64,000 nucleotides of DNA from Nitrosopumilus sp. (GTDB taxonomy: Archaea > Thermoproteota > Nitrososphaeria > Nitrososphaerales > Nitrosopumilaceae): positions 1,376,001 to 1,440,000 of the forward strand of contig OZ250186.1 of the NCBI GenBank assembly GCA_965238275.1. Reading direction: 5' to 3'. Position numbers and translations under genes: made by a program. This document shows, piece after piece, positions 1 to 64,000 of the stretch (position 1 is its first letter; each line of letters starts with the position of its first letter). The notes below the pieces were generated by a model, which worked only from the letters and a program-made list of their open reading frames with translations, was not told the DNA's origin and made no database searches.

Positions 1-2082
1 GACGTGATAGTTCGGGATCTCAAGGAACGCGGCGCCCTGGTTAAGGTCGGCCGCATAAAACACAAGTATCCGCTCTGCTGGAGGTCGCACCACCCGGTCG
101 TGTGGCTTGCCAGGCGGGGGTGGTTCTACAAGCTGGACAGGCTGGATGACATGGCAGTGGATGCCGCGCAGGCAGTGGAGTATTTCTTTGAGCAGCCAAG
201 GAACCGGTTCCTTGGAATAATCAAGGAGAGGCACCCGTGGTGCATCTCAAGGGAGAGGGTGTGGGGCTGCCCGATGCCGGTATGGGACTGCATGGACTGC
301 GGCAAGAAGAACTGGCTCTTTACGCGCCAGGAGATAGTCGATGCGGCAGCAGACCTTCCAGACGGCCCTGACTTTGAACTGCACAGGCCGTGGATTGACC
401 GCATCACGACAAGGTGCTCAGGCTGCGGCGGCACCAACACCAAAAGGGAGGAGTTTGTCCTGGACACGTGGCACAACAGCGGTGCCGCGCCGTACTCGTC
501 GCTTACCGATCAGGAGTACTCTGAGGAGATTCCGGGGCCGTTCTTCACCGAGGGAATCGACCAGACCCGGGGATGGGCCTACACGCTGCTGATTGAAAAC
601 GTAATACTCCAGCGCGGGCCGGTCGCGCCATACAAGTCGTTTCTGTTCCAGGGGCACGTGCTGGACAAGAACGGCGGAAAGATGAGCAAGAGCAAGGGCA
701 ACGTGCTGGACGGCGCGGAGCTGCTGGAAAGATACCCCGCTGATCTGATCCGGCTCTACTTTATGTGGAAGGCAAGCCCGATAGAGCCGCTCAGCTTTGA
801 CACAGACGAGATGGTCTCGCGGCCGTACCAGATTATCAGCACCCTGTTCAACCTGCACCTCTACTTTCGGCAGAACAGCAGGTATGACGGCTTTGGGGAG
901 TCAAACGACCTGTCCTGGGCGCAGCAAAACGGCCTGCTGCTGCCGCCTGACACCTGGCTGCTCTCCAAGCTCCAGAAACTGATTCTGACTGTCACTGCCA
1001 AAAACGAGTCCTGCAGGTTCCATGAGGGCGCAAGGGCCATTGACGACTACATCATCAACACGCTGAGCCAGACGTACATCCCCATGACGCGCAGGGAGCT
1101 GTGGGACGAGGATGATGCAAAAAAGGATAGGCGAATGGCAGTGTATGCCGTGCTGGGCAGGGTGCTTGAGACACTCGATGTCCTGATTCACCCGTTGTGT
1201 CCCTTTACCAGCGAGTACCTGTACCAGACAGTGTTTGGGGCAGGGCCCAGTTTATTGCTTGAGTCGTGGCCGTCATACGACCCGTCCTTGGTAGATGATT
1301 CCCTGGAGGAGTCCTTTGACGCGGTACGAAGCGCGGTGTCAGTAGCTGCTGCTGCCCGCATGAAGGGAAAACTCAAGAGGAGGTGGCCGCTGGACGAGGC
1401 CAGGATCTGTGTCAGGCCGGGCCAGAAGAAGAGACTGGAGCCGCTTTTGGATCTGTTGCAGTCGCAGCTGAACGTCGAGAGGCTCAGCATTGCAGAGGTG
1501 CAGGCAGAATCGGGACCGGGACAGGTACTCGAGATGCGCCGGTTGGGAATGCCCGTAAAGGCGGCGGTGGATCTGGACCGGAAGAAGGTGGGGCCAAAAG
1601 CACGGCAGCACATGCCGGAACTTGTTGCAAGGTTTGCACAGACCGACCCCTGGGAGATAGTCGAGTCCCTGCAGGATGCCTCGGGATACGACTTTGAGGT
1701 TGACGGCAGCACCATATCCCTTGACGCTGCAGACTTTGCCGTCGTCCCTGATGCAGACGCAGGCTATGCCATGTCGGCAAGGGACGGCTATGCGGTGTTT
1801 GTCTCGGTTGCGCGAAACCGCGACATGATGGCAAGGGGGCTGGTCAAGGACGTTGCGCGGCGGCTGCAGACTCTGAGAAAGGAGAGGGGGCACAACCCCA
1901 CCGATCTCCTGGACGTTGCATGCATACTGGGCCTGGATTCGGAGTCCTTGGAGATGCTCAAGGAGAGATCAAAAGAGCTGGCATTTTTGGTCCGGGTCAG
2001 GCGCGTCTGCTTTGATGACTCCTGCAGCGAGTACAAGGAAGTCGACATTGACGGCCAGACCATCAGAATCTCGGTGGAGTAA
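1..2082 (+). CDS. ileS: isoleucyl-tRNA synthetase (5'-truncated by window edge)
   Basis: YPLCWRS, WCISRERVWG, EGIDQTRGW and KMSKS motifs; anticodon-binding and archaeal C-terminal region. Confidence 0.95.
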   Translation, partial: DVIVRDLKERGALVKVGRIKHKYPLCWRSHHPVVWLARRGWFYKLDRLDDMAVDAAQAVEYFFEQPRNRFLGIIKERHPWCISRERVWGCPMPVWDCMDCGKKNWLFTRQEIVDAAADLPDGPDFELHRPWIDRITTRCSGCGGTNTKREEFVLDTWHNSGAAPYSSLTDQEYSEEIPGPFFTEGIDQTRGWAYTLLIENVILQRGPVAPYKSFLFQGHVLDKNGGKMSKSKGNVLDGAELLERYPADLIRLYFMWKASPIEPLSFDTDEMVSRPYQIISTLFNLHLYFRQNSRYDGFGESNDLSWAQQNGLLLPPDTWLLSKLQKLILTVTAKNESCRFHEGARAIDDYIINTLSQTYIPMTRRELWDEDDAKKDRRMAVYAVLGRVLETLDVLIHPLCPFTSEYLYQTVFGAGPSLLLESWPSYDPSLVDDSLEESFDAVRSAVSVAAAARMKGKLKRRWPLDEARICVRPGQKKRLEPLLDLLQSQLNVERLSIAEVQAESGPGQVLEMRRLGMPVKAAVDLDRKKVGPKARQHMPELVARFAQTDPWEIVESLQDASGYDFEVDGSTISLDAADFAVVPDADAGYAMSARDGYAVFVSVARNRDMMARGLVKDVARRLQTLRKERGHNPTDLLDVACILGLDSESLEMLKERSKELAFLVRVRRVCFDDSCSEYKEVDIDGQTIRISVE

Positions 2083-2439
2083 GCGGCGGCGGCAACAACA
2101 GCAGCAGCAGGAAACTGCGCATCGCTGCAGACGGCACACGCCGGTCTGCCTGACTGGCATGCAGGCGGCCACGCGTGAGTCTCATTGAAAAGGATCCAAT
2201 CTGAAGATCCCTGGCTGTCTTCGGGACGGTTTGTCATGGCATCCTCTCTCATGTTAACTTCTGACTCGATTTACATCTTCGAAGAAAGGCTCCCGACACA
2301 TGTAATCCATGCGTCCGTTGTTGCCGGCGTCGTTGGGTGCGGATTTTTTTTATAACCGGCAGGGCATCATTAAGATATCTGGCATTCTGGCCGGTTGTTC
2401 TTTTTCCATCACTGGTCATATTGGCAAACCGGTCATGAC

Positions 2440-2625
2440 GCCTGCTTGGCTGGCCGGCGGGGCGTTGCCGGTGAATGGTTCCAGTCTTGAGATACCCTGC
2501 CCAGTCTCTGGATGTGCCGCAGCCGCGTCACGCGTACCTCCATTGCCACGGTATCGTATCCGTGTCCTTTTTTAGCTGCCCAATGACGCAACGTATGGAC
2601 TTGTCGTCAGTCCGTTTTGGCCTCG
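2440..2625 (-). pseudogene. possible transposase N-terminal HTH remnant
   Basis: minus-strand pieces KRTDDKSIRCVIGQLKK and VAMEVRVTRLRHIQRL in different frames resemble archaeal IS HTH N-termini. Confidence 0.3.
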
Positions 2626-2938
2626 CCGTCTCCTTTGTTCCATGCAGCTTGAAGCAGCATTGGTAAGTGTTCACGTGGTTTGAGAAAATTGCTTAATTCA
2701 GACACGAATTTGGTGTGCTTTGGTAACATTCCTTGTTTTTCTAGGCACGACGTGAACACATACCAGCATTGCATGGTGCGCATGAGTGTTTTCAGGCGGA
2801 ATGATTTTTGTACGATATATAAGTATATATTAAACAATGCATTTATTAGATGATCATATTCCTGAAGATTCTGTAAATGAATTTATTAAGTAAATTTGTG
2901 TTTAGTTACCTAAGTGACGTAGAGGTGTCATGTTATAA

Positions 2939-5900
2939 ATGAACCACATTCTGCCTGCCATGCTCTGCCTTGGGATGCTCCTTGTGGGGGTTGGGTCTGC
3001 CCACGCGCAGGTGTCGGCAAACGTAACCTCCGACACTGCCAATGGCACCTATACGGAGGGTTCCATTGATGTCCGGATGATATTTTCAGAGAACCTAACC
3101 TTTGAAGAGTTCAATATCGTTGATGGCGAACATGGTTTTGAAGAACTTGAACAGGCATATTCCATCACGACGACCCAAATTGGAGACAAACATTACGCCC
3201 TGGTCGCAGCTTACGGCGACAGCGGCGTCCAGATAATAGATATAACCAACCCTGCAAGCCCCGTGGCAACTGCCAACATAACTGACGGCTCAGACGGCTT
3301 CGACGTACTTAACGGAGCATATTCTGTCACGACGACCCGGCCTACATATTCACCGGATCTCAACCCAGTCGAGATGGTCTGGAAAGAACTCAAAATAGCC
3401 AACGGCCTGTACCGGCGTGTGGAGGACATGACGGGAGCCATGGACGAGATGATTCAGTCAGGAAGCAATCATTACGCCCTAGTCGCAGCTAACGGCGACA
3501 GCGGCGTCCAGATAATCGACATAAGGCAGGCGCCCAACCCTGCCATGGCTTTTGGGGAGCCCCGTGGCAACTGCCAACATAACTGACGACTCAGACGGCC
3601 TCAAGCCGATTCCGCAGGTCCAGCAACGGCGTGGACTTAATGACTCCGGTCTATGCGGCTTCACGGGAGGAGTCATCCATCACGACAATTCAGATTGCCC
3701 GGATGTCATTGGCAGATATTCCCTCCATCCCCCCTACGCCGGTGTTTTTCTCCGGTCGCAGCTGGGAGTGATATGATACCCGGTGAAACGACGACGGCTG
3801 TCCATTCCGGATAATCGGGACACTTAACGGAATTCTGTCCGACGACCCTGCATTAGCCCCAGCTGGCAAGCGGCGTCCTGCCAACATAACTGCCAACATA
3901 ACTGAACTCACGGCTTCGGCGTACTTAACTACGGCTTTGGAAGCAGGCGTCGCAGCTTACGACGACGGCGTCCAGCGACATAACCAACCCTGCAAGCCCC
4001 GTTCCATAACTCACAGACGGCTTTGGCGTGCTTACGCACATTCCATCACAACACCCAAATTGGAAACAGCCATTACGCCCTAGTCGCATCCTACTGGAAC
4101 GACGACGGCGTCCAGATAATCGACATAACCAACCCTGCAAGCCCCGTGGCAACTGCCAACATAACTGACGGTTCAGGCGGTTTTGATACCCTTTTTGAAT
4201 CACGTTCTGTCACGACGACCCAAATTGGAAACAGCCATTATGGTTGCATCTAGCGGCGACCACGGCGTCCAGATAATAGACATAACCAACCCTGCAAGCC
4301 CCGTGGCAACTGCCAGCATAACTGACGACTCGGGAGGCTTTGGCGAACTTAACGGAGCATATTCTGTCACGACGACCCAAATTGGAAACAGCCATTACGC
4401 CCTGGTTGCATCTAACGGCGACCACGGCGTCCAGATAATAGACATAACCAACCCTGCAAGCCCCGTGGCAACTGCCAACATAACTGACGGTTCAGGCGGT
4501 TTTGATACCCTTTCTGGTCCACGTTCTGTCACGACGACCCAAATTGGAAGCAGCCATTACGCCCTGGTCGCATCTAGCGGCGACCACGGTGTCCAGGTAA
4601 TCGACATCACAAATCCCGCCTACCCAATAAACCCGCTTTTGCCATTCATTGCACTGGACACCACTCCGCCTGCACGTGCAGTATACAAGGAATTGGCAAG
4701 CGATACCCTGATCTTTGAGTATGATGTGAGGAAATACGACTATTCTCCTCGCCTTGCGTATACTGGAACGGACGCATTTCATGTCAATTCTTACACATTG
4801 ACGGATGGCAATGGTACATCCATCCCAACAGCGCTGCCCCAACCAGGGAGTATCGGTTCGCTTAGCTACAACAAGGCTATCCAAATCGGTCTGACTCCGC
4901 CTAACCACATCAACCCTGTTATTCACAACACTGGTGCAGTAACAGTAAGTCAGGGTGCGACATTCGTCTCGTCGGTCACGTGTACTGATGACGTTGACAA
5001 CCCCAAGAATATACTCCCGGATGCTGCAGTAGATACAAGCGAATTGGGCACGCAGACTGTGGCCTACACCTGTGCTGACAGTTCCGGCAACACCGTGACT
5101 GCAACTCAGAGTGTCAGAGTCACGCATGACCGCACGCTGCCCACCATTGTCATCCCCAGCGACAACCCTCTGACAATAACCGAGGGTGACCCGTACTCCG
5201 ATCCTGTGGCCACGTGTACTGATGACGTTGATGCACTTCTGCCTCCCCAACTCTCACCACTTCTGGCACGGTAAATTCAACCACCCCAAGCACGTATACT
5301 GTAACCTACACCTGTACTGACCGTTCCAACACCGCGACTGCCATCTTGAAAGTGATTGTCAAGATAGACGTCGCACCGTATGTAGATTCCATTGAGACAA
5401 GAGAACCTGACACCATAATCGTGACCATGTCTGAGAATGTGCAGAGCGTGACCACTACTACCGGATTTACCATATCTGGTATCGTGTCCGACTCTTCCAT
5501 CTTCATCAGTAGCGTTACATCCCTTTATGATATAATCACGTTGAGCTTGTCTGGTGGCATGCTTGATTCTGACTCTCCCCGGCTAGCCTACAACGACACC
5601 ACCGGCTCCATAACGGATCTCAGAGGCAAGTCTCTTGCAAGATTTGACGAGGCAGTGAAAAACACCCTTGACACCACGGCCCCGACGGTGCGCTCTGTCA
5701 CGATAGACAACTCCGGCACCGTCTACGTCAGGCTGTCCGAGGTCGTCTTTGAGGATCCAGTAAACGGACCAGGTGTCTTTACCACCAGCAACTCGTCAAT
5801 TACAGTGTCACCAGCTGTCGTATCCGGATCCACCATCACGATGACACTCGACCCGATACCAGACGACGAGGCCCTGACACTCATCTATACCAGAGGTGCG

Positions 5901-6866
5901 GGAACTATTGCAGACGCAAAGGGCAACTTTCTGGCCAGCTTTGATGACGAGCCAATAAACAAAAAGTCGCGCAAGCGCTCCTCCTCCTCCACATCCGCGC
6001 CGGCAGTGGATCTTGCCTCCCTGCAGTCGTTGGGCTACATGGATTCCTCCAACATTACTAATCCGCATGATCCGCTTGCACCCATAACCCCCATGAATGC
6101 AGATGACTCGTCCAACTTTGCAATCGCCATAAACGACAGTCACTACCTACTGGGTGGCAGCCTGAACACGCTGGAGCCCCAGACCCTCCTGACCGGAGTC
6201 CCCAACACCATCAGCTTTGCCGTGTATGACCACGCAGAAATAGCACACTTTACCCTATACATGAACCTGCACGGACAGAACACCGAATACCGAGACAGCG
6301 ACACCTACGTCACGTATGACATGGGCAACATCCGGATAGTCGACCCGCACGATCTCATCGCAGACGCCACAGTCTCCATCAAGACCAGCGAGGCAGATTC
6401 GGTAAGACACATAGTCGTATTCAGTATCACGTTTGAAGACGAGATGGAACAGACCAATCTTGTAGTCAGGACGTGGAACACCAATGCGTCCTTTACAATG
6501 GTACGAATCCTGAATGCATTCGAGGTGGTAACGCCTGTATCTGAGGCGGTAACGGAACCAGAGTCCGCAGTGGATCCCGAACCCGTAACCGTGCCCGGCG
6601 TGGATCCAAAATCCGTTGAGGATTCCGTGATTGGGCTTGGCAGTACCACAGCAGACAAAAACACGCCTGAAACGATAATCCGCATGTGGTCCGGGTTTGC
6701 ACCAGAGTCTGCAACCGACAGGGAACTCCTTGCTGTGCTTGACCTGGAACCAGATGGAAACCTTCCTGACTGGACGATGACGCATCTGGGAACCCTGTTC
6801 TCCAAGGACCAGATTAGCCTAGACGAGTTTGTCACTGCCATCTCATACGTGCTTGAAAACTCCTGA
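2939..6866 (+). pseudogene. large secreted surface protein (LVIVD-like propeller repeats, DUF5011-like Ig domains, thaumarchaeal C-terminal domain), split by frameshifts
   Basis: signal peptide at 2939; 54-aa repeats HYALVA..D.GVQIIDITNPASPVATANITD; TCTDDVD/TYTCTD Ig repeats; ORFs 2939-3586, 4023-4253, 4183-5274 and 5346-6866 join across frameshifts (e.g. near 5235). Confidence 0.8.
3339..3460 (+). mobile_element. IS630-family transposase C-terminal fragment inserted in frame
   Basis: PTYSPDLNPVEMVWKELK matches the IS630/Tc1 P.YSPDLNP.E..W..LK motif; it interrupts a propeller repeat. Confidence 0.85.
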
Positions 6867-7042
6867 CGGCACGCCTGTTCTGGATAACAGCACACAGGGC
6901 AAAAAACCACACCGGTTTTCTCATTCCCTGGCGCAATACCTGAATGTGGAATTGAACCCATTATGACCATGCTGCGCGGCAATCCGCCACGGCAGGGAAT
7001 TATTCCCCGACATATTTTTATTAGAATCGCAAACTGGAAAAA

Positions 7043-7633
7043 ATGATGGCCGGTAAAAAGACGCCAAACGTGGTCGGAATCAACATTCTCAAACAAAACG
7101 GCCTTGACGTGGATGAACTCAAGAGGGTCCTGATCCACAACGCCTCAGTCGAGTTTACCGCGTACTATTACTTTACCAACCTGAGGGCGCACTGCACCGG
7201 CATGGACGGGGAGGGCCTCAAGGGAATCATCGAGGATGCAAGGCTTGAGGATCTCAGCCACTTTGAGTCGTGCCTTGAGAGGATCTACCAGCTCGGAGGC
7301 TCCCTTCCAAACGATGCTGCCGGGTTCATCAAGATGTCCGGCTGCGAGTTCCTGCAGCTTCCAAAGAACCCGACTGACCACAAGGCGATACTGGAAAAGT
7401 GCCTCAAGGCAGAACAGGGGGCGATCGTCAACTGGGACAAGGTCTGCAAGATGACGATGGGAAAGGATCCTGCAACGTACGACATCGCCAAGGACATCCT
7501 GGCAGAAGAGATCGAGCACGAGTCGTGGTTCCTGGAACTGCTGTATGGCAGGCCTTCGGGGCACATGAGAAGGAGATACTCCGGCGAGAGGCCGCACACC
7601 AAGAGGCACTCCCGGGCGCTTGACATGGCCTGA
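7043..7633 (+). CDS. dpsl: DPS-like (DPSL) ferritin-family protein
   Basis: EFTAYYYFT, EDARLEDLSHFE, EEIEHESWF di-iron motifs; SGC; C-terminal GRPSGH. Confidence 0.88.
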   Translation: MMAGKKTPNVVGINILKQNGLDVDELKRVLIHNASVEFTAYYYFTNLRAHCTGMDGEGLKGIIEDARLEDLSHFESCLERIYQLGGSLPNDAAGFIKMSGCEFLQLPKNPTDHKAILEKCLKAEQGAIVNWDKVCKMTMGKDPATYDIAKDILAEEIEHESWFLELLYGRPSGHMRRRYSGERPHTKRHSRALDMA

Positions 7634-7702
7634 GAAAAGGGGTTCGCACCGCCTGCAGACGACCCACCTGCTGCTTAAATAGAAAAATTATGTATTGATG
7701 GC

Positions 7703-8041
7703 ATGACCGGACAGATCAGCCTTGATGCGTTTCACATCAGCCATCTCTCGGAGCTGCTGACGAAGGGATCCGAGATAGTCAAAAAGACCGGCATGCCAAT
7801 CATCCTGTACCGGCAGACGCTGGAGGAGGAAGACGACTCATACGAGGAGATAGTCTGCTCCCTTACGCCGCGCCACGTGATAGAGCAGGTGGTGGTGTCG
7901 GGGGGGATGATCGTCCCGACCTTTCGCCAGCAGAACGCCTATACATTTGGGGAATACTCCAAGATGCTTCAGCAAAAGAGCGCAGACAGGTTTCTGGAGG
8001 TCGTGGCCATCCTTGAGGAGCACCTTGCCCAGGTATCATAG
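7703..8041 (+). CDS. conserved thaumarchaeal hypothetical protein
   Basis: 112-aa ORF with AT-rich promoter upstream; fits between dpsl and sucC. Confidence 0.75.
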   Translation: MTGQISLDAFHISHLSELLTKGSEIVKKTGMPIILYRQTLEEEDDSYEEIVCSLTPRHVIEQVVVSGGMIVPTFRQQNAYTFGEYSKMLQQKSADRFLEVVAILEEHLAQVS

Positions 8042-8071
8042 TTAATAAATACCGGCCATTCAGTATTTTGC

Positions 8072-9178
8072 ATGCGCCTACTTGAGTTTCAGGCAAAGGA
8101 GCTTTTTCGCGAATACGGAATCAACCTGCTTGAGAGCAAGGCCTCGCATGACATAGCAGACGGCAGGGTGCACGCAAAAGAACTGGGGTACCCGTTTGTG
8201 ATAAAGATCCAGGTTCCGGTGGGCGGAAGGGGCAAGGCCGGGGGAATACAAAGATGCCACAACCCCGACGAGTTTGAGCTGCGGTACCCGCAGGTAATGG
8301 GCCTGACCATCAAGGGGGAGAAGGCAAGGGCCGTACTGCTTGAGAAGATGGCCGACATCAAAAAGGAGCTGTACCTTTCGCTGTTTCTGAACCGTTCCAA
8401 GAGGTGTTATACCGTCATTGCCTCTGCAGACGGCGGCGTCGAGATAGAGTCGGTAAAAAACCAGATAATCGTGGAGGTGGGACTCGGCGAGGTGTCCGGC
8501 GGGGTCGCAGCAGACATTGCGCGGCGAATGGGACTCGAGGGATCCATCGCAGACGGATTCGTGGACACCCTGATGAAACTATCCCGGCTTGCAGTGGACA
8601 AGGAGGCAGAGCTTGCAGAGATAAACCCGCTTGCGATCATGAACGATGACACCGTGATGGCACTTGACGGCAAGTTTGTCACAGACGACAACGGCAACTT
8701 TAGGCACCCAGAGATGGAAAAGTACCAGGAAAAGTCCGAGATTGAGAGAATGGCAGAGAAGAGCGGATTCTCGCTGGTGGAGCTTGACGGGGACATCGCG
8801 GTGGTCGGAAACGGCGCGGGACTCGTAATGTCGACCCTTGACATGCTGTCTGATAACGGCGGCAGGCCGGCGTGCTTTTTGGACGTGGGCGGCAGCGCCA
8901 CCACAAAGTCCGTGTACGAGGCACTCACGCTGATAAGCAGGATCGACCGCGTCAAGGGGATCCTGGTGAACCTGTATGGAGGGATAGTAAAGACGACTGT
9001 GGTGGCCGAGGCGTTCCTGCAGGCATACGACAGCAACCTGATTGACGTGCCGGTATTCTCCAGGCTGAAGGGGACGGAATCTGACAAGGCGCGCGAGATG
9101 CTTGAGGGATCCAGGACCAGGATATTTGACTCGCTAGAGGATGCAATCAACTCTGCGGTAACGGAGGTAAACAGTTGA
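8072..9178 (+). CDS. sucC: succinyl-CoA synthetase beta subunit
   Basis: MRLLEFQAKELF, GGRGKAGG, EINPL, GNGAGLVMSTLD, FLDVGG. Confidence 0.96.
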   Translation: MRLLEFQAKELFREYGINLLESKASHDIADGRVHAKELGYPFVIKIQVPVGGRGKAGGIQRCHNPDEFELRYPQVMGLTIKGEKARAVLLEKMADIKKELYLSLFLNRSKRCYTVIASADGGVEIESVKNQIIVEVGLGEVSGGVAADIARRMGLEGSIADGFVDTLMKLSRLAVDKEAELAEINPLAIMNDDTVMALDGKFVTDDNGNFRHPEMEKYQEKSEIERMAEKSGFSLVELDGDIAVVGNGAGLVMSTLDMLSDNGGRPACFLDVGGSATTKSVYEALTLISRIDRVKGILVNLYGGIVKTTVVAEAFLQAYDSNLIDVPVFSRLKGTESDKAREMLEGSRTRIFDSLEDAINSAVTEVNS

Positions 9179-10092
9179 GCGACATATTTGAGATTCTCCG
9201 CGGCGTGCCAGGAGAGCCTGACTATGAACGAAAGGGCGTGATAGTGCAGGGCATTACAGGCGCGTACGGCTCGCTGCACACGAGAAACATGATTGCCTAC
9301 GGGACAAACGTTGTGGCAGGCGTGACTCCCGGAAAGGGGGGGCAGAAGTTTGATGGCACCATTCCAATATACAATACCGTGCAGGAGGCAGTGGCCGCTA
9401 CCGGCGCGGCAATATCGGCAGTGTTTGTTCCTGCCAAGTTCTTTTTGCCTGCCGCGCACGAGGCACTGGGTGCGGGAATCAAGCTGTTTGTCGCGATTCC
9501 CGAGCACGTGCCGGTCCGGGACACCATGACTGTCCTTGACATTGCAGAACAAAAGGGCGCGATAATCATCGGGCCCAACACGCCCGGAGTCATGATTCCG
9601 GAGGTGATTAAGATTGGAATCATGCCGCCCACCCCGTTCAAGATGGGCAGGATTGCCGTGCTCTCCAAGAGCGGCACCCTGCTGTACGAGATATCTGACG
9701 CCCTGACCAGCGCCGGGTTCGGCCAGTCCATCACGATTGGGATAGGCGGGGATCCTGTGAACGGCACCAGGCTTGTGGACGCATTCGAGATGGTAAAGGA
9801 TTCGCCGGACCTTGACGGGCTGGTGATAGTAGGCGAGATAGGGGGGGACTCCGAGGAGATCCTGGCCCAGAGGATAATGGATTGCGGGTTTGACAAGCCT
9901 GCCGTGGCATACATTGCAGGAAGGGCGGCGCCCAAGGAGAAGAGGATGGGCCATGCAGGCGCCATAGTGATGGGGACGTACGGCTCTGCCGAGTCCAAGA
10001 TATCCATGTTCAACAAGGCAAACATCCCGGTGGCCAAGAGGCCCGCAGAGGTGCCCGTGCTTCTTGCAGGAAAGATGGGCAAATCCGATTAG
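9175..10092 (+). CDS. sucD: succinyl-CoA synthetase alpha subunit
   Basis: VQGITG, GVTPGKGG, IGPNTPG, GIGGDP, RMGHAGA (phospho-His). Confidence 0.96.
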   Translation: MSDIFEILRGVPGEPDYERKGVIVQGITGAYGSLHTRNMIAYGTNVVAGVTPGKGGQKFDGTIPIYNTVQEAVAATGAAISAVFVPAKFFLPAAHEALGAGIKLFVAIPEHVPVRDTMTVLDIAEQKGAIIIGPNTPGVMIPEVIKIGIMPPTPFKMGRIAVLSKSGTLLYEISDALTSAGFGQSITIGIGGDPVNGTRLVDAFEMVKDSPDLDGLVIVGEIGGDSEEILAQRIMDCGFDKPAVAYIAGRAAPKEKRMGHAGAIVMGTYGSAESKISMFNKANIPVAKRPAEVPVLLAGKMGKSD

Positions 10093-10122
10093 AATAAAAG
10101 AGAGGAATCCGGGAAGAGTCTG

Positions 10123-10334
10123 ATGCCTGTTACTGATCCTGAAAAGAAGCGCATAGCGCAGAATGCCCGCCTTATCATGCAGATATGCTTCAACTGCGGG
10201 TGCAGAAACGACATCAAGGCCACGCGGTGCAGAAAGTGCAGGAACAATGATGATGGTAGCGGCACGGCTTCTGCGTGGTTCTCAGACGGCCGTACCTGCG
10301 GCTCAAGAACCGCAACATGGGCGCCAAAAAGTAG
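10123..10334 (+). CDS. rpl40e: 50S ribosomal protein L40e, interrupted by a 44-nt insert (10246-10289)
   Basis: 10123-10245 MPVTDPEKKRIAQ...CFNCGCRN...RCRKCRN plus 10290-10334 PYLRLKNRNMGAKK* join into a canonical 55-aa L40e. Confidence 0.9.
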
Positions 10335-10586
10335 ATTCTGAACCGGTCGTTTTCAGGAATACGGTTCTGGTCAGTTTTAGCGATTAGTTTACCAAAATTT
10401 TACAGCAAGGCTCGACGTGCAGTAAACTCGCCTTGGATCACGGGTTTTGCAATTAATTACAAGAGACTCATTTTGGAATACTTTTGGCAAAGTACCGTCA
10501 TATGGCAAAATCGAATTCGTAGAAGATCCCAAAGTTCATTTTTGAACAATGAACGGCAGAGATCACTCGAATTTACGAGCCATCTG

Positions 10587-10799
10587 CTACTTGAGAAAGT
10601 CTTCGCGTGTCAATCCCGACTGCGTGATTATGGATATCAGAGTTCCTTTCTTCATCTCCTTCCTTTGCGGGATTGTGACCTTATGTTTCCCATCTGTCAT
10701 GTACATGTGGCTTCCGGTTTGTCCGGTCTGCCAGAACCCATGCTTGCGCAGTATGCTCAGAATGTCTCTTGATGACAGAACGGGTAATTTTCTAGACAC
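10587..10799 (-). CDS. hicA: HicA-family toxin
   Basis: ILRKHGF..GQTGSH.YM, VTIP..KE.KKGTL.SI. Confidence 0.9.
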   Translation of the reverse strand: MSRKLPVLSSRDILSILRKHGFWQTGQTGSHMYMTDGKHKVTIPQRKEMKKGTLISIITQSGLTREDFLK

Positions 10800-11016
10800 T
10801 GATCTCGATCACTTTGCTTTTTTTGGTGTTTTGTAGCATCTCCTTTTCTTCTGGAAACGATTCAAAATAACCATTCACGGCATCAGTCATCATCTCTGCA
10901 AGTTCTGATTCTGTCTCAGCTTGAGTTATGATTCCCGGAAATTCTATGCATTGCGCGCTAAATCCGCCTTCGTCTTCACTGCGTACCGTAAAAGAGAGCC
11001 TGCTTTTCTGTTTCAT
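10792..11016 (-). CDS. hicB: short HicB-family antitoxin
   Basis: EDEGGFSAQCIEFPGIITQAETESEL..M..DAV; overlaps the hicA start; TTTTATAC box about 25 nt upstream of the ATG. Confidence 0.88.
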   Translation of the reverse strand: MKQKSRLSFTVRSEDEGGFSAQCIEFPGIITQAETESELAEMMTDAVNGYFESFPEEKEMLQNTKKSKVIEISV

Positions 11017-11056
11017 GAATATGTTGGTCGGACGTAGTATAAAATCAATTGTTTCC

Positions 11057-11187
11057 GTAACTGTTCGGTTTCCCGAAGTCACCTCATGATCTAGGCACGA
11101 ATCTATCATGGAACGACCGTTTTTATCGGCAAAACGTGATTTTTTCGTGCCTGTGGTTGGTTTTACTTCGGGAAACCGATCAGTTAC
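11057..11187. mobile_element. 131-bp MITE (IS66-like ends)
   Basis: 23-bp TIRs GTAACTGTTCGGTTTCCCGAAGT / ACTTCGGGAAACCGATCAGTTAC (22/23 match); 8-bp TSD TTGTTTCC at 11049-11056 and 11188-11195. Confidence 0.9.
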
Positions 11188-11356
11188 TTGTTTCCCGCAG
11201 TTCTTCTGCAAACGCGGGCGCTGATTCAAGATGCTGCACGGAAGCGCACAGCTTGGAGATACTATAGGAACAACGGGCATGCCTGTTTCATTCTTATTGG
11301 GAAATAATCAATGCCGTGGCAGATTGCGTTTTGACATATGGGCAGTCATCCGGGTT

Positions 11357-11941
11357 ATGACGTCGCCTAACGCCACGTTTGCGCGCCTCTGCAACGACCC
11401 GGACGCATACCTGGGACAGTCAATAGTGGTATTTCTCGTCGCCTCAATTCTTGGGGCCGTCATTGCGGTGCCATACGAGATCATATACGAGAATACAGGC
11501 GAATTGGGCTGGACCCCGTTCCTTGCCAACATGGCGTCCGTACTGGCAAGCGGGGTAGTCTCCACGCTGGTCGTGCACCTTGCAGGACGCAGGCTTGGCG
11601 GCAGTCAGAACTGGAAGCAGACGTTCGTGACGCTGTTCCATGTGCACGTGCTGCTCGTAGTGGCAGCCGTGGCAGTCGGGGCGATATGGGTTGCAGTGCC
11701 ACCGTCGGACCTGCAACATTCGGTACTCACCCTCCAACAGGACATTGGGCTGGCTCTTGCGTACTATGCTGTGGTGGTCGCAGTCTCGGCATGGATCATA
11801 GTCCTGTCCGTGAAGGCGATAAAGGTCGTGCACGCGTTTGGGACCGCCAAGGCGTTCGGACTGCTGGTCCTGTCCGTGGTTGCCGCCTACGCTGTCATCT
11901 TGCCTTTTGATCTCAGCGTATTGCTTGATGCGGGTCCATGA
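11357..11941 (+). CDS. Yip1-family membrane protein
   Basis: SPNATF start, about five hydrophobic helices, HLAGRRLGG and HAFGTAKA patterns. Confidence 0.75.
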   Translation: MTSPNATFARLCNDPDAYLGQSIVVFLVASILGAVIAVPYEIIYENTGELGWTPFLANMASVLASGVVSTLVVHLAGRRLGGSQNWKQTFVTLFHVHVLLVVAAVAVGAIWVAVPPSDLQHSVLTLQQDIGLALAYYAVVVAVSAWIIVLSVKAIKVVHAFGTAKAFGLLVLSVVAAYAVILPFDLSVLLDAGP

Positions 11942-12047
11942 TGGGGCTGCTGTGGCAGCAGCAGTGATGCCGGTCGTGCCACGGCGCGCATCAGTGCTGA
12001 TTTTACCGGATCTAAAGGTAAAAAAATACCCCCCGCGCAGTCTAACC

Positions 12048-12142
12048 GGACCGGTCGTCTAGCCTGGTTTGGATGACGCATTCACACTGCGTAAGGAGTA
12101 TCACTCCCGCAAGGGTCGTGGGTTCGAATCCCATCCGGTCCA
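12048..12142 (+). tRNA. tRNA-Val(CAC) with 20-nt BHB intron at about position 44/45 (12094-12113)
   Basis: GGACCGG/CCGGTCC acceptor stem; ACGCA-TTCACAC-TGCGT anticodon arm; GTGGG-TTCGAAT-CCCAT T arm; intron removal restores the AGGTC variable loop. Confidence 0.93.
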
Positions 12143-12186
12143 TATCTCTCAATTCCTTTTGATGGGTTCTGCGTGTACAGACAAGT

Positions 12187-12960
12187 ATGAAGGTGACCAA
12201 GAATGAGATTGAAGGACGCAACATCCCGCCGCCGCCGCCGCCGCCGCCGCTGGACCTCTTCACGCAGGGAATACAGTCCAAGGAGCCGCTGGAAAAGTAC
12301 ACCCGGACGCTGCGCCAAGTCCCGTGCAGCTTCCTTGAGGAGATGCTGGAAGACGAGTTCGAAGAACGCGTAGCTGGTCACGCACACCAAGAAGGATCCG
12401 GAATGGACGCGCGACCTGATACTCAACGTGTCCCGGAAATTGCAGGAGGACAACGCTGCTTCCCAGGGGTGATTCCGACTACCTGAACCCGGCATCGTTT
12501 GGCAACTACTTCAAGACGATCAAGAACCCCTTTGACATGAACTACGTGGCGATCCTGTGGAAGAGACTCTACGCGACGTACCCGGAATCAGACAACATGT
12601 CCGATTTGGTGGACTGAACCCGGGAGGACGTAATGATGATGCTCAAGTACGCGCGCGCCCCGGTGGAAAAAGCGCTGGTGCTGGTGCTGGCAAGCTCGGG
12701 CGTGTGGTGCGGCGCACTGGACATGAACTGGAAAGATCTGGTGCCGCTGTACCGGGTAGGAGAAGACCTCTTGCTGGATCCAGAGGCCGAAAGCTGCCTG
12801 GTAGCGTGCGCTGCACTGTACGTGTACTGCGGTTCGGCCTACCTGTAATGACATTCATAACGCCGGAGGCGTACGACGCGCTGCAACTGTACGACCACGC
12901 GTGGGCCGAGCGCATGGGGCGCCCGTTACCGCCTGCTGCCTATTTTGGACCCGGTGCCGC
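12187..12960 (+). pseudogene. degraded tyrosine integrase next to tRNA-Val
   Basis: frameshifted fragments LDLFTQGIQSKEPLEKYTRTLRQ, YLNPASFGNYFKTIK, EKALVLVLASSG(VW), TFITPEAYDALQLY; catalytic SSG.R lost. Confidence 0.75.
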
Positions 12961-13024
12961 CTTGAGGCGATGGTTCTGCCTGAAAGATGGACAATCTTAA
13001 AAACAACGAGAGGCATTGTAATGC

Positions 13025-13168
13025 ATGTCAGAAACAAAACAGGCTGCGACAGACAGCCTGTGGCCAAACGAAGAGTATGCAATAGAACAATACGAATCTG
13101 GAAAGGACAAACCAAAATCATTTGAAACACCCGAAGCGCTAATAGAAGATCTTCGCAGGTCTGAATGA
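13025..13168 (+). CDS. putative 47-aa antitoxin (absent from ORF track)
   Basis: MSETKQAATDSLWPNEEYAIEQYESGKDKPKSFETPEALIEDLRRSE*; ATGA overlap with relE; RelB/DinJ-like acidic C-terminus. Confidence 0.75.
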   Translation: MSETKQAATDSLWPNEEYAIEQYESGKDKPKSFETPEALIEDLRRSE

Positions 13169-13440
13169 TTTTGTGGCGGATAGAGAGAACAAATCTGTTT
13201 GTCAGCAGCTACAAAAAACTTTCATCACAACTGCAAAATCGCGTGGATGATGCCATATTACACCTTGCAAAATCTGAAAACCCTGAAGATGCAGGCATTC
13301 CAAAAAAAGGCAAGTTCAAAGGATACCTTGCATATGAGCTTGGACGCCCGTATCGGCTAATCTACAAGGTCATCAGCCAACAAAAGATCATTCTGCTGGT
13401 GGTCGTGGGAGATCACAAGTCAGTATATGGCAGAGACTAA
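13165..13440 (+). CDS. RelE/ParE-family toxin
   Basis: F..SYKKL, KKGKFKG..AYELGRPYRLIY, VGDHKSVY. Confidence 0.85.
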   Translation: MILWRIERTNLFVSSYKKLSSQLQNRVDDAILHLAKSENPEDAGIPKKGKFKGYLAYELGRPYRLIYKVISQQKIILLVVVGDHKSVYGRD

Positions 13441-13999
13441 CTCTACAAATTCAGTACAAAAAAGACTGCCATCATGTAGCGGCGGTTGTGGTAAAAAGGG
13501 ACAAACGACGCGTTCTGCCGTGGCGCGGCAGTTGACAGCCGTAAGCCATGTTGACTTGCATTCCCGGTACGTATGCCTCAAATTCCATGTCCTGTATGTG
13601 AATAATTTTCATGGTAGTGGGACAACCGTCGTAAGTACTGTCTCCATCACATCACAAAATCGCTTGGTTTGTTATCTGGCAGGTGATCCAAACTGGTGAC
13701 GGGTTGCTGCTGGAATGACACTGGATGATTTTACAGGCACCGCGGAACCTGAAAATACCTTGTTATCGAGTGGAACCCCATCCGACTCATCTCTCTTTTG
13801 GATTCAAGTCTTTACCATGTGTATAATAATTGAATTAAAAATTCGGAAAACCAACCCAAGAAATTTAGATCTATAACCACTCAAGGTATTCTCGTAAACA
13901 CGGCAGTATGGGGATTGGCGCATGCTTCCTGCCGGGCAGACGTCCTGATTACATCACACACAGTCAAACAATTCAATATCGATACGAATCCTGGATGTC

Positions 14000-15586
14000 A
14001 TGTGGTGCTCAATCCTGTGTGCATTTCCATCCACTGGGCAAACAAAAAATGATTATAGTGCTGCTGGCAACAAGGAATCAGATTTGTCCTCTAGCACATT
14101 ACCAAACCCAAAACTGTTCTTTGACAAGGGCACCATTCGTATTGAGAACAGCAGGCTGGTCAGAATCCCCGGCACAAAATACGACGAACGAACCAAATCC
14201 CTGAGATCCCATGGCCTGAGCTATTCAGAAATCGTCGAGTACTTGGAAAAGAGCGATCTGAATTTTGTAGATAACGTGCCTGATTTCATCCCGTCACCCG
14301 TGTTTCAAATCAGGGGTCTGGAGCTGCGGGACTACCAGCAACAGGCCATGCAAAACTGGGAGAAGGCGTTCATGAAGGGATGCGTCATTCTGCCCACGGG
14401 TGCGGGAAAGACCGCCTTGGGAATTAAGGCAATCCAGAGGGTAAACGCGTCTGCTCTGGTGGTGGTTCCGACGATTGACTTGATGGAGCAGTGGGCAGAG
14501 AACATCTCCAGGCACCTCATGGCTGACGATGATGACGACCACAATCCGCAAAGGATTTCCGTAGGCAGGCTGGGCGGCGGGGAAGACGACCTTCAGGCAA
14601 TTACCATAGCAACATACGACTCTGCATACATCCGGGCATCGGCAATCGGAAACCAATTCAAGCTGGTAATATTTGACGAGGTGCACCATCTTCCCGCCCC
14701 GGGATACCGTTCCATCGCAGAGCAGCTCATCGCGCCATGCCGGCTGGGTCTGACTGCTACAATAGAAAGGGAGGACGGGCTGCATGAGCTGATCCCGCAC
14801 CTCACGGGAGGCGTCGTGTTCCGCCTTGGATCCCAGGAGCTCTCAAGACAAAAGCATCTGGCAGGGTACACAATAGACCGAATCCAAGTTAGCCTGACAC
14901 CGGACGAGCAAAAAGAGTACGAGGCCAGCCACGGCAGGTTCCTGGCAAACCTCAGACGGCTGGGATTCAAGACCCCCACAATGTACAATCTCAAGCGGCT
15001 AATCATGATGTCAAACAGAAACAGGATCGCAAGGGAGGCGATGCTTGCAAGAAACAAGGCAAACGAGATTGCACTAAACAGCCAGGCAAAGATAGACGAA
15101 CTGCAAAGGATACTGCAGCAGTACGGTGGCGCAAAGACGATAATCTTCACGCAAAACAACAAGATGGTCTACCATCTGTCAGACAGGTTCCTAATACCAC
15201 ACATCACACACAAGACGGCAAGGGACGAAAGGCGGGATGTACTGGAGAGATTCAAATCCGGCAGGTATACTGCAGTGGTTACATCAAGGGTTTTAGACGA
15301 GGGGGTGGACGTTCCTGATGCGGAACTGGGCATAATCATGAGCGGCACAGGCAGCGGCAGGGAACTGATACAGAGACTGGGCCGGATTCTGAGGCCGAAA
15401 CGGGATGGCAGACAGGCAAGGCTGATCGAACTGGTATCAAGACATACGCGGGAGACAAGTACCAGCGCAAAAAGGATAGCCGCGCTGAAAAAGAATTCGG
15501 CGTCCCGGGACGACTATGATTCGGCGACACAGGGGAACCAGCATGACGCCCAACAAAACAGCAAGAACAACGGAGGCCATGCCTGA
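14000..15586 (+). CDS. xpb: XPB/Rad25-like SF2 helicase (start uncertain)
   Basis: LRDYQ, LPTGAGKT, DEVHH, LGLTAT, REDG, LDEGVDVP, QRLGRILR. Confidence 0.9.
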   Translation: MWCSILCAFPSTGQTKNDYSAAGNKESDLSSSTLPNPKLFFDKGTIRIENSRLVRIPGTKYDERTKSLRSHGLSYSEIVEYLEKSDLNFVDNVPDFIPSPVFQIRGLELRDYQQQAMQNWEKAFMKGCVILPTGAGKTALGIKAIQRVNASALVVVPTIDLMEQWAENISRHLMADDDDDHNPQRISVGRLGGGEDDLQAITIATYDSAYIRASAIGNQFKLVIFDEVHHLPAPGYRSIAEQLIAPCRLGLTATIEREDGLHELIPHLTGGVVFRLGSQELSRQKHLAGYTIDRIQVSLTPDEQKEYEASHGRFLANLRRLGFKTPTMYNLKRLIMMSNRNRIAREAMLARNKANEIALNSQAKIDELQRILQQYGGAKTIIFTQNNKMVYHLSDRFLIPHITHKTARDERRDVLERFKSGRYTAVVTSRVLDEGVDVPDAELGIIMSGTGSGRELIQRLGRILRPKRDGRQARLIELVSRHTRETSTSAKRIAALKKNSASRDDYDSATQGNQHDAQQNSKNNGGHA

Positions 15587-17286
15587 TGCTCCCGTCTGAA
15601 CTTTTGCGCACCAGGATAAATCGGGGCAAGATAACTCCGCTGTTTTGCACTGCAACATCTGGCAGCGGCACCGATTACGATCTTGCCAGCAGGCTTGTCG
15701 AATTTTTCACAGATGCCCAAAAGGACAGACAGCGCAAAGGCGACCTGCTGCAAAAGATAGGATCGCTTGAATCCGAACACGACTACAAGCTGGTAAGGGG
15801 GCTGTCTGCGCTGTTGGAGCGGCGCTGCATTTTTGGGAGATCAAACACGTCATCATCATCATCATCGGTATCGGTTGCAACGCCCATGCTCATAAGGCAG
15901 AAACTGTTTGAGGAATCTGCAAGGCGGGGTCTGGCCCTGTCCGGCCTGCAAAGACAGGACATCATACGGCAGACTGCAACACGGATGCATATCTCATCAG
16001 ACGACGTTGAGGCCATAATGTGGAGCGACAAGGACGAGAACCTGATACTGACCCGGTTTGATCCCATCAGCACAAAAGACCTGATCTTGTGGTACAACCT
16101 GTCCCTGTTTCAGACGCTTCTCTTCAGGTGTGCCAGACTGGAATTTTACGTAAAGGGCGGGGTGCACTGGAAGCAGGTTCTGCGCAACGTCAAAAGATAC
16201 GGGCTGATGTACCACCTGGAGTACCATTCAGGCAACGACCCCGATGGGGATGACTCTGTCAAGTGCGTCCTGGAAGGACCGCTCAGCCTCTTCAGGATGA
16301 CTGACAGGTATGGCACGTCCATGGCCAAGCTGCTGCCATCAATTGTACGCACGCCGGCCTGGAAGATCACAGGCTCCATAGTCAAAAGAACAGACGACGG
16401 ACAAAAGATCTACTCGTTTGAGTTGTCAAATCAGGACACCGGCGAATTTCTCCGCCCAACAATAGATTCCACACGTCCGGACAGCGGTAATGCCGGAAAC
16501 GGTGACGGCGGTGACGGTGCCTATGACAGCTCTGCAGAGGCGGCATTTGCAAAAAAGTTCTACCAGCACTTTGATCAAAGCGACAAGTTCGGATGGAGGA
16601 TCTCCAGAGAGCCTGACCCGCTAGTCGCAGGCGGCAAGGCCATGATCCCGGACTTTCTCTTTGAGAGGTTTGGAAGAAAGGTGTACTTTGAGATCGTGGG
16701 GTTTTGGACAAGGGAGTACCTTGAGAGAAAGGCAGAAAAACTTCAGGCGCTGCTTGACGGTAGCGGCGACAAAAACGACAGGGGGGTTGACCTGCTGGTG
16801 GCGATAAATTCCGAACTTGCATGCTCTAGAATAGAGACGATCTCCAAGGAGAGGATTTTCACCTTTCAAAAGGACGTCTCAATCAAGCCCGTCTTGGAGC
16901 ACCTAAAAAAGATTGATGCCGAAATCGTAGAGGAAAAAATACACACCAGAATAAGACTTGACGGGAACCGCCCGGATTTAATCTCCATAAAACAGGTTGC
17001 CCTCGAAAACTCCCTTCCGGAGGCTGCAGCATTGAAGATTCTTCTTGCCGATTATCCCGGGGATTATGTCGCAGTCGGCCCGTACCTGATCTCAAAGGAG
17101 AAGATCAAGGCCGCAGACGACAGCCTTGGCGGGGTTTCCAGGTTCGTCGATGCCTGTCAGATACTGGCATCGCAGAAGATTCCGGATTCCTGCCATGCCA
17201 GCCTGCTATCCAAGATGGGTTATGACGTGGTCTGGGAGGATCTGGATCCGGACAATGCCAGGATATCAAAAGGCAGGATGAGCTAA
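15586..17286 (+). CDS. bax1: Bax1 / DUF790 endonuclease, XPB partner
   Basis: MLPSELL, YNLSLFQTLLF, EGPLSLF..T.RYG..MAKLLP, IPDF, FEIVGFWT.EYL. Confidence 0.9.
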   Translation: MLPSELLRTRINRGKITPLFCTATSGSGTDYDLASRLVEFFTDAQKDRQRKGDLLQKIGSLESEHDYKLVRGLSALLERRCIFGRSNTSSSSSSVSVATPMLIRQKLFEESARRGLALSGLQRQDIIRQTATRMHISSDDVEAIMWSDKDENLILTRFDPISTKDLILWYNLSLFQTLLFRCARLEFYVKGGVHWKQVLRNVKRYGLMYHLEYHSGNDPDGDDSVKCVLEGPLSLFRMTDRYGTSMAKLLPSIVRTPAWKITGSIVKRTDDGQKIYSFELSNQDTGEFLRPTIDSTRPDSGNAGNGDGGDGAYDSSAEAAFAKKFYQHFDQSDKFGWRISREPDPLVAGGKAMIPDFLFERFGRKVYFEIVGFWTREYLERKAEKLQALLDGSGDKNDRGVDLLVAINSELACSRIETISKERIFTFQKDVSIKPVLEHLKKIDAEIVEEKIHTRIRLDGNRPDLISIKQVALENSLPEAAALKILLADYPGDYVAVGPYLISKEKIKAADDSLGGVSRFVDACQILASQKIPDSCHASLLSKMGYDVVWEDLDPDNARISKGRMS

Positions 17287-17556
17287 TTATCCCAACAAAT
17301 GGATGGCTGTCCAAAAAACTGAATTTTGCAGCATCCAGGCAACCCCGAACCTTGCAGGCCGTCCCGGCTGCGCTGCCCTCATCTCCGCCTTAACTCACCT
17401 GTCGTGAGAGGCACGCTGACGGCAAGATTGACAATGCTGCATTAAGCCGCATGCCCACGCAATGCCCCGAACGTGGAACTACGGCAGAATGGCGTGAGGT
17501 TTTGGTAAAAAACGGACTTCATCAAACGTTATAGCCTCATGCACTGTTATTTAGTA

Positions 17557-18993
17557 ATGGCATCAAAAGCGTTCAAGACCGTCCTGTTTGGCTCCTTGGT
17601 TGCCGCAACGATTCTGCTGTTTGGTGATGTGGCTTTTGCGCAATCTGACGTAAAGCCGCCCCTCCAACAGGCGCGCGACGGCGTGCCGTTAAACGAGATC
17701 GCATACTCAGATAATCGCGTGTTGATTGCAACGCCGTCCGGGTCGCCTGCGTGCGTCTTTGCCTCGTCGGTGGGGGCCTTGGAGGCTCGGGGATTCATAC
17801 CACTTGGTGCGGCACCCGCAGAACGGCCCGAAGACCTCACGCCCGAGACACAGGCTGACAGGGATGCTGCCTCTTCAATCGCAGTTGCGATACTTGCCGG
17901 GGATGAGTCGTCGGCAATACCAGGCAAGGTATCTTCTGCCAACAACGCATTTGCAATCGACATGTACAGGCAGCTAGCCGATGGCAGCAACACGTTCTTC
18001 TCGCCTCTCAGCATATACATGGCAGTGTCCATGCTGTACGAGGCGGCCAGCCCTTCGGCGGCAGAACAGCTGCACGGCGCGTTCGGCTTTGATCCCGACT
18101 TGCAGGCGCGCTACGAGGATGCCGCCCGCACTATATCCTCGCTGAACCGCGAGGATCCGCACGCGGAGCTGTCCATGGCAAATGCGCTGTGGCTGGCCAC
18201 CGGCGACCCCAGCTACGAGTACGTTGAGACAATCCGCGACATCTACCGTGCAGACGTGTCGCCAGTGAATAATGTCGAACAGATAAACGAGTGGGCCTCT
18301 GAGAACACGAACGGAAAAATAGAGAAGGTCTTGGACGATCTGGGACCCGATCTCATAATGATCCTCACAAACGCGATATACTTCAAGGGAACGTGGGTGG
18401 TGCAGTTCGACCCAGATGACACCCGACTTGGTGACTTTTACACGGGCAGCGGAACCGTAACGGCAGACATGATGTCAGTGTACGGGGGGTTCGAGTATGC
18501 AAATACCGGCAGCGAGCAGGTGCTTCGCATGCCGTACGAGGGCGACCGGCTGTCGATGCTGGTGGCGCTGCCGCGCGAGCGCGACGGAATCGGTGCCTTG
18601 GAGGAGCGCCTGTCGGCCAACCTGTTAGAGGAATGGGGAGACGCGTTACACCCTACAAACGTAGAGGTCGAGTTTCCAAAGTTCGAGACACGCACACACT
18701 ATTCCCTCAACGAACCCATGAAGAACCTTGGAACCACGGAGATCTTTGATGTCGGCTCGCTGCCAGATATTTCCTTCAAAGCATTTGTAAGCTCCGTGCT
18801 GCACGACGGATACCTGAAAGTCAACGAAGAGGGCACCGAAGCTGCGGCAGTCCCCACGGTAGTCGTAGCTACAGAATCCGTACCGCCCCCACCCCCATCG
18901 TTCGTGGCAGACCACCCGTTCCTGTTCTTCATACAGGACAACGAAAGCGGCGCGATACTCTTCATGGGAAAGATCGTAAATCCTACAAAATAG
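17557..18993 (+). CDS. secreted serpin with thaumarchaeal N-terminal domain
   Basis: signal peptide; NNAFAIDMY, FFSPLSI, NAIYFKGTW, VNEEGTEAAA hinge, FVADHPFLFFI, LFMGKIVNP. Confidence 0.93.
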   Translation: MASKAFKTVLFGSLVAATILLFGDVAFAQSDVKPPLQQARDGVPLNEIAYSDNRVLIATPSGSPACVFASSVGALEARGFIPLGAAPAERPEDLTPETQADRDAASSIAVAILAGDESSAIPGKVSSANNAFAIDMYRQLADGSNTFFSPLSIYMAVSMLYEAASPSAAEQLHGAFGFDPDLQARYEDAARTISSLNREDPHAELSMANALWLATGDPSYEYVETIRDIYRADVSPVNNVEQINEWASENTNGKIEKVLDDLGPDLIMILTNAIYFKGTWVVQFDPDDTRLGDFYTGSGTVTADMMSVYGGFEYANTGSEQVLRMPYEGDRLSMLVALPRERDGIGALEERLSANLLEEWGDALHPTNVEVEFPKFETRTHYSLNEPMKNLGTTEIFDVGSLPDISFKAFVSSVLHDGYLKVNEEGTEAAAVPTVVVATESVPPPPPSFVADHPFLFFIQDNESGAILFMGKIVNPTK

Positions 18994-19007
18994 GCGGTGG
19001 CATCGGA

Positions 19008-19155
19008 ACAAGCAGCATGCGTTATGTCTGAAACTTAAGTACCGTCTCATTCAAGCAACCTAATGAGAAAGGTCGCGATACTGGTGATGGCAGTCACGAT
19101 ATCCGTGTTGTCCACTGCCGGATTCGCAGCCTACGCCGAACAGGTTCCAACGCCC
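19008..19155 (+). repeat. promoter plus signal-peptide direct repeat, copy 1
   Basis: colinear 148-bp match to 21618-21765, including TGTCTGAAACTTAAGTACCGTC. Confidence 0.88.
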
Positions 19156-21387
19156 CTCCAGCAGGCGCGCGACGGGGTACCGTTAAACGAGATTACCTGC
19201 GGCGACGGGCGCGTACTCATGGCATCGCCGTCCGGATCGCCTGCGTGCGTCTTTGCAGGATCAACGGCGGCACTGGAACAGCGCGGGTTCGTGCTGCTGC
19301 TGGCTGAGGCTCCTCGTGACACTGCCCCTTCCACACAACCAGACATGTCAGGGAAACCCGAGGTTAATATTTCTGACACAGAAAATCCCGGCGACAGGCA
19401 GTTTGTCACCACGTGGAGGACCGTCTCGCCAAACGAGTCCATAACCATCCCGGTGGGTGGCACAACCGGCGCCTACACGGTAGACTGGGGCGACGGCAGC
19501 AGCGTGTCTTCCAACGTCACGGGCGACCAGAGCCACGCATACAAAAATGCCGGAGAATACACAGTCCGGATATCAGGCGACTTTACGAGGATACTGCTTG
19601 GCGAAGACTATGACAACGCCGGCAAACTCGTATCGATCGACCAGTGGGGCGACATCCGATGGGAGTCGATGGCATCAGCGTTCGGGGGAACAACGTTCAC
19701 GTATCGCGCGACAGACGCCCCGGATCTATCCGGGGTGACTGACATGAGTGCCATGTTCCGATGGTCGTCCTTTGACGGCGACGTCTCAGGATGGGACGTC
19801 TCGAGCGTGGAGAACATGGGTGCGATGTTCTCCGGCACCCCTTTCAACGGCAACGTCTCAGGATGGGACGTCTCGAGCGTGGAGAACATGGGTGCGATGT
19901 TCTCCGGCACCCCTTTCAACGGCAACGTCTCAGGATGGGACGTCTCGAGCGTGGAGAACATGGACGAGATGTTCTCCGACGCCCCGTTCTTTGACGGTGA
20001 CCTCTCAGGATGGGACGTCTCAAACGTGGAAATCATGGAAGAGATGTTCTTTGGCGCCTCCTCATTCAACGGCGACGTCTCAGGATGGGACGTCTCAAAC
20101 GTGGGAGACATGCACGGGATGTTCAGCGAATCCTCCTTCAACGGCGACCTCTCGTCGTGGAACGTCTCGAACGTGGGAGACATGCACGGGATGTTCAGCG
20201 AATCCTCCTTCAACGGCGACCTCTCGTCGTGGGACCTCTCGAACGTGGAGAACATGGGTGCGATATTCTCCGGCACCCCCTTCAACGGCGACATCTCCGG
20301 ATGGGACGTCTCTAGCGTGAAAAGCATGGGCGCGATGTTCCTTGGCGCCTCCTCCTTTGATGGCGACATCTCCGGATGGGACGTCTCTAGTGTGGGATTC
20401 ATGGATCTGATGTTCGAAGGCGCCTCCTCATTCAACGGCAACCTCTCCGGGTGGGACACGTCTAACGTGAGATTCATGGACGAGATGTTCGAAGGCGCCT
20501 CCTCATTCAACGGCAACCTCTCCGGGTGGGACGTCTCTAGCGTGAAAAGCATGCTCGGAATGTTCGAAGGCGCCTCCTCATTCAACGGCGACATCTCCGG
20601 GTGGGACGTCTCTAGCGTGAAAAGCATGGAACGCATGTTCCGCGACGCCTCCTCATTCAACGGCGACATCTCCGGATGGGACGTCTCTAGCGTGACAGAT
20701 ATGAAAGCCATGTTCGAAGAGTCCTCCTTTAACGGCGACATCTCCGGATGGGACGTCTCAGAAGTGACAGACATGAGCTACATGTTTGTTTTATCTGATT
20801 TTAGCGGCGACATCTCGGGGTGGGACGTCTCAGAAGTAACAGACATGTATACCATGTTTGCCACCTCTGATTTTAACGGCGACATCTCCGGGTGGGACGT
20901 CTCGGGCGTGTTACACATGGAAGAGATGTTCGCACTATCCAACTTCAGCGGCGACGTCTCCGGGTGGGACGTCTCGGGCGTGATCAACATGAGGAACATG
21001 TTCCAAGACTCTGACTTCAACGGAAACATCTCCTCATGGGACGTCTCGAACGTGGTAGGCATGAGCGGCATGTTCTCCGGCACGTCGTTATTCGTTCAGA
21101 ACTTGGGCAACTGGCACATCGTGCTTGACCGCACCGCAATCGATGACGCCACTGCCGGAATTGTCGGGAGGATATCTGCACAAAACAGTTACCTAGATAG
21201 TCAAGTCTCAGAATACGGCATCGGTTCAGGCGGCAATTCTGACTACTTTGAGATCGTCGACGGTGATGTGCTCAGGATGAAGGATATTGCAGACGTCTCG
21301 GAAAACCCCCCGTACACGGTCAACATCACGTCTGCCGGAGGGTATGGCACGGACAACTTCCGAGTGTTTGACATAACCATGAGTTAA
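19063..21387 (+). CDS. BspA-like / DUF285 repeat surface protein
   Basis: signal peptide; FVTTWRT PKD-like domain; about 20 repeats WDVSSV..M..MF....FNGDISG; cadherin-like tail. Confidence 0.9.
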   Translation: MRKVAILVMAVTISVLSTAGFAAYAEQVPTPLQQARDGVPLNEITCGDGRVLMASPSGSPACVFAGSTAALEQRGFVLLLAEAPRDTAPSTQPDMSGKPEVNISDTENPGDRQFVTTWRTVSPNESITIPVGGTTGAYTVDWGDGSSVSSNVTGDQSHAYKNAGEYTVRISGDFTRILLGEDYDNAGKLVSIDQWGDIRWESMASAFGGTTFTYRATDAPDLSGVTDMSAMFRWSSFDGDVSGWDVSSVENMGAMFSGTPFNGNVSGWDVSSVENMGAMFSGTPFNGNVSGWDVSSVENMDEMFSDAPFFDGDLSGWDVSNVEIMEEMFFGASSFNGDVSGWDVSNVGDMHGMFSESSFNGDLSSWNVSNVGDMHGMFSESSFNGDLSSWDLSNVENMGAIFSGTPFNGDISGWDVSSVKSMGAMFLGASSFDGDISGWDVSSVGFMDLMFEGASSFNGNLSGWDTSNVRFMDEMFEGASSFNGNLSGWDVSSVKSMLGMFEGASSFNGDISGWDVSSVKSMERMFRDASSFNGDISGWDVSSVTDMKAMFEESSFNGDISGWDVSEVTDMSYMFVLSDFSGDISGWDVSEVTDMYTMFATSDFNGDISGWDVSGVLHMEEMFALSNFSGDVSGWDVSGVINMRNMFQDSDFNGNISSWDVSNVVGMSGMFSGTSLFVQNLGNWHIVLDRTAIDDATAGIVGRISAQNSYLDSQVSEYGIGSGGNSDYFEIVDGDVLRMKDIADVSENPPYTVNITSAGGYGTDNFRVFDITMS

Positions 21388-21617
21388 CTGCCTGAATTGA
21401 AAACTTCAGACGGTACATTCGGCGGCATCATTTTTCCCCAATACGGATCAGATTCGATCTTGGACAGGTTCAGCCAAAATTCAAGAATAAAGAAAAACTG
21501 TATCTTGCAGATGCTGCATGCAGAACACGCGGCGGGGATTGTTCGCAAGATGGAGCCGGATCTCCACGCGGAATGGTTTGATGCGTGGCCGGCGGATCCG
21601 ATAAAGCAGGCGACAGG

Positions 21618-21798
21618 ACAAGCAGCACGCGTTCTGTCTGAAACTTAAGTACCGTCAAACCCAAGCAACACCGTGAGACCGGTTGCGATGTTGGTGATGG
21701 CAGTCGTGATATCCGTACTGTCCGCTGCCGACTTCGAAGCCTACGCCGAACAGGCTCCAACGCCCATCCACTTTGAATCCATGTCCCCTTATCCATAA
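21618..21798 (+). pseudogene. promoter plus signal-peptide repeat copy 2, truncated after 41 codons
   Basis: GTG at 21673 reads VRPVAMLVMAVVISVLSAADFEAYAEQAPTP, then unrelated sequence and TAA at 21796-21798. Confidence 0.8.
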
Positions 21799-21881
21799 CC
21801 GCCCTGCACCTGAATGGCAGGTCCTGCACGGGCACCTGTCTTGGATTATATGTTTTTAATAACCACACACAAAGGATTGTC

Positions 21882-23474
21882 ATGTATGTTCTCCTCCTCC
21901 TGCTGCTGCCGCTGCTGGCCGCCTTTGCAGTCGGTGTAGGGGGTATGGCATATGCCGAACCTGTCCTCAACGATCCCGGGCTAGAATTTGATGTCTTTGT
22001 GTCTGATCTCTGCTGCGGGGTGACTAGCATGGAGTTTGTCAGTGACAGCGAATTGCTGGTCCTGCAAAAGGGCGGCAAGGTCAGGCTGATACGAGACGGG
22101 GTGCTGCAAAAGGAGCCGGTCCTGTTTGTGGAGACGCAGCCAATCCGGGAGTCCGGCCTGCTTGGGATCACGTCAGTCGGCTCCACGGTATACATCTACT
22201 ATACTGCAACAGTGCCCAGCGAAGTCGAGAGGGTGAACAGGATATACAGCTATGTGTGGGACGGGGAACGCCTGAAAGACCCGGTCCTGATAAAGGAGCT
22301 TCCCGCAAACCTGTATCACAACAGCGGGGTGATGCTCACCGGCCCCGACGATCAGGTGTATGCAGTCATAGGAGACACCGGAAGGTACGGACCGCTGCAA
22401 AACAAGCCTCTGGAGTATCTCTTCCCTCCCGGAATCACCGACTATCTGGACACAAGCGTGATACTGCGGGTGGAGCCGGAAGGGCCGTATTACGCAGTTG
22501 GCATAAGGAACAGCTTTGGCCTTGCCATAGACCCGGTCACGGGCATGATGTGGGCCACGGAGAATGGCGATGATGACTTTGACGAGGTAAACATGGTGCC
22601 TGATGGATTCAACAGTGGATGGAATGCGATAATGGGCCCTGCAACCGACGAGGAGTTGGCAGGATTCATAGGGTACGAGGATTACACGTATCAGGATCCA
22701 AAGTTCAGCTGGGTAAGGACGGTGGCGCCTGCGGCCATCGAGTTTGCAGATTTTGCAGATACTGATGCGTACGACGATTCAATCTTTGTGGGGGACTGCA
22801 ACAACAGCCACCTCTACAGGTTCCAGCTGAACCCGGAACGCGACGGGCTTGTCTTCTCCAGCCCGGATCTGCAGGATGCGGTGGCAGGCCTAGAAGACTC
22901 CCAGGATGAGATAATCACAGGTACGGGGTTTGGATGCATTACAGACATGGAGATGGGGCCTGACGGCCTCTTGTACCTGATAAGCCATGTGGAGAACACA
23001 ATATACCGGATAGGCCCCAAGGGCTCTGCAGCCTTTGCAGAATCCGCAGTACCTGCAGAATCCGCAGTACCCAAGGGCGGAGGCGGGTGCCTTGTGGCTA
23101 CGGCGGTGTACGGCACCGAGCTTGCGCCGCAGATTCAGATGCTGCGCGAGATAAGGGACGGGCACCTGTTGAACACAGAATCGGGAGCCGCGTTCATGGC
23201 AGCCTTCAACTCGGCCTATTACTCGTTCTCGCCGGCAGTGGCAGACATGGTACGGGAGTATCCAGCGGTGCGCGAGGCCGTAAGGGCGCTCATCCTGCCA
23301 ATGATCCTAACGCTCCCAATAATGGGTGCGGCCGACGGAGGCACGGACGCAGAAATACTTGCCCTGGGGGCCTCGGTGATACTTTTGAATGTCGGCATCT
23401 ATGTGGCAGCACCGGTAGCGGCGGCAATGCAGATACGCAGGCAGGTAGCCGGCAGGATGCGCCACGCCTCCTGA
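21882..23474 (+). CDS. PQQ-dependent glucose/sorbosone dehydrogenase family protein with CFI-box-CTERM-like tail
   Basis: ESGLLGI, HNSG, YAVGIRNSFG, TENG...DEVN; GGGCLVATAVYG...LREIRD plus TM helices. Confidence 0.88.
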   Translation: MYVLLLLLLPLLAAFAVGVGGMAYAEPVLNDPGLEFDVFVSDLCCGVTSMEFVSDSELLVLQKGGKVRLIRDGVLQKEPVLFVETQPIRESGLLGITSVGSTVYIYYTATVPSEVERVNRIYSYVWDGERLKDPVLIKELPANLYHNSGVMLTGPDDQVYAVIGDTGRYGPLQNKPLEYLFPPGITDYLDTSVILRVEPEGPYYAVGIRNSFGLAIDPVTGMMWATENGDDDFDEVNMVPDGFNSGWNAIMGPATDEELAGFIGYEDYTYQDPKFSWVRTVAPAAIEFADFADTDAYDDSIFVGDCNNSHLYRFQLNPERDGLVFSSPDLQDAVAGLEDSQDEIITGTGFGCITDMEMGPDGLLYLISHVENTIYRIGPKGSAAFAESAVPAESAVPKGGGGCLVATAVYGTELAPQIQMLREIRDGHLLNTESGAAFMAAFNSAYYSFSPAVADMVREYPAVREAVRALILPMILTLPIMGAADGGTDAEILALGASVILLNVGIYVAAPVAAAMQIRRQVAGRMRHAS

Positions 23475-23567
23475 GGCTGTGCGTGCGTAGCGGCCAAAAT
23501 ATTTTGCTTCATGGAACCCGCACCGTCCGAATTTGATGTCTTGCTGCAAGGGGACTAACGTCCGGCA

Positions 23568-23960
23568 TTATTCCCGCAGGCGATCCCTTCTCTCTATGAC
23601 TGCGCCGTCAACGATGATGCTGCGCGTCCTGACTGCCATCCCCCTGATGCTGCTGCATTCTGCAGAGCATGCGCCCTGATCAAAGACATTCTCCGGAAAC
23701 CTTCCATGCTTTGCCGAAAACACATACCTGATTAACTGCCACAGCCCCCTGCTTCCCCCGTATGCCTTGGTATCGGTCACGAACCACGACATCTCCAGGC
23801 CGTCGTACCCCTTGGGAAATATTCCCTGCTTGAATTCCGTTCCCTGCTTGGTATGGTGCCCGATCATCGTGATCCTGCCGTCGAGAATACTGTTGACCAG
23901 CCTGGCATAATCCATACACGGGGAGCACAGGTTGTCATAAATCAGTACCGGGTAATTCAT
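23568..23960 (-). CDS. DCC1-like thiol-disulfide family protein
   Basis: N-terminal LIYDNLCSPC (DxxCxxC). Confidence 0.65.
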   Translation of the reverse strand: MNYPVLIYDNLCSPCMDYARLVNSILDGRITMIGHHTKQGTEFKQGIFPKGYDGLEMSWFVTDTKAYGGSRGLWQLIRYVFSAKHGRFPENVFDQGACSAECSSIRGMAVRTRSIIVDGAVIERRDRLRE

Positions 23961-24097
23961 GATACCGTTACGTGCAGATATGATTTAAAGTGATGCAGCC
24001 GGTGGCAGCAGCATCCCAACTGCGTACCCTGGACTGCCTTTGCAGGCATGCATGGGACAGGCGAACTTTAAAAGCAGAGGCATTCCATGGAACTCTG

Positions 24098-24229
24098 ATG
24101 AAGGCGCGGTTCAACGGAAAATGTGTAGAATGCGGGGGTGCGATAAAGACCGGCAGGGAGATAGCAAAGAACTCCAAGGAACAATGGGTTCACAAGGCAT
24201 GCTCTGACATTGAAGACGAGATTCCATGA
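24098..24229 (+). CDS. 43-aa zinc-finger microprotein
   Basis: MKARFNGKCVECG...WVHKAC; TTTAAA about 30 nt upstream. Confidence 0.75.
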   Translation: MKARFNGKCVECGGAIKTGREIAKNSKEQWVHKACSDIEDEIP

Positions 24230-24284
24230 CGATGATGACGATGATTTGCAGAAATTTATTTAAGCCTCAACGGCACACCCCATA

Positions 24285-24716
24285 ATGGCAATGATAACAT
24301 CCGGTCTTCTCATGAGTGTCTCTGCAATGGCCGTACTCGGCATGATTGGCATCCCGGCAATAGTATCTGCAGAACCAAATGTCGGGACTGTCACAGTCGT
24401 CCCGCTAAACGAGGAGATCAGCATGGAAAAGACTGTCATACCGATGAACATCCCCCTGGCCAACACGCATCCCTGGGGGGCAGTCAGCGGGGAGCTGTCC
24501 GAGCACGTTGACGGGTATCCGGTAGTCATCCAGTTCTATCAGGGCGACGATCTTGTCCACACCGCACAAGTTGATGTGGCAGATGACGGATCCTATGACT
24601 ACCAGTTCCGAGTCAGGAACCTTGATGCGCTGACCGGGGAGTTTGTAGACATCTTTTCTGGCGACTATGCCGTCCACATATTCAAGGTGGTTCCAAACAA
24701 CAGTCTCCTGGTCTAG
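24285..24716 (+). CDS. secreted thaumarchaeal hypothetical protein
   Basis: signal peptide followed by a beta-rich domain (GYPVVIQ, DGSYDYQFRV). Confidence 0.75.
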   Translation: MAMITSGLLMSVSAMAVLGMIGIPAIVSAEPNVGTVTVVPLNEEISMEKTVIPMNIPLANTHPWGAVSGELSEHVDGYPVVIQFYQGDDLVHTAQVDVADDGSYDYQFRVRNLDALTGEFVDIFSGDYAVHIFKVVPNNSLLV

Positions 24717-24824
24717 CCAGAATAATACCCTGACTTGCTGACGATGTTTTGGTTCCTGCAAGCCATCCTCCCCGCAAAACCATTTCTGATAATTCATGTG
24801 TCAAACGGCACCGCCTGTAGCCAG

Positions 24825-25364
24825 ATGAGCAAGAACTTCTGGCACGACATCGAACCGGGAATCGACATCCCGGAGATCATCAACGTGATCGTGGAGATCC
24901 CAAAGGGCTCGATGAACAAGTACGAGTACGACAAGAAACACAACCTGATAAAACTTGACAGGGTCCTGTTCTCGCCGTTTCATTACCCCGGGGACTACGG
25001 ACTTGTCCCCCAGACGCTTTCCGAGGACGGAGACCCGCTTGACGCACTCGTCCTTGTCACAAATCCCACATATCCTGGAATTCTCATAGAGGCAAGGCCC
25101 ATCGGGCTGCTGCAGATGAGGGATGACGGAAGTATTGATGACAAGATAATCTGCGTCTCTACCAACGACCCGCGGTACCTTCACGCCGCAGACATCACAG
25201 ACATCGAGGATCACTACCGCTCCGAGATTGCGCACTTTTTCCAGGTCTACAAGGATCTGGAGGGAAAGAAGGTCGAGATAATGGGATGGAAGCCGTCTGA
25301 TGCTGCAAAGTCCGTAGTCATCAGCTCCATAAAGCGGTACAAGGACACCCTCCAAAAATACTGA
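24825..25364 (+). CDS. ppa: inorganic pyrophosphatase
   Basis: EIPKGSMNKYE, YPGDYG, DGDPLD, DDKII. Confidence 0.96.
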   Translation: MSKNFWHDIEPGIDIPEIINVIVEIPKGSMNKYEYDKKHNLIKLDRVLFSPFHYPGDYGLVPQTLSEDGDPLDALVLVTNPTYPGILIEARPIGLLQMRDDGSIDDKIICVSTNDPRYLHAADITDIEDHYRSEIAHFFQVYKDLEGKKVEIMGWKPSDAAKSVVISSIKRYKDTLQKY

Positions 25365-25431
25365 GGCGCTGCAGGCATCCTGCACGCGCCGGTACCATTG
25401 ATTTTTTAATGGTCGCAAAAGAGCAAGACCG

Positions 25432-27201
25432 ATGGTCCAATACGCCCTGGGGGAATGGAGCCTGTCGGAACTGGCAGATGATCCAAAGGGCGAGGCCTTT
25501 CAAAGGCAGGTACGCAGGCTTGAAAGAAAGGCAAAAAAGTTTGAAAAGACAAAGTCAGAGCTGGTCCCCCAAATCCCCACTGAGAGATTCATGGGGATGA
25601 TAGGGGACATGGAGAAGATCTCAGAGGAGATGCACAAGGTCGTGGGATACGCATCCCTGTCATACGCAGCAGACACCCAGTCAGACGATGCGACATCGCT
25701 GATGACGAGGATGCTCAAGCTGAGTTCTGATGTGTCCAACCGTATCCTGTTCTTTGATTTGTGGTGGAAGAAGGACGTTGGCGAGGCAGACGCCAAGAGG
25801 CTGGCAGGCGGGGCAGGCGAGCTTGCCGAGTACCTGCTGCACAAGAGGCTGCTTGCAAGGTATTCCCTCAGCGAGCCCGAGGAGCGGATAATCAACACGC
25901 TGGATGTCACGGGGGCATCAGCCCTGACAAAGCTGTACGACAAGATAACCGGCGCGTACAGGTACAAGATGAGAGTCGGGCGCAGGACCAGGACGATGAC
26001 GCGCGAGGAGATTACCGGCTATGTCAAGAATGCAAATCCTAATCTCCGCCAGAATGCCTACCGGACCGTCCTCTCAAGGTATGCCCAGGACAGGGGGGTG
26101 GCAGGCGAGATATACCAGAACATTGTTCTTAACTGGAGGGACGAGGGAATCGAGATTAGGGGGCACAAGACGCCCATCTCGATTAGAAACATTGGAAACA
26201 ACATAGACGACAAGACAGTGAATTCGCTCCTTTTGGCATGCAGGAAGAACGCGCCCATCTTCCAGAGGTTCTTTGTTCAAAAGGCAAGAATGCTTGACAT
26301 GGACGCACTCAGGCGGTACGACCTGTATGCGCCTGTTACTGCGCGCACCGAAAAGAGATACTCGTACGACCAGTCAGTCAGGATGGTGTTTGATTCGCTG
26401 GAACGGTTCAGCGGCACCCTTGCAGGATACGCAAGGCGCGTCTTTGAGGAGAACCATATCGACTCTGCGATACGGCCCGGAAAGAGGGACGGGGCGTTTT
26501 GCAGCACGCTGACGCCCGGCATTACCCCGTACGTGATGGTAAACTTTACCGGAAAGTCAAGGGACGTCTTTACCCTGGCACACGAGCTTGGCCATGCAGC
26601 GCACAGCCAGGCTGCCGGGGGCAGATCAATACTGGTCCAGGATCCCCAGCTTCCCCTGGCAGAGACTGCATCCACGTTCTCTGAATTACTGCTCTATGAC
26701 AGCCTGTCTGAGAGGATTGCCGATGATGAAAAGAGGGCGATGCTCTCTGAGAAGATCGACGATCTGTACGCCACCATACTCCGGCAGTCGTTTTTTACAG
26801 TCTTTGAAGTCGACGCCCACAAGCAGATCGGGCAGGGGGCCACGACAGAGGAGGTTTCAAAGACGTACCTGCAGAACCTCAGGGAGCAGTTTGGAGGCTC
26901 CGTGGACGTCTCTGAGGACTTTTCAGACGAGTGGCTCTGCATACCGCACTTTTACCACTCGCCGTTCTACTGCTATGCATACTCTTTTGGAAACCTGCTT
27001 GCGCTGTCGCTGTTTCAGAGGTACAAAAAGGAGGGCAGGGACTTTGTCCCGGCATACATCAGCATACTTGCAGCAGGCGGCTCCCGAAAGCCCGAGGGGC
27101 TGCTGGCAGAACACGGGTTTGACATCCACTCCCGGAGATTCTGGCAGGAGGGGTTTGATTACGTGGACAGGCAGGTAAGAGAACTCTCTTCACTTAATTA
27201 A
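25432..27201 (+). CDS. pepF: M3 oligoendopeptidase F
   Basis: GKRDGAFC, TLAHELGH, AETASTFSE, IPHFY...FYCYAY. Confidence 0.92.
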   Translation: MVQYALGEWSLSELADDPKGEAFQRQVRRLERKAKKFEKTKSELVPQIPTERFMGMIGDMEKISEEMHKVVGYASLSYAADTQSDDATSLMTRMLKLSSDVSNRILFFDLWWKKDVGEADAKRLAGGAGELAEYLLHKRLLARYSLSEPEERIINTLDVTGASALTKLYDKITGAYRYKMRVGRRTRTMTREEITGYVKNANPNLRQNAYRTVLSRYAQDRGVAGEIYQNIVLNWRDEGIEIRGHKTPISIRNIGNNIDDKTVNSLLLACRKNAPIFQRFFVQKARMLDMDALRRYDLYAPVTARTEKRYSYDQSVRMVFDSLERFSGTLAGYARRVFEENHIDSAIRPGKRDGAFCSTLTPGITPYVMVNFTGKSRDVFTLAHELGHAAHSQAAGGRSILVQDPQLPLAETASTFSELLLYDSLSERIADDEKRAMLSEKIDDLYATILRQSFFTVFEVDAHKQIGQGATTEEVSKTYLQNLREQFGGSVDVSEDFSDEWLCIPHFYHSPFYCYAYSFGNLLALSLFQRYKKEGRDFVPAYISILAAGGSRKPEGLLAEHGFDIHSRRFWQEGFDYVDRQVRELSSLN

Positions 27202-27309
27202 TTTGGGGCTGGCAGCCTAACGCATAGACTGCCAGCTTGTTCCCCGAACGGTTTGAATTCGATGTCACGGTATCGTGCAGTTTCGACGATTTAAACGTTT
27301 GAGATTCTG

Positions 27310-28753
27310 TAGTTTGTTGCACAACCCTGCCTAGAATCACCCCACTCCTGTGGCCTTGGGCATTCCTGCAGGCAGAATCTGCCGGGCATACGGGAGACAA
27401 GAATAGTGTATGTGCATGTGGCCACTGCAGGTTGACAAAAATCCGCCAAAACCGTCAATTTTTTTGCCCAAAAGGTACAAAGATCACCACTGCCCCCACA
27501 TGTACGTGGCAGATGTAGAGGATGCCGGCGGGAAGAAATCCAGGCTCCACATAACCCATTCCCAGAACGACGCGAGGTATATAGAACAGGGAATGTTGCT
27601 GTTCCTGGCCCCCGATCCGGATTCTGCCAAGGATCTTGCCAGGATGAACAAGAAGAAAAACGGGCGCCCTTTTGACTACTCCGAGTTGACCATAATGGCA
27701 ATCGCCGGGGTGAGGTACAAGCTCAAGCTCGCGTACCGGCCCTGCGAAGGATTGGCGATAAGTGCCCTGGGGGAGGGGGATGCCCCGGATCACACCACGC
27801 TGTGCAGGCGAATCAACAAGATGAATGTCACAAGCGCGGAGGGATGCGTGGAGGTAAGGAGCAAGGGGAGCATCATGCGGCTGATCCCTGACGGCACGGG
27901 ACTGACGCCTTCCACGCGCAGCGACTGGATGCGCCACAAGCACAAGGTAAAGCGGGGCTGGATCAGGCTGAGCGTCATGATCGAGCACGACACGCAAAAG
28001 ATCGTGGCATTCAAGGTGACTGACGAACGCACGGGAGATTCTCCGCAGTTTGAGGGCCTCCTGGAGGACTCGCTGGAGTGCCTCGGAATCGACGCCGGCA
28101 GGCTCTGCAGGAACGCCCGGCAGGGGGGAGGGTCGGCTGACAAAAAGGACCCGGCACAGTCCCCGTCATCTGACAGGAAGGGCCAAGGGGATCGACAACC
28201 CCAGAGGGAGTCAGACGTGATCGAACAGGCAATCAATGCCGCAAGCACGGCTGGGAATCTGGAAGAATCCGTCATAGCCGTCTTGGGTGACGGAGGATAT
28301 GACACCCGGAAGATCCACTCGCTGTGCAAGAATCTCGGGATCTACTCGCTGATCAAGGTACGCCAGAATTCCAATTCCAGATCAAATGGCAAGGGCCGGG
28401 CGCGCGCCTTGGCTGCGCAGGATCAGCTGTGCGGCAGCAAGCACGGGCCCAAGGAACTTTCCGCACTGGACGCCGACGAGCGCTCCAAGAACCAAAAGGA
28501 ATGGAAACGGAAGGTAGGCTATGGCCGCCGGTGGCTTGTAGAGATAGTATTCTCCGCGTTCAAGAGGCGGTTTGGCGACTTTGTGATGGCCAGAACCATG
28601 AAGAACATAATCAACGAGATCGGAATCAAGGTCAGGATATACAATGAACTGCTGGACGTGGCACGGGAGGCAATCATGAGGGCGTAGGAAGGGTGGCAGT
28701 ACTGGCAGTACTTCCCCACGTCCATGGGTTCGACGAGGTTGTGCAACAAACTA
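27310..28753 (+). mobile_element. complete IS5-family element (IS903/ISH1-like)
   Basis: perfect 17-bp TIR TAGTTTGTTGCACAACC / GGTTGTGCAACAAACTA; 8-bp TSD AGATTCTG (27302-27309, 28754-28761). Confidence 0.95.
27410..28687 (+). CDS. IS5-family DDE transposase
   Basis: PDHTTLCRR, DGTG, DGGYDT, GYGRRWLVEIVFSAFKRRFG. Confidence 0.93.
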   Translation: MCMWPLQVDKNPPKPSIFLPKRYKDHHCPHMYVADVEDAGGKKSRLHITHSQNDARYIEQGMLLFLAPDPDSAKDLARMNKKKNGRPFDYSELTIMAIAGVRYKLKLAYRPCEGLAISALGEGDAPDHTTLCRRINKMNVTSAEGCVEVRSKGSIMRLIPDGTGLTPSTRSDWMRHKHKVKRGWIRLSVMIEHDTQKIVAFKVTDERTGDSPQFEGLLEDSLECLGIDAGRLCRNARQGGGSADKKDPAQSPSSDRKGQGDRQPQRESDVIEQAINAASTAGNLEESVIAVLGDGGYDTRKIHSLCKNLGIYSLIKVRQNSNSRSNGKGRARALAAQDQLCGSKHGPKELSALDADERSKNQKEWKRKVGYGRRWLVEIVFSAFKRRFGDFVMARTMKNIINEIGIKVRIYNELLDVAREAIMRA

Positions 28754-28831
28754 AGATTCTGCGGGTGTGTCCTAGAGACATATACCCCCGGATGACAAAA
28801 GATATGGATCGGCAGATCACGGCATCGCCTA

Positions 28832-29794
28832 ATGACTACAAAGAAACGCGATCAACGACAATACGATTTGGTTCAGCAGTACCTGTCTGGTCTCATGCTG
28901 AATACCGTGCTGGGAATAATCAAGGAGCTTGGGAATCCGTACGCCGTCAGGCCCGGCCTGGGCGGCATGACTGCATATCCGCCTGGCGCCATGGCAGCTG
29001 TCTGCATCATGCTTGAGGCACAGCGCACGACCTACCGTAAGATGGTCGGCATTCTCCGGAATAACGGCACCATGGCAGCCAAGATGGGCCTGGACCGGAT
29101 TCCCTCCAAGAGCACGATAGCGCGCGCCTACGGCCTGATCCCGGAATGGTATCTGGCAGAGGCACACCGGATTGCCATCAGGGAGGTGGAGGCAGGCTCC
29201 CTGGCAGCAGACAGCACCGGATACTCGTACCTGCGGTTTGTCAGGTGGCTTGACGTCAGGACCGACAGTTTTCGCACCAGGAAGGGATGGGTCAAACTGC
29301 ACGCAATCGTGGATATCCGCACCAGGGTGATAATCGACTGCATGGTGACAGACAGCGCGGTGGCAGACATAAACGGGTTGTATGTGATGCTCTGCAGGCT
29401 AAGCCGGGGCACCGGCGACTTTTGCCTGGATTCTGCGTATCTGGCAAGGCTCATGTGCAACATGATATCTGCCATGGGAATGGTGCCCCGCATCAAGCCA
29501 AAGTCCAACACCGTACGCAACGCCAAGGGAAGCCAGTCGTGGCGCGAGATGGTGAGCCTGTACATGGATGATCGGGACAAATTTGATTCGCAGTACCACC
29601 AGCGGAGCATCATCGAGGCAGTCTTTGCCGCCCTCAAGAAGATGTACGGGGATGGCACCAGATGCCGAAAACACGAGAACCGGGCAAATGAGGTTGCGAT
29701 CCGCATCATGTGCTACAACGTCGAGCTCGTGGCCAGATTGCAGGCAAAAGACGGTAGGCTCACACAGGATCAAATCGCGATACTTGCAGCGTAA
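28832..29794 (+). mobile_element. second IS5-like DDE transposase (ends imperfect, about 28763-29816)
   Basis: IPSKSTI, ADSTG, WVKLHAIVD, LDSAY, YHQRSIIEAVFAALK; weak GG.GTGTC...GACACGCGCC ends. Confidence 0.88.
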
Positions 29795-30166
29795 CCGGCA
29801 CGTCTTGACACGCGCCTCCTAGCGGAGCCTCCGCACAGCGTCTTGGATTTGGGGGATTTTATGGGTTGTGGGGGATCGACGGTGCTGCACTGTTGATGCC
29901 GACGGGTTCTGGCACCAATCGTGTCTTTGACATCTTGGCACATGGGATGGCATTTTTTATTACTAGGACACACCCAGATTCTGCAGGCTCGTTCTGTCCG
30001 GGTACAGGCATGTGATGTCCTCCCGTATCTGCGCCTGTATGTGGGTGGAATCATAACATGTGCTGCTGTATGTACTCATCCATGCCTGCAGAATCCACGT
30101 GTTGATTCTTGCTGCACGCCGATGACGCACCGCATTGCAGGGATAAGATTATAATTTCATTGCAGT

Positions 30167-31390
30167 GTGGAGATGTGCATGTCTTGGATGTTGCTGGCCG
30201 TAATGGCAGTACTGGCAGTGGTGGTGGTGGCCCAGTCTGGAACCGCCCACTCCCAGGAACCCGGCCTTGCCACATTTCAAGAGACTGCCCAGATAATCAT
30301 TGACAAGCGCACGTCGCAGAGCGTGACTGCATCAGTAACGCTGCAGAGCACCGACATTGGCGAGATAATCATTCCGGAGGAACTGGCACGGCAGCTGGCA
30401 GGCGACCCCCTGATAGACGCCGTGGTGCTTACAAATCATGACCCGTGCATAGCTGGTGTAAGCGACCAGTCATGCATCCTGATAAACGTGGCAAGGGATC
30501 CGGAGAGCAACGGAATCGCCAGCCTCCGAGAATCTACAAGGGCGGTGGGGGATGCGTACATCGACGCGTTTAACCAGCTGTTTGATACCGGGGCCGCATT
30601 CCATTCCATATACATCCACACTGATGATGCGGCAAACCGAATCCTTGGTACCTCCGGCGCAGTATCCGGCAGGGGCACGGTATCTGCAGTATACACGATG
30701 CCAATGGAGGAGACGCACTTGATGTATGAGAAGATATCGACGATGCTTGTCTCCGAGGAGATTCGAAACGGCCAGGGGTTTTACGGCATTGCCCGGGATC
30801 TGTCGTCCCACGAGAACGCCAAGGTGTCATTTTCCATAATCCCGCTGGATTCGAATCTTCTTTTCCAGCTGAGACTCTCGACAGTATATGCCGGGGAGGA
30901 ATTCCCTGAAAAAATCAGTCCGATGGACTATCTCCAGACAGGGGAGATTACAAGATCAGACTATCTGACATCCGGCGGATTCTACCCGCTGAACTCGCTG
31001 GTCCAGGTGGTGGTTTTGTCAGATGGGGACGATGATGATGCTGCCGTATCTGACGTCATGGGCAGTGTGACCCCGACGCAGCTGATCGACGGCCAGCAGA
31101 TCCCTACGGACATTACCATAAACGGCTGGGTCTTTGATCCATCCGAGGGTGACACGATACAGGGAAAGTACATCTTTGGCAGCAGGACCTCCATAGGGCA
31201 CGACGAGCTGGTGTTTTCACTTGGGGCAGGGCAGGGTATGACCCCGGATCAGGATTTGCCGACTGCAGAACCGCCTGAAGACCCCGATGCATTATCCTAT
31301 GGGCTGATAGCAGTTGCTGCTGCCGGCGGCATCGCAGCTGCAGCTGCTGCCGGCATCGCAGTGTTTTATATCAGCCGGCGCAGGAAATGA
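30167..31390 (+). CDS. membrane-anchored thaumarchaeal hypothetical protein
   Basis: signal peptide; C-terminal TM helix plus RRRK. Confidence 0.8.
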   Translation: MEMCMSWMLLAVMAVLAVVVVAQSGTAHSQEPGLATFQETAQIIIDKRTSQSVTASVTLQSTDIGEIIIPEELARQLAGDPLIDAVVLTNHDPCIAGVSDQSCILINVARDPESNGIASLRESTRAVGDAYIDAFNQLFDTGAAFHSIYIHTDDAANRILGTSGAVSGRGTVSAVYTMPMEETHLMYEKISTMLVSEEIRNGQGFYGIARDLSSHENAKVSFSIIPLDSNLLFQLRLSTVYAGEEFPEKISPMDYLQTGEITRSDYLTSGGFYPLNSLVQVVVLSDGDDDDAAVSDVMGSVTPTQLIDGQQIPTDITINGWVFDPSEGDTIQGKYIFGSRTSIGHDELVFSLGAGQGMTPDQDLPTAEPPEDPDALSYGLIAVAAAGGIAAAAAAGIAVFYISRRRK

Positions 31391-31939
31391 CTAGAGAAGG
31401 ACCGCGGCTGCAAAGACTGTAGTCCACTTTCCGTCCTTGTCGCCCCTTGCAGACTGGGTAATGTTGTGCGTGTTGTATATCTGTCCCGAGATGGACCACT
31501 GCTGCCTCTTTTCATCCCAGTCCTTGTCCACGTCAAAGGGAATCCCAAGGGACGATGCAAGCATCTGGGCTGCAACATCCTCTGCATAGTCGCCTGCCTG
31601 GGTCTCGCTTTGTCCAAACGACTCGTACTCGGAGAGGTAGCCGTACCTGCTGTTGTCATTTGGCTGCGCCAGTCCCACGGATGCTGCGCACATTCTGTGC
31701 GGCTCGTTGGTCTGGTTCTTGGAATAGATTGTAAAGAGTATCTGGCCCGGCTTGATGATCTTGAGGCCGTCCTTTCTTGGGATCAGTTTGGCCTTTGGCG
31801 GGAATATGCTTGAGATCAGTACCAGATTGGTCCCTGCTATGCCTGCATCCCTTAGGGCATACTCGAAGCTTGTAAGCCGATCCTCATGAACGCCCTTTCC
31901 CCTTGTAAGAAACAACTTCTCTGCCACAAGATCCAACAT
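31391..31939 (-). CDS. pdaD: pyruvoyl-dependent arginine decarboxylase
   Basis: SFEYALRDAGI...NLVLISSIFPP, YGYLSEY, WTTVFAAAV. Confidence 0.92.
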   Translation of the reverse strand: MLDLVAEKLFLTRGKGVHEDRLTSFEYALRDAGIAGTNLVLISSIFPPKAKLIPRKDGLKIIKPGQILFTIYSKNQTNEPHRMCAASVGLAQPNDNSRYGYLSEYESFGQSETQAGDYAEDVAAQMLASSLGIPFDVDKDWDEKRQQWSISGQIYNTHNITQSARGDKDGKWTTVFAAAVLL

Positions 31940-32111
31940 CGCTGTTCTGGTGCGATTCGTCATTATTTATATTTCAACTGAGTGCGCCATGGCATCCCAG
32001 ATTCCGGAGGCGGCAGGCATGTACGCGCCATGTCGGGGGCTCAAACCATGACGCCGAAGGTTTGTGGATGGGACTCATGCCGCACGCCCACTGTACACAC
32101 CGTGCCTGATC

Positions 32112-32336
32112 CTAGTCGCGTTTCTTCTTCTTTCTTTTGTCAGGCGCCTTTTTCACCTGTGTCAAAAAGAGGTATGCAAAGAATGCGCCCAGCCCAAAGT
32201 TGACGACCCCCAAAAACGTAATAATTAGAGTTGTAGTCGGAGGCGCCACCACCAGCCCGACGGCCATGCCCATCGTGCCGGTTGCAAAGAACATCAGCAT
32301 TAAAATCTTGACCCTTCTTGGCTCAATGTATCTCAT
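32112..32336 (-). CDS. small two-TM membrane protein
   Basis: two hydrophobic helices, basic tail PDKRKKKKRD, TTTATAA about 25 nt upstream. Confidence 0.8.
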   Translation of the reverse strand: MRYIEPRRVKILMLMFFATGTMGMAVGLVVAPPTTTLIITFLGVVNFGLGAFFAYLFLTQVKKAPDKRKKKKRD

Positions 32337-32375
32337 AGCAAATATCACGTCACATTACTATTATAAATTGACGAT

Positions 32376-32464
32376 GGTGCACCCGACGGAATTGCGTGAG
32401 TGGCAGGTGCGGACCGCGACCGGGGCTTACATCCGGCCTGTCAAAGGAATCGGGAAATTGTACC
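32376..32464 (+). ncRNA. putative structured ncRNA
   Basis: nested stems GGTGCA/TGTACC, CCCGA/TCGGG, TGGCAGG/CCTGTCA, CCGGG/TCCGG; G-U pairs favour the + strand. Confidence 0.5.
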
Positions 32465-32506
32465 TCCCTAACACTTTAAACCTTCAAAAATTTCATTTTA
32501 CATCGT

Positions 32507-32581
32507 GCCAATGTAGCTCAGCCTGGCTAGAGCATTCGCCTTGTAAGCGAAAGGTCGTGGGTTCGGATCCCGCCATTGGCT
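32507..32581 (+). tRNA. tRNA-Thr(UGU)
   Basis: GCCAATG/CATTGGC acceptor stem; TTCGC-CTTGTAA-GCGAA anticodon arm; TTTAAA promoter at 32475-32480. Confidence 0.95.
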
Positions 32582-32777
32582 TTTAGTTATTCTGGTTCGT
32601 CCTGCAGCCCGCCGTGCTTCCGGGAAGCACCACACCCTGCATGCAAAGCCGGAACCATAACGGTCATGTCCGGGATCACTGCCTGCCTGCCTGCCTGCCT
32701 GCCTGCAGGTTCATCGGCTCCAGCCTGAATCCGACTGTTCCGGTTCAATACGATTAATTATGTCATAAATTGAACAG

Positions 32778-33740
32778 GTGACTGTGAGTAGCACAGATCC
32801 TGATGATAACACCAAGGAAACCGTTCCGGATGCATCATCATCATCATCATCATCTGATGGCAAGGATGCCGTTGCAGACGATCTCCGGGACTCGCACGCT
32901 GCACCTGATGACACCGTCAAGCAGTCTGATGCCCCCAAGGCAGACACTGGATCGGCCACCCGACATACAACCGTAAAGAATCCCCTGTCCGGCGGACTGG
33001 TCATGGGGCTGATAGTGGCAGTAGGAGTCGCTGCATTCTTTGCAGGATACTATGCCTCTGATGTCGGCTCCAATGCGATTACACAAGATGATCTCAACGA
33101 CGCCCTGTCCAACCTGGAGCTTAGGATGATGCAGAACATGATGCCTGCAGGCCAGCAGCAGCAGCCGCCCGAACCGCCGGTGCAGATATCTGCCGACGAC
33201 GATCCCGTGCTGGGTGATCCGAACGCGCCAATCACGATAATCGAGTTTTCAGACTTTCAGTGCCCGTTCTGCGCCAGATTCAGCACCCAGACGCTGCCGC
33301 TGCTTTTGGAGGAGTACATTGACCGCGGCGATGTAAAACTGGTCTACAGGGACTTTCCACTCCAGAACAGTCATCCAAACGCGGTACCTGCGGCCGTGGC
33401 AGCAGAGTGCGCACACGAGCAGGGACAGTTCAAACCGATGCATGACCTGCTCTTTGAGAACCAGGCCCAATGGAGCCCGCAGGAGACCATTCAGGCAGTC
33501 TCGACATTCAGCCAGTATGCTGCACAGATTCAACTGGATCAGGAAGTATTTGATACGTGCCTTACGACCGGCAAGTACGTAAACGAGGTTCGAATGGATC
33601 TGGAGGACGGAAGAATCTATGGAATCTCTGGAACCCCGGGATTCTTCATAGGCAATGACGATCTGGGGTACGTGGAGATATCAGGAGCCCAGCCGTTTGA
33701 GAACTTCAAGAGGGTCATTGATGCCCAGCTTGGGGTATGA
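32778..33740 (+). CDS. membrane-anchored DsbA-family oxidoreductase (start uncertain)
   Basis: DDDPVLGDPNAPITIIEFSDFQCPFC, RDFPL, GTPGF, GAQP. Confidence 0.92.
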   Translation: MTVSSTDPDDNTKETVPDASSSSSSSDGKDAVADDLRDSHAAPDDTVKQSDAPKADTGSATRHTTVKNPLSGGLVMGLIVAVGVAAFFAGYYASDVGSNAITQDDLNDALSNLELRMMQNMMPAGQQQQPPEPPVQISADDDPVLGDPNAPITIIEFSDFQCPFCARFSTQTLPLLLEEYIDRGDVKLVYRDFPLQNSHPNAVPAAVAAECAHEQGQFKPMHDLLFENQAQWSPQETIQAVSTFSQYAAQIQLDQEVFDTCLTTGKYVNEVRMDLEDGRIYGISGTPGFFIGNDDLGYVEISGAQPFENFKRVIDAQLGV

Positions 33741-33854
33741 CTGGCGTGGTGGACATACGGCATCCATTTAATCCAGCGTGACGACTGACCTGCACTAAAA
33801 CACGACATTGGAACGATACGAAAGCAAATTAAGCCGAATCATGCCACCCATACC

Positions 33855-34142
33855 ATGTTTGTAATGATGGCCGACATTCAACTCAGGGATGGCATCGAGG
33901 ATGACTTTAAGGAGTGGTTCTCAGAATCAAACCGGATCCTCTCAAAGTTTCCCGGATTCATCTCGCGGCGCCTTTTGCAGTCCAGCAACAACAACTCCTA
34001 CCGTGTCATAGTGGAGCATGAGACCCGGGAATCCTTTGTCCAAATGCACCAGAGCCCAGAACACGAAAAGGTTCACCCCGTTGGAAGATCCTTTATGACC
34101 TCAGACCCGGCGCGGGAGACGTTTTCAGTGGTAGCCAAGTGA
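33855..34142 (+). CDS. antibiotic-biosynthesis-monooxygenase family protein
   Basis: FPGFISRRLL, F..MHQSPEH. Confidence 0.8.
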   Translation: MFVMMADIQLRDGIEDDFKEWFSESNRILSKFPGFISRRLLQSSNNNSYRVIVEHETRESFVQMHQSPEHEKVHPVGRSFMTSDPARETFSVVAK

Positions 34143-34143
34143 G

Positions 34144-34461
34144 TTGAAGTACAAATACAGCCTGTCCGAATGCCTCAAGGAGACAGGCAGCGACTCTTAT
34201 TTTTACACCTTTATCAGCAGGCCCGGCCTGGCAGCCGGGGTCTTGGTTCTTGGGCCCGGGCAGCAAGACACGCAGGAGCCGCATGACAGTGACGAGGTGT
34301 ATCTGGTGCTCTCCGGCGACGGGTTCCTGAGAATCGGGAACCGGGACCACAAGGTCTCAAAGGATACGATCTTTTTTGTGCCAGGGAACACGCCGCACCA
34401 CTTCCATGGAAACACCGCTGATCTCAGGGTCCTGTACTTTTTTGGCGGCCCCGATTCCTGA
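34144..34461 (+). CDS. cupin domain protein
   Basis: QEPHDSDEVYLVLSGDG, FVPGNTPHHF. Confidence 0.85.
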   Translation: MKYKYSLSECLKETGSDSYFYTFISRPGLAAGVLVLGPGQQDTQEPHDSDEVYLVLSGDGFLRIGNRDHKVSKDTIFFVPGNTPHHFHGNTADLRVLYFFGGPDS

Positions 34462-34662
34462 CAGGTACCACTGCTACTACTACTACTACTATTACAGAGA
34501 CGCTCAGGGCCGCCATACCTGAAACAATCCCGGGACGAATGCCATACTGCCGCACCGCCATAAATCGGGATCTGCGTGCCTGAAACCTGCAGGCCGGAGG
34601 CGCAAACCTGTCATTTATATCAAATCCAATTGCCACCCTCCTCGTTGTCCCGACAGATAGCC

Positions 34663-35628
34663 ATGACCAAGAACGGAATCCTGTGCAGCATTGGCCGAAG
34701 GCGCATCCTGCTGGATCCCAAGACTGCCGATCCCTCGGGCATCAATTTTGTCTCCCATGCCCATTCTGACCACCTTCCGTCCAGAAACGGCGGGGCCATC
34801 CTTGCCTCAGACGAGACAAGCCAGATATCCAGCCTCAGGGGGTTTGTAATGGAGAACAACGTGGATTCCCTTGAGGGCTTTTCCATGATTGACAGCGGAC
34901 ACGTTCTTGGCTCAAGGGGGGTACTCTTTGATGACGTCTTTTACACAGGGGACATCTGCACCCGGAGCCGCGGCTTTCTTCGTGGCGCCAGGGTGCCAAA
35001 ATGCAAGACACTAATCACAGAATGCACGTTCGGGCTGCCGGAGTTTGAGTTTCCTAGGGTAGATGAGATTCAAAGGCAGGTCAACCAGACAATATCTGAA
35101 CTGTATGGCAGGGGAATACCCGTGATTCTAATGGGGTACCAGCTTGGAAAGGCCCAGACCATCACCGATCTCTTTGGACACTGGGAGCCGCTATACCTTC
35201 ACGACTCCGTAAGGGAGATGAACCTGCTACATCAGAAGTTCGGCATCCCGCTCAAGGACGGAATGGGCCACTCGGAGGCCGAAAGGCGGGGACTGCTTGA
35301 AAAGAAGCCCTGGGTGATGGTGGCGCCGATGATGTCAGGCAAGAACGGGTTCATCCAGGACATGAAGTCAAGATACGGGGCAGTAACGATTGGATTCAGC
35401 GGGTGGGCAAAGTCTGCCAGGTTCTCCTTTGGAAGGCGGACAGACTATTCCATGCCCATGAGCGACCACTGTGACTTTGGCGACCTCGTGGGGATGGTGG
35501 TGCGATCCGGGGCAGAAAAGGTCTACACCATTCACGGGTTTGTAGACGAGTTTGCAAAGCACCTGAGGGGCATGGGAATCGACGCAAAGGCGTTAAAGGC
35601 AGGAACGCTCGACGATCTTACTTTGTGA
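34663..35628 (+). CDS. MBL-fold beta-CASP nuclease
   Basis: SHAHSDH, GHVLGS, YTGD, TECTFG, SDHCDF, TIHG. Confidence 0.88.
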   Translation: MTKNGILCSIGRRRILLDPKTADPSGINFVSHAHSDHLPSRNGGAILASDETSQISSLRGFVMENNVDSLEGFSMIDSGHVLGSRGVLFDDVFYTGDICTRSRGFLRGARVPKCKTLITECTFGLPEFEFPRVDEIQRQVNQTISELYGRGIPVILMGYQLGKAQTITDLFGHWEPLYLHDSVREMNLLHQKFGIPLKDGMGHSEAERRGLLEKKPWVMVAPMMSGKNGFIQDMKSRYGAVTIGFSGWAKSARFSFGRRTDYSMPMSDHCDFGDLVGMVVRSGAEKVYTIHGFVDEFAKHLRGMGIDAKALKAGTLDDLTL

Positions 35629-35854
35629 ACTTGCCACACCTGCAGTCTGCAACCAGGCATGTCTCTGAGTTTCTGACGTGATCATGCAAAAAGTGCTTGC
35701 ATTTGCTGTTCTTGCATATTCTGCGGGTGGCCTCCCTTTGCACCACCCTCCTTGCAATCTCGTTTGCCTTCTCCTTCGGGTATCCCCTCTTGTCCATGTA
35801 GTAGTGGACCACCCTGTTGTACAGCATGTCCGGCCTGAACTGTTTTTCTAACAA
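35618..35854 (-). CDS. small Cys/His-rich thaumarchaeal hypothetical protein (start inferred)
   Basis: LYNRVVHYY...CKNSKCKHFLHDH...CLVADCRC. Confidence 0.7.
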   Translation of the reverse strand: MLEKQFRPDMLYNRVVHYYMDKRGYPKEKANEIARRVVQREATRRICKNSKCKHFLHDHVRNSETCLVADCRCGKFTK

Positions 35855-35990
35855 CACTTCCTCCTGTTGCCCCTCCGGAACCTGGACTCGGTATGGCAGA
35901 TGCAACTGCAGGACTCCACGCCGCACAGCGTCGTGCTGTTGTTCATTACCCCGTATGCGCAGTCGTGCTATTTCAAGTGCTCCCTTTTTT

Positions 35991-36110
35991 GGTTCTGTTA
36001 CCTTGGCAGAAGAGGAGGAGGAAGAAGAAGAGGAGGATGAGGAGGGGGAAGTCTGTGTGTTACATTTCGGGAGGGAATGGTAAATCGATAGCAGGTAAAA
36101 CTGCCCGACT
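35991..36110 (+). repeat. dispersed element copy 1 (with GAR triplet expansion)
   Basis: GGTTCTGTTACCTTGGC...AAGTYTGYGTGTTACATTTCGGG shared with 52607-52700. Confidence 0.75.
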
Positions 36111-36195
36111 GTTCTAGGTGGCCCCACACACTACTGGGAATAAATTCTTAAATAATGTATTTTGACATATAGTGCGGATTAATTTGGAATTTCGC

Positions 36196-39100
36196 ATGGG
36201 CATGCCAGCGCATCCCTACATCTGCATGATGCTGCTTTTTGCCCTTGTCGCCGTGCCGGTATCATCAGCAGCCCAAGTTGAAGCGGACGGGGAGCCGTTT
36301 GTCACCACCTGGCGCACCACTACCCCGGACGAGTCCATAACCATCCCCGGATCCGGCACGTACACTATTGACTGGGGCGACGGAGCTGTATCTGCTGATG
36401 TCTCAGGGAGTCAGACTCACGAATATGCCGAACCCAGAGATTACCAGGTCCGCATATCAGGCGACTTTTCAGGCATCCATCTCAGAGGCGATCCAAACGC
36501 GGCAAAACTGCGATCCATAGATCAGTGGGGTGAGATGCAGTGGAGGTCAATGAGCTCGGCGTTTTCAGGCGCGTCAAACATGGTATATCGCGCAACCGAC
36601 ATACCGGATCTCTCGGCTGTGACCTACACGAATCAGATGTTTCAGGGTGCCACCTCCTTTGACGGCGACCTCTCTGGATGGAATGTCTCGGAGGTAATCA
36701 ACATGAGTCAAATGTTCTTTAATGCCATCTCCTTTGACGGCGACCTCTCTGACTGGGATGTCTCGTCTGTAAACGACATGAGGAGTATGTTTGCCCACGC
36801 CACCTCTTTTGACGGCGACCTCTCTGGATGGAATGTCTCGGAGGTAACCAACATGGTCAATATGTTCTATCTTGCCTCCTCATTCAACAGCGACATATCT
36901 GACTGGGACACCTCGTCGGTAACATCCATGCGCTGGTTGCTTGCCCAGGCCTCCTCATTCAACAGCGACATATCTGACTGGGACACCTCGTCGGTAACTG
37001 ACATGCGTAATATGTTCTGGAATGTCTCCTCATTCAACGGCGACATTTCAAAATGGGACACCTCGTCGGTAAACAACATGAGGATGATGTTCAACGGTGC
37101 CTCCTCATTCAACAGCGACATATCTGACTGGGACACCTCGTCGGTAACTGACATGAGCGTGATGTTCGCCTTTACCTCCTTTGACGGCGACATTTCAAAA
37201 TGGGACACCTCGTCTGTCGTCAACATGTTCAGCATGTTCTCCGGGGCCACCTCCTTCAACGGCGACATTTCAAAATGGGACACCTCGTCGGTAACTGACA
37301 TGCGCGTGATGTTCCTCGATGCCTCCTCCTTTGACGGCGACATTTCAAAATGGGACACCTCGTCTGTAAGCACGATGACCTGGATGTTCCTCGATGCCTC
37401 CTCATTCAACAGTGACATCTCTGACTGGGACGTATCATCTGCAACCGACATGCAAGCTATGTTCCACCGTGCCCCCTCATTCAACCAAGACTTGGGGAAA
37501 TGGTACATCGTGCTTGAGGATTCTGCCATTGACCCTTCCACTGGAATAATCGGAAACATTGCCGCGCAGAATTCGTACCTTGACGGGCAGAATCCCACGT
37601 ACGGTATAGGCTCCGGCGAGGGCGCCGAGTTCTTTGAGATGGACGGATCCACCCTAAAGCTAAGCGGGTCCCCGACCAGCCCGATCCATACAGTCACCAT
37701 AACTGCTACTGGTGATATCTTTGGTACGGACAACTCCCGCATACTTGACATATCCGTGGACGGCACGCCCGCGCCCCCGGTTCCCGCCGACGGTGATCCC
37801 TTTGTCACCACTTGGCGCACCACATCCCCCGGCGAGTCGATAACCATCCCGGTTGGCGGCACCTCAGACACGTATACGGTAGACTGGGGAGATGGGACCG
37901 TATCCGAGGATGTCTCGGGGGATCAGACCCACGCATATTCCGTTGCCGGAGATCACACGGTCAGCATATATGGCGATTTTACAAGAATTTATCTAAACGG
38001 CAAGCAACCCAATGCGAACAAACTACAGTCGATAGACCAGTGGGGCGACATGCAATGGGCCTCGATGAACTCGGCGTTTAGGGGCGCGACAAGCATGGCA
38101 TACGCGGCAGACGACGTACCTGATCTCTCTGCCGTGACCGATATGAGCCGGATGTTTTATGGCGTCTCATCATTCAACGGCGACGTCTCCGGCTGGGACG
38201 TCTCGTCGGTGACTAGCATGTTGGGAATATTTGAAGGAACCTCCGGCTTTAGCGGCGACGTCTCCGGCTGGGACGTCTCGTCGGTTACCGACATGTCGGA
38301 GATGTTTGATGGTACCTCCGGCTTTAGCGGCGACGTCTCCGGCTGGGACGTCTCGTCGGTTACCGACATGTCGGAGATGTTTGATGGTACCTCCGGCTTT
38401 AGCGGCGACGTCTCCGGCTGGGACGTCTCGTCGGTTACCGACATGTCGGGGATGTTCTTCGGTATCAACTCATTCAATAGCGATGTCTCCGGGTGGGACG
38501 TCTCGTCGGTTACCGACATGCATGACATGTTCGCCTTGGCAGATTCCTTTGACGGCGACATCTCCGGGTGGGGCATCTCGTCGGTTACCGACATGCATGG
38601 CATGTTCCAAGATGCAGACTCTTTTGACGGCAACCTCTCCGGGTGGGACACCTCGTCGGTAACCGACATGGACAGTATGTTTGCAGGTGCCTCCTCCTTC
38701 AACACGGACATCTCCGGGTGGGACACCTCGTCGGTAACCGACATGGACAGTATGTTTGCAGGTGCCTCCTCCTTCAACACGGACATATCCGGCTGGGACG
38801 TCTCGTCGGTTACCGGCATGGACAGTATGTTTGCAGGTGCCTCCTCCTTCAACACGGACATCTCCGGGTGGGACACCTCGTCGGTAACCGACATGCGCAG
38901 TATGTTTGCAGGTGCCTCCTCCTTCAACACGGACATATCCGGCTGGGACACCTCGTCGGTTACCGGCATGGACAGTATGTTTGCAGGTGCCTCCTCCTTC
39001 AACACGGACATATCCGGCTGGGACACCTCGTCGGTTACCGGCATGCGCAGTATGTTTGAGGGTGCCTCCTCCTTCAACACGGGCATATCCGGCTGGGACG

Positions 39101-41142
39101 TCTCGTCGGTGACTGACATGCAGGCCATGTTCGGCGGAGCCGACGAGTTTGACCAGAACCTGGGAAAATGGTACATAGTGCTCGAGGATCCCGCTGCTGA
39201 TCCCGCCGCTTCCGGAACAATCGGAAACATTGCCGCGCAGAATTCGTACCTTGACGGGCAGGATCCCACGTACGGCATAGGCTCCGGCGAGGGCGCCGAG
39301 TTCTTTGAGATGGACGGATCCACCCTAAAGATAAGCACGCCCCCGACCAGTCCAGTCGACGCCATCAACATAACTGCCGCCGGAAGAATTTTCGGCACCG
39401 ACAACTACCGCATACTTGACATATCCGTGGACGGCACGCCCGCGCCCCCGGTTCCCGCCGACGGTGATCCCTTTGTCACCACTTGGCGCACCACATCCCC
39501 CGGCGAGTCGATAACCATCCCCGCCAGGGGAGCGGCAGGCACATACTCGATAGATTGGGGCGACGGACGCGTATCTGCCAACATCACAGGAGGCCAGACA
39601 CACACGTATGACGATGCCGGAACACATACAGTCAGCATATCCGGCGACTTTACGAGAATTTATCTTGCAGACCAGGAATCCAACGCGCAAAAACTGCAGT
39701 CGATAGAACAGTGGGGCGGCATTCAATGGGAGTCCATGGGCTCAGCGTTCAGGGGCGCCTCAAACATGGCATACAACGCGACTGACGCCCCCGATCTCTC
39801 ACGCGTCACCTACATGGAGCGCATGTTTGCAGGAGCGTCCTCCTTTGACGGCGACCTCTCGAATTGGGACGTCTCTGGCGTGACCGACATGTCGTACCTG
39901 TTCCAAGACGCGACCTCGTTTGACTCCGACCTGTCTGACTGGGACGTCTCGCGCGTGACGGACATGGACGGAATGTTCTGGAACGCGACCTCGTTTGACT
40001 CCGACCTGTCTGACTGGGACGTCTCGCGCGCCACCAACATGTACGGCATGTTTGCAAGTGCCAGCTCCTTTGACTCCGACCTGTCTGACTGGGACGTCTC
40101 GCGCGTGACGGACATGGCCAACATGTTCAACCGCGCCAGCTCCTTTGATTCTGACCTCTTGGATTGGGACGTCTCGCGCGTCACCAACATGTACGCCATG
40201 TTTTCAATCGCCAGCTCCTTCAGCGGCGACATCGCAAACTGGAACGTCTCGCGCGTCACCGATATGGCAGACATGCTCAGGTCGACAAACTCCTTCAACA
40301 GCGACATCTCCGGCTGGGAGATCTCTAGTACGGTCCGCCTGAGTACCATGCTTTATCGCGCCGACGCGTTTGACCAAAACCTGGGTCCGTGGTATATCAT
40401 CCTGGATGACGACTCCATCAGGGGCAGCGACATACCCGGCACGGTCGGGAGCATCTCCACACGAAACCCGTACCTGGACGACCAGAACCCGTCATACGGC
40501 ATAGGCTCGGGCGGGGACTCTGCCCACTTTGAGGTTACAGGCAGCATCCTCAGGATGGTATCTGTGCCGGACGGTCACGAGGGACCCTACACGGTAAACG
40601 TAACGTCTGCCGGGGGCTACGGCACGGACAACTCCAGGACACTTGGGATAACTGTGATTCCATACAACAATACATCCCCTGACGCTGCAGTCGATCCAGA
40701 ATCTGATATCACCGTAGACACGCCAATCGACACCGGACCTACCGTGAAACCTGACCCCGTAGAGGTTGAACCCGAACCTATACCAAAATCAACCGGGGAT
40801 CCCGGATCAGTTGCAGAACCCGAACCGGTTGCAGAACCCGAACCGGTTACAGAGCCTAAGCCTACAGAGATTAAAATAGATCCAGAGAATGTTGCAAAAC
40901 CCGAACCGGCTGCAGAACCTAAGCCTACAGAGATTAAAGTGGATCCAGAACCGGGTATAGATCCCGAACCAACAGGGACGGATCCAGAAACTGCCGCAAA
41001 CACAGAGCCAACCACACAACCAGGACAGGAATCACCCACAGAACATGACGCCGCTGAAACGTGTGACACGGCCGACTGTGATTCGGATCCATTTTCACCC
41101 ATCCTCGACTGGTTTAGATCGATATTTGGATTCCTTTTCTAA
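36196..41142 (+). CDS. giant three-module BspA-like / DUF285 surface protein
   Basis: signal peptide; three units of (PFVTTWRTT domain, WDxSSV repeats, NLGxWYI cadherin-like domain); P/E/T-rich stalk; [13 protein letters not shown] tail. Confidence 0.92.
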
Positions 41143-41542
41143 GCTGCCAAGACTGTCCGGGGAACCATGACGGCTTCAACGACGACTTGATACAGACGCA
41201 TCCGGAACTAATCCGAAACGTCCACAAGAGTTACCATGCTTGTCCGGTACGTTTCAAATTCCCCTGAGGCACCTTGATTTTTTTTAATAGTTGACTCATC
41301 TAACTCTAACTGAATCATGCCAGCTGTCTTTTTTGGAATAAATAAAGTAAGAGGTCACGTGTTTCCTGTTGCTGGCGTGGATTTTTTTGAATTTGGATAC
41401 TTTTCATGCCTGATATGCGCGAGGAGATGACCTCATACCACTCATGTAGGCAATGATAAAAAAATAATTCGAGTCACTAGCGTTGGGTTGGAATAATCGT
41501 ACGAATTAACCTGCATGCGTGGCGCTACTGCGGGCCGGGCAT

Positions 41543-42808
41543 TCAGGACAGGATGACTCCCACATCCATAAGGTTTGTGTGGGTGATGCCTGTCATTATG
41601 CATCCGTTGTTCCTTTGAAAGAACCCCCCCGAGTCGCTGTTTTTGAGATGCCCCTTGATGACGTCCCTGTCTGTCCTGACGTTTTCGATGATGGCTCCTG
41701 CATGGGGCGAGTTTCCGTCTATGCCGTCTGTCCCGATCGACGAGATGACGATCCTCTTTCTGCCCTGGGTGTTTTTCAGTATCCTCAAGACGATCTCCTG
41801 GGCCCTTCCACCGGTTCCCCTGCCTAGCACCTTTACTGTCGTCTCCCCGCCAAAGACAAGGCACGTCTTTGGCCTGTCAGGAATCCTCTCAAGAATTTCC
41901 TTTGTTGCCTCCTTGATACCCCCAAACACCTGAAGCACGGAGGTCTCGTATCCCATGTTCCTTGCAGTGTCCTCCATGGCCTTCAGGCAGTCCATGTTGT
42001 TTGCAATTACGTGGTTTCTCACAGCCCTCTCAGGCACTCCTGCAGGCTCCATGCCGCATCCTAGCACCTGCAGCACCTCGTCTGGCATCCTTCCCCTGAG
42101 CTTGTACCTCTCAAGGACGTCCATGGCATCTGCAGGCGTGGTCTCGTCCGGATGCGTCATGCCGGATGCAATTGACGAGATGTCGTCATCCTGCACGTCT
42201 GACATTATGAGGCCGATTCCGTGGCATCGCAGGTTCTCCACCATTTTGCCGCCCTTGATTCTTGACAGGTGCTTTCTGACGCAGTTGATCTCCTGGATCG
42301 TCGCGCCCGACTTGAGGAGCAGGTCCGTGGCACGGATCTTGTCCTCAAGGGTGATCCGGTCGGGCATGGCAAGGAGCGAGGATCCCCCGCCTGACACAAG
42401 AAAGACCACCAGCTCGTCACTGCGCCTGTTCTGGAGAAACTTCATGATCTCCTTTGCGGCCTTGACGCTTGTCTTGTCCGGTCTGGGGTGCCTGGCATTG
42501 AAGATTTGAAATTTTTTTCCGCGCACCCTTGATCTGGAGCCCTTGGGAATCACCACGATTCCGCTCTTTACGGGAATTATCGCATTAAACGCCTTGGTCA
42601 TGGCGTCAGCCGCCTTGCCAAACGCAATCACGTAGACATCAGAGTAGTCCCCTGTCATGACGGCCTCCCCGCCTGTGCTGATTACGCCAGGATTTACATG
42701 CCTTGGAATGATTCCTTCAGGCTGTGCCGCCTGAAGGCCCGCCTCCAGAATCCTCAGGCAGTCCCCCTTTCCCCTGGAGGTTGCAAGATCATCCAGATTC
42801 TGAATCAT
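41543..42808 (-). CDS. glycerate 2-kinase (MOFRL family)
   Basis: FGKAA, HPRPD, SGGGSSL, RKHLSRIKGG, GGETTV, GTDGIDG, THTNLMD. Confidence 0.9.
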   Translation of the reverse strand: MIQNLDDLATSRGKGDCLRILEAGLQAAQPEGIIPRHVNPGVISTGGEAVMTGDYSDVYVIAFGKAADAMTKAFNAIIPVKSGIVVIPKGSRSRVRGKKFQIFNARHPRPDKTSVKAAKEIMKFLQNRRSDELVVFLVSGGGSSLLAMPDRITLEDKIRATDLLLKSGATIQEINCVRKHLSRIKGGKMVENLRCHGIGLIMSDVQDDDISSIASGMTHPDETTPADAMDVLERYKLRGRMPDEVLQVLGCGMEPAGVPERAVRNHVIANNMDCLKAMEDTARNMGYETSVLQVFGGIKEATKEILERIPDRPKTCLVFGGETTVKVLGRGTGGRAQEIVLRILKNTQGRKRIVISSIGTDGIDGNSPHAGAIIENVRTDRDVIKGHLKNSDSGGFFQRNNGCIMTGITHTNLMDVGVILS

Positions 42809-42853
42809 GTAACCAGTGGAAGGTATAATAATAATAAGCAATCCCAGTGTTTC

Positions 42854-43798
42854 ATGCATACCGTGCTTGTTCCAAAGATAATCAACTTTGGCGATAATGC
42901 GCTTTCTGAGACCGAGTATCCAAAAAACGCCCTCATAGTCACGACCGTTCCTCCCGAACTCTCTGACAAGTGGCTGGCAAGAATGGGAATCCAGGACTAC
43001 ATGCTGTATGACCAGGTAAAGCCCGAACCCTCAATTGACGATGTCAATGCCGTCATATCACAGTTCAAGGACAAGAATCCGTCTGTCCTGATAGGGCTTG
43101 GCGGAGGCAGCTCCATGGATGTGGTAAAGTATGCCGCACCCGAGATGAAAAAGGAGAAGATCCTGGTTCCCACGACATTCGGGACGGGCGCAGAGATGAC
43201 TACCTACTGCGTACTCAAGTTTGACGGCAAGAAGAAGCTCTTGCATGACAACAGGTTTCTGGCAGACATGGCCGTCGTTGACTCGTATTTTATGAACGGC
43301 ACCCCCAAACAGGTCATTAAAAACTCCGTATGCGATGCATGCGCCCAGGCCACAGAGGGGTATGACAGCAAGCTTGGCAATGATCTTACCAGGACCCTGT
43401 GCAGGCAGGCATTTGACATACTCTACGATGCAATCATGAACGACAAACCCCAAAACTATCCTTACGGCTCGATGCTCTCCGGCATGGGATTTGGCAACTG
43501 CTCCACCACGCTAGGACATGCCCTGTCCTACGTCTTTTCAAACGAGGGCGTACCGCACGGCTACTCCCTTTCATCATGCACCACCGTTGCGCACAGGTAC
43601 AACAACTCCATCTTTTATGACCGGTTCAAGGAGGTCATGGACAAGCTTGGCTTTGACAGACTGGATCTCAAGGCAGACGTCTCAGAAGCTGCCGACGTTG
43701 TCATGACTGACAGGGGCCATCTGGATCCCAACCCGGTACCGGTATCCAAGGAGACTGTCGTAAAATGCCTTGTGGACATCAAGGCAGGCAACCTGTAG
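42854..43798 (+). CDS. Fe-ADH family enzyme, likely malonic semialdehyde reductase of the thaumarchaeal HP/HB cycle
   Basis: GLGGGSSMD, PTTFGTGAE, GHALSY, PHG; closely resembles my recollection of N. maritimus Nmar_1110. Confidence 0.85.
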   Translation: MHTVLVPKIINFGDNALSETEYPKNALIVTTVPPELSDKWLARMGIQDYMLYDQVKPEPSIDDVNAVISQFKDKNPSVLIGLGGGSSMDVVKYAAPEMKKEKILVPTTFGTGAEMTTYCVLKFDGKKKLLHDNRFLADMAVVDSYFMNGTPKQVIKNSVCDACAQATEGYDSKLGNDLTRTLCRQAFDILYDAIMNDKPQNYPYGSMLSGMGFGNCSTTLGHALSYVFSNEGVPHGYSLSSCTTVAHRYNNSIFYDRFKEVMDKLGFDRLDLKADVSEAADVVMTDRGHLDPNPVPVSKETVVKCLVDIKAGNL

Positions 43799-43987
43799 GT
43801 GCCATCCCTCTAGAAATAAAAAGTCTGCCTCATCATCCTTTTGCCAAACCGTGTTGGACCTGTCCCAAACGTGGCAGTTGGCGGTCTGCAGGGGCGGCAC
43901 ATCTGATTTTTTGATGCCATTGGGCAACAGGTTCTGGATTAACATCTGAGCAAACTTATTTATCCTCACGCTCCAAACCCTCTATAC

Positions 43988-45088
43988 TTGGCAGGAAGCA
44001 AGCTGAAATTTGGTATTCAAAACGGGCTCAATGTTGCGCGGGCAGGCTACACAGAGGATCAAATTCTGACTGCATGCATGCTTGCCGACAAGACCGGCTA
44101 TGACTCCATCTTTTACATGGATCACACCAACGTTCCGCAATGGAAGAAGGCGATTGTTCTGGACCCATGGGTAATGCTGTCTGCAATTGCAGCCGTAACC
44201 AACAACGTGGAGCTGGGAACGTGTGTCACTGACGCACTGCGGAGGCACCCGTCCAACATAGCGCTGGCAGCAATTACGCTTGACAGGATATCAAAGGGAC
44301 GGGCCATCCTTGGAATCGGCGCAGGCGAGGCTCAGAACCTCAAGGAGTTTTGCATTCCGTTTGAAAAGCCTGTCTCAAAGTGGGCAGAACAGATCGAGCT
44401 TATCCACACGCTGTACGAATCCACCCCTGACAACACCGTTGATTATGACGGGACCTACTACAATCTAGAGGGCGCATGCCTGCAGGCACCGCCAATCCGA
44501 AAGCCGCATCCCCCCACATACATGGCATCCGGCGGCAAACGGACGCTTGGACTTACAGGAAAGCTTGGCAACGGCTGGCTGCCCATCGGATACACGCCGG
44601 AACTCTTCGAGGATCACGCCAGCCTGATCAAAAAATCCATGGATGAAAACAACAGGACCCAGGAGGACAAGGACGACTTTGAATACGCCCTTGACATTGA
44701 CGTGTACTTTTCAGACGACGCAGAGGCGTCCTGGGCAAGGATGAAGGAGGCAGTAAAGGTGAGCCTCTTCAAGCCCGAGATCCTGAGGGTCCACGACATA
44801 CAGGACGTCGCAGGATTTGACTTTAGGAAATACTTTACCGAATACTCCATGTCCAACCAGGATTGGATAGTCAAGATGAGGGAGGCTGCAACAAAGATAC
44901 CCGACCCGGTTGCGCGCTCCTCGACTGCCGTGGGAACGCCTGACGATATCCTGCCTACCTTTGAGAGGTTCATGGATGCAGGCGTGAACCACTTTGTAAT
45001 CAGGTTCTGGGGCTCAAACTACTTTGGCTCCATCGACAAGTTTGCAAGCCACGTGATGCCTGCCCTGCGTGAAAGAGCAAGATGCTAA
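43988..45088 (+). CDS. F420-dependent LLM-class oxidoreductase
   Basis: DPWVMLSAIA, GTCVT, GRAILGIGAGE, VGTPDD. Confidence 0.88.
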   Translation: MAGSKLKFGIQNGLNVARAGYTEDQILTACMLADKTGYDSIFYMDHTNVPQWKKAIVLDPWVMLSAIAAVTNNVELGTCVTDALRRHPSNIALAAITLDRISKGRAILGIGAGEAQNLKEFCIPFEKPVSKWAEQIELIHTLYESTPDNTVDYDGTYYNLEGACLQAPPIRKPHPPTYMASGGKRTLGLTGKLGNGWLPIGYTPELFEDHASLIKKSMDENNRTQEDKDDFEYALDIDVYFSDDAEASWARMKEAVKVSLFKPEILRVHDIQDVAGFDFRKYFTEYSMSNQDWIVKMREAATKIPDPVARSSTAVGTPDDILPTFERFMDAGVNHFVIRFWGSNYFGSIDKFASHVMPALRERARC

Positions 45089-45133
45089 TAAAACAGAAAA
45101 CCTATTTTATCTCTCATACACACTAATGGTATC

Positions 45134-45355
45134 GTGGACGACGAGGATCTAAAGAAGTGCCTTGACATGCTTGATGACACTGTGGACTTTCTTGCAGACC
45201 TTGAGCTGGAACTCAAAGACGAGCAGAAAGACGAGCTGGCTGCCGATGTGGGCCTGCATGAACTGTACGACATGGCAGAAGATGTTGCAGAATCGGCAAG
45301 ACTTGGACGTGCAGAGTTTATGCTTGGCAGACGGCAGGCAGAGGAATCCCTGTGA
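45134..45355 (+). CDS. small acidic hypothetical protein
   Basis: 73-aa ORF filling the gap between genes; promoter-like AT tract upstream. Confidence 0.65.
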   Translation: MDDEDLKKCLDMLDDTVDFLADLELELKDEQKDELAADVGLHELYDMAEDVAESARLGRAEFMLGRRQAEESL

Positions 45356-45398
45356 CCGGACTCTGAATTTATTAACCAAGCCCTCCCAATGATGCTCG

Positions 45399-46031
45399 TT
45401 GCAGCTAAAGGGGATCCTGCAGATGCGCTCGCAGGAAAAGATAAGGGAGTTTCTCAACGCCGAGCACGTGGGAAGGATCTCCACTATCGACTCGGACGGA
45501 TTCCCGCAGACAATCCCGATGAACTTTGTGTACCTGAATGGCGTCGTCTACATGCACTCCCACGTGAGGGGGGAGAAGCTGGACAACATATCCAGGAATG
45601 GCAGGGCGGGATTCGAGGTGGACCGGGAGCTGGAGTTTCTTCCATCATACTTTGAGGATCCGCACGATGCCTCCCTTGCCGACACCCTGTACGTCAGCGT
45701 GGTAATCAAGGGAATGGCCTCAATCGTCACTGACCGGGAGGAAAAGACGCTTGCACTCAACGGCCTGATGGAAAAGTACCAGCCAGAGGGCAGGTACGAG
45801 CCGATCCGGCCGGAGATGGGAGTGCTGGATACAGTAAGCGTAATTAGAATATCCCCGCACACGCTGCGCGGCAAGTACAAGATCGGCCAGCAACTGCGCC
45901 CCGGCAGGCGCCTTGCGCTGGCGCAGAAGATCCTCCAAAGGGGGTCGACAACTGCGCTCAAGACTCTGGAGATAATGGGCTTTGAGGTAGTCGACGGCGA
46001 GCCCGTGATGGCCAGCGAGCCTAAATGGTAG
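45399..46031 (+). CDS. pyridoxamine 5'-phosphate oxidase / NimA-like flavoprotein
   Basis: VGRIST, IPMNF, GEKLDN, YVSVVIKG, LMEKYQP. Confidence 0.85.
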   Translation: MQLKGILQMRSQEKIREFLNAEHVGRISTIDSDGFPQTIPMNFVYLNGVVYMHSHVRGEKLDNISRNGRAGFEVDRELEFLPSYFEDPHDASLADTLYVSVVIKGMASIVTDREEKTLALNGLMEKYQPEGRYEPIRPEMGVLDTVSVIRISPHTLRGKYKIGQQLRPGRRLALAQKILQRGSTTALKTLEIMGFEVVDGEPVMASEPKW

Positions 46032-46100
46032 ATAGGGGTTTGGCCGGTTCTGCGAGTTTGGCAATAGTTAGAGATAAGTTTTGTATCCCCAGCAACATCT

Positions 46101-48056
46101 GTGTTGAGACGCGCCACCAAATTTGAGCTGGTATCAAAGTATGCGCCAGCAGGCGATCAGTCAGAGGCCATAGACTCGCTTGTCCGGGGAGTGAAGAAGA
46201 GAGCAGTCCAGACGTTGCTCGGTGTGACCGGCAGCGGCAAGACGTTTTCGATTGCCAACGTGATTGCACGGACAGGAAAAAACACCCTCATAATATCCCA
46301 CAACAAGACGCTTGCCGCGCAGCTGTACTCGGAACTCAAGCAGTTCTTTCCAAAGAACAACGTGGGATACTTTGTATCCTACTATGACTACTACCAGCCC
46401 GAAAGCTACCTTCCACAGACTGACACCTACATTGAAAAGGACACCCAGATTAACGAAGAGATAGAAAGGCTGCGCCTAGAGGCCACGGCAATGTTGTGCT
46501 CCGGGGAGCCGACAGTCATCATATCCACAGTCTCGTGCATCTACTCCCTTGGCAATCCCGATGACTGGGACGGCATGGCAGTTCGGGCGGGATCCGACGA
46601 AGAGATACGCCGAGACGACCTGATCAAGAAACTCATCGACGCAGGATACGAGCGCAACGACATCGAGATAGCCCCTGGAAACTTTCGGGTAAAGGGTGAT
46701 ACCATCGATATCGTCCCTGCATACCATGCAGATATAGTGCGGGTGTCGATGTTTGGCGACCAGATAGAGAGGCTCACGCTCCTTGACCACGTCTCCCTTG
46801 CAGAAAAGAGGCGGGTTCCGTCCGTGACCATCTTTCCTGCGCGGCACTACATTATACCCGACCACGTCCGGGACGGGGCAATCAAGACGATTCGAAATGA
46901 GCTGGAGAGTAGGTTGCCGGAGCTGCGCGAACTGGAGCGACAGCGGCTTGAGATGAGGACCAAATATGATCTCGAGATGATAGAGGAGCTGGGGTTCTGC
47001 TCTGGAATAGAAAACTACTCCCGGCACTTTGACGGCAGAGCGCCCGGGGAGAAGGCATTTTGCCTGCTGGACTTTTTCAAAGACGACTACCTCTTGGTAA
47101 TCGACGAGTCCCACGCAACCCTGCCACAGATTCACGGGATGTACAAGGGAGACTATTCCAGAAAGAGGGAGCTTGTCACGTACGGGTTCAGGCTACCCAG
47201 CGCATACGACAACCGCCCGTTAAAGTTTGAAGAGTTTGAATCATACATCAGAAACACCATCTTCGTCTCTGCCACCCCTGCAGTGTACGAGAGGGACAAC
47301 TCGTCGCAGATAGTTGAGCAGCTGGTGCGGCCCACAGGACTTGTCGACCCGCCCGTGGTGATTAGGCCCAAGGATGGACAGATAGACGACCTCATATCTG
47401 AGATCAAGAAAAGGGCTGCCGTCTCAGAGCGCGTACTCATCACCACCCTGACCAAGAGGATGGCAGAGGATCTGGCCGAACACCTCTCAAAGAGGGATAT
47501 CCGCGTCCGGTACCTGCATTCGGAGATAAAGGGGCTGGAGAGGACCGAGATCATAAGGCAGCTGCGCCTTGGAGAGTTTGACGCGCTGGTGGGAATCAAC
47601 CTTCTCCGGGAGGGCTTGGACATACCGGAAGTCTCACTGGTTGCGATATTTGACGCCGACAAGGAGGGATTCTTGCGGGGTGCTATTAGCCTGATTCAGA
47701 CGTTTGGTCGCGCTGCAAGAAACCTCAACGGTGCCGTCATAATGTATGCCGAAACCATCACGCAGTCGATGCAAAAGGCAATCGACGAGACTGACAGGCG
47801 CCGGGAAATACAGGTGCAGTACAACCAGCAGCACGACATTACCCCTACAACCATCACAAAGCCGATACCCGAAAAGGTGACTGACATTGACGACTTTAAG
47901 CTCAAGCCCTCGCACGACATCAAGGCCGACATCAAATTGCTCCGGGAGCAGATGGAGGCGTACTCCAAGGCGCTGAACTTTGAAAACGCCATCGAATGCC
48001 GGGATAGACTAAAAAGACTTGAAAAGGAACTTCAAAGCCGAGATGACAGAAAATAA
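46101..48056 (+). CDS. uvrB: excinuclease ABC subunit B
   Basis: [36 protein letters not shown]. Confidence 0.97.
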
Positions 48057-50898
48057 GCTGAAGGTTCGCGGAGCCAGGCACCACAACCTGAAAAACTTGG
48101 ACGTGGAGATTCCCAAAAACAGCCTGGTGGTGATCAGCGGGCTTTCCGGCTCCGGCAAGTCGACGCTTGCATTTGACACCATATATGCCGAGGGGCAAAG
48201 GCGCTACGTCGAGTCCCTTTCTGCCTACGCCCGGCAGTTTCTGGAGATGATGGACAAGCCCGACGTCGATTCCATCGAGGGCCTCTCGCCTGCAATATCC
48301 ATCCAGCAAAAGACCACCAGCAAGAACCCGCGCTCCACGGTAGGAACCACCACCGAGATTTACGACTACATGAGGCTGCTTTTTGCACGAATCGGCACCC
48401 CGCACTGCACAAACTGTGATCGGCAGATATCCAGCCAGTCAGTCGAGACCATATGCGACTCCATTTTGCGGGACTTTGCAAAAAAGAAGATTCTGGTTCT
48501 TGCGCCGCTCATCCAGAGAAAGAAGGGAACGCACGAAAAGATCTTCGAGCAGATCAAACGCGACGGCTACTCGCGCATGCGGGTGGACGGAGAGGTGCTC
48601 GGGCTTGACGAGCCGGTCTCGCTGGAAAGGCAAAAGTGGCACAGCATTGAGATTGTAGTGGACAGAATCAAAGTGACGCGCCCCGAGCGCTCCAGGCTGT
48701 TTGAGGCAGTCCAGACTGCGATAAACGCATCCAAGGGCGACGTTATCATCGCGTCTGACGGCACCGAGGCGATATTTTCACAGCGAAACGCCTGCCCGCA
48801 CTGCGGGGTCACCGTGGGGGATTTGGAACCGAGAAACTTTTCGTTCAACTCGCCTTTTGGCATGTGCAAGGCCTGCAGCGGGCTGGGGGTGAACATGGAG
48901 TTTGATCCGGACCTGGTGATTCCGGACAAGACACTCTCCCTTACCACGGGGGCGATTGCCCCGTGGAATACAAGATACTCGTCACACTACATGAGTGCAG
49001 TAGCACATCTGGCCAGCAGGCACGGCATCTCGATTAGGGCTCCGATGGAACAGCTGGACTCTGAAAGTCTTGGGATAATCCTTTACGGCTCGAATAATCA
49101 GCCCGGGAACGGGAATGGCCACGGGAGTGGTGAAGGTTACGGAGACGGCGGCAGCAGCAGTGGCGAAACCGACGGGTGGTACCCCAGCATGTCTGACGGC
49201 GTGCTCTCACACCTCAAAAGGAGTTTTGCAGGAACCGACTCTGAGGCAAAACGCCTCTGGCTCAGGCAGTTCATGATGGAGACGCTGTGCGATTCCTGCC
49301 GCGGGCGCAAGCTCAACCCCGAATCCCTCAACGTCAGGATCAACGGCAAGGGAATCATGGATGTCTGCGACCTGCCAATTGATCAGTGCCTTGACTTTTT
49401 CGGCACCATAAAACTTACCGACACCGAGGCGTACATAGCGCGCGACATCCTCAAGGAGATACGCGAGCGCCTCGAGTTTCTGCTCAACGTGGGGCTCAAC
49501 TACCTTACGCTAAACCGGTCAAGCGCCACGCTCTCCGGCGGCGAGTCCCAGCGGATACGGCTGGCAACGCAGATAGGCTCAAACCTTACCGGCGTGCTAT
49601 ACGTGCTTGACGAGCCGACCATCGGACTGCACCAGCGCGACAACCGGCGCCTGATAAAGACACTCAGCAAGCTGCGAAACCTGGGAAACACGGTAATCAT
49701 AGTGGAACACGACGAGGAGGTCATACGAAGCTCGGACTGGATAGTGGATCTGGGGCCGGGAGCCGGGGTGCACGGGGGAAGCGTCGTCTTTGAGGGCAAG
49801 ATTGAGCAGATACTTGACAGCGACACGTCCGTGACCGGCAGGTATCTTGACGGCAGGTCTTCCATAACCCTAAAGGACAGGATCCGCAACCGGTCAGGCT
49901 CCCTGGTAATCAAGAACGCATCAGAGAACAACCTCAAGGGAGTGGACGTTGAGATTCCGCTGGGGCTGTTTGTCTCAGTTACCGGCGTCTCAGGGTCAGG
50001 CAAGTCCAGCCTGGTAAACGGCATCCTGCTAAAGTCCCTGATGAAACATTTCTACAAGTCAAGCCCCAGGCCGGGCAGGCATGATGAGATAACAGGCCTG
50101 CACGACATCGACAAGGTGATTGCAATTGACCAGTCCCCAATAGGCAGGACGCCGCGCTCAAACCCGGTGACATACATCGGCGCGTTTACCCCGATAAGGG
50201 ATCTCTATGCGCACACCGAGCTCTCAAGGAGGCGCGGATACGCTCCCGGCCAGTTTTCATTTAACGTGCATGCCGGACGATGCTTTGCCTGCAGCGGAAA
50301 CGGCGTAAAGCAGATCGAGATGCAGTTCCTCTCAGACGTCTTTGTGCGGTGCAACGAATGCATGGGAAAGCGGTACAGCTCCGAGACGCTCTCCGTGCTG
50401 TACAAGGGCAAGAACATATCAGATATCCTGGGCATGACCGTGTACGAGGCGCTGCAGTTCTTTGAAAACGTGCCCCCAATCAGGAAAAAGCTCCAGACCA
50501 TATACGACGTCGGACTGGGATACATCAAGCTGGGCCAGTCCTCGACTACCCTGTCAGGCGGCGAGGCGCAGAGGGTAAAACTGGCATCGGAACTCTCCAA
50601 GACCAATACCGGCCGGACGCTGTACATACTCGACGAGCCCACGACCGGCCTGCACTTTGCAGACGTTCAAAACCTGCTAGACGTGCTCAACCGCTTGGTA
50701 AACATGGGCAATACGGCAGTGGTAATAGAGCACAACATGGATGTTATTCGGAACTCTGACTGGATAATCGATCTGGGGCCTGAAGGCGGCGACGAGGGGG
50801 GGCAGATAGTCTGCACCGGGACGCCAGACGATGTTGCACGGGCCCCGGGAAGCTATACCGGCCGATACCTCAAGAAGATGCTAAAAAATGCCCTTTGA
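48043..50898 (+). CDS. uvrA: excinuclease ABC subunit A
   Basis: two ABC cassettes ([21 protein letters not shown]) and Zn fingers. Confidence 0.97.
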
Positions 50899-52474
50899 CA
50901 TATCTGGCGTTGCAATACCCACGGATCCGGGAATCTACCTGATGAAGGACTCGGGCGGGACGACAATCTACATCGGCAAGGCAAAGAATCTCCGGAACCG
51001 CGTGAAATCCTACTTTGTAAAGAACCAAAACTACAAGACGCAAAAGCTGGTCCAGAACATATCTGCAATCGAGTTTGTCCTGACTGACAATGAAAGCGAA
51101 GCGTTCCTGCTGGAGTCCAACATGATAAAGCGGCACCGTCCGCGCTTCAACATAGAGCTAAAGGACCAGCAGAGGTACACGTACCTCCGGGTCTCTGATG
51201 AAAAATACCCCAGACTGCTGGTTGCAAGACGCACCAGGGACGGGAAATTTCTGGGCAAGGGCAAGACGTTTGGCCCGTTCACGCAGGGCAGCTCCAAGCT
51301 GCTGACCATCGGCGCGCTGCGCAAGGCGTTCCAAATCCGAATCTGCAAGACCCTCCCAAAGAAGGTGTGCCTGGAGTACCACCTGGGAAACTGCGAAGGG
51401 CCGTGCGAGTTTGAAGGCGCCCAGGAGAGGTATCCTGGGCATGTGGCAGCCCTTGAGGAGGTCCTCAAGGGAAAGGATCAGACCAGAATATTCATGGAGA
51501 AGATGCAGGCCGAGATGCTCCAGGCAGCAGAGCAGGAACACTTTGAGCGCGCAAAGGAGATACGCGACACCCTGATCAGGCTTGGAAGCCTGCAGTCCGG
51601 GCAGAAGATGGAGTATGTCAAGAACTCAGACGAGGAGTACTTTGGCATGGGAATCGAGGATGATGCCGCCACTGTCATGAACTTTAGGATGATTAACGGC
51701 GTCATCCGGGACAGCGACAAGTTCTTCTTTGACATGGTGGGCGACAACTCCCTTTCAAACTTTCTTTACCAGTACTACTCCACCCACAAGATACCCCGGT
51801 TCGTACTGCTCAGCGAACCCCTGCAGAATCGCGACCTGATGGAGTCCCTGCTGTCTGAGAAGGCAGGGTTCCGGGTACAGATACTGGTTCCGGCCAGGGG
51901 AAAGCGCAGGGAGATAATAGACCTGATTCTAAGGAACGTCCGGCTCATCCAGTCAAAGAGCGGCGAGCCGGGGCTTGCAGAGCTAAAGGAGATTCTTGAT
52001 CTTCCCACCATGCCCCGCGTGATTGAGTGCTTCGACATATCAAACCACGGCACGGACTTTGCGGTGGGCTCCATGTCAAGCTTTGTAGGCGGCAAGCCAA
52101 ACAAGTCCGGGTACCGGAAGTTTCGAATCAGGACAGTCTCTGGCAGGGACGACTTTGCGATGATTGCAGAAGTAGTCAAGAGAAGGTACCACCGGCTGCT
52201 CAAGGAGGGCTCTGATCTGCCGGATCTTGTGGTGATTGACGGCGGCAGGGGCCAGCTCAACGCGGCCCTGAACTCGCTGACGTCCCTGGGGCTCAAACTG
52301 CCGTGCATATCGCTTGCAAAGGAAAACGAGGAGGTCTATGTTCCAAGGCGGCCCAGCCCCGTGGTGATACCCCGGGAGAATCCCTCGCTGAAGATACTGC
52401 AGCATGCGCGTGACGAGACACACAGGTTCGGGGTGGCCTACAACAGGACCATCAGAAAAAACCAGATTAAATAA
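50888..52474 (+). CDS. uvrC: excinuclease ABC subunit C (no C-terminal HhH)
   Basis: PGIY...YIGKAKNLRNRV GIY-YIG, ECFDIS, PDLVVIDGGRGQ, RDETHRF. Confidence 0.95.
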   Translation: MPFDISGVAIPTDPGIYLMKDSGGTTIYIGKAKNLRNRVKSYFVKNQNYKTQKLVQNISAIEFVLTDNESEAFLLESNMIKRHRPRFNIELKDQQRYTYLRVSDEKYPRLLVARRTRDGKFLGKGKTFGPFTQGSSKLLTIGALRKAFQIRICKTLPKKVCLEYHLGNCEGPCEFEGAQERYPGHVAALEEVLKGKDQTRIFMEKMQAEMLQAAEQEHFERAKEIRDTLIRLGSLQSGQKMEYVKNSDEEYFGMGIEDDAATVMNFRMINGVIRDSDKFFFDMVGDNSLSNFLYQYYSTHKIPRFVLLSEPLQNRDLMESLLSEKAGFRVQILVPARGKRREIIDLILRNVRLIQSKSGEPGLAELKEILDLPTMPRVIECFDISNHGTDFAVGSMSSFVGGKPNKSGYRKFRIRTVSGRDDFAMIAEVVKRRYHRLLKEGSDLPDLVVIDGGRGQLNAALNSLTSLGLKLPCISLAKENEEVYVPRRPSPVVIPRENPSLKILQHARDETHRFGVAYNRTIRKNQIK

Positions 52475-52606
52475 AAAAAGAAACAATACCGTGATTTTCC
52501 ATGATGCAAAACGCATGTATGGCAGGACATCATAAATTCCTGCGCACAACAGCAGCAGCAGCACTGATATTAAAAACCATTCTGGCTGATAAATTTTATC
52601 AAATTA

Positions 52607-52700
52607 GGTTCTGTTACCTTGGCGGGGGGCAAGTTTGCGTGTTACATTTCGGGGGGGGGGAAGGTGATGAAACTTTGCTGGTACGCACGTGCCCCGACCA
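52607..52700 (+). repeat. dispersed element copy 2
   Basis: matches 35991-36110 without the triplet expansion. Confidence 0.75.
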
Positions 52701-52889
52701 GGCTCAGGCAACTGTAAGACGCACCAATAAAGAGTCAACGATTTGGTAGCCAGGCTATTCTGAACAATATCCTTTTCAAATTTTTGATAATCATGTCATC
52801 CAGCGAGCTTGTAGGATCCAATCCAGCCGCATGTGCTATCCGCCACGTGTCACCAATGTTAATAGATATGATTTAAAATCAAAACAGTC

Positions 52890-53208
52890 ATGAGAGTGTC
52901 CGTCAAGGGAACACCAGAGTTTGCGAAATTTTTTCAATCGTTGAACAAAACAGACAAGACATACAAAGAGTTAGATGTAATTTTAGAAGCGCTTGCAGAA
53001 AATCCAAGACTGGGAGACATGATAAGATTTGAATTGATTCCAAAACCGCTCAAGAAAAAAATATCCTGATCTGGACAACCTGTTGCGGGTAAGGGTAAAC
53101 AGGGATCGGCGACTACTGTATACGCTGGTAGGATGGCCACAAAACAAAACAGTGTATGTCCTGATGTCTATGTCACACAAGGAATATGACAAGTTGTTTG
53201 GATACTGA
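52890..53208 (+). pseudogene. RelE-like toxin with +1 frameshift in an A7 tract (53055-53061)
   Basis: MRVSVKG...LAENPRLGDMI..ELIPK / YPDLDNLLRVRV..DRRLLYTL...HKEYDKLFGY*; length 319 nt = 318 + 1. Confidence 0.75.
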
Positions 53209-53493
53209 CTATTTGAGTGGAATTGAATTCTTTTCCAGATCAACTAGACCCGGCTTGTTTTTCGCAAAGATCCAGAATACCGCCCCATTCTTGTCATAAG
53301 ATATTTTGTTTGATTCTTCCAAATACGTCAACACTTTCTTGAAGGTGGCATGCTGTACACCGCGTGGCAGTGCCCCATACAGTTCTGTTACGGTTCTAAA
53401 ACCGTGATTTTTTTCAATCGTTTGCTCTATCATCTGTATGGTATCCAGATTTGGACTATGGCTTTTCTTCTTGAGCGCAGCGGTTTTACTCAC
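53209..53493 (-). CDS. winged-HTH protein
   Basis: SPNLDTIQMIE...TELYGALPRGVQHATFKKVLTYLEESNKI..D..G..WIF. Confidence 0.75.
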   Translation of the reverse strand: MSKTAALKKKSHSPNLDTIQMIEQTIEKNHGFRTVTELYGALPRGVQHATFKKVLTYLEESNKISYDKNGAVFWIFAKNKPGLVDLEKNSIPLK

Positions 53494-53809
53494 ACAGTAT
53501 AATGTACATTAATGTATATATACATTATTGTATATAATGGATAACCCCGATGAGACTCATCTGGTAAACTTTCAACGCACATAAGACTATGAGGCCTCTT
53601 GCTAAGCATCACATCCTGTTAGCTCTTCGGCTGGCTGGGGTATCCGTTTGAGAACTTTGGCGCGTCAGTGTGGATTGGTGCCAAGGCGACAGAAAATTCC
53701 ATGTCCGTTGTGAGAAGACAGGTGCATCCAACACCACCCATGGTGGAATAATTAATCCATATTGTCTATATCTTTTGAATGCAACGTTTATGATCATGTA
53801 TTAAAAAAG

Positions 53810-53998
53810 ATGCCCATGACAGAGTCATGCACCGCCTTTACAAACCTGGTCGACGGGCTAGTGGAATTCTCCGGGGATGATCCGGAACTGCTCAAAGAGA
53901 TACGGTGGCTTGACGAACAGGCACGGCAAAAGCACATCTCGTTTTACGACATGGTCTTTGAAGTACTGTATCGGCATGATCAGAGCCCTGAATTATAA
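53810..53998 (+). CDS. small thaumarchaeal protein (ISFYD motif)
   Basis: DPELLKEIRWLDEQARQKHISFYDMV. Confidence 0.7.
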   Translation: MPMTESCTAFTNLVDGLVEFSGDDPELLKEIRWLDEQARQKHISFYDMVFEVLYRHDQSPEL

Positions 53999-54447
53999 AT
54001 CCTCCAAAATCACGCACACCCTGAATTTAAAACAGGCTTGCCGGCAGTCTGCAGGATCTGTACCTTATTTTAAAATTCATTTTATAAAATCCGGTTTTAA
54101 TACACATATTTTTCATAATGCCGCGCACAAATCCTGATACCATCTGATTATTTGTGACAGTGATGCCCTGCCCGCGGCATCGTTTCTGCAATATTTGACA
54201 AATTTCAGCCGGTTTGGATTGGTTTTGGTGGCAAAATGTCGTTCATTTTGTATGTCTGCTGCGTGTCCGGTCAGCAGAATGGATCAAAAACAGCCGTGCC
54301 TGAAATCCGAGATGCTTCGGCAGGAATAATTTCATCACACCGGGGAAAAATCCCTCCACAAACATGTCTGCCCACCGGATGTCCCCAAATATCGCCGGTC
54401 AACTCTGCAGGCATGTGCGGTGCCTGACCACAAGATCCGCCGGGGAA

Positions 54448-55617
54448 TCAGAATCTCAAATCCAATGTCTTGTATTCGCAGCCATCTGGCCCGCAATACT
54501 TTCCGACATACGTCGCCTTTGGTCTGTACAATGCAGGCTTTGGAGCAGCCTCTGCAAACTTTTCCTCTATTATGTGTGCGGCCCATCCCACAACCCTGGA
54601 GATTGCAAAGATTGGGGTGTTCATGTCTACTGGAATTCTCAGCATGTAGTAGACTGAGGCACTGTACAAATCCACGTTGGGGTAGATGTCCCTGCCTTTA
54701 CTCGACTTCATCTCAGAGATGGTAGTCGTCTCGACTTTTTCAGTCATGTCAAACCATGGCTGGCCTGTCTTCTTTGCAAGGCTTCTTGAGAGATCCTTTA
54801 GAATCTGCGCCCTGGGATCATACGTCCTGTACACTGCATGCCCCATTCCCATGATTCTGTTGCCCTTGCCCATCTCTTCTTTGATCCAGCCTTCTGCCTT
54901 TTCTATGCTGTCAATATCCATCAGCATCTTCATGACCTCCGTGTTTGCCCCTCCATGAAGCTCGCCGCTTAGCGCCCCTATTGCCGAGCTTGATGCAGAA
55001 TACATGTGCGCCCTTGTTGATGCAACCTGCCTTGCTGTAAATGTGGATGCGTTGAACGTGTGGTCTGCATGAAGAATCAGGCATACGTCAAAGATCTTCT
55101 CGACGTCCGGATCCGGCTTTTTACCTGACATCATGTACAAAAAGTTTGCAGCATGGCCAAGCTTCGGATCCGGGTCTATGATGCTCAAGCCGTTCCTGAT
55201 TCTCTGCCAGCTTGCTATGATGGTCGGCACCTTTGCAATGAGGTTGATTGCCCTGTCGTAGCTTGCATTCTTGTTTGAAAACTCCTCGTCATAGTATCCT
55301 GCAAGCGCCGCCACAAACGCCTGGAGCATATCCATGGGGTCTGCGTCCTTTCTCCAGTTTCCCATGTTCTTTTGCATCTGTTTTGGAATGAACCTGGCGT
55401 CAATCAGCTTTCTGCTAAACTGTTCTAACTGCGGCCTTGTCGGCAGTTCGTCGTAAAGAAGGAGGTACGCTGTCTCCTCAAATGTCGATTTTTTTGTAAG
55501 CTCTACAATATCAAATCCCCTGTAGATGAGCCTGCCGTTCTCCCCGTCAATGTTTGAGATTCTCGTGTCTGCAACCTCGATCCCGCGCAGCCCTATGTTC
55601 TTAGTCTCCATACCCAA
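54448..55617 (-). CDS. gltA: citrate synthase
   Basis: GRLIYRG, LHADHTFNAST, LHGGAN, GMGHAVY..YDPR, YPNVD. Confidence 0.96.
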   Translation of the reverse strand: MGMETKNIGLRGIEVADTRISNIDGENGRLIYRGFDIVELTKKSTFEETAYLLLYDELPTRPQLEQFSRKLIDARFIPKQMQKNMGNWRKDADPMDMLQAFVAALAGYYDEEFSNKNASYDRAINLIAKVPTIIASWQRIRNGLSIIDPDPKLGHAANFLYMMSGKKPDPDVEKIFDVCLILHADHTFNASTFTARQVASTRAHMYSASSSAIGALSGELHGGANTEVMKMLMDIDSIEKAEGWIKEEMGKGNRIMGMGHAVYRTYDPRAQILKDLSRSLAKKTGQPWFDMTEKVETTTISEMKSSKGRDIYPNVDLYSASVYYMLRIPVDMNTPIFAISRVVGWAAHIIEEKFAEAAPKPALYRPKATYVGKYCGPDGCEYKTLDLRF

Positions 55618-56128
55618 AAAGTGGACAAAATGCTTATTATACCTTCACTGATGTGTGCCGGTACCGGTCTTGGTCAGCATGCGTCAGGCTCTAGGCATAA
55701 AATAATGGATTCTACACGGGTTCATGCATGATTTTGAGGGAGGCCGAGACTGTTGCGCGGAATCCTGCAGCCTGCTGCTTACTGGAGGCGTCCTTTCTCA
55801 TACCGGCATATCTGAAAGTATGCCTGATTCCAGGCAGGCGCCAGTGGCATCTATTTTACACAAACCATGTGTACGGGAGGCATTCCTACTACTACTACTA
55901 TTACCCGCCTGAGTTCCTCCTGACCTGTTTAATTCATAGCGCGTCAAATGACTTGCATCGTTTTTGGCCTGCCTGGTTCAATTTTGCCCGGATTTTTTAG
56001 GCCCAATGGCATATTTCAAACATGCAATCCGGGCGTATATTTTTCGTGGGAATTATGCATATAAATTTAGTATTTAGTCTAACATGACAACCTTTGCTCA
56101 TAAATTATAACTTTTGATTAAAAATTAA

Positions 56129-56317
56129 ATGACACCGACAGAACGGCGACACTTGCAAGCCATTGACGATCTGATATTAAAGGCGTCTCCTGACGAACTA
56201 AAAAGGATTCAGAGAGTCGACTACCAAACACAGATGGACGGCATATCCTTTTATGACGTATATGTTGACTCTGACTCACTGATCAGCGGCAACATCAAAG
56301 AGTCGTTTGGAAAATAG
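56129..56317 (+). CDS. small thaumarchaeal protein (ISFYD motif)
   Basis: PDELKRIQRVDYQTQMDGISFYDVY; AT-rich promoter upstream. Confidence 0.7.
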   Translation: MTPTERRHLQAIDDLILKASPDELKRIQRVDYQTQMDGISFYDVYVDSDSLISGNIKESFGK

Positions 56318-56679
56318 CAGACATGCATATGGGAGTGATGGGTTGTTCCTACATCGTGCTCTCATGTGTGGCAGCAGAAGTTAATTTTCAGTAATTGCCT
56401 GGCCTGAAGGTAAAATGTCCGGTGGCAACTGTGGATTTAGAAATCAATAAAACTCAATTATTCGGGTGACTTTTGCATAAGATGATCACATCCTGCTGAC
56501 TGCTGTCATGCCTCACAGATAATACCGCAATCCTGCCAAAACAGTCCCAAGCGTAATCCGTATTGACCACAGGCATTGTACAGGTTTGTTTAGTTTTTTC
56601 AAACCGCCCAGACTGCGCTCTGCCACACACCCATACTTCATTTAAATGAGGGCGGAAATTCCGTTACGTTGGATAGACC

Positions 56680-57747
56680 ATGTCTAACACTTCTAAGAAG
56701 ACTGCCAGAAATTCAAAAAACGTAACGGCTGCGGCTGTTGCTGCAAAGACGCCTGCCGTCCAGAAGACCAGAATAGCATGCATCTCCCACAAGGAGGATG
56801 CCGACGGCATCAGTTCTGCTGCACTGATAAGGCAGGCCTTTGGCGGCGACTCCATTCTGGTTGACTATCCGGGACAGATGGAGGCACTGCAGCAGATCGT
56901 CCAGGACGAGGAGCTCAAGTCGCTGTATATCTGTGATCTGGGCCTCAGCAAGAAGACGCAGGATGAATTCGTCGAAATCATGACCGCTCTTCGAAAGCGC
57001 AGGGTATCAGTCACATACATTGATCATCATGACATAGATCCGGACGTTGTTGCTGCCCTGCAGAAGATCAAAGTCAAGATGATCCATGATATCAACGAAT
57101 GCACGGCAGTCCAGGTTTACTCTGCATTCAAGTCCAAACTTGATGATCATGCCTCCTTTGTTGCAGCATGCGCTGCAATTACAGACTATATGGAGGACAG
57201 ACCAATAGGCTCAAGCCTGCTTCAAATCTATGACAGGCAGTTTGCACTGATTAATGCCACAGTACTGACGTACAATATTGTGGGACACCAAAAGGATCCC
57301 GACTACCTGCTGTACCTTGTAGAGGAACTGGCAGAATCCATGTTCCCGCACCAGATGCCAAACACGTTTGAGTTTGCGCAGATTCAGGTGGAGAAGCTTG
57401 CCTCCATGATTGCCCTGGTAAAAGACGAGATGAAGACCAAGAAGAACCTTGGATACATGGAGATACATGACGCAGGCGCAAGCGGTGCGGTCAACTTCGT
57501 ACTTGGCCTGTCTGGAAAGAGCGTAGGCGTTGCATACAAGGAACGCATAGACCATGGAATCTACGCAGTGTCCGTACGCGGTTCCAAGTCGTGCAAGTTT
57601 CATCTTGGCAAGATAGTAAACATACTGGCCACCGATCTTGGAGGCTCCGGAGGAGGACACGACAAGGCATGCGGCGCAGTCATTCCAAAACCAAAGATAA
57701 AAAAATTCATCACCGAACTGAACAAGAGATTGGCAGATCCCGCGTGA
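56680..57747 (+). CDS. DHH/DHHA1 phosphoesterase
   Basis: SHKEDADG, CDLG, IDHH, SVRG, GGGHDKACG. Confidence 0.9.
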   Translation: MSNTSKKTARNSKNVTAAAVAAKTPAVQKTRIACISHKEDADGISSAALIRQAFGGDSILVDYPGQMEALQQIVQDEELKSLYICDLGLSKKTQDEFVEIMTALRKRRVSVTYIDHHDIDPDVVAALQKIKVKMIHDINECTAVQVYSAFKSKLDDHASFVAACAAITDYMEDRPIGSSLLQIYDRQFALINATVLTYNIVGHQKDPDYLLYLVEELAESMFPHQMPNTFEFAQIQVEKLASMIALVKDEMKTKKNLGYMEIHDAGASGAVNFVLGLSGKSVGVAYKERIDHGIYAVSVRGSKSCKFHLGKIVNILATDLGGSGGGHDKACGAVIPKPKIKKFITELNKRLADPA

Positions 57748-57828
57748 CTTTCTACCAGAACCGCCGCCACGTGCATGATAGTATAATTGGAATAATTTTT
57801 TAATAATTCGACGCCAAATAAGTGTCAG

Positions 57829-59055
57829 TTGAATCTAAAGATTGTCGCAGCTGCAGTTGTTGCAGGCATCGTGCTTGTAATGCTGGCAGGTGTGATTCAG
57901 AGCCAGCCTACAGCTAGCGACCCGGCACCCTCCGTTGATACTATACCGGTAACTGCACCAGACGAGACCGTGCCTGTAACTGCACCAGACGAGACCGTGC
58001 CTGTAACTGCACCAGACGAGACCGTGCCTGTAACTGCACCAGATGATGCGGATCCCGCTGATGCTAAAAGTACCGTAACCATCATGGAAACTGACGGCGT
58101 CCTGCATACCATACCTCTTGGGGAGATCAGAGGCGGCGGCCCCCCCAAGGACGGCATTCCATCCATCGACGATCCCGTGTTTGCAGAAGTTGCAGACTCT
58201 GCATTCATGTCAGATTCTGACACGGTAATAGGCCTTGAGATCAACGGCCAGGCAAGGGCGTATCCGCTCTTTATTCTGGTGTGGCATGAGATAGTAAACG
58301 ACGAGGTGGGAGGAACCCCGGTATCTGTTACCTATTGCCCGTTGTGCTATACCAACCAGGTCTTTGAGAGGATCATTGACGGACAGACCGTGGAGTTTGG
58401 CACCTCTGGAAAATTGTACAACAGCAATCTTCTGATGTATGACCGACTGACTGAGTCCTACTGGAGCCAGGCAGTCGGTCTGGCAGTAAAGGGTCCGCTG
58501 AGCGGACGCGTGCTGGAGACTGTCCCGTTTGACGTGATTACATGGGGGGACTGGAAGGGCCTTCATCCTGACACCCTTGTACTTACCACCGACACGGGAC
58601 ACGCCCGCGCGTACAATGTCGATCCCTATGGCAGCTACTATACGGATCGCCGCGTGATGTTCCCCATAGACAACAGGGACGACCGGCTGCACCCCAAGGA
58701 GATAATTTTGGGATTTAGCATGGGCAATACCTCCAAGGCATATCCGCAGAGCGTCGTGGAGTCAGAGGCGCTCATCAATGATGCCATCGGAGACACCCCT
58801 GTGCTAATTGCCTCCCTGTTCCCAGAGAATGCCCGCGCGTTTGAAAGGACGGTGGGAGGCCAGGTTCTGGACTTTGAGTATGAAGATGGCCGCATAACCG
58901 ATACCGGCTCCGGCTCCGTGTGGAGCTATGACGGGCTGGCAGTGTCTGGCACCCTTCGAGGCGAGCAGCTGGAGAGGCTGTCAATAGAGCCCGGATTCTG
59001 GTTTGAGTGGTTTGCGTTTCACCCACAGACCCTGATTTATGGTGATGGCAGCTGA
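57829..59055 (+). CDS. DUF3179 domain membrane-anchored protein
   Basis: GGPPKDGIPSID, RAYP, WHEIVND, TYCPLC, FGTSGKLYNSNL, FWFEWFAFHP. Confidence 0.88.
   Translation: MNLKIVAAAVVAGIVLVMLAGVIQSQPTASDPAPSVDTIPVTAPDETVPVTAPDETVPVTAPDETVPVTAPDDADPADAKSTVTIMETDGVLHTIPLGEIRGGGPPKDGIPSIDDPVFAEVADSAFMSDSDTVIGLEINGQARAYPLFILVWHEIVNDEVGGTPVSVTYCPLCYTNQVFERIIDGQTVEFGTSGKLYNSNLLMYDRLTESYWSQAVGLAVKGPLSGRVLETVPFDVITWGDWKGLHPDTLVLTTDTGHARAYNVDPYGSYYTDRRVMFPIDNRDDRLHPKEIILGFSMGNTSKAYPQSVVESEALINDAIGDTPVLIASLFPENARAFERTVGGQVLDFEYEDGRITDTGSGSVWSYDGLAVSGTLRGEQLERLSIEPGFWFEWFAFHPQTLIYGDGS
57949..58044 (+). repeat. 27-bp coding tandem repeat (VTAPDETVP) x about 3.5
   Basis: GTAACTGCACCAGACGAGACCGTGCCT repeated exactly. 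Confidence 0.9.
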
Positions 59056-59540
59056 GTCCTGCCAGAAAAGCAGTCCTCGCCGGTGCTGCAACCATTGCCA
59101 TTTATCTTCTGGTGGTCATACTCACCACTCCCGCACTGGATCCCCTGGATGCAGTCAGTGCCGCCTTTCAGCTAAACTCTGTTGTAATAATGGGGATGGG
59201 AATTGGAATAGGGCTTCAGGTGTTCCTCTCCGGGAAGGCCAGGATGATGGGATGCAGGATTGGCAAGCCAAGAAGGACATTTGGGGGAAACTCCGGCAGT
59301 ACGGCTGCCACGTCGTTCTTCTCGTTCTTTTCCCTGGTTCCGCTGGGATGCTGCGGCTGGTGGCTCTACCTGCTGTCACTGCTTCCTGGCGTGGTGGGTA
59401 CCGGGGCCTCGGCTGTCCTGATAGAGCACAGCCAGGCATTGGCATATGCAGGGCTCGGGGTCATCTATGGGTTTGTAGGGCTTGCAGCATACCGGCTGAG
59501 AAGGGAGCGCATGATGCGCAGCCTAGCTAGGTCTGACTAG
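59052..59540 (+). CDS. four-TM membrane protein with GCCG motif (start uncertain)
   Basis: frame is open from CTG 59052 (LSPARKAVLAG...), overlapping the DUF3179 stop; LVPLGCCGWW. Confidence 0.7.
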   Translation: MSPARKAVLAGAATIAIYLLVVILTTPALDPLDAVSAAFQLNSVVIMGMGIGIGLQVFLSGKARMMGCRIGKPRRTFGGNSGSTAATSFFSFFSLVPLGCCGWWLYLLSLLPGVVGTGASAVLIEHSQALAYAGLGVIYGFVGLAAYRLRRERMMRSLARSD

Positions 59541-59888
59541 CAGTGCCACGGGATCCCCCCTGCCCCTGCTGAGAAACTTTGCAATCCTTGCCCTGAACCC
59601 ATATCTCTTCTCTCTGAGCCTTACTGCCTCCTCTGTCCGGGAACTGTCCAGTATTGCAGCCGTGCCTGAAACCCACTCCCCGGTTACCACGCCCTTGATG
59701 GTGCATGCTGCAATTCTTACCTGGCAGTTGCCCCTGAGGCGCTTTACCTTGCCTGTCTGATCCCTTGTCACAATCAGGACGCCCTCGTCTGTCACAACAA
59801 ACCACACCGGCGTCCTTACCGGCTTTCCGTTCTTTCTGTATGTCTCAAGCGAGACGTACTTTTCAGTACTTAGCCAGTCCGGAATCAT
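59523..59888 (-). CDS. PPOX-class F420-dependent oxidoreductase
   Basis: YVSLETYRKNGKPVRTPVW, GKVKRLR. Confidence 0.88.
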   Translation of the reverse strand: MIPDWLSTEKYVSLETYRKNGKPVRTPVWFVVTDEGVLIVTRDQTGKVKRLRGNCQVRIAACTIKGVVTGEWVSGTAAILDSSRTEEAVRLREKRYGFRARIAKFLSRGRGDPVALLVRPS

Positions 59889-60136
59889 ACCCTACTTGGG
59901 CTGCATCTGTATAAAACTGATAATACCGTGTACGGAAACTGCATGCCAAGACACGCACTGCCAAATCCCCCTGAAACTGTGACCTGTCCTACCGTGGAAT
60001 GTCCTACCGGTTGGATCTGTACGCCCTGATTATCCTTTTGACCTGCCTGTAGCCAAGGACGGGAAGCACGCACCAGGGACACCCTATCTGCGTCACAGAA
60101 CAGCAACACAGACACTGGCATTTGCCCCCTTGATGA

Positions 60137-60334
60137 TTACATTCTTGGCAGATCATACTTTTTGTTCCTAGGCTTTGTTCTTAACCTTGTCTTGCAACAC
60201 GGACATACGATGTTGTCTACAAGAAAGAATCTTGCACAACGCGAGCACCATTTCTGGCCTCTCTTGTAGTGCAGTTTGTCCGTGAACGTCGTGACCCTCA
60301 ACTGCTCACACATTCCCCTGCATACCTGGGCCAT
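60137..60334 (-). CDS. small zinc-ribbon protein
   Basis: CRGMC, Y..GQKWCSRC, CPCC..LRTKPR. Confidence 0.8.
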   Translation of the reverse strand: MAQVCRGMCEQLRVTTFTDKLHYKRGQKWCSRCARFFLVDNIVCPCCKTRLRTKPRNKKYDLPRM

Positions 60335-60769
60335 GCCATATTGGGTTACCAAATATATTTAAAACAACATCCAAATTCAATCCTAATGCCGCCGCAATCC
60401 TCATATATTATTAAATACTGCAACAGGACTACCCCGCTTCTCCATCTCAAACCATGCGCGGATGTCCCTTTTGGCCAAGTATCCGGACATGGCGTACAAC
60501 ATTTGCGCAACCTTTTGCATGTACCTATAAGCCGAGAACGGCGTCTCCTGTACAGTCACAGACAGATTCGTGGGAACCGGCCAACTGTTGCAGGACTCTG
60601 CACCATGCCGGGCCGGATCAGATGATTTGTGCGGTACTGCCAGTTTTGGACCTGCCAGGATGGGGGGCATGTACCGTCCTCCCGCCGCGACTCTTTCGTG
60701 TTGGAATCTGCGCATCCTGATTCAGGCGCAGACAGGATGTACCTGTGGTTCCAGTCTGCTTATCTGACA

Positions 60770-61234
60770 CTACTCTCCTGCAACCTCTATTATTGCATCG
60801 ATCTCAGTCATTGCATCCAGGGGAAGTCCTGCCACGCCGACTGCGATCCTTGAGTGCGTTCCCCTCTTCTCCCCGAATACCTCCACCATGAGGTCCGAGG
60901 CTGGATTGATCACCTTTGGATGCTGCGAGAATTCGGGGGACGAGTTTACAAATCCTGACAGCCTCACAATTCTGGATACCCTCTCCAGATCCCCCAGCTC
61001 CCTCTTGGCCTGCGCCAGGATGCCGACTGCGCACATTCTTGCAGATCTTTGCGCCTCCCCAAGGTTTCTGCCTGTAACCTTTCCTGTAAAAAGTACCTTG
61101 CCGTCCCTTATTGGGATCTGCCCTGATATGTATAGCAGGTCTCCTGTCCTGACTGCAGGAACGTATGATCCTGCAGGTGCCGGAGGCTCGGGAAGCACTA
61201 TCCCAAGTGACCTGATTCTCTCCTCAATCAACAT
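60770..61234 (-). CDS. RidA/YjgF family protein
   Basis: PAGSYVP, ISGQIP, NPASDL..EVFGE..HSRIAVG..LP. Confidence 0.9.
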   Translation of the reverse strand: MLIEERIRSLGIVLPEPPAPAGSYVPAVRTGDLLYISGQIPIRDGKVLFTGKVTGRNLGEAQRSARMCAVGILAQAKRELGDLERVSRIVRLSGFVNSSPEFSQHPKVINPASDLMVEVFGEKRGTHSRIAVGVAGLPLDAMTEIDAIIEVAGE

Positions 61235-61260
61235 GACGGTGGGGGATCCCCTGACTGATT

Positions 61261-62421
61261 TTAGTTTTTGCTTATCCTGATGTGGGCGCTTTCGCCCTTG
61301 TGGGGGGTGTTCTGGAATACGGTCCTTGTCCCGTAACCCTGTTTTTGCAGGCACCTGTCGAGCACCGAGACCCACGGCAGGGAATGGCCGCTGTTCAGCC
61401 TTGACTCAACTGTGACACCCATGCCGTTTGGTTCAAGGACTACGCGTCCGGAACACGTGATCTGCACTATTGCATCCATCATCTCCACAACCTCCTCAAT
61501 CGATCTTGATCCCAGAGATATCCCGTTCTTTTCCAAAAACTCAAGCATGTCAAAGTCCTGCCTCTTTGAGACCATTACCGAATCCAGCATGTACTCCAGT
61601 CCGGCATCGTTTGTCATCTTGATTATCTTGTAGATCTCATGCGCCTCAGCCTTTGTCATGTCGGCCATGGCTCTGGTCCGTATGGCACCCTTCCAGACGC
61701 CTGCAAATATCCTCTCTTGGTTCCCTCCAAGAATACCCGTCGATGAAAATATCACGCCGCTCCCATTGGCATTGTCGACTACCAGCAGCTGGGTGCCGTC
61801 AAAGATGAAGCAGTTCTGGGTAATCTCCGAGGCTCTTATGTCCACCCCGTCAGGTATTACCTTGAAGGGTTTTGAGCCTATGTGCGTGGGGGGGATTATG
61901 ATGCTGATCCCGACATCCCTCCGCAGCGCCGACAGCATCCTGTCCCTGCACTCGGCAAGAAACTCCAGGCCGCACTGGTCTGCCATTATCCTGATTGATG
62001 ACTTTGCACCGTCGATCATGTTCTGGAGCTGCAGCAGTACGTTGTTTGAGCTGAGCTGCACGTACCTCCTCTCCTCAGAGCCCCTTGATCTTCTGCTCTC
62101 CTCGCTTGTCTTTTTCAGGTTGAATATGAGCGAGTTCATCGCGTTTACCTTGTTGATCTGCTCGTGAATGATCTCATCAAAGGCGTCCTCCGGTGCGATC
62201 GGCGTGCACGTGATGGGTTTTGTCTGTGAGACGATTACGAGCTTTTTCTTTTCCAGCTTGAGCAGGGTCGGATAGATCTTTGTCCTTGGAATCTCAGAAT
62301 AGTATGCAAGCTCACTTGCAGCGATCGTCCCCTTGGTGATCAGGGTGACATATGCCTGGGCCTCGTACTTGCTCAGCCCGAACTCTTCTAGGCTTATGGT
62401 CAGCGCAAGCTCGTTTGCCAT
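61261..62421 (-). CDS. TrmB-family transcriptional regulator
   Basis: LEEFGLSKYEAQAY, IPRTKIY.TL.KL. Confidence 0.9.
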   Translation of the reverse strand: MANELALTISLEEFGLSKYEAQAYVTLITKGTIAASELAYYSEIPRTKIYPTLLKLEKKKLVIVSQTKPITCTPIAPEDAFDEIIHEQINKVNAMNSLIFNLKKTSEESRRSRGSEERRYVQLSSNNVLLQLQNMIDGAKSSIRIMADQCGLEFLAECRDRMLSALRRDVGISIIIPPTHIGSKPFKVIPDGVDIRASEITQNCFIFDGTQLLVVDNANGSGVIFSSTGILGGNQERIFAGVWKGAIRTRAMADMTKAEAHEIYKIIKMTNDAGLEYMLDSVMVSKRQDFDMLEFLEKNGISLGSRSIEEVVEMMDAIVQITCSGRVVLEPNGMGVTVESRLNSGHSLPWVSVLDRCLQKQGYGTRTVFQNTPHKGESAHIRISKN

Positions 62422-62581
62422 GTATCATTATGGACTTGTTATTAGGTAAGATCAAAAGCTAAATTCCTTTACACATGTGCTTAAAAAAATTTAAAACTGT
62501 ACCTGCGGCGTGGTGTGACCGTGGTTACTACGCTCTCTGATACAGGCCCCTCAAATACAAAATCTACGTCATCTATGTTGT

Positions 62582-63148
62582 ATGTTGATAAAAAATACAT
62601 CCTGCAGCAGGCCTCTCTCTGACACAATATTTCACTCTGTCACGCTTGTCCCAAGGCTGGAATACTGCGCCGGCCTCTTGGATGAGGCTGTTTGTATTAT
62701 GGAGAGGATGACAGCTGAAATCAGAAGTTCAAACCGGAACATCGCATGCGATCCTGACGACTCTGACTGGAACCATGCAGACTCTGTTGAGCAGGAGAGG
62801 ACTGCCGTGTTCTCTCTGGAGGTGTTGCTTCTGGTCAGGATGAGGCTGCAGAGGGTATCTGATGTGGGCATGATTCCCGGAGCCCTCTCGCCGCTTGTTC
62901 CTGTAATCCGTACAGTCAGTGCGGGACTGCACAAGACGGCCCCTGACTGCAGCCAAAACCTCTCCAAACTCTCAATTTACATGGGCAGCATCATACTTGA
63001 TTCTGCTGCCCTCACAAGGGCAAGGTTTGACTTTGAGCAGTCCGGCAGGGAGTCCTCTGTCCTGCTTGATAAAGTAAAGTTGATGGCAGACTCTAAAATA
63101 AGTAAGCAGTACCCTAATGTTGATCCTTTCATACCGTATACTGCTTGA
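62582..63148 (+). CDS. divergent ESCRT-III / CdvB paralog
   Basis: helical, LQRVSD.G..LSP..VIRTVSAGL pattern; lies two genes upstream of cdvC, as I recall for Nitrosopumilus. Confidence 0.65.
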   Translation: MLIKNTSCSRPLSDTIFHSVTLVPRLEYCAGLLDEAVCIMERMTAEIRSSNRNIACDPDDSDWNHADSVEQERTAVFSLEVLLLVRMRLQRVSDVGMIPGALSPLVPVIRTVSAGLHKTAPDCSQNLSKLSIYMGSIILDSAALTRARFDFEQSGRESSVLLDKVKLMADSKISKQYPNVDPFIPYTA

Positions 63149-63657
63149 CTATACTGAACCCCCTGCGGGGCTCTGACGGAGAGATCCGACGCGTGAGATC
63201 CATCTCGTCTGAGATCAACAAAAGACTGTCTGCGCTTGACTCCTCTGGAGATGATGATGATGATGATGATGATGATGCTGCCGCCGCCGCCGCCATCGCA
63301 AAACTCTCAACAGAAGAGATGCAGGACCTGAACAAGCTTGCAGGCATTGCAGACTTTTTGCTCTGCAAGTACGCCAACAAGAAGGATGCATACTCCATAT
63401 TCAAGGAGTTTGCATCAATCGTTGCCAAGACGGCCGACTCCCTTGAGCAGATAGACGATGAGATCTCAGAACTGATGCTGTCTGCAGACGACTCGGTTGG
63501 CAGGATAACTGACATGCGTACCAGAATCTCAGGCGGTTCTGATTTTGATCCCAAGTACGGCTACGGCCCTGACTATACCAATGAGGAGACCAGCCTGACA
63601 TTGGCTGCCGAACCTGAGCGTGTATCCGAGCCGGCAAAACGAGTGGAATTAATTTAA
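63145..63657 (+). CDS. hypothetical coiled-coil protein in the cdv locus
   Basis: overlaps the upstream gene; contains a D9-A6 low-complexity tract. Confidence 0.7.
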   Translation: MTILNPLRGSDGEIRRVRSISSEINKRLSALDSSGDDDDDDDDDAAAAAAIAKLSTEEMQDLNKLAGIADFLLCKYANKKDAYSIFKEFASIVAKTADSLEQIDDEISELMLSADDSVGRITDMRTRISGGSDFDPKYGYGPDYTNEETSLTLAAEPERVSEPAKRVELI

Positions 63658-63730
63658 CCAACTTTGTTGCATAGATTAACACATCAAAATACCAACCAAA
63701 TTTTCAAGGAATAACCGGTAGATAAAAGAG

Positions 63731-64000
63731 ATGAGCATGGCACCGCAAGAATTGGAAAATATGGCAAGCAAGTATGCCTCTGAGGCGATCAAATTTGACT
63801 CTCAGGGGGCCCGTGGCATGGCAATTACCCACTACCAGCACGCAATAGATGCGCTGGTAAAGCTGCTGCACCTGTATCCCACCAGCAAGCTGAACCAGAT
63901 ATACAAGGAGAGGTGCCAGTCATACCATAACCGAATTACCGTACTGCAGCAGGCACGCGGAGTGGAGCCTGCAGTGGATCCCAAGGCATCTGCCGAGGAG
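63731..64000 (+). CDS. cdvC: CdvC/Vps4 AAA ATPase, N-terminal MIT domain (3'-truncated by window edge)
   Basis: MSMAPQELENMASKYASEAIKFDSQG...AITHYQHAIDALVKLLHLYP. Confidence 0.88.
   Translation, partial: MSMAPQELENMASKYASEAIKFDSQGARGMAITHYQHAIDALVKLLHLYPTSKLNQIYKERCQSYHNRITVLQQARGVEPAVDPKASAEE

Follow-up and report, generated by a model that had tools for sequence, protein, structure and literature searches.

A 44-nt stretch of transposase coding DNA interrupts the single-copy rpl40e gene in one Nitrosopumilus assembly

In the Nitrosopumilus sp. assembly studied here, the only gene for ribosomal protein L40e (rpl40e) is split by 44 nt copied from the interior of a transposase gene that belongs to a multi-copy insertion sequence (IS) of the same genome. 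The donor, the direction of copying (from the IS into rpl40e) and the anatomy of the junctions can be read from the genome and its relatives, and the insert is absent from the relatives with a match and from independent DNA that is an exact match to the window on both sides. By the window, we mean the whole 64,000-nt stretch that was analyzed (G000:C1:1376001-1440000), which lies in a complete, single-contig genome of 2,216,668 bases. The 44 nt are very probably a DNA-level copy of the IS piece that is neither spliced out nor bypassed. Their anatomy is that of a templated (filler) insertion, in which two template switches are guided by microhomology.

Results

The rpl40e gene and its interrupted frame

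The insert occupies window positions 10246-10289 and lies on a codon boundary of rpl40e, with base 10245 closing codon 41. An earlier sequence-only reading of this DNA had described an exact, frame-breaking 44-nt insert at a codon boundary whose removal leaves an undamaged 55-aa L40e. Both the sequence and the relatives bear this out, and the protein that is restored by removing the insert has the form found in 19/19 relatives with a match. The features of the locus are as follows.

10123..10245, + strand: rpl40e codons 1-41, the N-terminal part with the four-Cys zinc ribbon (NCBIfam NF003161; 80-93% identity to 19 relatives)
10246..10289, + strand: the 44-nt insert, a copy of IS positions 508-551, which are nt 367-410 of the transposase CDS (13 identical IS copies; gap in the closest relative, G017)
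10244..10290, + strand: the 47-nt stretch identical to the donor, comprising the insert and its two junction microhomologies, left AC and right C (blastn-short)
10290..10334, + strand: the last 14 codons and the stop of rpl40e, encoding the conserved basic tail, now out of frame (translation, tblastn)

As it stands, the open reading frame starts at ATG 10123 and stops at 10339-10341 (10123..10341, + strand, in the ORF listing), giving a product of 72 aa. This product consists of L40e residues 1-41, 15 residues of the insert read in the transposase frame and a 16-residue out-of-frame tail. The four-Cys zinc ribbon is kept, and 31 unrelated residues stand in place of the conserved basic C-terminal tail of L40e.

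The gene carries the marks of its family, namely a profile match, the four-Cys zinc ribbon and, once the insert is ignored, the basic tail. In the profile search, NF003161 (50S ribosomal protein L40e) matched residues 6-40 with an E-value of 5.5e-11 and a score of 41.8 bits, which is below the cut-off of 54 bits because only 35 of the 49 profile positions are present. When translated from 10290-10331, the tail shares 11-13 of its 14 residues with the tail of the relatives, and tblastn places it in a second frame. Pfam family PF01020 matched rpl40e only weakly (13 bits against a cut-off of 23) and is a poor detector for this lineage; therefore, the check for a second copy, which the earlier reading had proposed, was repeated with tblastn. 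Neither the profile search nor tblastn found a second rpl40e in the genome, the split locus alone being significant, so that the gene is single-copy. The next-best tblastn matches had E-values of at least 0.003 and 32-35% identity and lacked the Cys pattern.

The pair of cut points is unique, since a shift by one base alters the joined sequence (A10246 versus C10290; C10245 versus G10289). No target-site duplication was seen at the insert junctions or in the alignment with G017, in agreement with what had been noted from the sequence at the outset.

The insert is a piece of an IS transposase gene

When the genome was searched against itself with blastn-short, positions 10244-10290 matched 13 other places with 47/47 identity, an agreement far beyond chance. 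All 13 lie at the same internal position of one IS (506-552), inside its transposase ORF. One further copy, in a partial IS, matched at 45/47 with a 2-nt gap. The proposed search for other copies of the insert thus returned 13 exact copies and one with a 2-nt deletion, every one of them within an IS. This IS is 1,354 bp long, is bounded by 18-nt terminal inverted repeats (TIRs; positions 1-18 and 1337-1354) and is present in 13 full and two partial copies. The full copies are 97.7-100% alike and align without a gap over 1,354 nt. Its transposase of 386 aa belongs to the DDE_Tnp_1 family (PF01609, E 7e-22), and relatives of the IS were found in chromosome-level MAG records labeled Nitrosopumilus sp. 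or Cenarchaeum sp.

In the donor, the copied piece is read straight through, in frame, in the middle of the transposase ORF. Among 25 related loci, 22 carry the homologous segment, which is identical in 6 and diverged in the others; the remaining 3 of the 25 comprise a degenerate locus, a locus that falls short of the segment and a locus without a match. The segment is therefore native to the transposase family, and the IS was the source of the copy, with rpl40e as the recipient. That rpl40e reads these 44 nt in the same frame as the transposase does is a coincidence. With 100% identity to the IS copies, the insert bears no sign of age; the feature is either an ordinary, very recent insertion or an artefact.

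Donor and recipient share microhomology of AC (2 nt) at the left junction and of C (1 nt) at the right. Looser similarity extends into the flanks, with TGCAG offset by 2 nt on the left and 4/6 bases alike on the right. The locus thus has the hallmarks of a templated insertion: a donor in the same genome and microhomology at both junctions, with the target not duplicated and terminal repeats absent. Transposition of an IS or a miniature inverted-repeat element (MITE) was also considered and set aside, as the insert borders carry no TIRs and the target site is not duplicated.

Relatives and homologues lack the insert

A DNA search of 40 relatives gave matches in 18 of 24 genomes of the same genus and in 1 of 16 genomes of other families within the order. 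In the closest relative, G017 (87% identity), the matches to query positions 1-186 and 231-275 abut, so exactly window positions 10246-10289 are absent there. The alignment with G017 is collinear apart from one clean gap of 44 columns, at 10246-10289. Comparison with sister genomes had been suggested from the sequence, and its outcome was uniform: in each of the 19 relatives with a match, the 55-aa L40e is encoded without interruption and has the conserved tail at its end, and the insert was found in 0/19.

The protein collection gave the same picture. Among 43 homologues, none had extra residues at the insert site. The canonical tail is present in 41 of them; of the other two, one is truncated to 44 aa and one has a different tail. 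These homologues occur under the labels Nitrosopumilus sp. and Cenarchaeum sp. The strain's exact intact 55-aa allele was absent from the 16 cluster representatives and from the 31 of 45 members listed, and the closest of the homologues listed had 36/41 N-terminal identities. Taken together, the abutting matches in G017, the 19/19 relatives and the 43 homologues establish the insert-free gene as the ancestral state.

The homologue with the different tail, P0009, is a 61-aa L40e that combines a normal zinc ribbon with a C-terminal tail of quite another kind, and it may represent a further case of a frameshifted rpl40e, in an unrelated assembly.

Insert-free contigs in independent public runs

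Twenty-two public runs were considered, none of them on record as RNA, and four from four studies were compared as contigs. In 4/4 runs, a contig joins position 10245 directly to 10290 and so skips the 44 nt, and either insert junction was seen in 0/4. The contigs from two of these runs, X1 (a 1,360-nt record) and X3 (a 1,059-nt record), agree with the window at every base of 9921-10245 and 10290-10700 (0 mismatches). In both, the sole cover of 10244-10290 is a contig with IS flanks. The insert is likewise missing from X6 and X9, which represent related strains whose contigs show 2-11 differences each.

The IS contig is 16-20x deeper than the rpl40e contig (97.5 versus 4.97; 436.5 versus 26.9), a ratio that fits the 13-15 genomic copies of the IS and points to DNA. 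The longest records in these runs reach 70-105 kb. Although the run type is unrecorded, the depth ratio and the record size indicate that the insert-free contigs come from DNA and not from RNA.

The best three runs keep 0.94, 0.94 and 0.92 of the sampled words. By script, 57 of the 971 31-letter words hinge on the insert junctions, so that a loss of these words only would leave an expected share of 0.941, which the shares of X1 and X2 match. In a collection of about 15 billion proteins, the 72-aa product is recorded from a single contig, that of this genome itself. An exact scan of metagenome contigs with the 31-base left flank common to both alleles returned 0 stretches. The insert is private to this assembly. 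The sequence-only reading had taken reads lacking the insert as the sign of an artefact; at the contig level, the insert is indeed missing from 4/4 runs, which may not be the source of the assembly.

RNA structure and motifs

The region 10200-10330 folds at -41.6 kcal/mol (z = -0.42), and 67/200 shuffled sequences were at least as stable. The pairings of the insert with both exons, to which attention had been drawn earlier, are therefore no better than chance. Rfam gave 4 matches at E-values up to 10, all far below their gathering thresholds and none near threshold, and the sole one that touches the insert is Hammerhead_HH9 (13.6 versus 52 bits). The C-box-like ATGATGA (10247-10253) is present as described; its meaning as an RNA motif fell away, as these letters are the transposase codons AAT GAT GAT GGT (N-D-D-G). 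The D-box motif CTGA is absent from 10246-10289, which holds CAGA only, and there are no C'/D' boxes in the 44 nt. With no CUGA D box, no Rfam match and no excess structure, the suggestion of an L7Ae/K-turn-regulated insert found no support.

In a relaxed screen of 592 cut pairs over 10225-10310, 7 candidates resembled the bulge-helix-bulge (BHB) motif. All of them delete zinc-ribbon Cys codons, and L40e is not restored.

Surroundings of rpl40e and repeats of the genome

Upstream of rpl40e lie two subunits of a succinyl-CoA-synthetase-type ligase. Downstream, at window 10587-10799 on the - strand, a 70-aa ORF belongs to the HicA toxin family (PF07927, E 2.2e-13). It is overlapped by a 162-aa ORF (10792-11280, - strand) that lies upstream of HicA in the position of an antitoxin and gave no Pfam match at E 0.001. 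In the intervening 10335-10583, the X6 and X9 contigs diverge right after the rpl40e stop, with loose ends from 10334 and no cover of 10346-10515; the X1 and X3 contigs continue past rpl40e identical to the window. The HicA region seems to be strain-specific. Further along, window 11056-11196 (G000 1387056-1387196) holds 141 nt that are 97.9% identical to part of a 1.4-kb repeat elsewhere, the second IS-derived fragment within 800 nt of rpl40e.

At the scale of the genome, 535 repeat islands cover 492,841 of 2,216,668 bases (22%) at an identity of at least 80%, and IS-sized families (1.2-1.8 kb, 5-20 copies per family) are numerous. Four sharp patches of 31-49 nt (G000:C1 446280-446324, 874101-874149, 1302569-1302609 and 1691463-1691493) match the interior of a multi-copy element at 100% identity, the element being a different one in each case, and sit in unrelated surroundings. 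They could be further templated pastes or decayed IS remnants. The self-comparison gave 103 k-mer candidates of short exact repeats, most of them inside decayed IS remnants, and 13 isolated patches. Two of the isolated patches were compared with five relatives, in which the regions are too diverged for comparison. A candidate for an ORF-merging paste at G000 196565 proved to be the end of another IS.

Two further kinds of repeats were observed. Series of 30-36-nt repeats with a pitch of about 74 nt, matching between the two loci, occur at G000:C1 976318-976643 and 1246128-1246278 and look like putative CRISPR arrays. In addition, about a dozen repeats of 98-134 nt, whose identity reaches 100% and which either stand alone or form part of larger repeats, occur at positions such as G000:C1 652684, 744627, 1081905, 1090433, 1092323, 1110862, 1472054 and 1720884; this family is possibly a MITE.

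Discussion

Weighing the explanations

An exact frame-breaking insert in a protein gene invites an explanation at the level of RNA, and the sequence-only reading had listed a non-canonical spliced intron among its options. The transcript would then contain the insert, and the splicing endonuclease would excise it at a non-canonical BHB and so restore the L40e frame. Removal of the insert does restore the frame and the conserved protein exactly, and archaeal pre-mRNA introns exist, for example in cbf5 (accessible text of PMC2738675). According to the same text, both cuts in a BHB fall between the second and third bulge residues; placed accordingly at 10245/10246 and 10289/10290, the motif scores 0/4 central-helix pairs, 0 outer-helix pairs and 0 inner-helix pairs, which agrees with the earlier failure to draw a canonical BHB at these junctions. 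Moreover, the fold is unremarkable (z -0.42), the sequence is an in-frame transposase CDS, 0/19 relatives carry the insert and the insert-free joint stands in contigs with DNA-like features in 4/4 runs. An intron is thus highly improbable, and this option of the earlier reading is not supported. Alternatively, the ribosome might bypass the 44 nt or shift frame, so that functional L40e is still made. In the bypass of T4 gene 60, the ribosome crosses a 50-nt gap between matched take-off and landing codons, with a stop after the take-off codon. The gap in rpl40e is in the range of that length, and one register has near-matching Arg codons (AGG 10240-10242 and AGA 10284-10286). However, the register that restores L40e pairs take-off AAC (10243-10245) with landing CGG (10287-10289), a mismatch; the codon after take-off is AAT and not a stop; and no local hairpin is stable beyond chance. 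An insert with 100% identity to the IS is too young to have evolved a function, and an insert-free DNA allele exists. We give recoding only a marginal chance, and even when taken together, splicing and recoding are very unlikely. A mobile-element or integrase route would make the insert a miniature derivative of the IS or an IS-derived prespacer integrated ectopically as a CRISPR spacer. The donor is an IS, 44 nt is a spacer-like size and the genome has CRISPR-like periodic repeats with a pitch of about 74 nt (putative; G000 976318-976643). However, the piece (IS 508-551) is interior, about 500 nt inside the IS ends and far from the TIRs, and it has no inverted ends; the 44-mer was not found at unrelated sites, with all other copies inside the IS. 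Off-target spacer integration is expected to duplicate the target, and no target or repeat-length duplication flanks the insert. Such a route is scarcely credible, and adding it to splicing and recoding leaves the three jointly very improbable.

Two of the options raised from the sequence, a recent knock-out of the gene and a consensus artefact, survived. An artefact could have arisen in the library or the assembly, through polymerase template switching, a chimeric molecule, the assembler or the polisher; no cell would then carry the allele and the true rpl40e would be intact. The public runs speak for it, with the insert-free joint in 4/4 and an insert junction in 0/4, two contigs from two studies having 0 mismatches, and word shares (0.94, 0.94, 0.92) that fit a loss of the junction words only. 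The broken product is unique to this contig, the insert shows no sign of age at 100% identity to the IS, and L40e is a near-universal archaeal ribosomal protein that is single-copy here. The accessible text of one preprint treats a widely conserved ribosomal protein that is missing from a genome of more than 1 Mb as a red flag (bioRxiv 10.1101/2021.01.31.429008). The best-matching runs may also include the source sample, and if one of them does, the insert is at most a minority variant there. On the other hand, the runs that were compared may not be the source of the assembly, and contigs drop rare variants, hence showing presence and not absence. The 13 IS copies, ungapped over 1,354 nt, make the assembly look base-accurate and free of indels in its hardest regions, so random indel error is not the cause of the insert. 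Assemblers rarely create a 44-nt insertion from a distant locus via 1-2 nt of homology, and an in vitro origin needs two template switches within 44 nt, as rare as the in vivo event. The repeat-rich genome, with 493 kb (22%) in repeats of at least 80% identity, also favors a real allele, as does the documented ability of the archaeal PriSL primase (PMC12019639) to use discontinuous templates under the guidance of microhomology. We therefore regard an artefact as a serious prospect that falls somewhat short of an even chance. We infer that the insertion arose in cells and reached the consensus of one sampled population, and we put the odds of this at even.

A putative mechanism

If the insertion was made in cells, it may have begun with a break, or with a 3' end that stalled, at the boundary of codons 41 and 42 in the single-copy rpl40e. 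For its extension, the end would have used an ectopic template inside the transposase gene of the 1,354-bp DDE-type IS, and it would then have returned to rpl40e, with both switches guided by the AC and C microhomology and by the looser flank similarity. A possible agent is an archaeal PriSL-type activity that polymerizes across discontinuous templates, or a template switch during replication. The accessible text of PMC12019639 describes archaeal PriSL as annealing strands that share as few as two GC pairs and polymerizing across discontinuous templates; it also gives most of the indels reported in S. islandicus as 1-2 bp. The outcome would be a private rpl40e allele with the zinc ribbon kept and the basic tail swapped, while the strain's ordinary gene is intact in other data sets. 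A wider version, in which the paste is real, the tail-less allele stands at consensus frequency in one population of an IS-rich (22% repeats), ammonia-oxidizer-like archaeon and the other 31-49-nt patches stem from the same recurrent process, is tentative, its chances being a little below even.

For the record itself, the 72-aa annotation of rpl40e is unwarranted, and the gene should not be called lost before the source reads have been checked. A false lead was also removed, since one search of the insert against its own genome showed an intron-like sequence to be transposase coding DNA. Should the allele be real, it would serve as a small natural test of whether L40e can do without its basic tail, and as an archaeal case of ectopic templated insertion, a repair outcome known chiefly from eukaryotes.

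Comparison with known systems

The locus recalls several known systems to different degrees. With box C/D sRNAs and K-turns, it shares a RUGAUGA motif (ATGATGA, 10247-10253), but it has no CUGA D box, no C'/D' boxes and no Rfam family near threshold. As in the T4 gene 60 bypass, a coding gap of a few tens of nt breaks the frame of an otherwise intact ORF; unlike in that system, the take-off and landing codons do not match in the register that restores L40e, and an adjacent stop and conservation are both lacking. Typical chimeras and misassemblies of long-read metagenomes join long segments once. The rpl40e insert resembles them in being a private structural difference that lacks independent support and involves a high-copy repeat, and differs from them in its two switches 44 nt apart within a locus that is otherwise perfect. 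Archaeal BHB introns such as that of cbf5 (accessible text of PMC2738675) are likewise short inserts in protein genes whose exact removal restores the frame, but the insert in rpl40e has no BHB, is not conserved in relatives, consists of transposase coding DNA and is missing at the DNA level from contigs otherwise identical to the window on either side of it.

Templated (filler) insertions are products of microhomology-mediated end joining, in eukaryotes of Pol theta-mediated end joining, as set out in the accessible parts of PMC12663940 and PMC8654963; the archaeal candidate is the PriSL primase (PMC12019639). In a literature search on templated insertion, microhomology and archaea, the matches listed concerned eukaryotes or genome editing, with no archaeal ectopic case among them. 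The rpl40e insert departs from these products in that its donor is a distant multi-copy IS gene and not DNA adjacent to the break, and in that the enzyme and the in vivo origin are only candidates here. In other respects it is like them: it is a verbatim short stretch from elsewhere in the genome, it has 1-2 nt of microhomology at both junctions, it has neither terminal repeats nor a target duplication, and the intact ancestral allele is still present.
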